DNA of 32,000 bases from Candidatus Iainarchaeum sp. (GTDB taxonomy: Archaea; Iainarchaeota; Iainarchaeia; Iainarchaeales; GCA-2688035): positions 1 to 32,000 of the forward strand of contig JAQTNI010000004.1 in the NCBI GenBank assembly GCA_028713935.1, written 5' to 3'. The notes under the pieces were generated by a model. It was not told the DNA's origin, made no database searches, and saw nothing but the letters and a program-made list of their open reading frames with translations. The translations under genes and the position numbers were made by a program. Shown here piece after piece: positions 1 to 32,000 of the stretch (position 1 is the stretch's first letter; the number at the start of each line of letters is the position of its first letter).

Positions 1-419
1 TGCCTGAGGAAAGCTTGTGGCTCCAGTGCTTCTCATAAAACTTCGGCCTGTTTTTCCAATTTCCCTGTTTGTTTCTTTCATTGCAGAAAAATATTCCTCC
101 AAATAAGTAATTGACGGATTAACTTTATTCCAATCAATTCGTTTCGCTTCTAACGCCTTGCCTATTATCCATGTATGGGTGTTTATATGTTAAAATTTAG
201 CATTAATTTCAGCGAGCATCCTGTAACCTTTCATTGCCCTTCCAATTACTACACTTTCCCTTCTTTGTGCCCGCGGAGTGGTTCTTTTTGGTTTTGGCTG
301 CATTTTCTCACAATAACAAAAAGGCCTTTCTGCCTTTAAAGGTTTCCCTGCAAAGGCCTGTCAAATTAACGGAAATCCGCTTGCGACAGATTAAAAAAGG
401 ATTTTTGCGTTTTTACTGT

Positions 420-1520
420 ATGGAAAACATTAATTCAGTTATCCGCGATGCTGTTTCCAGCATCCAAAGCCTTGACAGGAAACGCTCTTCTTTTGCAAAA
501 AAGGTTTTTCCTTTTCTTGAAAGGGATTTGTCGGGATTTGTTTCTGATGAATTGTTAGAGCAAAAGCTTGTTTTTCCAGTTAAAAAGTCTTCCCTCGATT
601 GCAGTGTTGCTGGCATCGATTCTGGTTTTGTTAGCAAGGAATTTTTGGCTCTTGACCTGACTCTTGTGCGCGGAATGGGTTCTGTTTTTGATTATAAAAA
701 CAACAAGGTTGAGAAAGCCCATTATTTCCCGAATTTTTTTTCTTTTCCAACTCCTTATCTTTCAAACAGGGCTCTTGAGATTGACGAGTTTGCCTGTTCC
801 AAGAGCATCCGCAGGCTTTTAGTGGAAATAGGCCTGGCAAAGGAAATAGTTGAAAAGTGCAGGCCAGAGTTTTGTTTTTTGGACGGAAGCATTGTTCCGC
901 AATATCCTGACAAGCCGCGCAGTGATTCAACAATAAAGGATTTTTACCATGAAATGATTTTTGCTTTCCAGGATTTGTACAGGGCAGCTGAAAAAAACAA
1001 CTGCATTTTGCTTGGCTGTGTGGAAGATTCAAGGGGAAGCAGGTTCAGGAGCATTCTTCAAAAAGAAATCCTGGAAAAAGAAGGGATTTCTTCCAGTGAA
1101 ATTGACGATTGTTATGATGCGATTCTCCTTGATTATCTTTTGAAGCAGGGCGAAAGAAGCATGGCTTTCAGATACAGCAATGAAATTGCCAAGCACCCTG
1201 TTTTAATGGATTTTGAAAAAAAATTTGCGGAACAGGTGCATGCTTTTTACTTAAAACCAGTTGCATTGGACAGGCCAATGAGAATAGAATTTTTGCATTC
1301 TTCCCAAAACTCTTTTTCAGAATTTACTGATAAAATAGCCGGAATTGTTTTTGCGCTTTCCTGCCTGCACAGGGAATATGCTTTTCCAAGCATTTTGATT
1401 GAAGCCGACCTTCACGCACGCCTAAAGTCAGAGGAAATTGAAACAGTTTACCAAAAAATTTTAGACAAGTTAGGAAGAAGCGTCAATATCAGGATGAGAA
1501 GAAGCAACAGGCCGTTTTAA
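420..1520 (+). CDS. nurA: NurA-family 5'-3' DNA nuclease
   Basis: ORF 234..1520. The plausible start is ATG 420 (MENINSV...), because the upstream 62 codons look like non-coding read-through. NurA-like acidic motifs are present: AGIDSGF, CFLDGSIVPQ, GCVEDSRGSRF. It is the first gene of a tight co-directional cluster that contains herA. Confidence 0.8.
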   Translation: MENINSVIRDAVSSIQSLDRKRSSFAKKVFPFLERDLSGFVSDELLEQKLVFPVKKSSLDCSVAGIDSGFVSKEFLALDLTLVRGMGSVFDYKNNKVEKAHYFPNFFSFPTPYLSNRALEIDEFACSKSIRRLLVEIGLAKEIVEKCRPEFCFLDGSIVPQYPDKPRSDSTIKDFYHEMIFAFQDLYRAAEKNNCILLGCVEDSRGSRFRSILQKEILEKEGISSSEIDDCYDAILLDYLLKQGERSMAFRYSNEIAKHPVLMDFEKKFAEQVHAFYLKPVALDRPMRIEFLHSSQNSFSEFTDKIAGIVFALSCLHREYAFPSILIEADLHARLKSEEIETVYQKILDKLGRSVNIRMRRSNRPF

Positions 1521-1531
1521 GGTGACTAAAA

Positions 1532-2038
1532 ATGTTTTCACGAAAACCAGTTGAGATTGATTCCAAAGAACATTTTTTTATTTCTTCTGAGCCTACTGAA
1601 CTGGAAGATTTTGATTTGATTGCAAAGAAAGGGATTAAAAAAGTAATTTTTTTGACTGGATTTGAACGTTTGGCAGAAAAAAGTGAATTTGAAAAGAGGG
1701 GGATTGAATTTTTTCAACCAGATTCATACGAAGCAGCATTTTTATCAATAAATAAAAACTGCCTTATCCATTGTGCGGCGGGAAAAGGCGCGCAGGTTTT
1801 TGCCATGTGTTATTTGGTTCGTAATGGCTTGCCTATAGAAAAAGCAATTGAAGTAATTTTGCACAAGGTTGCAAGAAACGGGGCGTTGCCTGTGCATATC
1901 GAGCAAATTGACAGAAAATTTCTTGCAAGTGCAAGAGCAAAATTTGTTTCTGCCCACAGGCAAGAACCGGTTATTTTGAAGCCAGATTTTTGGCGAAGGA
2001 TGAAAAACTGGGCGCTAAAAAAAAGGAGAAGGATTTAA
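1532..2038 (+). CDS. Cys-based phosphatase-fold (PTP/DSP-like) protein with CX5A instead of CX5R
   Basis: 168-aa ORF 11 nt after the nurA stop, with GGTGA upstream of the ATG. The segment CLIHCAAGKGAQVFAMCYLV fits the HCxxGxxR(S/T) P-loop and following helix of dual-specificity phosphatases. Ala replaces the invariant Arg. Confidence 0.5.
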   Translation: MFSRKPVEIDSKEHFFISSEPTELEDFDLIAKKGIKKVIFLTGFERLAEKSEFEKRGIEFFQPDSYEAAFLSINKNCLIHCAAGKGAQVFAMCYLVRNGLPIEKAIEVILHKVARNGALPVHIEQIDRKFLASARAKFVSAHRQEPVILKPDFWRRMKNWALKKRRRI

Positions 2039-2248
2039 ATGCCGGAGAAACTGAAAAAGATTTGTTCGCAGTGCGGTTCTGAAAGCCTGAAGCCCGCTGT
2101 TGCGCCTTGGAGGGCATATGCAACTGCCTTTGGGCAGTACAAGTGCCTTGGCTGCGGCTTTGAGGGAATTGCGATTCTTGCTGATGAAAAATCAGCTGAA
2201 AAAATCAGGAAAAAGTTAAAAGCAAAATTGGGAATTAATAAAAACTGA
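2039..2248 (+). CDS. small zinc-ribbon protein
   Basis: 69-aa ORF whose ATG directly abuts the preceding TAA. It has two CxxC pairs (CSQC ... CLGC) and a Lys-rich tail. Confidence 0.6.
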   Translation: MPEKLKKICSQCGSESLKPAVAPWRAYATAFGQYKCLGCGFEGIAILADEKSAEKIRKKLKAKLGINKN

Positions 2249-2288
2249 TTTGACCAAAAATAAAATAAAAAGCAAAAAAGGATTTTTT

Positions 2289-3818
2289 ATGGAAAAAGAA
2301 ATCGGAACTGTTATCAGCGGGATTGATTCTCCTTCGCCTTCTGCCCTTGATTTTGTAGTGAACCAGGGAGTTGTGCATCGGGGCCAGTTTGTGGAGCTTG
2401 ATTACAGCGAGGGAACAATGATTTGCCTTGTAACAGATGTTTTCAAAACCAATCGTTATTTTGAAAGGGCTGAAAGCGTAAAAGAATTTGAGAGTTCTGG
2501 CGCAAAGCTTTTTGAACAGTTTCCAACTGCGGAATGGGAATACCTTGTTGCAAAAACCCGTCCATTGGGAGTTTTTAAAAACGGAATTACAAACAGGGCA
2601 ACCTTGCCTCCCGGGCCTGGAACAAGAGTGAGAATTGCTTCCAATGAAAACCTCAAAATTTTTTTTCATTTTTCGGAAGAAGGCTTGTTTTTGGGGAATG
2701 TTGAGAACCATGATTTGCCAGTAAAAATTTCAATGAACACCCTTCTGAAAAAACATGTGGCCTTATTGGCCACAAGCGGCGCAGGAAAATCCCATTGTGC
2801 TTCAGTTATTTTTGAGGAATTGCTTGACAGGAAAAAAGAAGCAGGCCGCATTGGAATAATTGTTTTTGACCCTCATGGCGAATATTCGAGTTTTGCAGAC
2901 AGGGCTCCTGAAAAAGGAAAGACTGATTATAGCGGCAAAACAATCCTGGTAAAAGCCATGGACATAAAAATTGGTGTGCCAAAATTAAGCGTTAATGCCC
3001 TGGATTCCTTAATCAAGGGCCTAAGCCCTGTCATGAAAAGGGAATTGGGAAAAATTTTGGCAGACCTGCAGAAAAAAATGCGTTCAGGAAAAGGCCCGTT
3101 TGATTTGCTTGACCTGAAGGAAGCAATTTCAAATTCTGAAATAAACGAAAATACAAAAGGCCCGTTGCTTGCATGGATTTCCGAATTGCAGGATTTGAAT
3201 TTGTTTGGCAAAACAGATAATCCAGGAATTTTTGATTTGGTGCAGCCTGGAAAATTGACAGTAATTGATTTGTCTGAATTGATTGATTTGCGCAAAAAGC
3301 AGATTATTGTAAGCTATATTTCAAAAAGGCTTTTTTATGCACGCAGGGAAAAGGCAATTCCGCCTTTTTTGCTTGTGCTTGAGGAGGCGCATCAATTTTG
3401 CCCGCAACAAGCCTCCGAAGAAATGGCAATCTGCAGGAGCATTATCCAAACAATTGCGCGCGAAGGAAGAAAATTCGGTGCTTCTCTCTGCCTGATTTCA
3501 CAAAGGCCAATCCAGTTGAGCACAACTGTTTTAGCGCAATGCAATACACAGATTATTCTGCGCATTACAAATCCTTATGATTTGAAGCACATTGGCGAAA
3601 GTTCAGAAGGCCTTGACAGCAGGTCTCTTGACATGATTACTTCGCTGCGCGTAGGAGAAGCATTAATAGTTGGGGAAGCAACCCATTACCCGTTATTTTT
3701 CAAAGTAAGGCAGAGAAAAAGCGCGGAAAGCAGGCACGAAATGCCATTGGAAAAAGCAGCGCTTGATTTTGAAACAGGCAAAGAAGACAAAAAAAAAGAA
3801 ATAGAAGAATTTTTGTAG
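2289..3818 (+). CDS. herA: HerA-family hexameric DNA helicase/translocase ATPase
   Basis: ORF 2250..3818 (TTG), with the first ATG at 2289 (MEKEIGTV...). Walker A is LLATSGAGKSH and Walker B is FLLVLEEAHQF. The C-terminal core is FtsK/HerA-like (REGRKFGASLCLISQRP) and the N-terminus is HAS-barrel-like. It lies next to nurA. Confidence 0.9.
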   Translation: MEKEIGTVISGIDSPSPSALDFVVNQGVVHRGQFVELDYSEGTMICLVTDVFKTNRYFERAESVKEFESSGAKLFEQFPTAEWEYLVAKTRPLGVFKNGITNRATLPPGPGTRVRIASNENLKIFFHFSEEGLFLGNVENHDLPVKISMNTLLKKHVALLATSGAGKSHCASVIFEELLDRKKEAGRIGIIVFDPHGEYSSFADRAPEKGKTDYSGKTILVKAMDIKIGVPKLSVNALDSLIKGLSPVMKRELGKILADLQKKMRSGKGPFDLLDLKEAISNSEINENTKGPLLAWISELQDLNLFGKTDNPGIFDLVQPGKLTVIDLSELIDLRKKQIIVSYISKRLFYARREKAIPPFLLVLEEAHQFCPQQASEEMAICRSIIQTIAREGRKFGASLCLISQRPIQLSTTVLAQCNTQIILRITNPYDLKHIGESSEGLDSRSLDMITSLRVGEALIVGEATHYPLFFKVRQRKSAESRHEMPLEKAALDFETGKEDKKKEIEEFL

Positions 3819-4431
3819 TGGCGCTAATGCAGCAGAAAGAGTTGGAAAGGCTTTTGGGGCAGGTTCGCTGGATTCAGAAAAATGTCCAGTTTGTTCGCCG
3901 CAACCCAAAGGATTATGCAAGGCTTTTTGGGCACAAGAAACTTGGCACTGTTGTCAGAACAAGGCAGGTTGGCTATATGAATTCTTGCTTTGATTTGACT
4001 GCAATGCTTGCGCTTCGCCTGAAGAAGCAGGTTTTCATGTCCCCACAATGGTTGTGCAAGAGCTTATCCAAGAGCATACTGGACAGCCTTCTCTTCATTT
4101 CGCATTGGAAGTTCGTGTCGGCAATGCGGTTTATACTGTTGATTTTGAAACAGGAAAAACCGCTATTGTTTACAAAGGGAGTTTTTCTCCAAAAAAATCC
4201 GGGCGCCCTGAGCGCAATTTGGCAGTTACAAAGGTTTCAACTGAAAAACTTGGAATGAATTCCACTATGCTGGGTTTTTTGGGGGCAAAAAACTGGCAGG
4301 AGATCGGAAAAAGATTCAAATATTGCAACACAAATACAATGCGCGCAGCAATGCTTGCCATGAGAAAAGCAGATAGCCCAACACTCTTTGAGAAAGTCAG
4401 AAAAAGCAGGCCACAAATAAGGCGAATGTGA
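3818..4431 (+). pseudogene. transglutaminase-like Cys-His-Asp protein split by a frameshift near 4030
   Basis: Two overlapping ORFs (3818..4258 and 4048..4431) lie in different frames. The first carries VRWIQKNVQFV ... GYMNSCFDLTAMLALRLKKQ (the nucleophile Cys region). The second frame is open from 3994 and reads GFHVPTMVVQEL...SLHFALEVRVGNAVYTVDFETG (the His and Asp regions). Joined, they give one roughly 200-aa transglutaminase-like core. The phase change equals a 1-nt deletion. Confidence 0.55.
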
Positions 4432-4440
4432 TTTTTTCAC

Positions 4441-4543
4441 TCACAATGTTTGGCTTGCGTAAGCCATTGCAAAAAATTTTTGCAATTCAGTGTGATGTTG
4501 ACGCAAGCCCGTGCCTTTATGCTCGGGTTCCCAAACATTGTGA
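4441..4543. repeat. 103-nt structured element closed by perfect 13-bp inverted repeats (candidate ncRNA or MITE-like element)
   Basis: TCACAATGTTTGG (4441-4453) is the exact reverse complement of CCAAACATTGTGA (4531-4543). Nested inside, CTTGCGT (4454-4460) pairs with ACGCAAG (4501-4507). There is also the palindrome ATTGCAAAAAATTTTTGCAAT (4466-4486), and CCCG (4508-4511) pairs with CGGG (4524-4527). Confidence 0.5.
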
Positions 4544-4637
4544 CTATTGACGAATTTTTTGGAATTTTCAGTTTTTTTGGAGTTGCATTTAAATATTTTT
4601 TGCTTCTCTATTCTAATGAATTTTTTGGGGTGAAAAA

Positions 4638-4949
4638 TTGGCTCTGTCAAGTTTTATTTATTCTGCAAGGAAACATACTCCTGAGGCTCAAAAATTTGAT
4701 CCAAACAAAAAATTAACTAATTTTATTGATGCAACAAAGCCATTGGAAAAAGAAGACCTGGCTTTGCTTGGCAAAAACACAGAAGGGAATAATAATGGCG
4801 GCGGAAATAATGTAGCAGCAATGCCTGCCCAAAAATTCAATTGGGAAACATGCGAGCATGTAAAAAAAGCCTCTCCAAATTGCCTTTGCAGGCGTTTTTT
4901 CAGCATCTGCGTAAAGGAAAAATGCAAAGGCAGATTCAACAGCCCATAA
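4638..4949 (+). CDS. hypothetical small protein with Cys-rich C-terminus (TTG start)
   Basis: 103-codon ORF. The C-terminus reads NWETCEHVKKASPNCLCRRFFSICVKEKCKGRF and there is a low-complexity NNNGGGNN stretch. I recognise no homolog, and the start codon is non-ATG. Confidence 0.25.
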   Translation: MALSSFIYSARKHTPEAQKFDPNKKLTNFIDATKPLEKEDLALLGKNTEGNNNGGGNNVAAMPAQKFNWETCEHVKKASPNCLCRRFFSICVKEKCKGRFNSP

Positions 4950-5012
4950 CAGGGGAATAGCGGAAATTTGCTGCCTGGAATTGTTTTTAAAGCAAAAAAC
5001 CGTTTCTTTTTC

Positions 5013-6545
5013 ATGAAATGCCTTTTGCAGACTTTTCAGGATAATGAAGTTTCACCTTGCATTGATGGGCCTCTGCAGGCTTCTGTTTTCTGGCTCACTG
5101 GATTAAAGTATTTGGAGGAAAAAAAAGCTGTCCTGGCAGAGTTTTCCTGCTCAGGCTTGAAGAGGACAGCCAGCATGGCTTTTTTTCCTTCTCTTTTGGT
5201 TTCAAAAAAAGCGCTTTCCAAAGAAGCCCTGAAGCGCGAGATTTCGCTTCTGGGAAACCAAAAATTTGAATTGATTGAAATGGATTTTTCCTTCAAAGTT
5301 GTTTCTTCAAATTTTTCTGTTTTGCAGAAGCTTGCAAACAATATTTTTTCCTCGGCAGGCGCTCTTGCAATAATGCCCTCTCCCGAAAGGCAGTTTTTGA
5401 TTGAAAAAGACTGGGGCTTTTTTGATGCCTTTGCATTTGAAGAAACTTCAAAAGGGGAAATTCCAGTGAAAACAAATTGCCTTGATTTGCCAAATGTAAA
5501 AACAGGCTTTTTTTCAGAGCCATTGCCGAAAACAATTGCGGAACTCTCAAAAATTGATTCCGCAGAAGCCTGCTCTGTGCTTTCCCTTGTTTCGCTTTCA
5601 AAAATACTTTTTTTGCCGCTTGAAAAAATTCCCGGAACAGGCTTTTTGAGGCAGGAAATTTTTTTGGAAAACCATTTGTTCAAAAACAATTTTGCGCCAA
5701 GGGAAATGTCAAAAAAAACAACCAATGAAACCCACAAAACGCAATTCGCGAGTTTTTTAAGGGGCACTCCTGAATTTGACACTGCCCCCCTGATTCCAAT
5801 GCTTTTGACAAATGCCTGCTATAACCTTGGCTTTGAAACAATTGATTGCGATTGCTGTTCCCCTGAAAAAATAACCGCAAAAAATATTTTGTCGAGTTCC
5901 CTTGTTGAAGTCGAATTTTTGAAGGAAGCGTTTTATTTTGATTCGGCAAGCGCTTCTTTTGCGGATTTTTTCCATGAAAGCAATCCCCTGAAAGAAAACC
6001 GCTTAAGGAGAAAACGCGAATTTTTTTTAGGGCAATTTCCTGTCGGGCCATTTTGCAGGAACCAGAAAAGCATTGTTCCCCTTGCAGACGCCATTGCGCT
6101 TGAGCAGGGCAAAGACGCAAAAATTCTTGGTTTCAGCGAAAGGCACTGGTTCTGCATGGAAAAAGAATCTTTTTTGTCAAAACTAATCCTTGAAACAAGG
6201 GAAAAAATTTTTGGCCTGGACTTGTTTATTGAAAAAGCCCATGAAAAATGCTTTTCGGGAAACAATGTAATAACAGGCTTTGCCGCACTGGAAAATGATT
6301 TTGCTGTCCAGCTTGCCCTTGAGTGCAAAAAAAACCTTGAATTTTTTTTGAACAACCTTCCTGCGCACATTTCCGATTCGGAAAGCAGGTTTTTTAACAC
6401 TGCAATTGCAGGAGCTGTTGATGCAATACAGGCAAGCGCGGCAAAGGCTTTTGGCAAAACCCGCTTGCAGGAAGCAGAAGCGGAAAGCGCCATGCAAACC
6501 CCGTTAAGCGAATACTTGCTTTCAATTTCGAAAAAAGCGGGATAA
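5013..6545 (+). CDS. family-B DNA polymerase-like protein, apparently lacking the exonuclease domain and the motif C aspartates
   Basis: ORF 4968..6545, first ATG at 5013. By-eye collinear similarity to archaeal PolB covers several segments. [20 protein letters not shown] resembles [38 protein letters not shown] resembles [47 protein letters not shown] resembles [33 protein letters not shown] resembles [24 protein letters not shown] lies where FGFKVLYIDTDG (motif C) is expected. The protein is about 265 aa shorter than a canonical PolB. Confidence 0.4.
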   Translation: [510 protein letters not shown]

Positions 6546-6712
6546 TGGGTTTCCCCAACTTTTTTAACCCTTTCCTTTGATAGTTTCTTTAATTGAGCCT
6601 TTAATAAAAAAATTTAACCTGTTTTTGAAAGTGATTTTTTTGGAAAAAACTTTTCCAAGAAAAGTTTTATCAAAAGCGTGGACAAGAAAGTTTGTAAAAA
6701 ATGTGAATTTGC

Positions 6713-6919
6713 ATGGAAAAGATTTCAAGATTTGAAAGAGCCAGGCTATTGTCTGCAAGGGCATTGCAATTGTCCCTTGGCGCGCCTCCGCTTGTAAAGG
6801 AAGAGCATGAAAAGACAATGTATGAAATGGCAAAAAAGGAATTTGAACAAAAAGTTTTGCCATTGAATATTCTCAGGACTTTTCCAAACGGCGAAGTAAG
6901 GGAAATTGACTGGAACTAA
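6713..6919 (+). CDS. rpoK: DNA-directed RNA polymerase subunit K (Rpo6)
   Basis: The 68-aa product contains SRFERARLLSARALQLSLGAPPLV, the hallmark Rpo6/RpoK motif. Confidence 0.85.
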   Translation: MEKISRFERARLLSARALQLSLGAPPLVKEEHEKTMYEMAKKEFEQKVLPLNILRTFPNGEVREIDWN

Positions 6920-6932
6920 AAAAGGTGTTTTT

Positions 6933-7127
6933 TTGGGAAAAGCAGTGCCAAAGGCAATAAAAATGCGCGTTGAAACGCTATTGGAAGAAATTCACGACAA
7001 GCTTTCCCCTGATTTTGAAAAAAACAAGGCCTTATTGTATTCTTTTCATATGCCTTTTTCCAAAGTTGACAGGAACATAATGGCAGCTTATATAACAAGG
7101 CGAATAAAAGCTGAAAAAAAGAAATAA
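6933..7127 (+). CDS. rps17e: 30S ribosomal protein S17e
   Basis: ORF 6906..7127. The TTG at 6933 gives MGKAVPKAIKMRVETLLEEIHDKLSPDFEKNKALL...SKVDRNIMAAYITRRIK. This matches the S17e pattern (G..R..K, DF..NK, RN.iAGYiTR). The exact start is uncertain. Confidence 0.75.
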   Translation: MGKAVPKAIKMRVETLLEEIHDKLSPDFEKNKALLYSFHMPFSKVDRNIMAAYITRRIKAEKKK

Positions 7128-7172
7128 TCTCCTGATTTGTTTTTTGAATTCTTATTCTGTATCTACAATATC

Positions 7173-7196
7173 TGGCTAAACAATGCTTTTTAGCCA
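7173..7196 (+). terminator. 8-bp hairpin downstream of rps17e, adjacent to a T-rich tract (possible terminator)
   Basis: TGGCTAAA (7173-7180) pairs with TTTAGCCA (7189-7196). T-rich sequence lies around it. A role in termination is inferred only. Confidence 0.25.
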
Positions 7197-7248
7197 AAGA
7201 TTACTTTTTATTATGTTTTGTTACTATTTATTATAAGGTGGTTTTTTA

Positions 7249-7491
7249 ATGGCCCAGGCAATTGTTACTTTGGATGAAAGGCAGGACAGGATTGTTACTA
7301 TTGTAAAAGGCAAATACGGCTTGAAGAATAAATCCCAGGCAATTGGCTTGATTGTTGACAGGTTTGAACGGGCATTGCTTGAGCCTGAACTCAGGCCCGA
7401 ATATAAAGAAGAGTTGTTGAAGATTGACAAGGGAAAATTCAAGTCTTTTTCAAGCATTGATTCCTTGAGAAAGGAGCTTGCCAATGTTTGA
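7249..7491 (+). CDS. type II antitoxin (ribbon-helix-helix / DUF2683-like)
   Basis: 80-aa ORF reading MAQAIVTLDERQDRIVTIVKGKYGLKNKSQAIGLIV. AAGGTGG lies upstream. It overlaps the downstream RelE-like gene by 8 nt. Confidence 0.6.
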   Translation: MAQAIVTLDERQDRIVTIVKGKYGLKNKSQAIGLIVDRFERALLEPELRPEYKEELLKIDKGKFKSFSSIDSLRKELANV

Positions 7492-7759
7492 ATTTGAATT
7501 AAGCGAAAAGCTTCAGAAGATTTTCAAGAAGCTCGCCAAAAAAGACAAAGTTCGGCTTGAGATTGCATTAAAGAAAATTGAAGAAATTTGTTCAAGCCCG
7601 GATATTGAACATTACAAAAATCTTTCATATGATTTAAAGGAATTCAAGAGAGTTCATATTGATTCGCATTTTGTTTTGACTTTCAGGTTAGACAAGCAAA
7701 ACAAAAAAATAAGGTTTGAAGATTTGCAGCACCATGACACTATTTACAAAAAAATTTAA
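7484..7759 (+). CDS. relE: RelE/ParE-superfamily toxin
   Basis: ATG 7484 is preceded by AAGGAG (7471-7476). The product is 91 aa and ends in the typical RelE-like region FKRVHIDSHFVLTFRLDKQNKKIRFEDLQHHDTIYKK. Confidence 0.7.
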   Translation: MFEFELSEKLQKIFKKLAKKDKVRLEIALKKIEEICSSPDIEHYKNLSYDLKEFKRVHIDSHFVLTFRLDKQNKKIRFEDLQHHDTIYKKI

Positions 7760-7764
7760 TGCAA

Positions 7765-9840
7765 TTATACAAAAATTCCTGATTTTTCCGGCACTGTTGC
7801 GCCGTCGTTTTCCTTGTCTCTTTTCAAAACATAAATGCTTCCGGAAGCAGCGTTTTCCATTTCCCTGTCATGGGTTATAATAAAAATCTGTTCAACAAGC
7901 TCCGGCAATTGTTCCCGCATTATTTTGCCAAGAATGCTTACTGCCTGCCTGTCAAGATTGTGGGTTGGCTCATCAAGAATAAGCCAGGACAAATTCTGCG
8001 TTAACACCAAAGAAAACGCAATCCTGATGCAGAGCGCTGCAGCACTTCTTTCTCCTCCGCTTAAAATTCCCTCCACCCTTACCCAGTTGCTATCCCTGCC
8101 CCGCACTTTCAGCTCATAGCTTCCTTTTTCTATTTCAAGCCTTGCGCTTGTAAAATCCCCGTAAGGGTAGATTTTCTGCCAGATATTGTCCATTGCAATA
8201 TTTGTGTTTTCAACAAGCTCTTCGCGCAGCTCTCCCTGCGCAGCAATAAGGGAATTCGTGAACAAAACCCCTTTTTCCTGCGCCTTTGAAAGCCTTCCAA
8301 TTGATTGTTCAAGTTCAGCCACTTGTTTTTTTTCTTCCTCTGCTTTTTTCAGGCCTGCTTCAAGTTCCGCAAGCAATTCATTATTTGACTTTTTTTCGTT
8401 TTCAATGCCTTGCACTGCAGCGCTTGCTTCTGCAAGTGCTTTTTGGTGCTTTTTCAGGTTTTCCTCGTCAAAGCAGGTTTTTTCAATTTCCCTTGAAAGC
8501 TTTTCATTTTCAAGTTCCAGTTGGCTTAATTGCTTTTCCTCTTTTTCCCTGTTTTTCTTTTCCGATTCAATTTCCCTTAACAGGCTTTTCAGTTCAATAA
8601 TTTCCGCTTTTGTTTTTTCCCTGTTTGCAGCAAATTTTTTTTTAAGGCTGTTTTTTTTGTCAAGTTCTGCCTTTAGTTTTTTCATTTTTTCAATAAGCGC
8701 ATCCTGCTTTTTTTCAATTGCCTCTTTTTCCAGCCCATTTTCTTCCTGCAGCTCTTTTTTTGTATGCCCTGAAAGGTCCCGCTTGCAGACAGGGCAGTTT
8801 GCATTTGCCTGTTTCAGCTCGCGCAAAGCCTTTTCAATCTGAAGAATTTTTTCTTCAAAAAGCCCCTGTTCCCTTATCAGGGAATTTGCATTTTCCTGAA
8901 TAGTCCCAATCTCAGATTCATTAAGCTTTTCTTCTTCCAATATTTTTTCAATTTCTTTTTCTTTTTCAATTGCCTCTTTTGCAATTTTTTCAGGGCTTTT
9001 CCCTTCAAGCAGCCTTGCGGCCTCTGCAATGCTTCTTCGCAGTTCTTTTGCAGTTGCCTCTCCCGATACAAGCCTTTCTCTTAATGCGCGGAATTCTTTC
9101 CACTGTTTTTCCAGTTTTGCTCCCAGTTCCCTTAACTTTTCAACCTCTGCTTTTTTCTCCACGATTTTTTTCCTAGCCTCTTCCTGTTCTTTCTGCTTTT
9201 GCCTGATTTTTTGCCCTGTTGCAGTAATTTCTTTTTCGTCAAGATTTTTTTTCCTGCTTTCAAGCCAGGATTTTCTTTCCGCAATACTGTCTTTCAGCCT
9301 GTTTGAAATGCTTACAGAATTTGACCTTGCATTCTCATATTTTTGCAGGTCAAGGAGCTCGTCAAACTGGATTTTTCTCTGTGAAGGGGAGAGTTTCAAA
9401 AAATAGTCAATCTGGTTCTGTTCAGAATAAACTGCCCTGCTGAACAAGTCATAATTTATGTCAAGGCATTGTTCTATTGCTGCTGTTGCATCGGTTGTTT
9501 TCGGGCCAGCCAGAAACTTGCCATCACAGGACAATTTTGCCTCGTTAGTTCCTTTTCTCTTGATTGTTCTTTCAACAACAAAATTTTTGCCTGCATAATC
9601 AAATTCAAGCATTACTCTTGCAAAATTTTCCTTGTTGGGCTTGCTTGTGATTATTTCTTCCAGAGAAACCCGTTTTGCCTGCAGGGCAGGAAAGGTTCCA
9701 AAAAGCGCAAAGCAGATTGCATCCATGACAGAGCTTTTTCCCGAGCCCATCTGCCCTACCAGTACATTTGTGCCTTTTTCAAATTCAAACTCGCTTTTTG
9801 CATGAGTGCGCCAATTCTCAAGAACAACACGCTTAATCAT
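7765..9840 (-). CDS. rad50: Rad50 DNA double-strand break repair ATPase
   Basis: ORF 7765..9969, conserved start at ATG 9840 (MIKRVVLENWRTH...). Walker A is GQMGSGKSS. There is a long K/E-rich coiled coil with the zinc hook CPVC. The ABC signature is LSGGERSAAAL and the Walker B/D-loop is LILDEPTHNLD. Confidence 0.9.
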   Translation of the reverse strand: MIKRVVLENWRTHAKSEFEFEKGTNVLVGQMGSGKSSVMDAICFALFGTFPALQAKRVSLEEIITSKPNKENFARVMLEFDYAGKNFVVERTIKRKGTNEAKLSCDGKFLAGPKTTDATAAIEQCLDINYDLFSRAVYSEQNQIDYFLKLSPSQRKIQFDELLDLQKYENARSNSVSISNRLKDSIAERKSWLESRKKNLDEKEITATGQKIRQKQKEQEEARKKIVEKKAEVEKLRELGAKLEKQWKEFRALRERLVSGEATAKELRRSIAEAARLLEGKSPEKIAKEAIEKEKEIEKILEEEKLNESEIGTIQENANSLIREQGLFEEKILQIEKALRELKQANANCPVCKRDLSGHTKKELQEENGLEKEAIEKKQDALIEKMKKLKAELDKKNSLKKKFAANREKTKAEIIELKSLLREIESEKKNREKEEKQLSQLELENEKLSREIEKTCFDEENLKKHQKALAEASAAVQGIENEKKSNNELLAELEAGLKKAEEEKKQVAELEQSIGRLSKAQEKGVLFTNSLIAAQGELREELVENTNIAMDNIWQKIYPYGDFTSARLEIEKGSYELKVRGRDSNWVRVEGILSGGERSAAALCIRIAFSLVLTQNLSWLILDEPTHNLDRQAVSILGKIMREQLPELVEQIFIITHDREMENAASGSIYVLKRDKENDGATVPEKSGIFV

Positions 9841-9918
9841 AGCATCAATAAAAAACCAGCAATGGAAATTAATTAAAATGGAATGAGAAAAGAAAGAAAT
9901 AATAAAAGAGCCAAATAA

Positions 9919-10389
9919 ATGGTTATTATGAGAAAACCGCGCAAAGCAATTCACAAGGTTCCTCGCCAAGTAAGGCGACTAGTGAGTGGAGAACAAAATT
10001 TGGCAGAAGCGCACGCCGAAATACTCACGCCACTGGTTTTGGTCAAAGCCAAAAAGTTAGATCCCAAAAAAATGTCAATCTTTAAAATATGGGCGGCTTC
10101 TAAAGCTGTGGAGTGGCTGCCGGAAGGCGTTCCCTACAAAATTTCTAGCGAGAAAATAGTTAGAAATGCAGGGGGCCTTTTTGTTGCAGGCTTGAACAGG
10201 CCTTTAATTCTGGTTGCTGATTTTTTAAGTCCTGCTGAAAGACGCAATTCAGCCCGGCACGAGCTTCACGAATGGGAAGTGCATTTCGCGCGTTTTCCAC
10301 ATGTTGACCTTTCACATGCGCATGCTGTAAGAAGAGAGAACCCAAGATTGAGAAGAAGCACTGTAATTAAAGTAGCGGAGAACGATTAG
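9919..10389 (+). CDS. hypothetical basic protein with HELHEWEVH motif
   Basis: 156-aa ORF divergent from rad50. It is visibly richer in G+C than its neighbours: the 60-nt line starting at 9961 has 32 G/C, against 20 in the rad50 line starting at 8581. I recognise no family. Confidence 0.45.
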   Translation: MVIMRKPRKAIHKVPRQVRRLVSGEQNLAEAHAEILTPLVLVKAKKLDPKKMSIFKIWAASKAVEWLPEGVPYKISSEKIVRNAGGLFVAGLNRPLILVADFLSPAERRNSARHELHEWEVHFARFPHVDLSHAHAVRRENPRLRRSTVIKVAEND

Positions 10390-10415
10390 AAACCAAGCCA
10401 GGAAAATTAGTCTTT

Positions 10416-10673
10416 TTATAGCAGTGTCATGTTTTCGACTTCGGCTTCTTCAATGCTTTTCAAAGAGGAAACTTCTTTTTGCAGGGCTTCCAAAGCGCCT
10501 TCTTTTTTTTCTTCAATGAGAATTGCTGCCTTGATTATTTCAATTCCAAAGCCAATAGGCACTTTCTGGATGTCTTTAACTGTGCCGTTCTTGATTGCCT
10601 TTATTTCCTTTAAGGCGGTTTCAATCTGTTCTTCTTTTGGAGTAATTTTCATTATTACAATTGTTTTTCCCAT
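10416..10673 (-). CDS. ef1b: translation elongation factor aEF-1 beta
   Basis: 85-aa product reading VIMKITPKEEQIETALKEIKAIKNGTVKDIQKVPIGFGIEIIKAAILIEE...EEAEVENMTLL. Size and pattern are typical of aEF-1beta. Confidence 0.85.
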   Translation of the reverse strand: MGKTIVIMKITPKEEQIETALKEIKAIKNGTVKDIQKVPIGFGIEIIKAAILIEEKKEGALEALQKEVSSLKSIEEAEVENMTLL

Positions 10674-10691
10674 CAGGACACCAAAAGCAGT

Positions 10692-10847
10692 TTAAGGACC
10701 TTCGAATCCGCATTCTTCGCATTTGTATGTTTTTGCTGTTTTCCTGCAGTGAAGGCAGCGCAGGATGCGAGTTTTCCCGCATTGCGGGCATTTGAATTCC
10801 ACATAGTCATTTACGACTTCTCTGTTGCAAGTGCTGCAAGTTTTCAA
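10692..10847 (-). CDS. Zn-ribbon protein of the type commonly encoded next to aEF-1beta (COG2888-like)
   Basis: This ORF is not in the supplied track because it has a TTG start and only 51 aa. The product is (M)KTCSTCNREVVNDYVEFKCPQCGKTRILRCLHCRKTAKTYKCEECGFEGP, with four CxxC pairs. It lies directly upstream of ef1b on the same strand. Confidence 0.7.
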   Translation of the reverse strand: MKTCSTCNREVVNDYVEFKCPQCGKTRILRCLHCRKTAKTYKCEECGFEGP

Positions 10848-10885
10848 TCAAATCACCATTAATAACAAAACCAATCAAATAATCA

Positions 10886-11066
10886 GATTATATTTATTTG
10901 CAATTAAACAATTCTTTAATCAGAGAGGTTTTTAAAGTTAATTCCAAGAGTATGGCCCGCTAATTTTTCCTCGAACCACCCCCAATTAATCGAATTTTTT
11001 CTTAGGACTCGAATTTTCTCGGCTTAAACCTTTGCCTTCGTTTAACTCAGGACAAAGGATTTAATG
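10886..11066 (+). repeat. copy A of a diverged repeat module (ABCE1-promoter-like segment, ATGGCC remnant, conserved 35-mer, hairpin)
   Basis: GATTATATTTATTTGCAATTAAAC (10886-10909) resembles 27559-27580 and 29245-29268. The 35-mer CCAATTAATCGAATTTTTTCTTAGGACTCGAATTT (10982-11016) matches 27728-27762 at 32 of 35 positions. A hairpin follows it (CCTTTG 11029-11034 pairing with CAAAGG 11053-11058). Confidence 0.7.
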
Positions 11067-11118
11067 CCTCCAAAATTCGCAAGACGTCCAAGAAAAAATT
11101 CTTTTTTATTTTGGAGGC
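11066..11118 (+). promoter_or_regulatory. 11-bp perfect hairpin that sequesters the GGAGG Shine-Dalgarno-like sequence of the following small ORF
   Basis: GCCTCCAAAAT (11066-11076) is the exact reverse complement of ATTTTGGAGGC (11108-11118). The 3' arm contains GGAGG (11113-11117), 8 nt upstream of ATG 11126. Confidence 0.5.
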
Positions 11119-11125
11119 GGTTCGA

Positions 11126-11272
11126 ATGAACTTTGAAAAATTTGAGTTTCCTCTTCCAACACTGGAAGAGATAAAAATAGCAAAAAGGCTTGCAGCAAGC
11201 AATCCAGAAGACTTGGATGATAGAGACATCTGGATTCTGAACGAATTCTGCGGAAGTGATTCCTATGAATAG
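11126..11272 (+). CDS. 48-aa hypothetical protein, overlapping and probably translationally coupled to the LAGLIDADG gene
   Basis: ATG 11126 has GGAGG upstream. The product is MNFEKFEFPLPTLEEIKIAKRLAASNPEDLDDRDIWILNEFCGSDSYE. Its stop (TAG, 11270-11272) overlaps ATG 11265 of the next gene. It is too short for the supplied track. Confidence 0.4.
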   Translation: MNFEKFEFPLPTLEEIKIAKRLAASNPEDLDDRDIWILNEFCGSDSYE

Positions 11273-12179
11273 CGGAAATTCACAGCTCCAGAATTGTTTT
11301 AAACTGGAAAAACAGGGTTCTTTGAGTGAGCCCTGTATGGACCAAGAGATGACACCTGAACTGGCAGAAATTTGTGGGATTCATGCAGGTGATGGTTATT
11401 TGAGAAATGATGGAAAACACAGGGAATTGGACATTAGTGGTGGCTTTGATGAGCAAGGCTATTATGATACCCATGTTGTGCCACTATTTGAAAAATTTTT
11501 TAATATCAAAATAGTGCCAAGGTTTTTTCTTCACAGAGGGACTTATGGTTTTGTAATAAGAGACAGGGCGGTAATTGAGTTTATGCACACTCTGGGCTTT
11601 CCTTATGGAAAAAAAACTTTGACAGTTAGTGCTCCAGAGACAATATTGCAGTCTAAAGATTTGGATATCATTTATCGTTTTGTTCGAGGAATTTTTGATA
11701 CTGATGGATGCCTTTCTTTCAGGAAACGAGAAGGTTCAGGTTATTCAAAGATCTACTTGAAGAGACACACATACCCCAGAATATCATTAAGTGTATGCTC
11801 TAGAAATCTCTGGAGCGGCGTTTGTATTCTCCTGGCCAAAACAGGATTTCAGTTTACCGTCTCATATCAAAGACCAAAGAATAACGAAAGTCAAAAATAT
11901 CTCGTGATGCTAAGAGGTGATGCTAATGTAATAAATTGGATTAATAACATTGGTTTCAAAAATCCAATAAAATATAATCGGTTCCTAATTTGGAAAAAAT
12001 TTGGATTTGTGCCCTCTGGATTAACTCATGAAGACCAAAAAAAAATTCTAAACGGCACAATAGACCCAAATTCATACTATGTTGAAGAACTTCTGGAAAA
12101 TGATGGTCTTGTTCCAATGCTAGTTAAACGAAGGCTTAAGGTCAGCCAAAACTTTGAATCTTTTATTCCTAAAGATTAA
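11265..12179 (+). CDS. double-motif LAGLIDADG homing endonuclease, free-standing
   Basis: ORF 11256..12179 (GTG), first ATG at 11265. It has two LAGLIDADG-type motifs: LAEICGIHAGDGYL and FVRGIFDTDGCLS. It is not embedded in a visible intron or intein host gene. Confidence 0.85.
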   Translation: MNSGNSQLQNCFKLEKQGSLSEPCMDQEMTPELAEICGIHAGDGYLRNDGKHRELDISGGFDEQGYYDTHVVPLFEKFFNIKIVPRFFLHRGTYGFVIRDRAVIEFMHTLGFPYGKKTLTVSAPETILQSKDLDIIYRFVRGIFDTDGCLSFRKREGSGYSKIYLKRHTYPRISLSVCSRNLWSGVCILLAKTGFQFTVSYQRPKNNESQKYLVMLRGDANVINWINNIGFKNPIKYNRFLIWKKFGFVPSGLTHEDQKKILNGTIDPNSYYVEELLENDGLVPMLVKRRLKVSQNFESFIPKD

Positions 12180-12208
12180 AAACACAATTACCCAAAAATT
12201 CATTAGTT

Positions 12209-12284
12209 GGGCCTGTAGCCTAGCCTGGATATGGGCGCTCCGCTTCGGACGGAGAGGTCGGGGGTTCAAATCCTCCCAGGCCCG
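12209..12284 (+). tRNA. tRNA-Arg (anticodon UCG)
   Basis: I folded a 76-nt cloverleaf by hand. The acceptor stem is GGGCCTG/CAGGCCC and the D stem is GCCT/GGGC. The anticodon stem is CTCCG/CGGAG with loop CTTCGGA (anticodon TCG). The T arm is GGGGG-TTCAAAT-CCTCC and the discriminator is G. No CCA is encoded. Confidence 0.9.
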
Positions 12285-12309
12285 CAGTTATTTTTCTTAT
12301 TGAAGCAAT

Positions 12310-13410
12310 TCATACAAGTTGTTTGACTGCCCAATAGGTTGGGTGGTTCTTGGCACCCAAGCGACGCTTGAATGCATTTAGTTCAGGCGTTTCACTTCCC
12401 CCTAAATCAATTGTTTCAATTTCTGGCAATTGTTTTTTTGCTTCTGCAAAAACATTGAGAAGTGCAAATGTGCTTAATGCCCCAAACCCAGTTGCCTTTC
12501 TTGGAATGCCCAGTTCATTTAGCAGGTTTTGGCTTCTCTTTGAAATGCAGCAATAGAAAGCAAGTTTGTCATTGGAAATTTTTTCTCCGACAAAAATGCT
12601 TGTTGGAATGTCTCTGCTTTTTCCGCATAACCTGCCAACAATGGCAAATTTTTTTTCATAATCTGATTCTAAAAGATTCCAATAATCTTCCGGCATTGAA
12701 CCAATGGTCTTGTGTTCTTCGCCAAGCATTTTGAAGTGAGACGCAACTATTTGCTTTGCTTCCGAAACTGAATATTCGCCCCATTGCCATTCAAGCCCGT
12801 GTTGTAACAGAAAGTTGCTGAATCTGTTATAGGAAGAACGGTTCCATTTTGATTTTATGTAAAGGTTTTCATGCCTGTGAAGGTTGTCAGAATAATTAAA
12901 CATCTCGCTTAGCTGCAAGATTGAATAGGAAAAAGTTTCGTCTTCGGCAAAAGCAGTTTCATGCCAAGGTTGCTCTTGAACTGGGGAATAGCCGTGCGCC
13001 AAAAAGTGCCTGAATTGTTCCAGAGAAAGGAACCGTATATAAAAAAACTTTCCTTTGAGTTGCGGGCATGTTTCCAATGCGGTTTTCGCAAAGGCATTTA
13101 CTGCCCTGAATGAATCTATTCCCCGTGGCGCAACTGCCATGAGATGCCCTCCATCTTTTTCTTTTTCTCTGCGGTAAACACTGATGCCAAAAATATTTTT
13201 TTTGTCAAAATAACGCAGCCCCATTGGATTCAAAATGCTCAAACCTCTTGGATTGCGGCCAGTGCAATATAAGAGAAACCCAAGATAAGAAAGCCCAAAG
13301 GTCCCGTCTTTGAAGTTGTTAATATATGCAGCGTCGCGCTCAGTTAATTGTTTGACATGCTGCAATGTAAGAAGTTCTTTTTCTATAGACTCTCTGAAAG
13401 AGGCATTCAT
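12310..13410 (-). CDS. DUF2156 / MprF C-terminal-like (GNAT-fold, aminoacyl-tRNA-dependent transferase-like) protein
   Basis: The 366-aa ORF has a two-lobed layout. Its C-terminal segment IDLGGSETPELNAFKRRLGAKNHPTYW resembles the LGxS...L..FK.KF signature of the LPG-synthase C-terminal family. The family assignment is by eye only. Confidence 0.4.
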   Translation of the reverse strand: MNASFRESIEKELLTLQHVKQLTERDAAYINNFKDGTFGLSYLGFLLYCTGRNPRGLSILNPMGLRYFDKKNIFGISVYRREKEKDGGHLMAVAPRGIDSFRAVNAFAKTALETCPQLKGKFFYIRFLSLEQFRHFLAHGYSPVQEQPWHETAFAEDETFSYSILQLSEMFNYSDNLHRHENLYIKSKWNRSSYNRFSNFLLQHGLEWQWGEYSVSEAKQIVASHFKMLGEEHKTIGSMPEDYWNLLESDYEKKFAIVGRLCGKSRDIPTSIFVGEKISNDKLAFYCCISKRSQNLLNELGIPRKATGFGALSTFALLNVFAEAKKQLPEIETIDLGGSETPELNAFKRRLGAKNHPTYWAVKQLV

Positions 13411-13446
13411 TAATATGTTTTCTTGAACCTAAAATATATAATTTAA

Positions 13447-13490
13447 AATATTTTTTAACTAAAAAAGTAATATTTTTAATATTTTTTAAC
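13447..13490. promoter_or_regulatory. two direct copies of AATATTTTTTAAC in the divergent intergenic region
   Basis: The copies are at 13447-13459 and 13478-13490, spaced 31 bp start to start, between the divergent DUF2156-like and Lrp/AsnC genes. They are candidate promoter or Lrp-operator elements. Confidence 0.3.
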
Positions 13491-13504
13491 CAAAATGGTA
13501 AAAT

Positions 13505-13978
13505 ATGAAGTCAGATGCTGCTTTGGACAAGCAAGATTGGAAGATTTTACGGGCTATTTCGCATGATGCTCGCATGCCTGTCAGCCATATTGCGAGACAA
13601 GTGGGCATGTCGCGCGAAACAGTCAAATATCGATTGAAAAAATTGAAATCCAATGGATTCATAAAGTACTTTCTTACTTTTTTGGATGTAGCAAAAATTG
13701 GTTATCCTGTCTGGGGGTTTATGCTTATTTCCTTCAAGGATTTGGATGCCAAAAGCGAGGATGAATTTGACAAATACATCAAAAGGAATCCTTATGTCCT
13801 TTTTGCTTACAGGGCATTAGGCGAATGGGATTATGGCATTGAATTTTTTGCAAAAACCCCCCAACAGTTGTATGAAATCCAGCTTGAACTTAAAAAGCAG
13901 TTTTCAAAAATTATCAAAGATATACGGACAGGTTCCATTATTGAAACTGTAAAAATAAATTATGTCCCCCAGATCTAA
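13505..13978 (+). CDS. Lrp/AsnC-family transcriptional regulator
   Basis: The N-terminal HTH reads LDKQDWKILRAISHDARMPVSHIARQVGMSRETVKYRLKKLKSNGFI. It is followed by an AsnC-type (RAM) ligand-binding domain. The 157-aa size is typical. Confidence 0.85.
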   Translation: MKSDAALDKQDWKILRAISHDARMPVSHIARQVGMSRETVKYRLKKLKSNGFIKYFLTFLDVAKIGYPVWGFMLISFKDLDAKSEDEFDKYIKRNPYVLFAYRALGEWDYGIEFFAKTPQQLYEIQLELKKQFSKIIKDIRTGSIIETVKINYVPQI

Positions 13979-14039
13979 CGGCTCCGCAAATCGCCTTTTG
14001 TGCATTGTTTAATAAAATAATTCGCATTTTTATTGTTAT

Positions 14040-14321
14040 ATGCCCGAAGTTCCGAGAAAACCAAAGCCCAGGGAACAGCGAGTGGTTTCTACTTCTGTAA
14101 GGAATATTATCCCAAAGATTCGTGCATCGCAGGCAGCTGAAAAAAATGCTTTGCTTGAAGCCGAGAGGGCAAAAGACCCAAAGAGTAGAACGCTCTGGCT
14201 TGAACAGGCTGCAATGGAGAGAAAAATCCAGGAAGGCTTTGCTTTGGCAGCCAGGATAAGAATAGGGTTTGACAATCCACGGGACACACGCCTAAGAAAG
14301 CTTGAGGCTAAATCCAAATAG
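14040..14321 (+). CDS. hypothetical small basic protein
   Basis: 93-aa hydrophilic ORF (MPEVPRKPKPREQR...). A mirror ORF of equal length exists on the minus strand. I prefer the plus frame because its composition is charged and protein-like. Confidence 0.35.
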   Translation: MPEVPRKPKPREQRVVSTSVRNIIPKIRASQAAEKNALLEAERAKDPKSRTLWLEQAAMERKIQEGFALAARIRIGFDNPRDTRLRKLEAKSK

Positions 14322-14325
14322 CCGC

Positions 14326-15699
14326 TTACAAAAAGCTTTCTTTTCCTTTAAGGTAAGAAGTTAGGAATTCCGCGAATTCCTTGTTTTTTGAATAGAGCGC
14401 AAGAAGGTTTTTTTCATGCAAGATAACTGTTCTTTTTTTTATTGCTTTTGCAATATCCCCGCTTTCCTCTTTTGCAAGGATTTTAAGGTAGGTTTCCAAA
14501 AATTTTTCCGCTGAAGTGAATTCCCTTTCTGTTTCAAGCACCCATCTTCCTTTTTCAATGCGGGGCCCTGACAATGGCTTTGGGTGTGCACGCAAAAATT
14601 TTTCACTGTGCTCTTTCATTGAGGCAAGCGGGCCAATTCTTTTCTCTGCTTTTTGGAGCAGGAGGCTTTCCAGTTCAAACAGGAAAACAATGCTGTTTTT
14701 TTCATCGCTCCATTCCGCTGTCTGGCTTGCCTTGAAAGCAGCCAAATCAAGCTGTTTTGCAATTTTGCAGCCTATCCTTTTTATCTGGCCCCACGCAATG
14801 TCAGGCAGTGTGCCTTTCGGATAGGCAATTTCAATTCCGATTAATTCTTTTTTTTGCAAAATTTTTCTTATTTTTTCAATTGGAAAGGGAATTGTTTTTT
14901 CCGGGAAAAAGAATTTCATTGAAGGCTTTTTTAAGAAAGCATTTGCAGCCGCAACAATCCTTTCAAACTGTTCAAGCGAAAGCGCTGCAGCAACATTCCT
15001 GTTTTTGTCAACAGGGTCAATTATTGCCAGGTGCCCTGGAAATTTTTCCCTCGCCTCTTTTGGCGCATAATATTTTTCAATGTCAATAATTGTTCCGGGA
15101 ACCCATTTTGAAATTGCTTTTATTGCCCCCTTGAAACTTTTGTATTTTAGCACAAGCAATTCAACAACATATCCTGGGACAGAGCTTGTTTTTATTTCAG
15201 CGCCATAACTGCCGATTCCCTTGAAAAATTGCCTCAAAAGCCTTGTTTCATTGCACAATTTTTTTGAAAGCCTTTTTTTAAGGAAAAGATTGTGCAGAAT
15301 GCTCCTGTCAACGCTGCTCTGCTTTTGCGATGCATTGCTTATTTTATAGCTTGGAACAATTTCAACTTCAAAGCCATTAATCACACCGCGGATATAAGGG
15401 TGCTCTGAATACGCTTTTTCCCATTCATGGCCTTTGAAAATTGCTTTTCCTATCCGCAGGCCTTCTTTTTCAAATTCCCGCCTGCCAAGGCCTCTTGAAA
15501 ACAAAACAAAAATATCAAGGTCCCTGTCGCCTTTCAAATGAGTGTTTCTTGCGCTGCTTCCTGCCCATGCAACTCCAATGTGCTTTCCTTCCATTGCCCT
15601 TATTTTTCCGATTATTTCTTTGGCAAGTTTTTTTTCAGATTTTTTTTCCTGCTCTGAAGGGACTGTCCTTTCAAGCACTTGTTTCAGCATAAGCTTCAT
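14326..15699 (-). CDS. cca: archaeal class I CCA-adding tRNA nucleotidyltransferase
   Basis: 457 aa. The nucleotidyltransferase motif is WAGSSARNTHLKGDRDLDIFVLF, and the downstream architecture is typical of archaeal CCA enzymes. Confidence 0.9.
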   Translation of the reverse strand: MKLMLKQVLERTVPSEQEKKSEKKLAKEIIGKIRAMEGKHIGVAWAGSSARNTHLKGDRDLDIFVLFSRGLGRREFEKEGLRIGKAIFKGHEWEKAYSEHPYIRGVINGFEVEIVPSYKISNASQKQSSVDRSILHNLFLKKRLSKKLCNETRLLRQFFKGIGSYGAEIKTSSVPGYVVELLVLKYKSFKGAIKAISKWVPGTIIDIEKYYAPKEAREKFPGHLAIIDPVDKNRNVAAALSLEQFERIVAAANAFLKKPSMKFFFPEKTIPFPIEKIRKILQKKELIGIEIAYPKGTLPDIAWGQIKRIGCKIAKQLDLAAFKASQTAEWSDEKNSIVFLFELESLLLQKAEKRIGPLASMKEHSEKFLRAHPKPLSGPRIEKGRWVLETEREFTSAEKFLETYLKILAKEESGDIAKAIKKRTVILHEKNLLALYSKNKEFAEFLTSYLKGKESFL

Positions 15700-15804
15700 T
15701 TAAACCCAAAAATTAATGAAAAAACTAATTTATATAGGTTATTCCAATTATTACTATTGCGTTTCTTGCAGGGATTCGGCTTGATTGAAAAAACACCAAA
15801 AAAA

Positions 15805-17334
15805 ATGTTCAGGAAAAGGCTCGATGCCTATGCCGACATTGAAATTTTTGAGGGCTTTCCGTTTAACCATTACATTGTTTCCGAAACAGGCCTTTCGCCA
15901 AAAGAAAAAACAATTGCGGGCGCCCTGATACAGCTTGCTTCTAGAAAATCTTCTTTTGGAGACCTGGAAACAGCGCTTGGAAAAAACTCTTCTTTGGTTG
16001 AGGACATAAGGCGGAAAATTGTCCAGCCAATTGACGCGGAAGAAATGATTCTCAGGTTTCCAAGCACTGAAAGTGCGGCTTCCATAAAAAATTCCCTTTT
16101 TGAAATTGCAAAAAAATTCGGTTCTGAAAACCCGGAATTGTTTTCGCAGGAAGTCACTGACGAAACAATTGGCTTCAAAAAACTTTCACCTTTGATGAGA
16201 GACCCGAACCTTGAAGAAATAATGGTGAACGGCTTCAACAGGACTGTTTTTGTTTTCCACAGGAAATTCGGGTTTTGCAGGACAAATATTGTTGCAAAAG
16301 AAACAGGCTTCCTGAAAGACCTGATTGAAAGGATTGCCTCCAGTGCAAACAAGCAGCTTACTGAACAGCACCCCTTGCTTGATGCAAGGCTGCCCGACGG
16401 AAGCAGGGCAAACGCAACACTGGAATATGTAACGCCTTTGGGGCATTCCCTTACAATAAGAAAATTCAACCAGGTTCCATTGTCAATTTCAGACATTGTC
16501 GCAAACAAAACAGTTTCAAGCGAAGTAGCTGCTTTCTTATGGCTAATGGTTGAAGGCATGAACATTGAGCCAAAAAACATTATAATAACCGGCGGCACAG
16601 GAAGCGGAAAAACAACTCTCCTCAATGTGCTCGGCTTTTTCATAAGGGCCCATGAAAGAATTGTTTCAATTGAAGACACTCTGGAAATAGACCTTGCAGG
16701 AAGAGAAAACTGGATTCAGATGGAATCAAGGCCAAAACTCAGGGACATAGCGGAAGTTACAATGGACGATTTGCTCAAAAATTCTTTAAGAATGCGCCCA
16801 GACAGGCTGCTTGTTGGAGAAGTCAGGGATGAGGCGGCCCAAACTTTGTTTGTTGCAATGGACACTGGCCATGACGGGATTCTTGGCACTTTGCACAGCA
16901 ACAGTGCAAGGGAAATGCTGTTAAGGCTGAAAAGCCCGCCAATGTCTGTTCCAGAACAAATGCTTCCACTGCTTGATTTTGTAGTTGTAATGCAAAGAAA
17001 CTACAATGACAAAACAGGCGTTACAAGAAGCATAAAGCAGATTGCGGAAGTTTCAAGAATGGACGACAAAGTCCTGCTTGCAAATGTTTTTGAATTAAAC
17101 GACAAAACAGGCCTGCTTGAAAGGACAGACATTCCGAGCCATGTTTTTGAAACCCTTGCGCAAAAATCGGGAATTTCAAAAAACGAGCTGAAAAGAGAGC
17201 TTCTTGTAAGGCAAAAAATCATTGACTGGCTGCAGATACAAAAAATCCATTCAAACAAGGAAGTAAGCGAAATAATCCAGATGTATTATTATGACCCGGA
17301 AGCAATCCTAAAAAAAGTAAGCGGCTCACTCTGA
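15805..17334 (+). CDS. type II/IV secretion-family ATPase (FlaI/ArlI/PilB-like)
   Basis: ORF 15679..17334, plausible ATG at 15805. Walker A is ITGGTGSGKTTLLN. The Asp/His boxes read MRPDRLLVGEVRDEAAQTLFVAMDTGHDGILGTLHSNSA. Confidence 0.85.
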   Translation: MFRKRLDAYADIEIFEGFPFNHYIVSETGLSPKEKTIAGALIQLASRKSSFGDLETALGKNSSLVEDIRRKIVQPIDAEEMILRFPSTESAASIKNSLFEIAKKFGSENPELFSQEVTDETIGFKKLSPLMRDPNLEEIMVNGFNRTVFVFHRKFGFCRTNIVAKETGFLKDLIERIASSANKQLTEQHPLLDARLPDGSRANATLEYVTPLGHSLTIRKFNQVPLSISDIVANKTVSSEVAAFLWLMVEGMNIEPKNIIITGGTGSGKTTLLNVLGFFIRAHERIVSIEDTLEIDLAGRENWIQMESRPKLRDIAEVTMDDLLKNSLRMRPDRLLVGEVRDEAAQTLFVAMDTGHDGILGTLHSNSAREMLLRLKSPPMSVPEQMLPLLDFVVVMQRNYNDKTGVTRSIKQIAEVSRMDDKVLLANVFELNDKTGLLERTDIPSHVFETLAQKSGISKNELKRELLVRQKIIDWLQIQKIHSNKEVSEIIQMYYYDPEAILKKVSGSL

Positions 17335-17342
17335 TTAAATTT

Positions 17343-17876
17343 TCAGCCGAGTTCCACCGAAAAAACCTTTTTGTAAATGCTTCCTTTTGGAGACAATTTT
17401 GATTCCATGAGTTCAAGGCTTTTTACTGCTATTTTTTCCGAAAAATTTTTTGCGCCAAGTTTTTCAAGAACAGCATCAAACTCTTTTTTTGTTGCGCTTT
17501 TGTTCCGTGCAAGAGTAACATGCGCATGAAAATTTTCTTCATCAATGCCTATTGCCTCACACAATTTTTTTGCAAGCAGCTTTACTTCTTCAGAGCCTTT
17601 TCCAATGCCAAGCCACAAAATTCTTCCCTTAAAATGCCTTATTTCGCAAAGCTCTGCCTCAAAGCCTTTAAAATTTTTCAATTGCATTGCTTTTTCCCGC
17701 AATCCAGGAATTTTTTCTTTTGGAAAAAACCCTAAAAAAACCAGTGTAATGTGCAGGTTTTCCCTGCTTGTTTTTCCAAAGCCTTTTTCAGGAATTTCCA
17801 CAGCAAGCTCATTGAAAATTTTTTCTTTCAGCTCTTCGGAAAAATTTACTGCAAAAAACAATCTTGAATTTTCCAT
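17343..17876 (-). CDS. thpR: RNA 2',3'-cyclic phosphodiesterase / 2'-5' RNA ligase (2H phosphoesterase)
   Basis: 177 aa with two HxTx motifs (HITL and HVTL) at the expected spacing. Confidence 0.85.
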   Translation of the reverse strand: MENSRLFFAVNFSEELKEKIFNELAVEIPEKGFGKTSRENLHITLVFLGFFPKEKIPGLREKAMQLKNFKGFEAELCEIRHFKGRILWLGIGKGSEEVKLLAKKLCEAIGIDEENFHAHVTLARNKSATKKEFDAVLEKLGAKNFSEKIAVKSLELMESKLSPKGSIYKKVFSVELG

Positions 17877-18019
17877 TTCAGATTTGAATTATTTTTATAT
17901 TATAAAACTATCTGCAGGGAAGGAATTGCCTGTTTTGCTGTTGGCAATTGTCGAATTTGGGAATATGTTTTTATACGCCTGCAAACACTATTTTTGTTAT
18001 CATCTGAACAGGCGTCAAT

Positions 18020-18466
18020 ATGAAGGGAAGTTTTTTGATTAAGGCAAAAAAAGAGAGTATCATTACTGATAAGGGTGTGAGGGCATTTGTCATGGACCAT
18101 CTGCTGAATTCGCCTTTTCAAAAAGCGAGCGTGACAAATATTGATAAAAAAACTGTTGAAGTAAAATTGGAAGGTGACGAGAAGCAGATAAAGGAATTCA
18201 TTCAAAACCTGCAGAAAGCCCTTGTTGTTGAGTTTGGCAATCCAACAATTTCTTTCACTCCTTTTGAGGAAAATCCTGTTTTGGAAATTCCAGAACTAAT
18301 GCGGGCAAGCCAGGCATTAATGGTTGGGCAATTGCACAAGGGTGTTAATGTGCAGTTGGAAATTTTAGGCGCCTTGAAACAAATGTCTCTCGAATTAAGA
18401 GGGATGTCAAAAGGCTTGAAAGAAATGCTGGGAGAAATTGGAAAAGTTTTAGGCAGGCAACAGTAA
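18020..18466 (+). CDS. hypothetical protein (N-terminal acylphosphatase-like pattern, helical C-terminus)
   Basis: 148-aa ORF. The N-terminal 70 aa loosely follow a beta-alpha-beta ferredoxin-like pattern (VEVKLEGDEKQIKEFIQNL) without the acylphosphatase catalytic residues. Confidence 0.4.
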   Translation: MKGSFLIKAKKESIITDKGVRAFVMDHLLNSPFQKASVTNIDKKTVEVKLEGDEKQIKEFIQNLQKALVVEFGNPTISFTPFEENPVLEIPELMRASQALMVGQLHKGVNVQLEILGALKQMSLELRGMSKGLKEMLGEIGKVLGRQQ

Positions 18467-18473
18467 CCTTTTT

Positions 18474-19067
18474 TCATTTCAATGCCTTTCTGAATTCTTT
18501 TTCAAGCCTTTTTATTGCCTTGCCGTTTTTCTTCATTTTTTCATTGGCTCTTTTGACAAGAAAATCCAGAAATTTTTTTTCCAGGAGAATTTTGCCATTG
18601 CTTTTTACTGGCACTGAAATTCTCTGCGTGCCTTCTATTTCAAACAAAAATTTTCCAGGCTTTGCAACAATAATTCCGCCTCTTTTCACTCCAGCTCTTT
18701 TCATTGCCCCAAGCGCAATATTGGCATTTTCAAGGTTGTTTGTGCCAAGATGCAGTATAAGGGGCTCCATTTTGAACCAGATTTCCCCTGAAGTGTTTTC
18801 TTGCAGCGCATTCCAAGCTTCTTCAGGCTTTACCTGCCTGTGCCATTTCCTGTGAAAATTTGAGCCAAGCTTTTTTTCGTCTTTTTGCAGTTCAAGCAGC
18901 AAAATTCTCCCTGAACAGCAGCTTGAAGTGAAAAAATTTTTTGTTTTTGCAACAAAACTGCACAAGGGAATAAATGCTTCATCAGCTTTTTTTTCCTTTA
19001 CTGCCTTTTCAAATGTTTCTGCATGCCTTTTTTTTGTCATTCCAAACCTTGTCTCTTCAGAGTTCAT
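18474..19067 (-). CDS. taw3: tRNA wybutosine/wyosine biosynthesis methyltransferase Taw3 (TYW3 family)
   Basis: ORF 18474..19133. The hallmark TYW3 motif FFTSSCCSGRILLLE is present. I chose the start at ATG 19067 to avoid overlap with the upstream gene; ATG 19040 is also possible. Confidence 0.75.
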   Translation of the reverse strand: MNSEETRFGMTKKRHAETFEKAVKEKKADEAFIPLCSFVAKTKNFFTSSCCSGRILLLELQKDEKKLGSNFHRKWHRQVKPEEAWNALQENTSGEIWFKMEPLILHLGTNNLENANIALGAMKRAGVKRGGIIVAKPGKFLFEIEGTQRISVPVKSNGKILLEKKFLDFLVKRANEKMKKNGKAIKRLEKEFRKALK

Positions 19068-19095
19068 TGCAAAACCTTCCGGATTTTCCTGTTTG

Positions 19096-20145
19096 CTATA
19101 CCCTTGGGTCAAATTTTTTCTTGAGAATTTCAAAAATTTCCGCGAAAGTTAGCTTTTGCAGGGTTTCTATGGGCTGCAAATCTTTAGGGAGCGGCGCAGT
19201 TCTTACTTTTTCAAAAAATTTGTCCTCGGGCAAATAACTGCCACCTGCCGCAGCAAATAGTTCCCTGAATGTCCAGAAATAATTTTTAAGCATGATTTCT
19301 ATCCTTTGTTTGTAAGATAATTTTTGCATTTCACCTATCGCATTTTGTGTTATTTCAGAAATTCTCGCGCAGAATGAGTTTATTTCTTTGTGGGGCAAAA
19401 GTTTCCCGTCAACTATGCAATAAAGCTGCTTTACTGATTTTGGCCAGTTGCCTTTGCAATTAACATGCTGGAAATTGTCAATGCTGATTTCAAAGCTTTT
19501 TGCTATTTTTTCTATCAGGGACACTTTCTTGAACCAAAGCTCCCTTGTTGCTTCAAGGAAAGGGCTGTCAAAATCAAATAGGTCCATTACAACAAACCGG
19601 CCTTTTTTTGTTTCATACAGCCCATGAATTTCGCAGCCGTTCACTCGCCTGTAGCCATAGACCGTTTCCACAAGCGCAAAAAAATCAAGGTGCAAGCTTT
19701 TTAGTTTTTCCTCGCAGGCTTTTCCATCAAGAGTGGGGATTTTTCCATCAATAATTGAAACAACCTGTTTTTCTGAAAAAACCGCGTTTTTGCCATTCCT
19801 GTTGTAAGGGGTCTGTTTCATTGTTTTGTAGATTGAATAAGCAAGCTCTGCAAATTTTTTTCTTTCCTCCACTCTTAAGATGGAATCACTTTTTCTCCCA
19901 GGCAAAAGCCCCAGATATAAGAGGCGTGACGGCATAAAGAACATCCTTCCTATTTCTTCAATGGTTTTGCCTTGTGCAAGGAGCGTGTTTATTTTGCCAT
20001 ATGCCATTTTGCGTTGCGCTGTTGCGCCGAAGTGTTCTATGTGCCATGCTTCGGCAGGCCAGGAAGTCCAGCCTGATTGCTTGTTCTTCGCAGAGAGCTT
20101 TGCGAAATCACTGATTACCCTGTCTGTAAAATCATCAAATTTCAT
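19096..20145 (-). CDS. hypothetical 349-aa protein, coupled to the stand-alone PEP-utilising swivel domain gene
   Basis: ORF 19096..20169. The ATG at 20145 (MKFDDFTDRV) overlaps the upstream gene's stop by 11 nt. I recognise no family or motif. Confidence 0.5.
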   Translation of the reverse strand: MKFDDFTDRVISDFAKLSAKNKQSGWTSWPAEAWHIEHFGATAQRKMAYGKINTLLAQGKTIEEIGRMFFMPSRLLYLGLLPGRKSDSILRVEERKKFAELAYSIYKTMKQTPYNRNGKNAVFSEKQVVSIIDGKIPTLDGKACEEKLKSLHLDFFALVETVYGYRRVNGCEIHGLYETKKGRFVVMDLFDFDSPFLEATRELWFKKVSLIEKIAKSFEISIDNFQHVNCKGNWPKSVKQLYCIVDGKLLPHKEINSFCARISEITQNAIGEMQKLSYKQRIEIMLKNYFWTFRELFAAAGGSYLPEDKFFEKVRTAPLPKDLQPIETLQKLTFAEIFEILKKKFDPRV

Positions 20146-20464
20146 AAACAAGCCCCCTATTTGCATCAACCACTATTTTTTGACCATCTTTGATTTGTTT
20201 GGTTGCCGTGCGTGTTCCAACTATGCAGGGAATTCCAATTTCTCTTGCAATAATCGCTGCATGGCAAAGAATCCCGCCTGAATCAGTGATGATTGCCGAC
20301 GCCTTTTTTATTAAAGGGACAAAAACTGGCGAAGTAAATTCTGCTACAAGCACATCACCATTTTCAAATTTTCCTGAGAGATTATTTTCGCTTACGACTC
20401 TTGCAATCCCAACGGTTTTGCCTTTTTGCGCTGTAATGCCGCGCAGTATTTCTTTCATTGCCAT
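20135..20464 (-). CDS. stand-alone PEP-utilising enzyme mobile (swivelling phosphohistidine) domain protein
   Basis: The 109-aa product reads GKTVGIARVV...GDVLVAEFTSPVFVPLIKKASAIITDSGGILCHAAIIAREIGIPCIVGT...DGQKIVVDANRGLVY. This matches the central His domain of PEP synthase/PPDK. No ATP-grasp or TIM-barrel domain is attached. Confidence 0.75.
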   Translation of the reverse strand: MAMKEILRGITAQKGKTVGIARVVSENNLSGKFENGDVLVAEFTSPVFVPLIKKASAIITDSGGILCHAAIIAREIGIPCIVGTRTATKQIKDGQKIVVDANRGLVYEI

Positions 20465-21105
20465 ACCTTTTTCCTTTCAAATTTTACTTCCCGGCTTTTT
20501 TCATCCAGTTCAAGCAACAATGCATTGCCGTCTTTTACTGGGCCTGCATTGATGCAGATTGTTTTCCCTATTTTGTCTTCGCCTGCCGCTTCATGGCAGT
20601 GCCCGCACAGGTTCACAATGGGTGAAAATTCCTCGATTATTTTTCTCACTGCCTCAGAGCCAATGTGAACGCCATTGCCCGACAAATCAATTTTCGTGTT
20701 TATGGGGGGAAGATGCGTGCACAAAACAATGTTTTTTTCGCCTTTGCACAATTTTTTTAATTCAGAAAAAATTTTTTCTTCTGAAGAATTTGTTTCTCCG
20801 GCATCTCCTGTTTTGCCGCCTCCGAAGCCAATGAATGCAAACCCTGAAATTTTTTTCTTTTTTGCGTGCAGGGAAATTCCTTTTTCTTCAAATGTTTCAA
20901 GCACTTCTTTTGTGTCAACATTGCCTGGCAAAGCAAGAATTTTTGGAAACCCGATTGTTTCAATTATTTTTTTGGTGTCGCTTATTCCGCCATAATGCGT
21001 GTTGTCGCCAAGCAAAACAACCAAATCAACGCCTTTGGCGTGCTTTAATGCCTTTTCAAGCATTTTCAAGTCGGAATGAATGTCAGCAAAAACAGCAATT
21101 TTCAT
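20455..21105 (-). CDS. calcineurin-like metallophosphoesterase (small, YfcE/MJ0936-like)
   Basis: ORF 20455..21195, plausible ATG at 21105 (MKIAVFADIHSD). Motifs DIH, LLGDN, PGNVD, CTHLPP and CGHCHE are present. Its stop overlaps the start of the next gene by 10 nt. Confidence 0.8.
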   Translation of the reverse strand: MKIAVFADIHSDLKMLEKALKHAKGVDLVVLLGDNTHYGGISDTKKIIETIGFPKILALPGNVDTKEVLETFEEKGISLHAKKKKISGFAFIGFGGGKTGDAGETNSSEEKIFSELKKLCKGEKNIVLCTHLPPINTKIDLSGNGVHIGSEAVRKIIEEFSPIVNLCGHCHEAAGEDKIGKTICINAGPVKDGNALLLELDEKSREVKFERKKVWQ

Positions 21106-21262
21106 AATACCGCCCTTTTCTTTTTCTTTACAAGAAAAATAAAAGTATAGGGTGCCCAAAAGAAAAAGAACCCTAAACTTTTGATAAACAAACAATCACT
21201 GTTCAATAATAACCTTTTTAATGATTTATTTTTATTAAATAATCGTCAGGTTGCGTTTTTAA

Positions 21263-22078
21263 TTGTTAAAGGGGTTTAATTTGTCCAAAGTTTTTTTTGT
21301 CAAAGGGGCTTTTTTTGTTTTTGCAGCAATAATGCTTTTTTCAGCTGCAAGCGCGTCCATCAGCGTTGTCCTGCCTGTCGATGTCAGGCTTGAGAACAAG
21401 GACGAATTTCAATTGGGAAATGTCGCCGTAGGGGAAACCTTCAGCGTTGTTATACAAAAAAAATCCGGCAATGGTTTTGACTGGGATTCGCTTTCAGTAA
21501 ATGGCCCTAACAGCTGGATTGTGAATTACAGGCTGAGCGACAAAACACTGATTGCTGACATTTCAATTCCTGGAAATGCACCTGAAGCAACTTCGATTTT
21601 GACATTTACTCTTTCTTCCTCTGAAAGGCCTTTGGCCAGCGAATCGTTCAAGGGAATAGTTAATGTAAGGAAAAGCCTTTTGGCAGTCACAATGGATGAC
21701 TTAAAACAGTTTGCCGCTGTCGGAGGCAATGTTTCCTACAGGTTTGTCGCAAGCAACGATTCAATTGCAGAGCACAGGATTTCAATTGAATCTTCTTTGC
21801 CGAATTACTGGTTTGAACCAAAAGAGGTAATCCTTCAGCCAAAGCAGAAGCAGGAACTTGCCCTCAATTTGACTCCAAGGGCAGATGGTTCGCGCAATTT
21901 TTCCTTTTTTGTCAAATCAAGGCAGAATTCCTTTTCAAAGTCTTTTAATGCTGAACTGGATGTTTCTTCCACTCTCCAGGGAAAAATTTCAGCGCCTGCC
22001 TATGCCTTCCCGTTTTTTTCCTTTTCCAACTTTGCCTTTTACCTTTTCAATTCTCTCTGGGTAACGCCCTACCCATGA
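21263..22078 (+). CDS. secreted or cell-surface hypothetical protein with C-terminal hydrophobic anchor
   Basis: The N-terminal signal-like segment is GAFFVFAAIMLFSAASAS. The body is beta-rich and the C-terminal hydrophobic stretch is AYAFPFFSFSNFAFYLFNSLW. The start is TTG (21263 or 21281). Confidence 0.55.
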   Translation: MLKGFNLSKVFFVKGAFFVFAAIMLFSAASASISVVLPVDVRLENKDEFQLGNVAVGETFSVVIQKKSGNGFDWDSLSVNGPNSWIVNYRLSDKTLIADISIPGNAPEATSILTFTLSSSERPLASESFKGIVNVRKSLLAVTMDDLKQFAAVGGNVSYRFVASNDSIAEHRISIESSLPNYWFEPKEVILQPKQKQELALNLTPRADGSRNFSFFVKSRQNSFSKSFNAELDVSSTLQGKISAPAYAFPFFSFSNFAFYLFNSLWVTPYP

Positions 22079-22125
22079 ACAATTCTTAAATAATTCCTGT
22101 TTTTTATTAGTTAAAAGGTTTTTTT

Positions 22126-23703
22126 TTGTCCTCTGTAAAAAAATTTTCAAGGCAGATAATTGCACTGGTTGAAGAAGGCAAAATAAAAAACAAGCAGGAG
22201 CTTAATAAAAAAAAGCTTTTTTTGTGCAAAAAATTTTTTTTGAAACAGGTGCCTTCAAACCCGGATATCCTGGCTTTTGCGAAAAACCCAAGCGCTGCAA
22301 CAAGGCGCATTCTCGGGATAAAGCCGACAAGAACCCTTTCCGGAATTGCAATTGTGGCATTAATGCCCCCGCCTTCAAACTGCCCTGGCAAATGCATTTA
22401 TTGCCCCAATTCTTTGATAAAAGAAAAAACACCAAAAAGTTATACTGGCAGGGAACCTGCAACAATGCGCGCAGTAATGTCCGGTTTCAGCGCAAAAAAA
22501 CAAATTTTTGCAAGGCTGAAATCACTGGAAGAAACAGGGCATAACACTGGCAAAATTGAATTGGTTGTAATGGGCGGGACTTTTTTGGCTTCCCCTCTTC
22601 CAAAGCAAAAAAAATTTGTTCTGGACTGCCTGAACACTGTTTCAGGAAAAAAAACTGTTTCGCTTGAAAAGGCGCGCCTCTTTTCCGAAAAATCAGAAAA
22701 GCGCATTGTGGGAATGGCTTTTGAAACAAGGCCTGATTTTTGCGGAAAAAAAGAAATTGGCAATATGCTTTCTTTTGGAGCCACGCGCGTTGAGCTTGGA
22801 GTCCAAAATGTTTTTGACGATGTTTACAAAAAAATAAACAGGGGACATTCAGTTGCGGATGTTGCAAAAGCAACCCAATTGCTCAAAGATTCTTCTTTCA
22901 AAGTAACCTATCATTTCATGCCGGGCCTGCCTGGCAGTTCTTTCAAGAGGGATTTGCTTGGAATAAAAAAAATTTTTTCAGAACAACAATTCAGGCCTGA
23001 TTCATTGAAAATTTATCCCTGCCTTGTAATTGAAGGCACAGAGCTTTTTGAGCAATGGAAAAAAGGCCTTTTTGAGCCGCTTTCAACTGAAAGTGCTGTG
23101 AGGCTTGTTTCAAAAATAAAGGAATTTGTGCCTTCTTATGCGAGAATAATGCGGGTGCAGAGGGACATTCCCCATACTCTTGTAAAGGCGGGAGTGCAGA
23201 AAACAAATTTGAGGCAGCTTGTTGCAGACCACATGCACAAAACTGGCAGAAAGTGCAATTGCATCCGCTGCAGGGAAGCAGGCTTGCTTTCCCTCAAAAA
23301 TGAGCCTGTTTCTTTTCTGGAAAAGGGAAAAATTTTTGTTGAGCCTTATGATGCGAGCAATGGAAAAGAATTTTTTATTTCTTTTGAAAATCCTTCAAAA
23401 AGCGTTTTGTATGGGTTTGCAAGATTAAGAATTCCTTTTCAGCCTTTTCGAAAAGAAATTTCAGCCGAAACCGCTGTTATCCGCGAGCTGAGGGTTTTTG
23501 GAGAATCCCTGCCATTGGCTTCTTCAGAGCCATCTGCTTTCCAGCACAAGGGCCTTGGAAAAATGCTTTTGCAGAAAGCAGGGGAAATTGCGCTTTCTCA
23601 GGATTCAAAAAAGCTCCTTGTAATTTCCGGCTTGGGCGTGAAACAATATTACTTTTCGCTTGGCTTTGAAAGTGATGGCTTTTTTGTTTCAAAAAAACTC
23701 TGA
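22126..23703 (+). CDS. elp3: Elp3-family radical SAM / GNAT tRNA U34 modification enzyme
   Basis: 525 aa. The radical-SAM cluster motif is CPGKCIYCP and the body is Elp3-like (VMGGTF, ETRPD, RVELGVQ). The C-terminal GNAT domain ends in QHKGLGKMLL. The start is TTG. Confidence 0.9.
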   Translation: MSSVKKFSRQIIALVEEGKIKNKQELNKKKLFLCKKFFLKQVPSNPDILAFAKNPSAATRRILGIKPTRTLSGIAIVALMPPPSNCPGKCIYCPNSLIKEKTPKSYTGREPATMRAVMSGFSAKKQIFARLKSLEETGHNTGKIELVVMGGTFLASPLPKQKKFVLDCLNTVSGKKTVSLEKARLFSEKSEKRIVGMAFETRPDFCGKKEIGNMLSFGATRVELGVQNVFDDVYKKINRGHSVADVAKATQLLKDSSFKVTYHFMPGLPGSSFKRDLLGIKKIFSEQQFRPDSLKIYPCLVIEGTELFEQWKKGLFEPLSTESAVRLVSKIKEFVPSYARIMRVQRDIPHTLVKAGVQKTNLRQLVADHMHKTGRKCNCIRCREAGLLSLKNEPVSFLEKGKIFVEPYDASNGKEFFISFENPSKSVLYGFARLRIPFQPFRKEISAETAVIRELRVFGESLPLASSEPSAFQHKGLGKMLLQKAGEIALSQDSKKLLVISGLGVKQYYFSLGFESDGFFVSKKL

Positions 23704-23752
23704 TTTTTGCCTTGGGAAAAAATAATTAAGCCCATTGCACTTATTTTACTGC

Positions 23753-24061
23753 ATGCCTGCACAGGATGACTGGGTTGTTTTTTTGGAATCAAACCCGGTT
23801 TATTGGAAAATTTCCCAGTCCAAAATAATGGTTAATATTTTGAAAGAATTTGCAAATGAAGCGCTTACTCTTGAAGCGCTTTATTTCAAGAATCCCAAAA
23901 TGCCTTTGCCTGAGCTTGAGGAAATCCTTAACACTTTTGTTTCAGTAAGGCTTGTTGTAAAACGCATGATTGCAGGCACAATTGTTTTTGCCTTGACTGC
24001 AGAAGGAAAAAAATTTTTGGAATTATACAAAAAAGCCGAAAAATCTTTTACCATAAAATAG
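23753..24061 (+). CDS. small winged-helix-like hypothetical protein
   Basis: ORF 23735..24061 (TTG), ATG at 23753. The segment LTLEALYFKNPKMPLPELEEILNTFVSVRLVVKRMIAGTIVFALTAEGKKFL has a helix-turn-helix plus wing pattern. Confidence 0.4.
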   Translation: MPAQDDWVVFLESNPVYWKISQSKIMVNILKEFANEALTLEALYFKNPKMPLPELEEILNTFVSVRLVVKRMIAGTIVFALTAEGKKFLELYKKAEKSFTIK

Positions 24062-24147
24062 GCTTTTTCAAAGCAAATTGCCCGGGTTCTTACTAATTTA
24101 TAATAATTATCAATTATAGAATAAATTAATTAATAATCAATTTTTGG

Positions 24148-24504
24148 GTGTTTTTTGTGTCAAAATCCTTGATTGCGGTTTTAGGCGCGGGAAAAGGGAC
24201 CTGGGGTCATATTAACAGGCTTATTTCAGAAGAAGAATGGAGCAAGGCAATTCTAATTTCAAACGAATGGGGCCAGCAGAATTTTTCAGCCGCAAAGCCA
24301 GTTGAATGGGTTCTTGTAAACAACCGTTCAGGCTTTGAAGTGTTGAAAAATGCGATAATGGAAAAGCTGCCTGAAGACGAAATCTGCGTTTCTCTTGTGT
24401 CAGGCAGCGGAAAAGAGCACATGGCAGTGCTTGCTGCCCTTAAAGAGGCAAAAAAAAATTACAAGCTTGTAATTCTTACTGGGCAAGGCACTAAGTATTA
24501 TTAA
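24148..24504 (+). CDS. small Rossmann-like protein, possibly a minimal CARF/DUF1887-like sensor domain
   Basis: 118 aa with a GTG start. Strand 1 plus a Gly-rich loop reads LIAVLGAGKGTWGH. The later segment ICVSLVSGSGKEHMAVLAAL resembles the DxTGGTKxM motif of DUF1887/CARF-type domains. The domain assignment is speculative. Confidence 0.3.
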   Translation: MFFVSKSLIAVLGAGKGTWGHINRLISEEEWSKAILISNEWGQQNFSAAKPVEWVLVNNRSGFEVLKNAIMEKLPEDEICVSLVSGSGKEHMAVLAALKEAKKNYKLVILTGQGTKYY

Positions 24505-24527
24505 TTCTTTGGCATTTCTAATTTTCC

Positions 24528-24887
24528 ATGCTTGAATGGATTCTTTTTTTGGCAATTGTTGTCCTTGCTTTGTTTCTTGTTTTTTTGCTTTACAGGCTGC
24601 AATCCCTCAGGAATTCCCTTTCTGACCTTGAATTCAGGAAAGGCAGCCAGTCAGTAAAATATGGAAAACTTACTGAGCAATGGATTCCTTTTTCAGAAAA
24701 ATTTCCCTTTCCAAGCAATAATTTTCGCTTCCTTGGAAACCCGATTGATGGCATTGCCTTTAATGATGACAAAATTGTTTTCTGCGAATTCAAGGCAAAT
24801 ACAGCGGGATTGAGCGAAAAGCAGAAGCGCATAAGAGAATTAGTGCAGAACAAAAAAGTGGAATGGCTGGAGCTAAGAGTGGAATAA
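24528..24887 (+). CDS. membrane-anchored endonuclease related to archaeal Holliday junction resolvase (COG4741-like, PD-(D/E)xK)
   Basis: The N-terminal TM helix is WILFLAIVVLALFLVFLLY. The nuclease core reads GNPIDGIAFNDDKIVFCEFKANTAGLSEKQKRIRELV, giving a D ... ExK ... Q pattern. Confidence 0.6.
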   Translation: MLEWILFLAIVVLALFLVFLLYRLQSLRNSLSDLEFRKGSQSVKYGKLTEQWIPFSEKFPFPSNNFRFLGNPIDGIAFNDDKIVFCEFKANTAGLSEKQKRIRELVQNKKVEWLELRVE

Positions 24888-26423
24888 TCATTCATAAGCC
24901 CTTTTTGTTTCTCCCTTGCTATAGTTTTCCCAGGCTGTTTTTTCAAGCTTTTCACCAAAAGAAGTTGGATACCTGCCGTTTAAGCATGCCATGCACAAAT
25001 CACTGCTTCCTGTTTCCAAGCCTATTCCTTTTACAAGGCCCTCAATTGGCTGGTATGCAAGCGAATCAGCCCCCATGTGTTGCCTGATTTTTTCAAGCTC
25101 GCTTTCCGACAATTCAACCTGAATATTTTCAAGTGCAATGCCTTTTTTTGGTGCAGCAATAAATTCCCCAAATGTTGACATGTCAATTCCATAAAAACAG
25201 GGAAACCTTATGGGTGGGCAGCTTACCCTTACATGGACTTCTTTTGCTTTTCCTGTTTCCTTTATGTATTTTACAATTGCCTTTGTAGTGGTGCCCCTTA
25301 CAATGCTGTCTTCCACTAAAATGACTTTTTTTCCGCTGACAACTTTTTTGTTTATCCCGTATTTTTCCCTTGCTTTTTCAAACCTGTTATCCCCTTCTAT
25401 GAAGGTTCTTCCCACATACCTGTTCCTGATTATGCCTTCCCTGCTTGGCGCGCCAAGTGAAAAGGCAAGCGCGTCTGCAGCCGGTTTTGCAGTGTCAGGC
25501 ACTGGAACAACAATGTGCTCTTCTGAAATTTTTTCTGTTTCAATTTTTGCCAGTTCTTCTCCCAGGGCATAGCGTGCATTGTAAACATTGACTCCCTCTA
25601 TTTCCGAGGCAATGTTTGCAAAATAAACCCATTCAAACATGCAATGCGCTTTTCTCTGGCTTTTGCAGAACCATTTTTTTTCAATGCAGCCATTGTGCAT
25701 TTCAATCAGGGCGCCCGGCTTTACTGTTTCAAATTTTTCAATGCCAATGCTTTCAAGCGAAGCGCTTTCGCTTGCAGCCGCAATAACTCCGTCTTTTTTT
25801 CCTATGACAAGCGGCTTGAACCCAAGATGGTCTCTTGCAACAACTGTTTCGCCTTCGGCATTTACAAAGGCAATGCTGTAAGCCCCGTCAAGTGCAGGGT
25901 GCAAGCTGGAAAAAACATCCACTATTTTTGGCCTGGAATCCCCCCTGCAGCCTCTTGCAAGAAAGTGCATCATCAGTTCAGTGTCATTATCAAGGACAAA
26001 ATGATACTGGTTTTTTTCCAGGTCTTTTTTTAATTCTGAAAAATTTGCAATGTTTCCGTTAAAGCAAAAGCTGAACCATTTCCATTTTCTGCCGTGTTTT
26101 CTTTCAAAGGGCTGTGCAAAAGCCTTTTTGTTGCCGCCAAAGGTTGAATACCTTAAATGCCCAATCCCCTTTGAACCAAAAAATTTTTTCATTGTGCCAT
26201 TAAAAGCAGCAGTGTTCTGGACTTTGAAAACCTCATTTACAAGGCCTGTTTCCCTGAGAGTGCTCAGCAACTTTTTTTTTGAAGTGTTGAAAGTAGTTAT
26301 TCCCGCGCTTAGCTGGCCCCTGTTTTGTTCCTGCAAAAGCATTTTGTACAAATAGTAAGCTGCATTTTCCTTTTCAGGAACGCAGGCAGCCGCAATTCCG
26401 CATTCTTCCTTTGCTTCTCCCAT
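24888..26423 (-). CDS. purF: amidophosphoribosyltransferase (class II glutamine amidotransferase + PRTase)
   Basis: ORF 24888..26441, ATG at 26423 (MGEAKEECGIAA...). It has the Ntn Cys (CGI), the PRPP-binding loop VILVEDSIVRGTT and C-terminal Cys residues. Confidence 0.9.
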   Translation of the reverse strand: MGEAKEECGIAAACVPEKENAAYYLYKMLLQEQNRGQLSAGITTFNTSKKKLLSTLRETGLVNEVFKVQNTAAFNGTMKKFFGSKGIGHLRYSTFGGNKKAFAQPFERKHGRKWKWFSFCFNGNIANFSELKKDLEKNQYHFVLDNDTELMMHFLARGCRGDSRPKIVDVFSSLHPALDGAYSIAFVNAEGETVVARDHLGFKPLVIGKKDGVIAAASESASLESIGIEKFETVKPGALIEMHNGCIEKKWFCKSQRKAHCMFEWVYFANIASEIEGVNVYNARYALGEELAKIETEKISEEHIVVPVPDTAKPAADALAFSLGAPSREGIIRNRYVGRTFIEGDNRFEKAREKYGINKKVVSGKKVILVEDSIVRGTTTKAIVKYIKETGKAKEVHVRVSCPPIRFPCFYGIDMSTFGEFIAAPKKGIALENIQVELSESELEKIRQHMGADSLAYQPIEGLVKGIGLETGSSDLCMACLNGRYPTSFGEKLEKTAWENYSKGETKRAYE

Positions 26424-26463
26424 GTTACAACCCAAAAACAATAATACAATAAGAATATGATTT

Positions 26464-27507
26464 TTAATACTGCAGTTTGAATTTTAAAATAGCAGCAATT
26501 CCGCCAAACCCTTCAAGTTTTTTTCCAGGTTCCTGTTCTGCATTGATTATGTGCACAATGCCCTTGTTTTTTTCAGTTGCATCCATCAGGGAAATAATTT
26601 TTTCCCTGTTTTCAAAAAGCAGTTTGTCAAGCACAAGCAGTTCTTTTGCAGCGCCAAGTTCCACTGCTTTTTTCACCTGTTCAAATCCGTATTCCGCAAA
26701 ACCAGTGTTTTTTCCCATGTTCAAAAGCAATTCTTCCAAAAGCCTTTCTTCAAGGACAATCTGCTTTTGCCTTGAAATTTTGTCCAAAACATCGCTTTTC
26801 AATAATTCTCTCAGGCCAGTAATTCCAGTTGAATTTGTGCTTGCAAACAATGCCCCTGCAAAGCCTTTTTCCTGAAGCCATTTTTTCAAAGCATCTTTTT
26901 CAAAGCCAGGCCCTGCAAAAACAATTGTGCCCGCCTTGATTTCCTTTGCTTTTTGCAGGATTTCTGAAAAATATTTTTTTTGGGAGCCTTCTTCCTGTTC
27001 AAATCTTTTTCCTCTTGAAGAACCCCTTACAAGGCCTCTTGGTTCCAATTCAAATTCCTTCAAGAGGCCAAAGCTTGCGCTTTCTTCATCCAGAACAATT
27101 AACAGTGTGTTTTCGCTTTGCGAAGCCTTTTTTGCCTTTTCAAGCCTTTCAACCTGGTAATTTTTCAATTCCTTTTTTTTGATTGAAACAGGCTTGTTTA
27201 ATTCTATTTCAATTGTCTGGTGAGAGCCAAGCTCTTCAAATTCTGCAGGGGAACATTCAACAAGCACTCCCTGTGCCCTTAATTGCCCTGAAAACCTGTG
27301 AAAATCAAGCTTTTCAATTTCAATTGAAACAAACAGCTTTACTCTTTCGGATTTTTGCTCAACATCCTTTGCCTTTATTCTCCTGTCAGTCTCTCCGCTG
27401 ACCAAGTCTCCTTTTTCAATCACTTTTTCCAAATGCCACAAGTCATCTGCATTTTCTGGAACGACTTTTAGCAGATTAAGCTTCCTGTCAATTGAAAGAA
27501 TTTTCAT
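26464..27507 (-). CDS. pelA: Pelota (aDom34) ribosome rescue factor
   Basis: ORF 26464..27537, ATG at 27507 (MKILSIDRKLNLLKVVPENADDLWHLEKVI). It shows the typical three-domain eRF1-like pelota pattern. Confidence 0.9.
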   Translation of the reverse strand: MKILSIDRKLNLLKVVPENADDLWHLEKVIEKGDLVSGETDRRIKAKDVEQKSERVKLFVSIEIEKLDFHRFSGQLRAQGVLVECSPAEFEELGSHQTIEIELNKPVSIKKKELKNYQVERLEKAKKASQSENTLLIVLDEESASFGLLKEFELEPRGLVRGSSRGKRFEQEEGSQKKYFSEILQKAKEIKAGTIVFAGPGFEKDALKKWLQEKGFAGALFASTNSTGITGLRELLKSDVLDKISRQKQIVLEERLLEELLLNMGKNTGFAEYGFEQVKKAVELGAAKELLVLDKLLFENREKIISLMDATEKNKGIVHIINAEQEPGKKLEGFGGIAAILKFKLQY

Positions 27508-27558
27508 TTTCCCACAAAAAACAAGTGCAGGGAACAATTTAAAACTGTTTTAATGCAC

Positions 27559-27675
27559 GATTATTTTGTTGCAAATTAACGTGATTTGATATGGCTGGTT
27601 TTACAAAAGGAAAGCAGCGAGTAGCTGTTGTTGACAAAGAAAAAGGTATCAATGGTAGGTGTCATATTTGTTTTT
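27559..27675 (+). pseudogene. diverged duplicate of the ABCE1 promoter region and first ~28 codons
   Basis: The ATG 27591 peptide MAGFTKGKQRVAVVDKEKGING matches the true ABCE1 N-terminus MAGFSKGKMRVAVIDKDICING at 16 of 22 positions. Upstream, GATTATTTTGTTGCAAATTAACGTGATTTGAT resembles 29245-29281. Homology fades after about 27675. The listed ORF 27591..27791 continues into unrelated repeat sequence. Confidence 0.7.
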
Positions 27676-27689
27676 TAATTGGGACAACG

Positions 27690-27800
27690 CTACTTTTTTT
27701 GTTATTTTCTTCCAATCTTCTCCGTCTCCAATTAACCAAATTTTTTCTTAGGGCTCGAATTTCATTAGCTTTGACGGCAATTGCCGTTTAGCGAGGAAGA
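27690..27800 (+). repeat. copy B of the repeat module (conserved 35-mer plus palindromic hairpin)
   Basis: CCAATTAACCAAATTTTTTCTTAGGGCTCGAATTT (27728-27762) matches 10982-11016 at 32 of 35 positions. The flanking TTTTCTTCCAATCTTC resembles TTTTCCTCGAACCACC in copy A. The perfect palindrome ACGGCAATTGCCGT (27774-27787) follows. Confidence 0.7.
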
Positions 27801-27852
27801 TTTATAAATACTATTAATTTACTATTGATAGTAATCAATAGTAATTGATAGT
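27801..27852 (+). promoter_or_regulatory. TATA box plus iterated, alternating ATTGATAGT / ATCAATAGT operator-like repeats upstream of the AlbA_2 gene
   Basis: TTTATAAATA lies at 27801-27810. ACTATTGATAGTAATCAATAGTAATTGATAGT (27821-27852) has about 10-bp periodicity and contains the inverted repeat ACTATTGA/TCAATAGT. It ends directly at GTG 27853. Confidence 0.45.
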
Positions 27853-29250
27853 GTGATTTTTTTGGATTTGAAGCAAGTTTTACAAGTCATTGATTCGGGG
27901 GAATCCCAAGAAATTGAGTTTAAGGAATCTTTTCATAGTTCTCAAAAGTTTTCCGAGATAATGTGTGGTTTTGCAAATACTTATGGGGGCATAATCCTAT
28001 TGGGGGTTAATAACAAAAAGCAGGTTATTGGTGTTTTGGACAAAATTGATGAAGTGCAACAAAAAATATCGTGTTCTGCCCAGTCTGTTTCTCCTCCAGT
28101 ACTGCCTTCTATTGAAGTTCATGAAGTGAACGGAAAAAAAATTGTTGCAATAGTTGTCCAGCGGGCTATTGATAGTGCTTTTCATACTTTTCAGGGGGTG
28201 ATTTGGGTAAAAATAGGCAGCACTCTTAAAAAAATAGAAGGAAACCAAATTGTAGATTTTTTGAGAGGCAAACAAATATTGTGTTTTGATGAAACTCCAA
28301 CAAATGCTAAAATTGAAGACTTGGACATAAACAAGCTGAATGCATATCTCAAAGCAAGAAAGCAAGCAGATTATTTCGAATCGCATTCTATTGAGGATTT
28401 TCTTGTGAGTCTAAAGCTTGCTACAAAAAACGGGGATTTAAAAATAAAAAATGCAGCTTTGCTGGTTTTTGCAAAAGACCCCATTTTTTTTAATCCGCAA
28501 ATAGAAATGAAACTAGTCCGTTTTGATGGCAACGAACCAGTAAAAATAATAGCTCATGAACTGGTTCAATCTGGCTTAGTAGAAGGGATAGAAAAGGCAC
28601 TTTCATTTGTTAAGTCAAATATTTCCAAAAGCATTCAAGTAAAGCTTGATGCAAAAAGAGAGGAGCAATTCCAATACCCAATAGATGTTATACGAGAAGC
28701 AATAGTAAATGCGGTTGCACACAGGGATTATTTCAGCAAAGATGCCATACAAATTTATATTTTTAATGATCGCCTTGAAATAACTAATCCGGGTTCTTTG
28801 CCACTGGGCCTGCCAAGAGAATTGTTTGGAACCCTCTCTGTTCAACGAAATCCTCTGACATATAGAATACTTAGAGACTATGGCTATGTTGAAGGCCTTG
28901 GCTCTGGGGTGCCGAGAATGATAAACAGCATGAGAAAACAGGGATTAGCTGATCCGGACTTTGGGATATATGAACATTTTTTTAGAGCAATATTAAAAAG
29001 CAGGCAAAGTTCATCAAAGCCAACCAAGAGTCATGCTGACCTTAATAAAAGGCAAATAAAAGCAATAGAATTCTTAGGGAAAAACAAGTCAATAAAAACA
29101 AAAACATACATGAAAATAAACAATGTTTCATTTGGCACTGCAAGGCTTGACATTAACGAAATGATAAAATTAAGCTATCTTAAAAAAATAGGTTCTTACA
29201 AGGGAGCTTACTATATACTAAAAACTCAAGAACCAAGTAAAGAGGATTAA
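27853..29250 (+). CDS. AlbA_2 (Schlafen-like) + HATPase_c_4-like + C-terminal wHTH protein (COG2865-type putative regulator, often mislabelled RecG-like)
   Basis: 465 aa with a GTG start. The N-terminus reads ESQEIEFKESF...GFANTYGGIILLGV (AlbA_2). The middle reads REAIVNAVAHRDYFSKDAIQIYIFNDRLEITNPGSLP...RNPLTYRILRDYGYVEGLGSGVPRM. The C-terminal HTH-like region is LNKRQIKAIEFL. Confidence 0.8.
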   Translation: MIFLDLKQVLQVIDSGESQEIEFKESFHSSQKFSEIMCGFANTYGGIILLGVNNKKQVIGVLDKIDEVQQKISCSAQSVSPPVLPSIEVHEVNGKKIVAIVVQRAIDSAFHTFQGVIWVKIGSTLKKIEGNQIVDFLRGKQILCFDETPTNAKIEDLDINKLNAYLKARKQADYFESHSIEDFLVSLKLATKNGDLKIKNAALLVFAKDPIFFNPQIEMKLVRFDGNEPVKIIAHELVQSGLVEGIEKALSFVKSNISKSIQVKLDAKREEQFQYPIDVIREAIVNAVAHRDYFSKDAIQIYIFNDRLEITNPGSLPLGLPRELFGTLSVQRNPLTYRILRDYGYVEGLGSGVPRMINSMRKQGLADPDFGIYEHFFRAILKSRQSSSKPTKSHADLNKRQIKAIEFLGKNKSIKTKTYMKINNVSFGTARLDINEMIKLSYLKKIGSYKGAYYILKTQEPSKED

Positions 29251-29281
29251 TTTTTATTTTGCCAATTTGATGTGATTTCTA

Positions 29282-31072
29282 ATGGCAGGGTTTAGCAAAG
29301 GGAAGATGCGTGTCGCAGTTATAGATAAAGATATTTGCATTAATGGCAACGGATGCAATTTTTATTGCGCCTCAGTTTGTCCCATTAATCGAAGTGGAAA
29401 AGAGTGTATTGTTTTGGGAGAAGACAACAAGCCTATTATTAATGAAGATTTGTGTACGGGTTGCGGAATTTGCCCTAAAAAGTGCCCTGTTTTCTGTATA
29501 ACAGTCATCAATCTTGCCTCTGAAAAGCATTCAACTCCTGTTCACCAATATGGCGTGAATGCTTTCAGGCTTTTCAATTTGCCAAATCCAAAGCAGAATT
29601 CTGTTGTCGGCTTGCTTGGCAGGAATGGAATTGGAAAAACAACTGCCTTGAGAGTGCTTGCCGGGCAATTAGTGCCGAATTTTTCTGTTTTTGAAAAGCC
29701 TGCTGATTACAAAAAAGCAATTGAATCTTTTAAGGGAAAAGAATTGCAGGGTTTTTTTGAAAGGCTTTCAAAAAAGCAAATCCGGCTTTCTTACAAGCCG
29801 CAAAAGGTTGATGAGCTTGCAGAAATTTTCAAGGGCAGGGTAGTAAGGGAACTGCTTGAAAAAGCAGATGAAAAAAAGCAATTATCAAAAATTGCAGCAG
29901 AATTGGGAATTGATTCCATTCTTGGCAGTGAAATTTCAAAGGTTTCAGGGGGAGAACTGCAAAGAATTGCAATTGCAGCCTGTATGCTGAAAAAAGCTGA
30001 TATTTATTTTTTTGATGAGCCTTCTTCTTACCTTGATGTTAGCCAGCGCTTAAAGGTCGCGGAATTGATAAGGGGCTTGCTTGATGAAAGCACCAGCATT
30101 ATTGTTGTGGAGCATGACCTTGCGCTTTTGGACTATTTGAGTGATTATATTCACATTTTTTATGGCCAAAAATCTGTTTATGGCATAGTGAGCGGCATTA
30201 AAAGCGTGCGCAATGGCATAAACGAGTTTCTTGATGGATTTCTCCCTGAAGAAAACACAAGATTCAGGGAAAAAGAGCTTTCTTTTGGAGTAAAACCCCC
30301 TGTACTTTCAGAAAAGCGCAGGATACTTGTCGAATACCCTGTTTTGCAAAAAAAACTCGGAAATTTTTCAATGCAGACAAGCGCAGGAAGCTTTATGGAA
30401 GGAGAAGTAGTCGGGGTTTTGGGGCCGAATGCAATTGGAAAAACAACTTTTGTAAAATGCCTTGCGGGAGAAATCCTGCCTGACAATGCAAAATTAAATT
30501 TCAAATTAAAAATTGCCTACAAGCCGCAATACCTTAAGCCTCCGGAAGAAGTGCTGGTGCGGCAATTGTTTTCTGCAAAAGAGATTAATCAGCAATTGTT
30601 TGAAACAGAGATTGACAGAAAGCTTAATATTAAAACACTGTTTGAACACAAGCTTTCCGAGCTGAGCGGAGGGGAACTGCAAAAAGTCAGCATTGCCTAT
30701 AACCTTTGCCTTGGCTCTGACCTGATTCTTTTGGATGAGCCCTCCGCTTTCATTGACATTGAGGACAGGTTAAGGGTTGCCGACTGCATAAGAAGCGTTG
30801 TTTCAAGCACAAAAAAAATTGCCTTGGTTGTTGACCATGACATTTTGTTCCAGGATTACATTTCAGACAGGTTAATTGTTTTTTCAGGCCAACCTGCAAA
30901 ACAGGGAATTGCTTCAAAGCCAATGCCGATGCACGAAGGCATGAACCTCTTTTTGAAAGAAATGAATATTTCTTTCAGGAGAGACCCCCAGACAGGCAGG
31001 CCAAGGGCAAACAAAATTGATTCCCAAAAAGACAAAGAGCAAAAAAAGAAAGGAGAATACTATTACCAATAA
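29282..31072 (+). CDS. abce1: ABCE1 / RNase L inhibitor-type ribosome recycling ATPase
   Basis: 596 aa. The N-terminal 4Fe-4S ferredoxin-like Cys clusters are CASVCP and CTGCGICPKKCP. It has two ABC cassettes: GRNGIGKTT and GPNAIGKTT; signatures VSGGELQR and LSGGELQK; Walker B motifs YFFDEPSSYLD and ILLDEPSAFID. Confidence 0.95.
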   Translation: MAGFSKGKMRVAVIDKDICINGNGCNFYCASVCPINRSGKECIVLGEDNKPIINEDLCTGCGICPKKCPVFCITVINLASEKHSTPVHQYGVNAFRLFNLPNPKQNSVVGLLGRNGIGKTTALRVLAGQLVPNFSVFEKPADYKKAIESFKGKELQGFFERLSKKQIRLSYKPQKVDELAEIFKGRVVRELLEKADEKKQLSKIAAELGIDSILGSEISKVSGGELQRIAIAACMLKKADIYFFDEPSSYLDVSQRLKVAELIRGLLDESTSIIVVEHDLALLDYLSDYIHIFYGQKSVYGIVSGIKSVRNGINEFLDGFLPEENTRFREKELSFGVKPPVLSEKRRILVEYPVLQKKLGNFSMQTSAGSFMEGEVVGVLGPNAIGKTTFVKCLAGEILPDNAKLNFKLKIAYKPQYLKPPEEVLVRQLFSAKEINQQLFETEIDRKLNIKTLFEHKLSELSGGELQKVSIAYNLCLGSDLILLDEPSAFIDIEDRLRVADCIRSVVSSTKKIALVVDHDILFQDYISDRLIVFSGQPAKQGIASKPMPMHEGMNLFLKEMNISFRRDPQTGRPRANKIDSQKDKEQKKKGEYYYQ

Positions 31073-31118
31073 TTTTTTTTGCAGTTAAATTTAAGTAGTA
31101 ATTTGCTGGAATGCTATT

Positions 31119-32000
31119 ATGCGTGTTGCTAAAATTTTGCCTTTGTTTTTTCTTGCTTCCTTATTCCTGTTTCTTGGCTGTGTTGGCAACCCGACAGCAG
31201 AGTTTAATAAGGCTAATTGCAATAGGCTGAATTCCCTTTATGGCTCTTTTCAAGGCGCTGTTTGTGCAAAAGAATTGACAAAAAGCTTTGCAGTGGAATT
31301 ATCGCAATTGCAGCAGGCAGGCCACAAGGATATTGCAGACAACGTTCGCGCGGCAGCAGAAAAAAATTCCATTGTTTCCTATTCCTGCAATCAAAATAAT
31401 CTGGATGCAGGGGTTGTTTTTAAGGAAGCCAGCATTTGCAGTGAAAACCAGGAGTGTGTCCAGTCGCAGAATATTGCTTCCTGCAAATCCGCAGTTAAAG
31501 CAACAGAAATTCCTTCTCTGGAAGAAATTTTGGATTTGTGGGATAAGCAGGAGTTGCCTGTAGTAAAAATCGATGCTTTTTGCGATGACTTGTATTCTGA
31601 ACACAATAAGGGCAACAAGGTCATTGAATATGGCGCCAATAGTTCAAAGCGGGCAGATGGCACTGTTGATTATGCTTATTGGGTTAAAGCTGGTTATTGC
31701 GATCCAAGGCAGGGAAAAGAAAATAACAAGGTTGAAGTTCTTTGTGAACAGTTGGTTGGGGCGCGGTGGAAAAGCCCTGAGAGAAGTTTTGAATGGAAAC
31801 TTACAGCGGCTTATTCCCCCTGTAGTGAAACCGAATCTTGTTCTGTGGTTTCAGAGTTTAATGCAAAGTGCGTTGTTCCCAGTGCCCAAGAATTATTAGG
31901 CGATTGTGAAACAATTTCAGGGGAAATTGGGGTAACTGGGCCTGAAGCTGTTCCTCCTGTTTCTTTTAATTATTCTTTTTTTGACAATCCTGATTTGGAT
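31119..32000 (+). CDS. Cys-rich secreted lipoprotein-like protein, 3'-partial (runs off the window)
   Basis: This ORF is not in the supplied track because it has no stop codon inside the window. ATG 31119 opens 294 uninterrupted codons to position 32000. The signal peptide with a lipobox-like site is MRVAKILPLFFLASLFLFLGCVGN. Many Cys residues follow. Confidence 0.6.
   Translation, partial: MRVAKILPLFFLASLFLFLGCVGNPTAEFNKANCNRLNSLYGSFQGAVCAKELTKSFAVELSQLQQAGHKDIADNVRAAAEKNSIVSYSCNQNNLDAGVVFKEASICSENQECVQSQNIASCKSAVKATEIPSLEEILDLWDKQELPVVKIDAFCDDLYSEHNKGNKVIEYGANSSKRADGTVDYAYWVKAGYCDPRQGKENNKVEVLCEQLVGARWKSPERSFEWKLTAAYSPCSETESCSVVSEFNAKCVVPSAQELLGDCETISGEIGVTGPEAVPPVSFNYSFFDNPDLD

Follow-up and report, generated by a model that had tools for sequence, protein, structure and literature searches.

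Two intergenic regions of the window, which here means the whole 32,000 nt stretch of the Candidatus Iainarchaeum sp. contig analysed, share a 35-nt sequence (35-mer) that is identical at 32 of 35 positions. At the first site (copy A) it is followed by a small ORF, a LAGLIDADG homing-endonuclease-like gene and a tRNA gene, at the second (copy B, 27728-27762) by an AlbA_2 gene located between the genes for Pelota and ABCE1 (Table 1). A third site was not found in the window with up to 3 mismatches allowed (chance expectation 0.00). In a preliminary description both sites had been read as copies of a six-part module, made of a promoter-like segment, an ATGGC..CGCTA element, a T/C-rich stretch, the 35-mer, a hairpin and a TATA-like box. 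The 35-mer repeat itself is real. Its similarity runs on to 44 nt with 84% identity in a self-BLAST of the window (E 2e-6), the nhmmer profile of the leader described below matches copy B over 53 nt (positions 9-61 only, E 4e-7), and local alignment of the two intergenic regions gives a score of 32, compared with 12.5 +/- 1.7 in dinucleotide shuffles, none of which reached it (0 of 500). The left flanks (promoter-like segment and ATGGC..CGCTA) do not align better than shuffled sequences, as 50 of 500 reached the score, and the right flanks (hairpin and A/T box) stay below background (402 of 500). Therefore, the unit common to both copies comprises about 55-80 nt, namely a T-run and a 5' arm, and not about 180-250 nt. 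Judged by these alignments and by the corresponding loci of relatives, four of the six listed parts are locus-specific or owned by neighbouring genes, and the 35-mer makes up the core of the 5' arm in a conserved leader hairpin.

Table 1. Positions of the features at and around the two sites of the repeat (window coordinates)
Feature	Position	Strand	Basis or remark
Intergenic promoter DNA, outside the repeat	10886..10945	.	~93% identical to L003 104-166
Relic mini-ORF ATGGCCCGCTAA	10952..10963	+	site of methyltransferase gene deletion (882 nt in L003)
Copy A, complete rod-shaped leader	10976..11120	+	nhmmer 158 bits; covariance model 192 bits, E 1e-43
35-mer, core of the leader 5' arm in copy A	10982..11016	+	self-BLAST, window pattern scan
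Helix 1, CCACCCCC with Shine-Dalgarno GGAGGCGG	10976-10983 / 11113-11120	+	
Helix 2, GAATTTTTTC with GAAAAAATTC	10992-11001 / 11092-11101	+	
Helix 3, GGAC with GTCC	11005-11008 / 11086-11089	+	
Helix 4, CGAATTTT with AAAATTCG	11010-11017 / 11072-11079	+	
Helix 5 and apical stem	11021-11068	+	with invariant TTTAAT 11060-11065
Small ORF, 48-49 aa (MNFEKFEFPLPTLEEIK...)	11126..11272	+	81-97% nt identity in relatives
LAGLIDADG homing-endonuclease-like gene, 304 aa	11265..12179	+	
tRNA-Arg(TCG)	12209..12285	+	30 nt past endonuclease stop codon
Copy B left, pseudo-duplicate of ABCE1 promoter and first ~30 codons	27559..27680	+	68% identity
Copy B middle, leader fragment: T-run, CCGTCTCC (27722-27729), 5' arm ending ...GCTTTGAC	27693..27775	+	
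Short unrelated palindrome GGCAATTGCC and junction	27776..27799	.	direct reading; aligned by neither model
AlbA_2 own conserved upstream element ATTTATAAATACTATTAATTTACTATTGATAG...	27800..27852	+	84-97% matches in L038-L042
AlbA_2 / HATPase_c_4 gene between Pelota and ABCE1	27853..29250	+	Pfam
Functional ABCE1 gene, CDS 29282-31072	29252..31072	+	includes second copy of duplicated promoter/5' end, 29252-29346

The flank of copy A and the relic at copy B

The stretch left of copy A is DNA of an orthologous locus, between a Zn-ribbon/aEF-1beta operon and a methyltransferase gene which has been lost in the window. In the relative L003 its counterpart sits between a Zn-ribbon gene and a UbiE-type methyltransferase ORF, and the deletion was mapped by comparing positions 10800-10990 of the window with 1-200 and 1040-1110 of L003. 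By the comparison with L003, the "promoter" and ATGGC..CGCTA parts of copy A are a relic of the deleted methyltransferase gene that the relative has kept. Rad50 homologues led to two further loci but to no empty version of the copy A site, as both stop short of it, one at the aEF-1beta gene (L043), the other being too short (L044). The promoter-like segment had been seen as common to copy A, copy B and ABCE1; only the latter two are homologous, copy A matching L003 instead. Nor is copy A a copy B shortened by about 95 nt: its scar stems from the deletion of a methyltransferase gene of about 880 nt, and the part of copy B in question is a duplicate of the ABCE1 5' end.

This ABCE1-like remnant, recognised already in the preliminary description, is genuine (27561-27655 versus 29252-29346, 68% identity, E 8.6e-9). 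It is continuous with the native spacer between Pelota and ABCE1, two genes that adjoin without any insert in the relative L034. A foreign origin of the 5' end of the functional ABCE1 gene was considered and dropped: identity to L034 is 60-66% over the first ~90 codons and about 80% over the remainder of the gene, but in that region it is L034 that stands out as the outlier. The leader fragment that follows the remnant holds the 35-mer and lacks a 3' arm, a small ORF and an endonuclease gene, and tblastn detected no relic of the latter two elsewhere in the window. On the full structural model copy B scores at noise level (15.3 bits, E 0.13) compared with 192 bits for copy A.

Further to the right, GGCAATTGCC is unrelated in sequence to the hairpin of copy A, which represents the leader's conserved apical stem, and GTTTAGCGAGG at the junction may have been left over from GATTTAATGCC of the leader. 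The box ATTTATAAAT, taken before for a homologous TATA-like box 3' of the 35-mer, lies within the AlbA_2 upstream element and not within the leader. In L038-L042, whose contexts are unrelated, this element lies directly 5' of AlbA_2 homologues, and in L042 it is tandemly repeated; none of these five other loci has a leader fragment. The homologues, 64-76% identical at the amino acid level, are found across several DPANN phyla in differing neighbourhoods. By this distribution the AlbA_2 gene is independently mobile and brought along its own putative promoter/operator. Copy B, for its part, is by its sequence a non-functional relic with the 5' arm only, marking either a former cassette site or a spot where a piece of a cassette was dragged in. 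The covariance model is suited to annotating cassettes and to flagging such relics, which otherwise pass for unexplained repeats or false "modules".

In the preliminary description the six-part module was proposed as a possible conserved end or leader for a mobile element of the cassette type with varied cargo (LAGLIDADG, AlbA_2). It was right in that the 35-mer region is significantly alike at both sites, that both sites lie 5' of accessory genes and that the leader family indeed belongs to a cassette without transposase, which appears to be a selfish one. Two kinds of cargo are, however, not borne out, since the flanks resemble each other no more than shuffles do, the left flank of copy A is orthologous promoter DNA with a deletion scar, the box of copy B is part of an element of AlbA_2 genes that occur elsewhere without a leader, and all full leaders examined precede LAGLIDADG genes, with copy B failing the structural model. 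A common module with varied cargo is thus very improbable and already largely refuted.

The endonuclease cassette and its leader family

The proposed search among relatives did yield more copies. Leaders were found about 30 times across Iainarchaeota MAGs and metagenomes; exact-pattern scans turned up 15 true loci among GTDB genomes and 17 among metagenomes, the 5'-arm pattern had no match in viral contigs, and a degenerate promoter pattern gave zero matches because of indels. The full-length leaders score 130-169 bits with nhmmer, are about 145-165 nt long and form one long imperfect hairpin. There are several copies per Iainarchaeota genome, and leaders of one genome are 94-97% alike. Instead of a variety of cargo genes, a small ORF (33-49 aa) and a gene for a LAGLIDADG_3 homing-endonuclease-like protein come after each leader whose downstream DNA is readable, the end of the former overlapping the beginning of the latter, and a full leader without these two was never found. 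Such cassettes often directly adjoin tRNA genes.

In the window, the Shine-Dalgarno sequence of the small ORF lies inside helix 1, and the endonuclease ORF begins 6 nt ahead of the small-ORF stop codon (ATGAATAG), so that both overlap. The small ORF belongs to no Pfam or NCBIfam family. The endonuclease-like protein has the conserved N-terminus MNSGN with an internal Met about 24 codons further on, and two LAGLIDADG motifs with acidic residues (ICGIHAGDGYL and VRGIFDTDGCL), of which equivalents exist in the proteins of the relatives. Its match to Pfam LAGLIDADG_3 remains just under the gathering score (19.9 versus 22.5 bits); six of eight cassette proteins of relatives match this family, of which five pass the cut-off with 27.9-53.6 bits. 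It is 29-30% identical to the cassette proteins of L007 and L016 (E 1e-30 to 1e-33) and has weak NCBIfam matches that lie in the intein endonuclease regions of RFC, DnaB, RtcB and V-ATPase, and there is no significant sequence match to a solved structure. Some cassette proteins contain HTH_3 domains. Exact-protein matches were not obtained for the ABCE1 and LAGLIDADG ORFs of the window, because their gene starts differ from the database calls. A direct repeat (D8, 4955-4991 versus 11267-11303), followed up as a lead to a second paralogue in the window, proved to be a chance match, and the ORFs 4968-6545 and 22126-23703 are unrelated to the cassette.

By its gene content the cassette is a compact, presumably selfish homing-endonuclease element of Iainarchaeota (DPANN). 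As such an element it has no transposase or integrase, in agreement with the earlier remark that neither is visible, and no integrase domain was found among the window ORFs scanned. This defines a compact architecture of leader, small ORF and LAGLIDADG gene that is multiplied in tiny Iainarchaeota genomes, often beside tRNA genes. Between copies, leader and small ORF are 81-97% identical compared with 25-37% for the endonuclease bodies.

Conserved structure of the leader and its possible function

For copy A a very stable fold is predicted (MFE -57.8 kcal/mol). Across 24 distinct leaders, 97.6% of the cells in 46 base pairs are paired, compared with 37-60% in slid controls, and changes on both sides occur in 9 pairs and 49 cells. 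None of 500 shuffles reached the observed values for the percentage of pairing, for the pairs and the cells with changes on both sides or for the covariation score; further pair types were no more numerous than in shuffles (180 of 500). In L016b a whole helix, CGAAUUUU/AAAAUUCG, is swapped for GUGCGUUG/CAACGCAC. Because two leader subfamilies hold most of the compensatory cells, these largely trace to a few events, and we estimate the independent ones at about 6-8. Both strands fold strongly (z -6.9 and -8.9), with the antisense fold being the more stable one in the window. The sense strand has 20 G.U cells versus 10 A.C cells, the latter being those which would become G.U on the antisense strand. 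By eye, the GGAC/GUCC helix was also considered as a K-turn or a canonical bulge-helix-bulge; it does not fit the K-turn consensus.

With Rfam 15 the window gives tRNA matches only, and an E-value scan of 10850-11300 has miRNA-precursor models as its best matches, scoring 23-25 bits where the gathering scores are 122-230. The leader thus defines a strongly conserved structured RNA/DNA motif without an Rfam family, and we found no mention of it in the literature searched. One could suppose an independent small RNA gene, sense or antisense, merely located beside endonuclease genes, as the strong folding of both strands and the more stable antisense fold in the window would allow. We give this hardly any credence, since the leader always stands at a fixed distance from the Shine-Dalgarno/ATG of the small ORF, a full copy is never alone, no Rfam family matches and on the antisense strand the 20 G.U cells turn into A.C mismatches.

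At the base of the hairpin, (C/U)CACCUCC mimics the 3' tail of 16S rRNA and pairs with the Shine-Dalgarno sequence GGAGGUG(G/A) of the small ORF. This basal helix, in which CCACCUCC provides the anti-Shine-Dalgarno-like strand, has 9 bp with 94.9% of its cells paired. At the last Shine-Dalgarno position U-A and C-G alternate 12:10; copy A has two A.C mismatches here, and L003 pairs CCGCCUCC with GGAGGCGG. We therefore regard it as probable that the leader is a translational-silencing leader of a mobile endonuclease cassette, of which copy B would be a decayed relic with only the 5' arm. A transcript initiated upstream would fold into the rod and mask the ribosome-binding site, and, as translation of the endonuclease is presumably coupled to that of the small ORF, the leader probably keeps the endonuclease genes untranslated. 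Transcripts begun at the invariant TTTAAT inside the 3' arm would not contain the 5' arm and hence might be translated. In silico, the mean unpaired probability of the Shine-Dalgarno sequence is 0.02 for full leaders versus 0.41 for transcripts begun about 22 nt after TTTAAT. For cassettes with a 49-aa small ORF, including that of the window, it is only 0.02-0.14 in such truncated transcripts; thus an escape through an internal promoter is weakly supported for this subgroup. No conserved TATA-like box is located 5' of the 5' arm, which speaks against the silencing reading.

Pairing is probably not the only constraint. TTTAAT/TTAAA as well as helices 2 and 4 show no change in 23-24 of the 24 leaders, amid neighbouring pairs that covary, and much of both arms is invariant, also at unpaired positions, which points to a sequence-specific constraint such as protein binding or promoter elements. 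This invariance could reflect a divergent promoter/operator. The likeness of the two arms would then be due to a BRE/TATA-like element in each (CAAAGG-ATTTAAT for the rightward, CAAAGG-TTTAAG for the leftward direction) and to binding sites for a regulator that acts as a dimer, possibly the endonuclease through its HTH domain or else the product of the small ORF; the HTH_3 domains on some cassette proteins would suit such a role. It appears quite improbable to us, because compensatory changes preserve pairing and not sequence, up to the complete replacement of a helix in L016b, the length of the inter-arm spacer differs by about 20 nt among leaders, ill-suited to a fixed spacing of half-sites, and the model does not account for the part played by the Shine-Dalgarno sequence.

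In length and in sequence, no part of the leader varies more than the apical stem-loop. At the hairpin apex two independent half-leaders, copy B and L021, break, after ...CTTAAAC and ...CTTTGAC, respectively, both running into an unrelated short GC hairpin past the break. The palindrome might thus act as DNA, forming a cruciform or single-stranded hairpin at which DNA is recombined or nicked (in the manner of attC, or at a hot spot at the tip), and by way of which the 5' module is swapped among endonuclease genes and foreign genes are captured at times. The sharp drop in identity from leader and small ORF to the endonuclease bodies and the high similarity of leaders within one genome would agree with this. 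We consider such a function rather doubtful: a basal helix made of the Shine-Dalgarno sequence and its complement is sensible only for RNA, the sense strand has twice the G.U pairs, no recombinase gene goes with the element in the window, and the known half-leaders number no more than two, of which one lies at a contig end. Also unlikely is the wider idea that leader, small ORF and MNSGNP linker form a portable 5' module recombined among unrelated endonuclease genes, with the apex as a point of breakage and capture (of AlbA_2-type genes); it would then be an Iainarchaeota-specific platform for gene shuffling and more than a translational leader.

Comparison with known systems

The proposed translational-silencing leader has its closest parallel in phage T4. 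There, a stable hairpin pairs the Shine-Dalgarno sequence of homing-endonuclease genes so that read-through transcripts are translationally silent, and a promoter inside or after the inhibitory sequence yields translatable transcripts (PMC2988022). I-TevI, I-TevII, I-TevIII, segB and mobE are described cases, in which internal late promoters allow the hairpin to be bypassed (PMC2988022). The Iainarchaeota leader would follow the same logic, with its Shine-Dalgarno sequence in a predicted, covarying basal helix and the TATA-like TTTAAT inside the 3' arm as a candidate internal promoter. It differs in that the host is an archaeon and not a phage, the endonucleases are LAGLIDADG and not GIY-YIG or HNH proteins, the hairpin is far longer (46 bp, ~150 nt) and kept in sequence over about 30 copies despite very different endonuclease bodies, and an upstream small ORF is predicted to mediate the coupling. 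If the silencing model is true, the way in which phage T4 tames homing endonucleases reaches into the archaea, and DPANN provide a rare, testable case of translational control based on the Shine-Dalgarno sequence.

Intramolecular anti-Shine-Dalgarno pairing is also shared with RNA thermometers, riboswitch expression platforms and the fold-back of hok mRNA. Neither a ligand-binding domain nor, given the very stable rod (about -58 kcal/mol), a weak helix as in thermometers is evident in the leader. Integron attC sites resemble it as imperfect palindromes with extrahelical conserved bases that recur beside variable genes and before different ORFs; here, however, no cargo other than LAGLIDADG genes occurs, the ribosome-binding site is part of the palindrome and the cassettes are scattered beside tRNA genes instead of being arrayed. 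Unlike in MITEs or IS elements, the inverted repeat is internal, forming one hairpin, and not terminal, and neither stand-alone full copies nor flanking direct repeats were seen.

Compared with free-standing or intein LAGLIDADG endonucleases, the cassette genes are not within an intron or intein, their proteins share an N-terminal extension of about 20 codons (MNSGNP...) before an internal Met, and the cassettes share a small ORF and a structured leader, the endonucleases being predicted from sequence. Common to both are the two motifs with acidic residues, along with similarity at the profile level to LAGLIDADG_3 and to intein endonuclease regions, namely those in archaeal RFC, DnaB, RtcB and V-ATPase. 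The Iainarchaeota genes furthermore are multi-copy and located beside conserved genes, an arrangement suggestive of intronless homing.

Extent of the repeat and history of its flanks

The window, which has a G+C content of about 39% and an archaeal gene content including NurA, HerA, Rad50, aEF-1beta, Pelota and ABCE1, stems from Iainarchaeota, a DPANN phylum. Its 35-mer occurs twice at up to three mismatches where no occurrence is expected by chance, once in a complete rod-shaped leader (copy A) and once in a fragment of the leader's 5' arm (copy B; see the table). The similarity reaches 44 nt at 84% identity and ranks second among the self-similarities of the window (E 2e-6); the first is the ABCE1 5' remnant within copy B (27561-27655 versus 29252-29346, 68% identity, E 8.6e-9). 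Both repeats noticed in the preliminary description are thus real. It had furthermore joined six parts into one module preceding two types of cargo genes, LAGLIDADG and AlbA_2, and this was one of the main alternatives considered here. When the flanks were each scored separately against 500 dinucleotide shuffles, the score of the left promoter-like flank was equalled by 50 shuffles and that of the right hairpin/TATA flank by 402. Therefore, the common unit is a core of about 55–80 nt and not a six-part module, and the sharing of a module by two cargo types is mostly unsupported as stated.

The orthologous locus of a relative (L003) shares with the window both the Zn-ribbon gene start and the promoter DNA (about 93% identity between window 10886-10945 and L003 104-166). 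Next in L003 come an 882-nt ORF for a UbiE-type methyltransferase and then the leader. In the window this SAM methyltransferase gene is cleanly deleted and ATGGCCCGCTAA remains (window 10946-10975 versus L003 167-1090). Hence the promoter-like segment and the ATGGC..CGCTA stretch of copy A, which had been counted as repeat parts, reflect the history of the locus and lie outside the repeat. The promoter of the deleted gene was left about 30–40 nt 5' of the leader, which may therefore be transcribed from this orphan promoter here.

Coordinates of the two loci and of tRNA-adjacent cassettes in related loci
Feature	Sequence	Position	Strand	Remark
Rad50 gene	window	7765-9969		
Zn-ribbon/aEF-1beta operon	window	10416-10847	minus	one side of copy A
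Copy A, leader	window	10976-11120		35-mer at 10982-11016
Small ORF	window	11126-11272		
LAGLIDADG-like gene	window	11265-12179		other side of copy A, then tRNA-Arg
Pelota gene	window	26464-27537	minus	one side of copy B
Copy B, 5'-arm fragment	window	27693-27775		35-mer at 27728-27762
AlbA_2/HATPase_c_4 gene	window			other side of copy B, then ABCE1
tRNA-adjacent site	window	12209-12285		
tRNA-adjacent site	L001	1885-1959		
tRNA-adjacent site	L004	2417-2575		
tRNA-adjacent site	L005	3988-4062		
tRNA-adjacent site	L006	2400-2441		tRNA 3'-half fragment only, abuts leader
tRNA-adjacent site	L007	122-217		
tRNA-adjacent site	L013	3722-3794		
tRNA-adjacent site	L016	2599-2672		
tRNA-adjacent site	L024	2014-2088		

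A conserved rod-shaped leader

The search for copies in relatives, suggested in the preliminary description, was positive. Searching with an exact pattern of 21 nt from the core matched 16 loci in one-genome-per-species GTDB contigs, 15 of them homologous, with at most four per MAG and nearly all homologous ones in Iainarchaeum/ainarchaeum-type MAGs; the same pattern hit 17 loci on metagenome contigs and had no match on viral ones. Two contigs with typical Iainarchaeota-type cassettes come from MAGs labelled Chloroflexota (L005) and Thaumarchaeota (L010) and are probably mis-binned. Judged by its sequence, copy A is a member of a highly conserved leader, scoring 158 bits against a profile built from 15 leaders, while copy B reaches 26 bits against the same profile and matches positions 9–61 only. 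With the copies read in register, the 5' half consists of a T-run, (C/U)CACCUCC, about 12 nt, and GAAUUUUUUC-UUA-GGAC-U-CGAAUUUU-CUC-GGCUUAAAC; after a variable stem-loop there follow GAUUUAAUGCC-UCC-AAAAUUCG-CAAGAC-GUCC-AC-GAAAAAAUUC, about 11 nt, GGAGGUG(G/A), about 5 nt and AUG. Archaeal termination at oligo-T raises the additional possibility that the T6 and T4 runs in the 5' arm act as terminators. Rfam has no family matching the leader. Its motif, length and conservation, the coupling to a small ORF, the N-terminal linker and the archaeal host were not found in Rfam or the searchable literature; the underlying principle is already known from phages.

The fold computed for copy A is a single rod (-57.8 kcal/mol, z -6.9), and the complementary strand likewise folds (-69.2 kcal/mol, z -8.9). 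For 24 distinct leaders RNAalifold gave 46 pairs in five helices. In this consensus structure 97.6% of the cells are paired, compared to only 37–60% when it is slid by 1–3 columns; nine pairs and 49 cells have both sides changed, most compensatory cells tracking the split between two leader subfamilies and the independent events being estimated at about 6–8. The covariation score is 0.142 versus 0.067 in shuffles, and none of 500 shuffles matched the observed pairing, changes on both sides or covariation score. Compensation in a single leader is clearest in L016, whose diverged second copy has GUGCGUUG/CAACGCAC in place of helix CGAAUUUU/AAAAUUCG. In the basal helix, an octamer resembling an anti-Shine-Dalgarno sequence pairs with the Shine-Dalgarno sequence of the small ORF; the outer position of this helix is U-A versus C-G at 12:10, and in L003 the helix is formed by CCGCCUCC with GGAGGCGG. 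The sense strand has 20 G.U pairs, against 10 A.C cells that read as G.U on the opposite strand, which mildly favours a fold on the sense strand.

The 4-bp GGAC/GUCC helix (window 11002-11009 and 11080-11091) is bordered by two nearly invariant bulges, UUA (3 nt) on one strand and CAAGAC (6–7 nt) on the other, and is reminiscent of a bulge-helix-bulge, the motif of the archaeal splicing endonuclease, in relaxed form.

Cassette organization and a possible mode of regulation

Wherever the sequence 3' of a leader can be read, a small ORF comes next, of either 49 aa (MNFEKFEFPLPTLEEIK...) or 33–35 aa (MSFSQKLSETKGNPFG...); its stop overlaps the start of an ORF of 300–440 aa. Of the larger ORFs tested, most match Pfam LAGLIDADG_3, with several scores exceeding the gathering threshold, and some carry HTH_3. 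The window protein scores slightly below the LAGLIDADG_3 cut-off, has both motifs with acidic residues, is 29–30% identical to the cassette proteins of L007 and L016 and weakly matches intein endonuclease regions in archaeal proteins. Between copies, leaders are 84–97% and small ORFs 81–97% identical in nucleotides; the endonuclease bodies share only 25–37% amino-acid identity, orthologous pairs excepted. The conserved stretch stops about 20 codons into the endonuclease ORF (MNSGNP...), right before an internal Met which looks like the original start. The same endonuclease occurs with leader and small ORF in L016 (4130-4510) and without both in L013 (4440-4560). The latter version is a deletion that kept the T-run and the linker of about 20 codons; the hairpin and small ORF were therefore deleted as a unit.

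The basal helix would conceal the Shine-Dalgarno sequence of the small ORF (computed mean unpaired probability 0.02 in full leaders), and the endonuclease ORF would be placed so that its translation could be coupled to that of the small ORF. Within the 3' arm lies an invariant TTTAAT with CAAAGG ahead of it. Transcripts begun about 22 nt past TTTAAT are computed to expose the Shine-Dalgarno sequence on average (0.41), except in the 49-aa subgroup. Endonuclease genes of phage T4 have a hairpin that sequesters the RBS on read-through transcripts and is bypassed via an internal late promoter (PMC2988022); we infer a similar arrangement here, a leader hiding the RBS and an internal start. The main alternatives include a divergent promoter/operator and an independent sRNA.

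Inside the small ORF, conserved FPLP codons (UUUCCUCUUCC) and GGAAGAGA form a local 8-bp hairpin (window 11152-11172), and the anti-Shine-Dalgarno-like CCUCUUCC might pair with the Shine-Dalgarno sequence instead. In some cassettes (L006, about 2740-2900; L015) a further ORF of about 50 aa, hydrophobic and without a Pfam match (e.g. MTSSLLLYVLASLFGLLILILLDAYGF...), separates the small ORF from the endonuclease gene. The Rad50 homologues P0245, P0252 and P0284 of some related archaea (about 1210 aa) contain an intein with a LAGLIDADG_3 domain; the window Rad50 has no intein.

Cassettes often lie directly against tRNA genes or overlap them. At the 3' end these are Arg (in the window), Thr, Val and Ile (three times); at the 5' end they are Pro (twice) and a possible intron-containing tRNA (Phe by ARAGORN, with an atypical anticodon position). 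Several endonuclease ORFs extend into an opposite-strand tRNA. This direct contact suggests tRNA genes or their flanks as homing targets.

The composite locus between Pelota and ABCE1

In the closest relative with context (L034, ABCE1 82% identical) Pelota and ABCE1 stand back to back about 70 nt apart with no insert; about 1.6 kb were therefore inserted in the window. The left part of the copy B locus (27559-27680) genuinely duplicates the promoter of ABCE1 together with about 30 initial codons. Together with its counterpart (29252-29346) it flanks the 1.6-kb insert on either side. The first 90 or so codons of the functional ABCE1 are 60–66% identical to L034 (960-1260), versus about 80% across the remaining gene. 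The duplication may be old, a scar of homing or the product of one-sided illegitimate recombination.

The middle part consists of the T-run and 5' arm. With the full covariance model copy B scores 15.3 bits (E 0.13), equal to random AT-rich sites, versus 192 bits for copy A, and no trace of its 3' arm, small ORF or endonuclease was found elsewhere within the window. A second half-leader lies about 100 nt from a contig end (L021 100-159, minus strand). Its intact, near-consensus 5' arm gives way to an unrelated GC-rich hairpin (CCCCCAGT..ACTGGGGG), and the break is at the hairpin apex, the same place as in copy B. A recombination hairpin acting at the DNA level keeps some weight, since both half-leaders are broken at the apex and the module has a sharp boundary.

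Positions 27800-27852, the right part with the ATTTATAAAT box, show 84–97% matches to the DNA directly 5' of AlbA_2 homologues in other DPANN lineages; these homologues have unrelated neighbourhoods and no leader fragment. The AlbA_2 protein is 64–76% identical across several DPANN phyla; ABCE1, by comparison, drops to about 55% between comparable lineages. This suggests independent horizontal mobility of AlbA_2. Its conserved upstream element (TTTATAAATACTATCAATTTACTATTAATTACTAT...) recurs at AlbA_2/HATPase_c_4 genes of several DPANN phyla (L042 1340-1690, L038 3870-3990, L041 690-830), in L042 as tandem 76-nt units, and looks like an operator array moving with the gene.

Follow-up and report, generated by a model that had tools for sequence, protein, structure and literature searches.

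A Schlafen gene cassette between pelota and ABCE1 in an Iainarchaeota genome, flanked by two diverged copies of the ABCE1 start

In the 32,000-nt stretch of Candidatus Iainarchaeum DNA analysed (the window), a ~1.6-kb insert of low GC content with a single gene aboard separates the divergently oriented genes for pelota and ABCE1, and to either side of it is a copy of the promoter and first codons of ABCE1. The gene itself is unexceptional for its defence family, which was characterised only recently; its route of arrival is the less usual part. The reading preferred here, with a probability of about 0.6, is that a foreign unit of ~1.6-1.7 kb entered the 5′ end of ABCE1 by homology-dependent integration, had no integrase of its own, and replaced that 5′ end. 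The case is pertinent in that an archaeon of the DPANN group, with its reduced genome, can receive a defence gene within a gene essential for translation and still retain the latter.

Table 1. Coordinates of the features of the locus within the window
Feature	Position	Strand	Basis
Pelota (aPelota/Dom34), left neighbour, intact	26464..27507	-	Pfam eRF1_1/eRF1_2/eRF1_3
Pelota-side remainder of the original 83-nt spacer between the divergent genes	27508..27560		read from sequence
Left copy (DR-L): ABCE1 promoter-like box, ATG 27591, ~25 ABCE1-like codons, truncated after	27561..27665	+	blastn, alignment
66-codon chimeric ORF from the truncated ABCE1 start	27591..27791	+	ORF list
Junction segment X, between truncated copy and conserved cassette	27666..27797		sequence comparison
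Cassette promoter/operator (predicted)	27798..27861	+	nucleotide homology to other cassettes begins at 27798-27805
Prokaryotic Schlafen gene, intact: SLFN/AlbA_2 core, GHKL/HATPase_c_4, C-terminal winged helix	27862..29250	+	Pfam, alignment, AF2 + Foldseek
Right copy (DR-R): promoter-like box, ATG 29282, first ~25 codons of working ABCE1	29254..29358	+	blastn, alignment
ABCE1 (Rli1), intact	29282..31072	+	Pfam ABC_tran x2, Fer4_21

The insert and the two copies of the ABCE1 start

The nearest of the 220 homologues of the pelota gene are annotated as mRNA surveillance protein pelota in Ca. Iainarchaeum/Diapherotrites, and the true ATG is at 27507, the listed ORF beginning at a TTG further upstream. 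Within the remnant of the original spacer adjoining it, a TATA-like box, TTTAAA (~27538-27546, minus strand), is the predicted pelota promoter, and a GAAACAGTTTAAAAC-like motif there is also present in the spacers of the relatives L004 and L006. ABCE1, with an N-terminal 4Fe-4S domain followed by two ABC ATPase domains, has 77-85% amino acid identity to its orthologues in L004, L005 and L006. A 465-aa ORF between the two genes (27853-29250), with Pfam SLFN_AlbA_2, is the one COG2865-type gene that the initial annotation had placed there. A one-off misassembly is excluded because two Logan assemblies, SRR22315509 and SRR22315506, show the same arrangement at 100% identity.

Empty sites, for which a comparison of relatives had been proposed, are present in the closest of them, L004 (pelota 80% aa) and L006 (78%), where the divergent pelota-ABCE1 gap is ~47-75 nt; of the 34 loci listed in which the two genes are divergent, 25 have spacers shorter than 140 nt. 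Removal of one copy together with the insert would, as originally estimated, leave about 83 nt between pelota and ABCE1 in the window, the distance from the pelota ATG to that of the left copy being 83 nt. In composition the insert is foreign, the cassette being the lowest-GC 1400-nt stretch of the window (34.6% versus 39.4 +/- 1.8, rank 1 of 153), and the Schlafen gene having a GC content of 35.4% and a GC3 of 28.9% against 39-42% and 35-43% in neighbouring genes. Homologues of the cassette that are 70-77% identical occur in Nanoarchaeota, Woesearchaeota, Altiarchaeia and Micrarchaeota; pelota identity is at most 56% past the five closest relatives within Iainarchaeota.

Comparison by blastn against the whole window pairs 27561-27640 with 29254-29331 (80 nt, 72.5%, E 4e-7) and gives the ABCE1 5′ region no other significant secondary match, which bears out the claim that two diverged direct copies of the ABCE1 upstream region and first codons bracket the insert. 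The formal alignment advised as a check is also significant, with a copy-versus-copy Smith-Waterman score of 49 where shuffles had a mean of 18.6 and a maximum of 28. As judged by eye, homology extends to ~27665/29358 with a 3-nt indel, for a repeat length of ~105 nt. A promoter-like box, GATTATTTTG, is ~30 nt 5′ of the left ATG, and its right-hand counterpart, TTTTTATTTTG, overlaps the stop codon region of the cassette gene, the right junction being within 3 nt of that stop codon. Seven of 23 codons are identical, nine differ only synonymously and seven non-synonymously (12 synonymous differences in 14.5 synonymous sites, 10 non-synonymous in 54.5), and a recount of the peptides agrees with the 16 of 22 identical positions given earlier. 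No att core or crossover point is visible in the window copies, whose identical runs are all of 8 nt or less. At 72.5% identity the copies are out of reach of homologous recombination today; the integration must date far back. In a comparison with L006 over 60 nt, identity is 80% for the right copy and 73% for the left, a result that gives the left one no preference as the native copy; the nearest relatives are too distant to assign it. The truncated copy does open a 66-codon chimeric ORF with a hydrophobic stretch, as described from the outset; it has no Pfam match, lacks homologues past its ABCE1-like first 25 codons, and is probably a by-product, possibly expressed from the displaced promoter.

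The features of a DNA transposon or insertion sequence are missing. No inverted repeats were found at the insert boundaries, the ends are variable and the repeats diverged, and a Pfam scan of the insert and of 15 of the 63 ORFs with 100 aa or more in the window (five around the locus and ten larger ones elsewhere) detected no integrase or transposase. The earlier suggestion, that without an integrase present an integration had displaced the 5′ end of an essential gene or taken its place, fits both this result and the L032/L034 parallel dealt with below.

The Schlafen gene and its cassette

The gene start is most likely the TTG at 27862, giving MDLKQ... like the MDKxQ start of homologues, rather than the listed GTG at 27853. 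Pfam identifies SLFN_AlbA_2 (PF04326, residues 17-128, E 1.8e-21) and HATPase_c_4 (PF13749, residues 298-381, E 4.2e-20), a DeoR-type HTH is weakly matched at residues 399-455, and in PADLOC the protein matches a pAgo model at the model's N-terminal part (E 4.8e-24). With an AF2 model of moderate confidence (pLDDT 66.6), Foldseek matches SLFN14 (E 4e-5), SLFN12 (3e-4), the SLFN13 N-domain (8e-4), 3lmm, weakly histidine-kinase CA domains, and with probability 1.0 MarR/PagR/AspA winged helices. The Ex4(E/D)xK motif of prokaryotic Schlafens (PMC13056530, PMC13462974) is intact as Ex4ExK in ESQEIEFK (E17-x4-E22-x-K24), and in an alignment of 40 sequences E22, K24 and D66 are invariant, with E17 conserved in at least 90%. 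The Schlafen core, the Ex4(E/D)xK motif, and the GHKL ATPase domain with HTH, all three features of the HisKinase-HTH class of prokaryotic Schlafens (pSlfns), are thus found, and the product is of that known class, in which 19.2% of pSlfns fall (PMC13056530). None of the gene's neighbours in the window (pelota, ABCE1, purF) is a defence gene, but membership stands because 30% of pSlfn genes are without defence neighbours (PMC13056530). Schlafen-ATPase-DNA-binding clusters are associated with R-M, BREX and type I CRISPR systems, and the E-D-K triad of a prokaryotic Schlafen cleaves tRNA (both PMC13462974). When triggered, the present protein probably cuts tRNA or other RNA via its Ex4ExK site.

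Upstream, a TATA box, TTTATAAA (27801-27808), is followed by five ACTATYRAT half-sites (27810-27852) that make ACTAT-NN-ATAGT palindromes. The motif occurs five times in the 45 nt upstream of the cassette gene and just twice elsewhere in the 32 kb, and the same half-site cluster is 5′ of the gene in L084, L086, L087, L088, L097, L099, L109 and L120. The palindromes are candidate binding sites for the wHTH of the cassette's own protein, which probably uses them as operators to repress its own promoter. The unit conserved in comparison with other cassettes spans the TATA box to the stop codon (27798-29222), and the ends have no conservation between loci. Flanks are imprecise: the gene next after the cassette in L103, L104 and L106 survives in L107 and L120 as fragments of 8-9 codons. 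Segment X has 0 matches in 150 related loci; it includes a perfect palindrome, ACGGCAATTGCCGT (27774-27787), and a 35-nt motif (27728-27762) that recurs at window 10982-11016 (91% over 35 nt).

Recurrent flanking repeats and the route of entry

A search for the cassette elsewhere had been recommended, and it succeeded for many other loci but not for viral contigs, where the cassette was not found. Homologues are located in restriction-modification or defence islands (near GmrSD and an MmeI-like gene in L084; inside a type I R-M operon in L086) and between other housekeeping genes. Direct repeats, variable in length (22-227 nt), flank close homologues at 9 of 33 loci, versus 1 of 151 control genes (Fisher 6e-7); three or more of the repeats duplicate host genes of the locus. 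In L087 the repeat corresponds to the 5′ part of a GHMP (pantoate-type) kinase gene located downstream (159 nt, 82%), and that in L088 stops after codon 4 of a downstream MinD/ParA-like gene. Other explanations apply among the nine, the L107 repeats being IS copies and those of L099 perhaps hsdS paralogues. There is a recurring signature, with no recombinase identified, in which the duplicated start of a neighbouring gene flanks the same cassette in other genomes and at other targets, with copies that are allele-like. A donor arrangement, with the cassette directly 5′ of an unduplicated ABCE1, was not found.

Small non-coding elements of 57-171 nt are present in the ABCE1 5′ end of other Iainarchaeota (L032, L040 and L041). 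They have no sequence in common with the window insert, so the analogy between them may not carry over. In L032 there is a 211-nt insertion, and the relative L034, whose flanks are identical, has the empty site. Of the two copies in L032, the truncated one beside pelota is the L034 allele at 40 of 40 positions, whereas the copy fused to ABCE1 has five differences, all synonymous; this is direct evidence that in L032 the working ABCE1 has the foreign copy as its start. A phylogenetic incongruence between ABCE1 codons 1-80 and the rest (Fisher 7.5e-4, for a breakpoint picked post hoc) is consistent with recombination here.

By the preferred reading, integration would have taken place in an ancestral member of the present lineage of Iainarchaeota (Diapherotrites, DPANN). 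The incoming unit would have comprised segment X, the self-contained Schlafen cassette complete with TATA box and operator, and an ABCE1 promoter with the first ~25 codons, the last of these being homologous to the ABCE1 5′ end of the chromosome. The recombination would have been either a single crossover of Campbell type or an att-like event catalysed in trans, with no use of an element-encoded integrase or transposase. The product would read pelota, displaced promoter and truncated ABCE1 start, X, cassette, and replacement promoter and start fused to the rest of ABCE1, whose expression would be kept via a leaderless mRNA from the adjoining promoter/start copy. What the data show directly is the insertion with its foreign composition, the duplication, the empty sites, the domain architecture and the recurring flanking repeats; the recombination mechanism, extrapolated from younger cases, is something that we infer, like the native copy and the enzyme activity.

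An origin of the repeats in place, the cassette having entered the ABCE1 5′ region where a break was widely staggered, or where the units of a spontaneous tandem duplication met, so that copies at first identical later diverged, is rather unlikely. Differences between copies pooled from the window, L087, L032 and L041 number 24 synonymous and 11 non-synonymous, whereas duplication with neutral decay would be expected to yield ~63-65% non-synonymous (P 6e-5 to 2e-4); this bias argues against duplication in place followed by decay and supports two alleles rather than a decayed duplicate. That all five differences in the L032/L034 comparison are in the working-gene copy, with 0-1 in 250 nt of flanks, is similarly adverse, as is the lack of a transposase, of terminal inverted repeats at the boundaries and of conserved ends. 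However, repeats of 22-227 nt around the same cassette do resemble the long, variable target duplications that IS1634-type elements make, the L040 repeats are nearly identical, and the decay-like pattern of L088 (a 156-nt indel, pN/pS ~0.3) is compatible with duplication in place and decay.

Location could also reflect function, with RNA-cutting toxins being kept between pelota and ABCE1 through co-regulation with, or buffering by, the ribosome-rescue pair. This is improbable as an explanation, though compatible with the insertion mechanism. RelE-type toxins act on ribosome-bound mRNA. Schlafens act on tRNA (PMC13056530, PMC13462974), and 4 of the 34 listed divergent spacers carry toxin or defence genes (the window; L005, PIN and partner; L033, ParE-like and partner; L044, MazE and PIN), with small elements in the ABCE1 start in three more. 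However, the L024 spacer has a YggS-type housekeeping gene, the same cassette is mostly in R-M/defence loci or beside unrelated housekeeping genes, and divergent spacers are simply safe landing sites. It is very improbable that there was no insertion at all, whether because the arrangement is ancestral, the upstream copy is a leader or uORF regulating ABCE1, or an assembly artefact has joined two strain variants. Though the ORF from the truncated copy ends at or overlaps the true ABCE1 ATG in L032, L040 and L041, which suggests translational coupling there, that of the window ends 1.5 kb short of ABCE1; the sites in the closest relatives are empty, three assemblies have one and the same structure, and 72.5% identity between copies is far below strain-level variation.

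Homology-dependent integration may have a wider bearing, but the following extension of it is tentative. An integrase-less class of DNA in DPANN archaea, including the Schlafen cassette and the 57-171-nt elements, would spread by carrying the start (promoter and first codons) of a conserved host gene and recombining into that gene in a new host, so that the host start is left as a remnant and a working replacement is supplied. In Iainarchaeota such DNA would land preferentially in the ABCE1 5′ end, with ABCE1 kept on by the supplied promoter (window) or by a uORF stop overlapping its ATG (L032, L040, L041). In the uORF case, ABCE1 synthesis might depend on ribosome recycling, ABCE1's own activity, and the small elements with stop/start-coupled uORFs offer a testable tie between that recycling and ABCE1 expression. 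If general, homology hitchhiking of this kind would give DPANN lineages a simple way to exchange defence genes, and a truncated gene start 5′ of an insert would be a marker for annotators.

Parallels with known systems

As in published HisKinase-HTH pSlfns (PMC13056530; PMC13462974; SLFN-pAgo preprint 10.64898/2026.05.29.728809), a core with Ex4ExK is combined with an ATPase-like domain of GHKL type and an HTH at the C-terminus. Homologues are found within type I and type IIG R-M loci and next to GmrSD, whereas the window copy is alone amid translation genes, and it is of a DPANN-wide subgroup that is unusually conserved (70-77% identity across phyla).

SXT/R391 elements sit in the prfC 5′ end. 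The dusA 5′ end is a target of genomic islands and prophages with DusA-associated integrases (PMC4482086), and likewise here the insertion, absent from L004 and L006, interrupts a conserved housekeeping gene within its first codons. With dusA islands, a new 5′ end supplied by the element keeps the gene working and the old one is a remnant at the far boundary, for which L032/L034 is a parallel. Their boundaries have imperfect direct repeats (attL/attR), as do those here (80-105 nt at 72.5%), but the window repeats, at ~105 nt with the promoter counted in, are long and lack a recognisable core. Unlike dusA islands, which have an integrase and are tens of kb in length, the insert is of one gene in 1.6 kb without an integrase and has a DPANN host, and the signature of the Schlafen cassette recurs in other target genes (L087, L088) rather than at one att site. 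The insert is structurally like dusA-type islands, yet is not a member, as there is no element-encoded tyrosine integrase.

Cis-mobilisable and miniature integrative elements have att sites without an integrase. The cassette differs from these and from IS1634-type elements in that no conserved ends, inverted repeats or partner integrase or transposase were identified, and in that its copies are allele-like, unlike fresh duplications. What it has in common with them is a non-autonomous nature and flanking direct repeats of target sequence, variable in length.

Structure of the pelota-ABCE1 locus

The window carries a probable 5′-end-replacing integration of a single gene, with no integrase found in the insert or in the window ORFs scanned, and this architecture recurs across targets in DPANN archaea. 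Its sequence is 39% GC and its genome belongs to the Iainarchaeota (Diapherotrites, DPANN), the closest pelota proteins being named Ca. Iainarchaeum or Diapherotrites. The initial annotation had the upstream region and first codons of ABCE1 present twice, on either side of the insert. By blastn, 29240-29350 indeed matches 27561-27640 over 80 nt (72.5%, E 4e-7), its sole significant second match in the whole window, and formal alignment of the two copies gives a local score of 49 against a maximum of 28 in 500 shuffles. Of 22 peptide positions 16 are identical; 83 nt separate the ATG of pelota (27507) from that of the truncated left copy (27591), and the 66-codon ORF that this copy was said to open is present. 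All elements of that observation were confirmed, and its reading, integration at the ABCE1 5′ end, is supported. An identical structure (100% identity) is found in two independent Logan assemblies, SRR22315509 and SRR22315506.

Promoters were inferred from TATA-like boxes some 25-32 nt before leaderless ATGs, and, the host being archaeal, no sigma-70 scanner was used. Searching the window with Rfam yielded one tRNA only. In the region 11256-12285, which ends with this tRNA gene, the tRNA is directly preceded by a 307-aa ORF whose LAGLIDADG_3 match is weak; the 366-aa ORF that follows the tRNA matches nothing in Pfam.

Features of the window and of the fetched loci (L-numbers)
Feature	Location	Strand	Remark
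tRNA-Arg TCG	12209-12285		only tRNA gene of the window
purF	24888-26441	-
pelota	26464-27507	-	ATG at 27507
Cassette TATA box	27801-27808		upstream of TTG 27862
465-aa ORF (cassette gene)	27853-29250	+
ABCE1	29282-31072	+
PIN plus partner and SRPBCC protein	L005:5453-6989		pelota-ABCE1 spacer
ParE-like toxin plus partner	L033:6276-6856		pelota-ABCE1 spacer
MazE plus PIN	L044:6325-6906		pelota-ABCE1 spacer
Small basic protein	L039		pelota-ABCE1 spacer
Small membrane protein	L042		pelota-ABCE1 spacer
YggS-type gene	L024		pelota-ABCE1 spacer
Small elements	L032:6736-6946; L040:6741-6835; L041:6354-6429	- (of loci)
Ends of truncated-start ORFs	L032:6736-6760; L040:6741-6750; L041:6350-6360		TGA|ATG, ATGA, TAGTTATG

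A pelota-profile scan, with one genome per species, gave 80 loci, and in most Iainarchaeota pelota adjoins ABCE1, either divergent or co-directional. Empty sites, as expected of an insertion, are present in L004 (pelota 80%) and L006 (78%), the two nearest relatives, where the divergent genes are 47-75 nt apart. The spacer is shorter than 140 nt in most other divergent loci, and the 83-nt remnant spacer of the window is within the range of its relatives. Composition also sets the cassette apart: it is the lowest-GC 1400-nt stretch of the window (34.6% versus 39.4 ± 1.8), with GC3 of its gene at 28.9% versus 35-43% in ten other genes. For P0002, the nearest relative of the pelota protein, a look-up by exact sequence returned no record. 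One relative of 68% identity (L003/L007, GCA_016931555.1, 1664-5783) has pelota apart from ABCE1, its upstream neighbours being a type IIG restriction-modification gene resembling MmeI and an ORF of 102 aa.

The Schlafen-type cassette and its flanks elsewhere

The cassette gene is a member of a known defence family. Pfam domains of its product are SLFN_AlbA_2 and HATPase_c_4, and its ESQEIEFK is the Ex4(E/D)xK catalytic motif of Schlafen nucleases (PMC13056530; PMC13462974). In an alignment of 40 sequences, E22, K24 and D66 do not vary and E17 hardly does; E17/D22/K24 of CbCash cleave tRNA (PMC13462974). Schlafen-HisKinase-HTH proteins make up 19.2% of prokaryotic Schlafens and, as they are already described (PMC13056530), the gene falls in a known class. 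A PADLOC match to the N-terminal part of a pAgo model is in keeping with published Schlafen-GHKL-Argonaute fusions. An AlphaFold model of moderate confidence matches first, at full length, the uncharacterised 3lmm, the only PDB entry found by sequence, then SLFN14, SLFN12 and SLFN13, and also histidine-kinase catalytic domains and MarR-type winged helices. Between the TATA box and the likely start, TTG 27862, are five ACTATYRAT half-sites making ACTAT-NN-ATAGT palindromes; the motif is almost absent elsewhere in the window and keeps its position in other cassettes. From this we infer that the protein autoregulates via its C-terminal winged helix, with ACTAT-NN-ATAGT as putative operator.

Homologues of the gene number about a thousand, and those 70-77% identical come from Nanoarchaeota, Woesearchaeota, Altiarchaeia, Micrarchaeota and Diapherotrites; pelota, in contrast, is at most 56% identical beyond its five closest relatives, within Iainarchaeota. 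The cassette does occur at other loci: beside GmrSD and an MmeI-like enzyme (L084), within a type I restriction-modification operon (L086), and, in L087, with a fibrillarin operon on one side and a GHMP kinase on the other. A search of viral contigs yielded no relative. Nucleotide similarity between cassettes is confined to 27798-29222, from the TATA box to shortly before the stop codon. A gene starting MFDKEQAKEE/MNNKEKAKEE often follows directly (L103, L104, L106), and cassette ends are imprecise, with L107 (2350-2376) and L120 (1910-1935) keeping only the first 8-9 codons of that following gene, the scrap in L107 being cut by an IS end (GGCTCTGTCCTGAATCTC). The junction segment between truncated copy and conserved cassette, 27666-27797, has no homologue in any fetched locus, its sole match being a 35-nt repeat within the window. 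This sequence (AATTTTTTCTTAGGRCTCGAATTT...) is at 10982-11016 and 27728-27762, both intergenic and each followed by a hairpin (91% identity), and could be a regulatory or terminator-like repeated motif, or belong to a small repeat.

For recurrence of the flanking repeats, 66 metagenome loci were fetched and the 1.2 kb upstream of the cassette was compared with the 1.2 kb downstream. Direct repeats (E <= 1e-5; 22-227 nt, 72-100%) flank 9 of 33 testable cassettes, versus 1 of 151 control genes (pelota, ABCE1, purF; Fisher 6e-7). The nine are mixed: the repeats of L107 are IS copies and those of L099 may be hsdS paralogues. Clean cases, with a truncated local host copy upstream and an intact gene start after the cassette, are the window, L087 and L088; in L087 the sequence found on both sides of the cassette (159 nt, 82%, E 6e-44) is the 5′ part of the kinase gene that lies downstream.

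Other insertions beside ABCE1

The ABCE1 start is also duplicated in L032, L040 and L041, as 18-40-nt copies around 57-171-nt non-coding inserts. These three small elements have a common left-end motif, CAACAGTT[TG]CG[GT]CTGTTGGGT[AG]CG (hairpin CAACAG/CTGTTG); another copy, at a different target, is at L034:13-36. L034 (Ca. Iainarchaeum andersonii) is itself an empty site for L032, with about 100 nt identical on each side. The truncated pelota-side copy of L032 equals the L034 allele at 40/40 positions, and the copy fused to working ABCE1 has five differences from it, all synonymous. Rfam gave no match for the three elements, and RNA folding gave a modest z-score for L040 (-2.4) and none for L041. 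In all three the stop codon of the ORF from the truncated start abuts or overlaps the ATG of the real ABCE1, which looks like selected translational coupling; if coupled, ABCE1 synthesis there would depend on termination and reinitiation. A second insert in L040 (6886-6958), flanked by a 28-nt duplicate (ATAGAACTTTTAATAAGGGTTTTAAATC) and with a related hairpin and TTGGGTGCGCG motif, is in the pelota promoter, so the family is not strictly ABCE1-specific. Membership of the window insert in it was rejected, the window lacking the left-end motif CAACAGTTKCGKCTGTTGGGTRCG even when 3 mismatches are allowed; the link is one of analogy of structure and site, not of sequence.

The pelota-ABCE1 spacer gathers accessory genes in several lineages, with toxin-antitoxin-like pairs in three (L005, L033, L044). 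Searches for ABCE1 5′ remnants in these spacers and those of L024, L039 and L042 found none above shuffle controls. RNA-cutting toxins may be favoured beside the ribosome-rescue pair, or the spacer may merely be a safe divergent site. In L071 a 21-nt exact repeat (1112-1132 and about 1200-1220) is just upstream of a co-directional ABCE1.

Origin of the copies and mode of integration

Had both copies come from a long duplication in place, the truncated one would decay neutrally, with some 63-65% of differences non-synonymous. L088 is compatible with such decay. Elsewhere, however, synonymous differences are in excess: 12 per 14.5 sites (saturated) versus 10 per 54.5 non-synonymous in the window, 5 versus 1 in L087, and 24 versus 11 when these are pooled with two small-element cases (P 6e-5 to 2e-4). 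In-place duplication is accordingly rated unlikely. With L088 as the exception, the copies look, from their sequences, like two alleles whose divergence took place while each belonged to a working gene, in which case one would have arrived with the insert. Either window copy may be the native one; in comparisons with L004, L005 and L006, the L006 sequence resembles the right copy slightly more than the left over 60 nt. ABCE1 codons 1-80 (29282-29520) are relatively closer to L005 and the remainder to L006/L004; informative sites (32:22 versus 57:116, Fisher 7.5e-4, the breakpoint near codon 80 being picked post hoc) hint at recombination within ABCE1 among these lineages.

The favoured mechanism is homology-dependent integration, in which incoming DNA would bring the cassette together with an adjoining ABCE1 5′ segment, the integration step being either a crossover of Campbell type or a trans-catalysed, att-like reaction. 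That no integrase is present, as initially stated, holds, as for transposases, for the insert and the 15 of 63 window ORFs of at least 100 aa scanned with Pfam; terminal inverted repeats were not found at the insert ends. The longest identical run between the copies is at most 8 nt, and the event is therefore old. The architecture resembles that of known 5′-end-replacing integration, but here no integrase was found and the cargo is a single gene.
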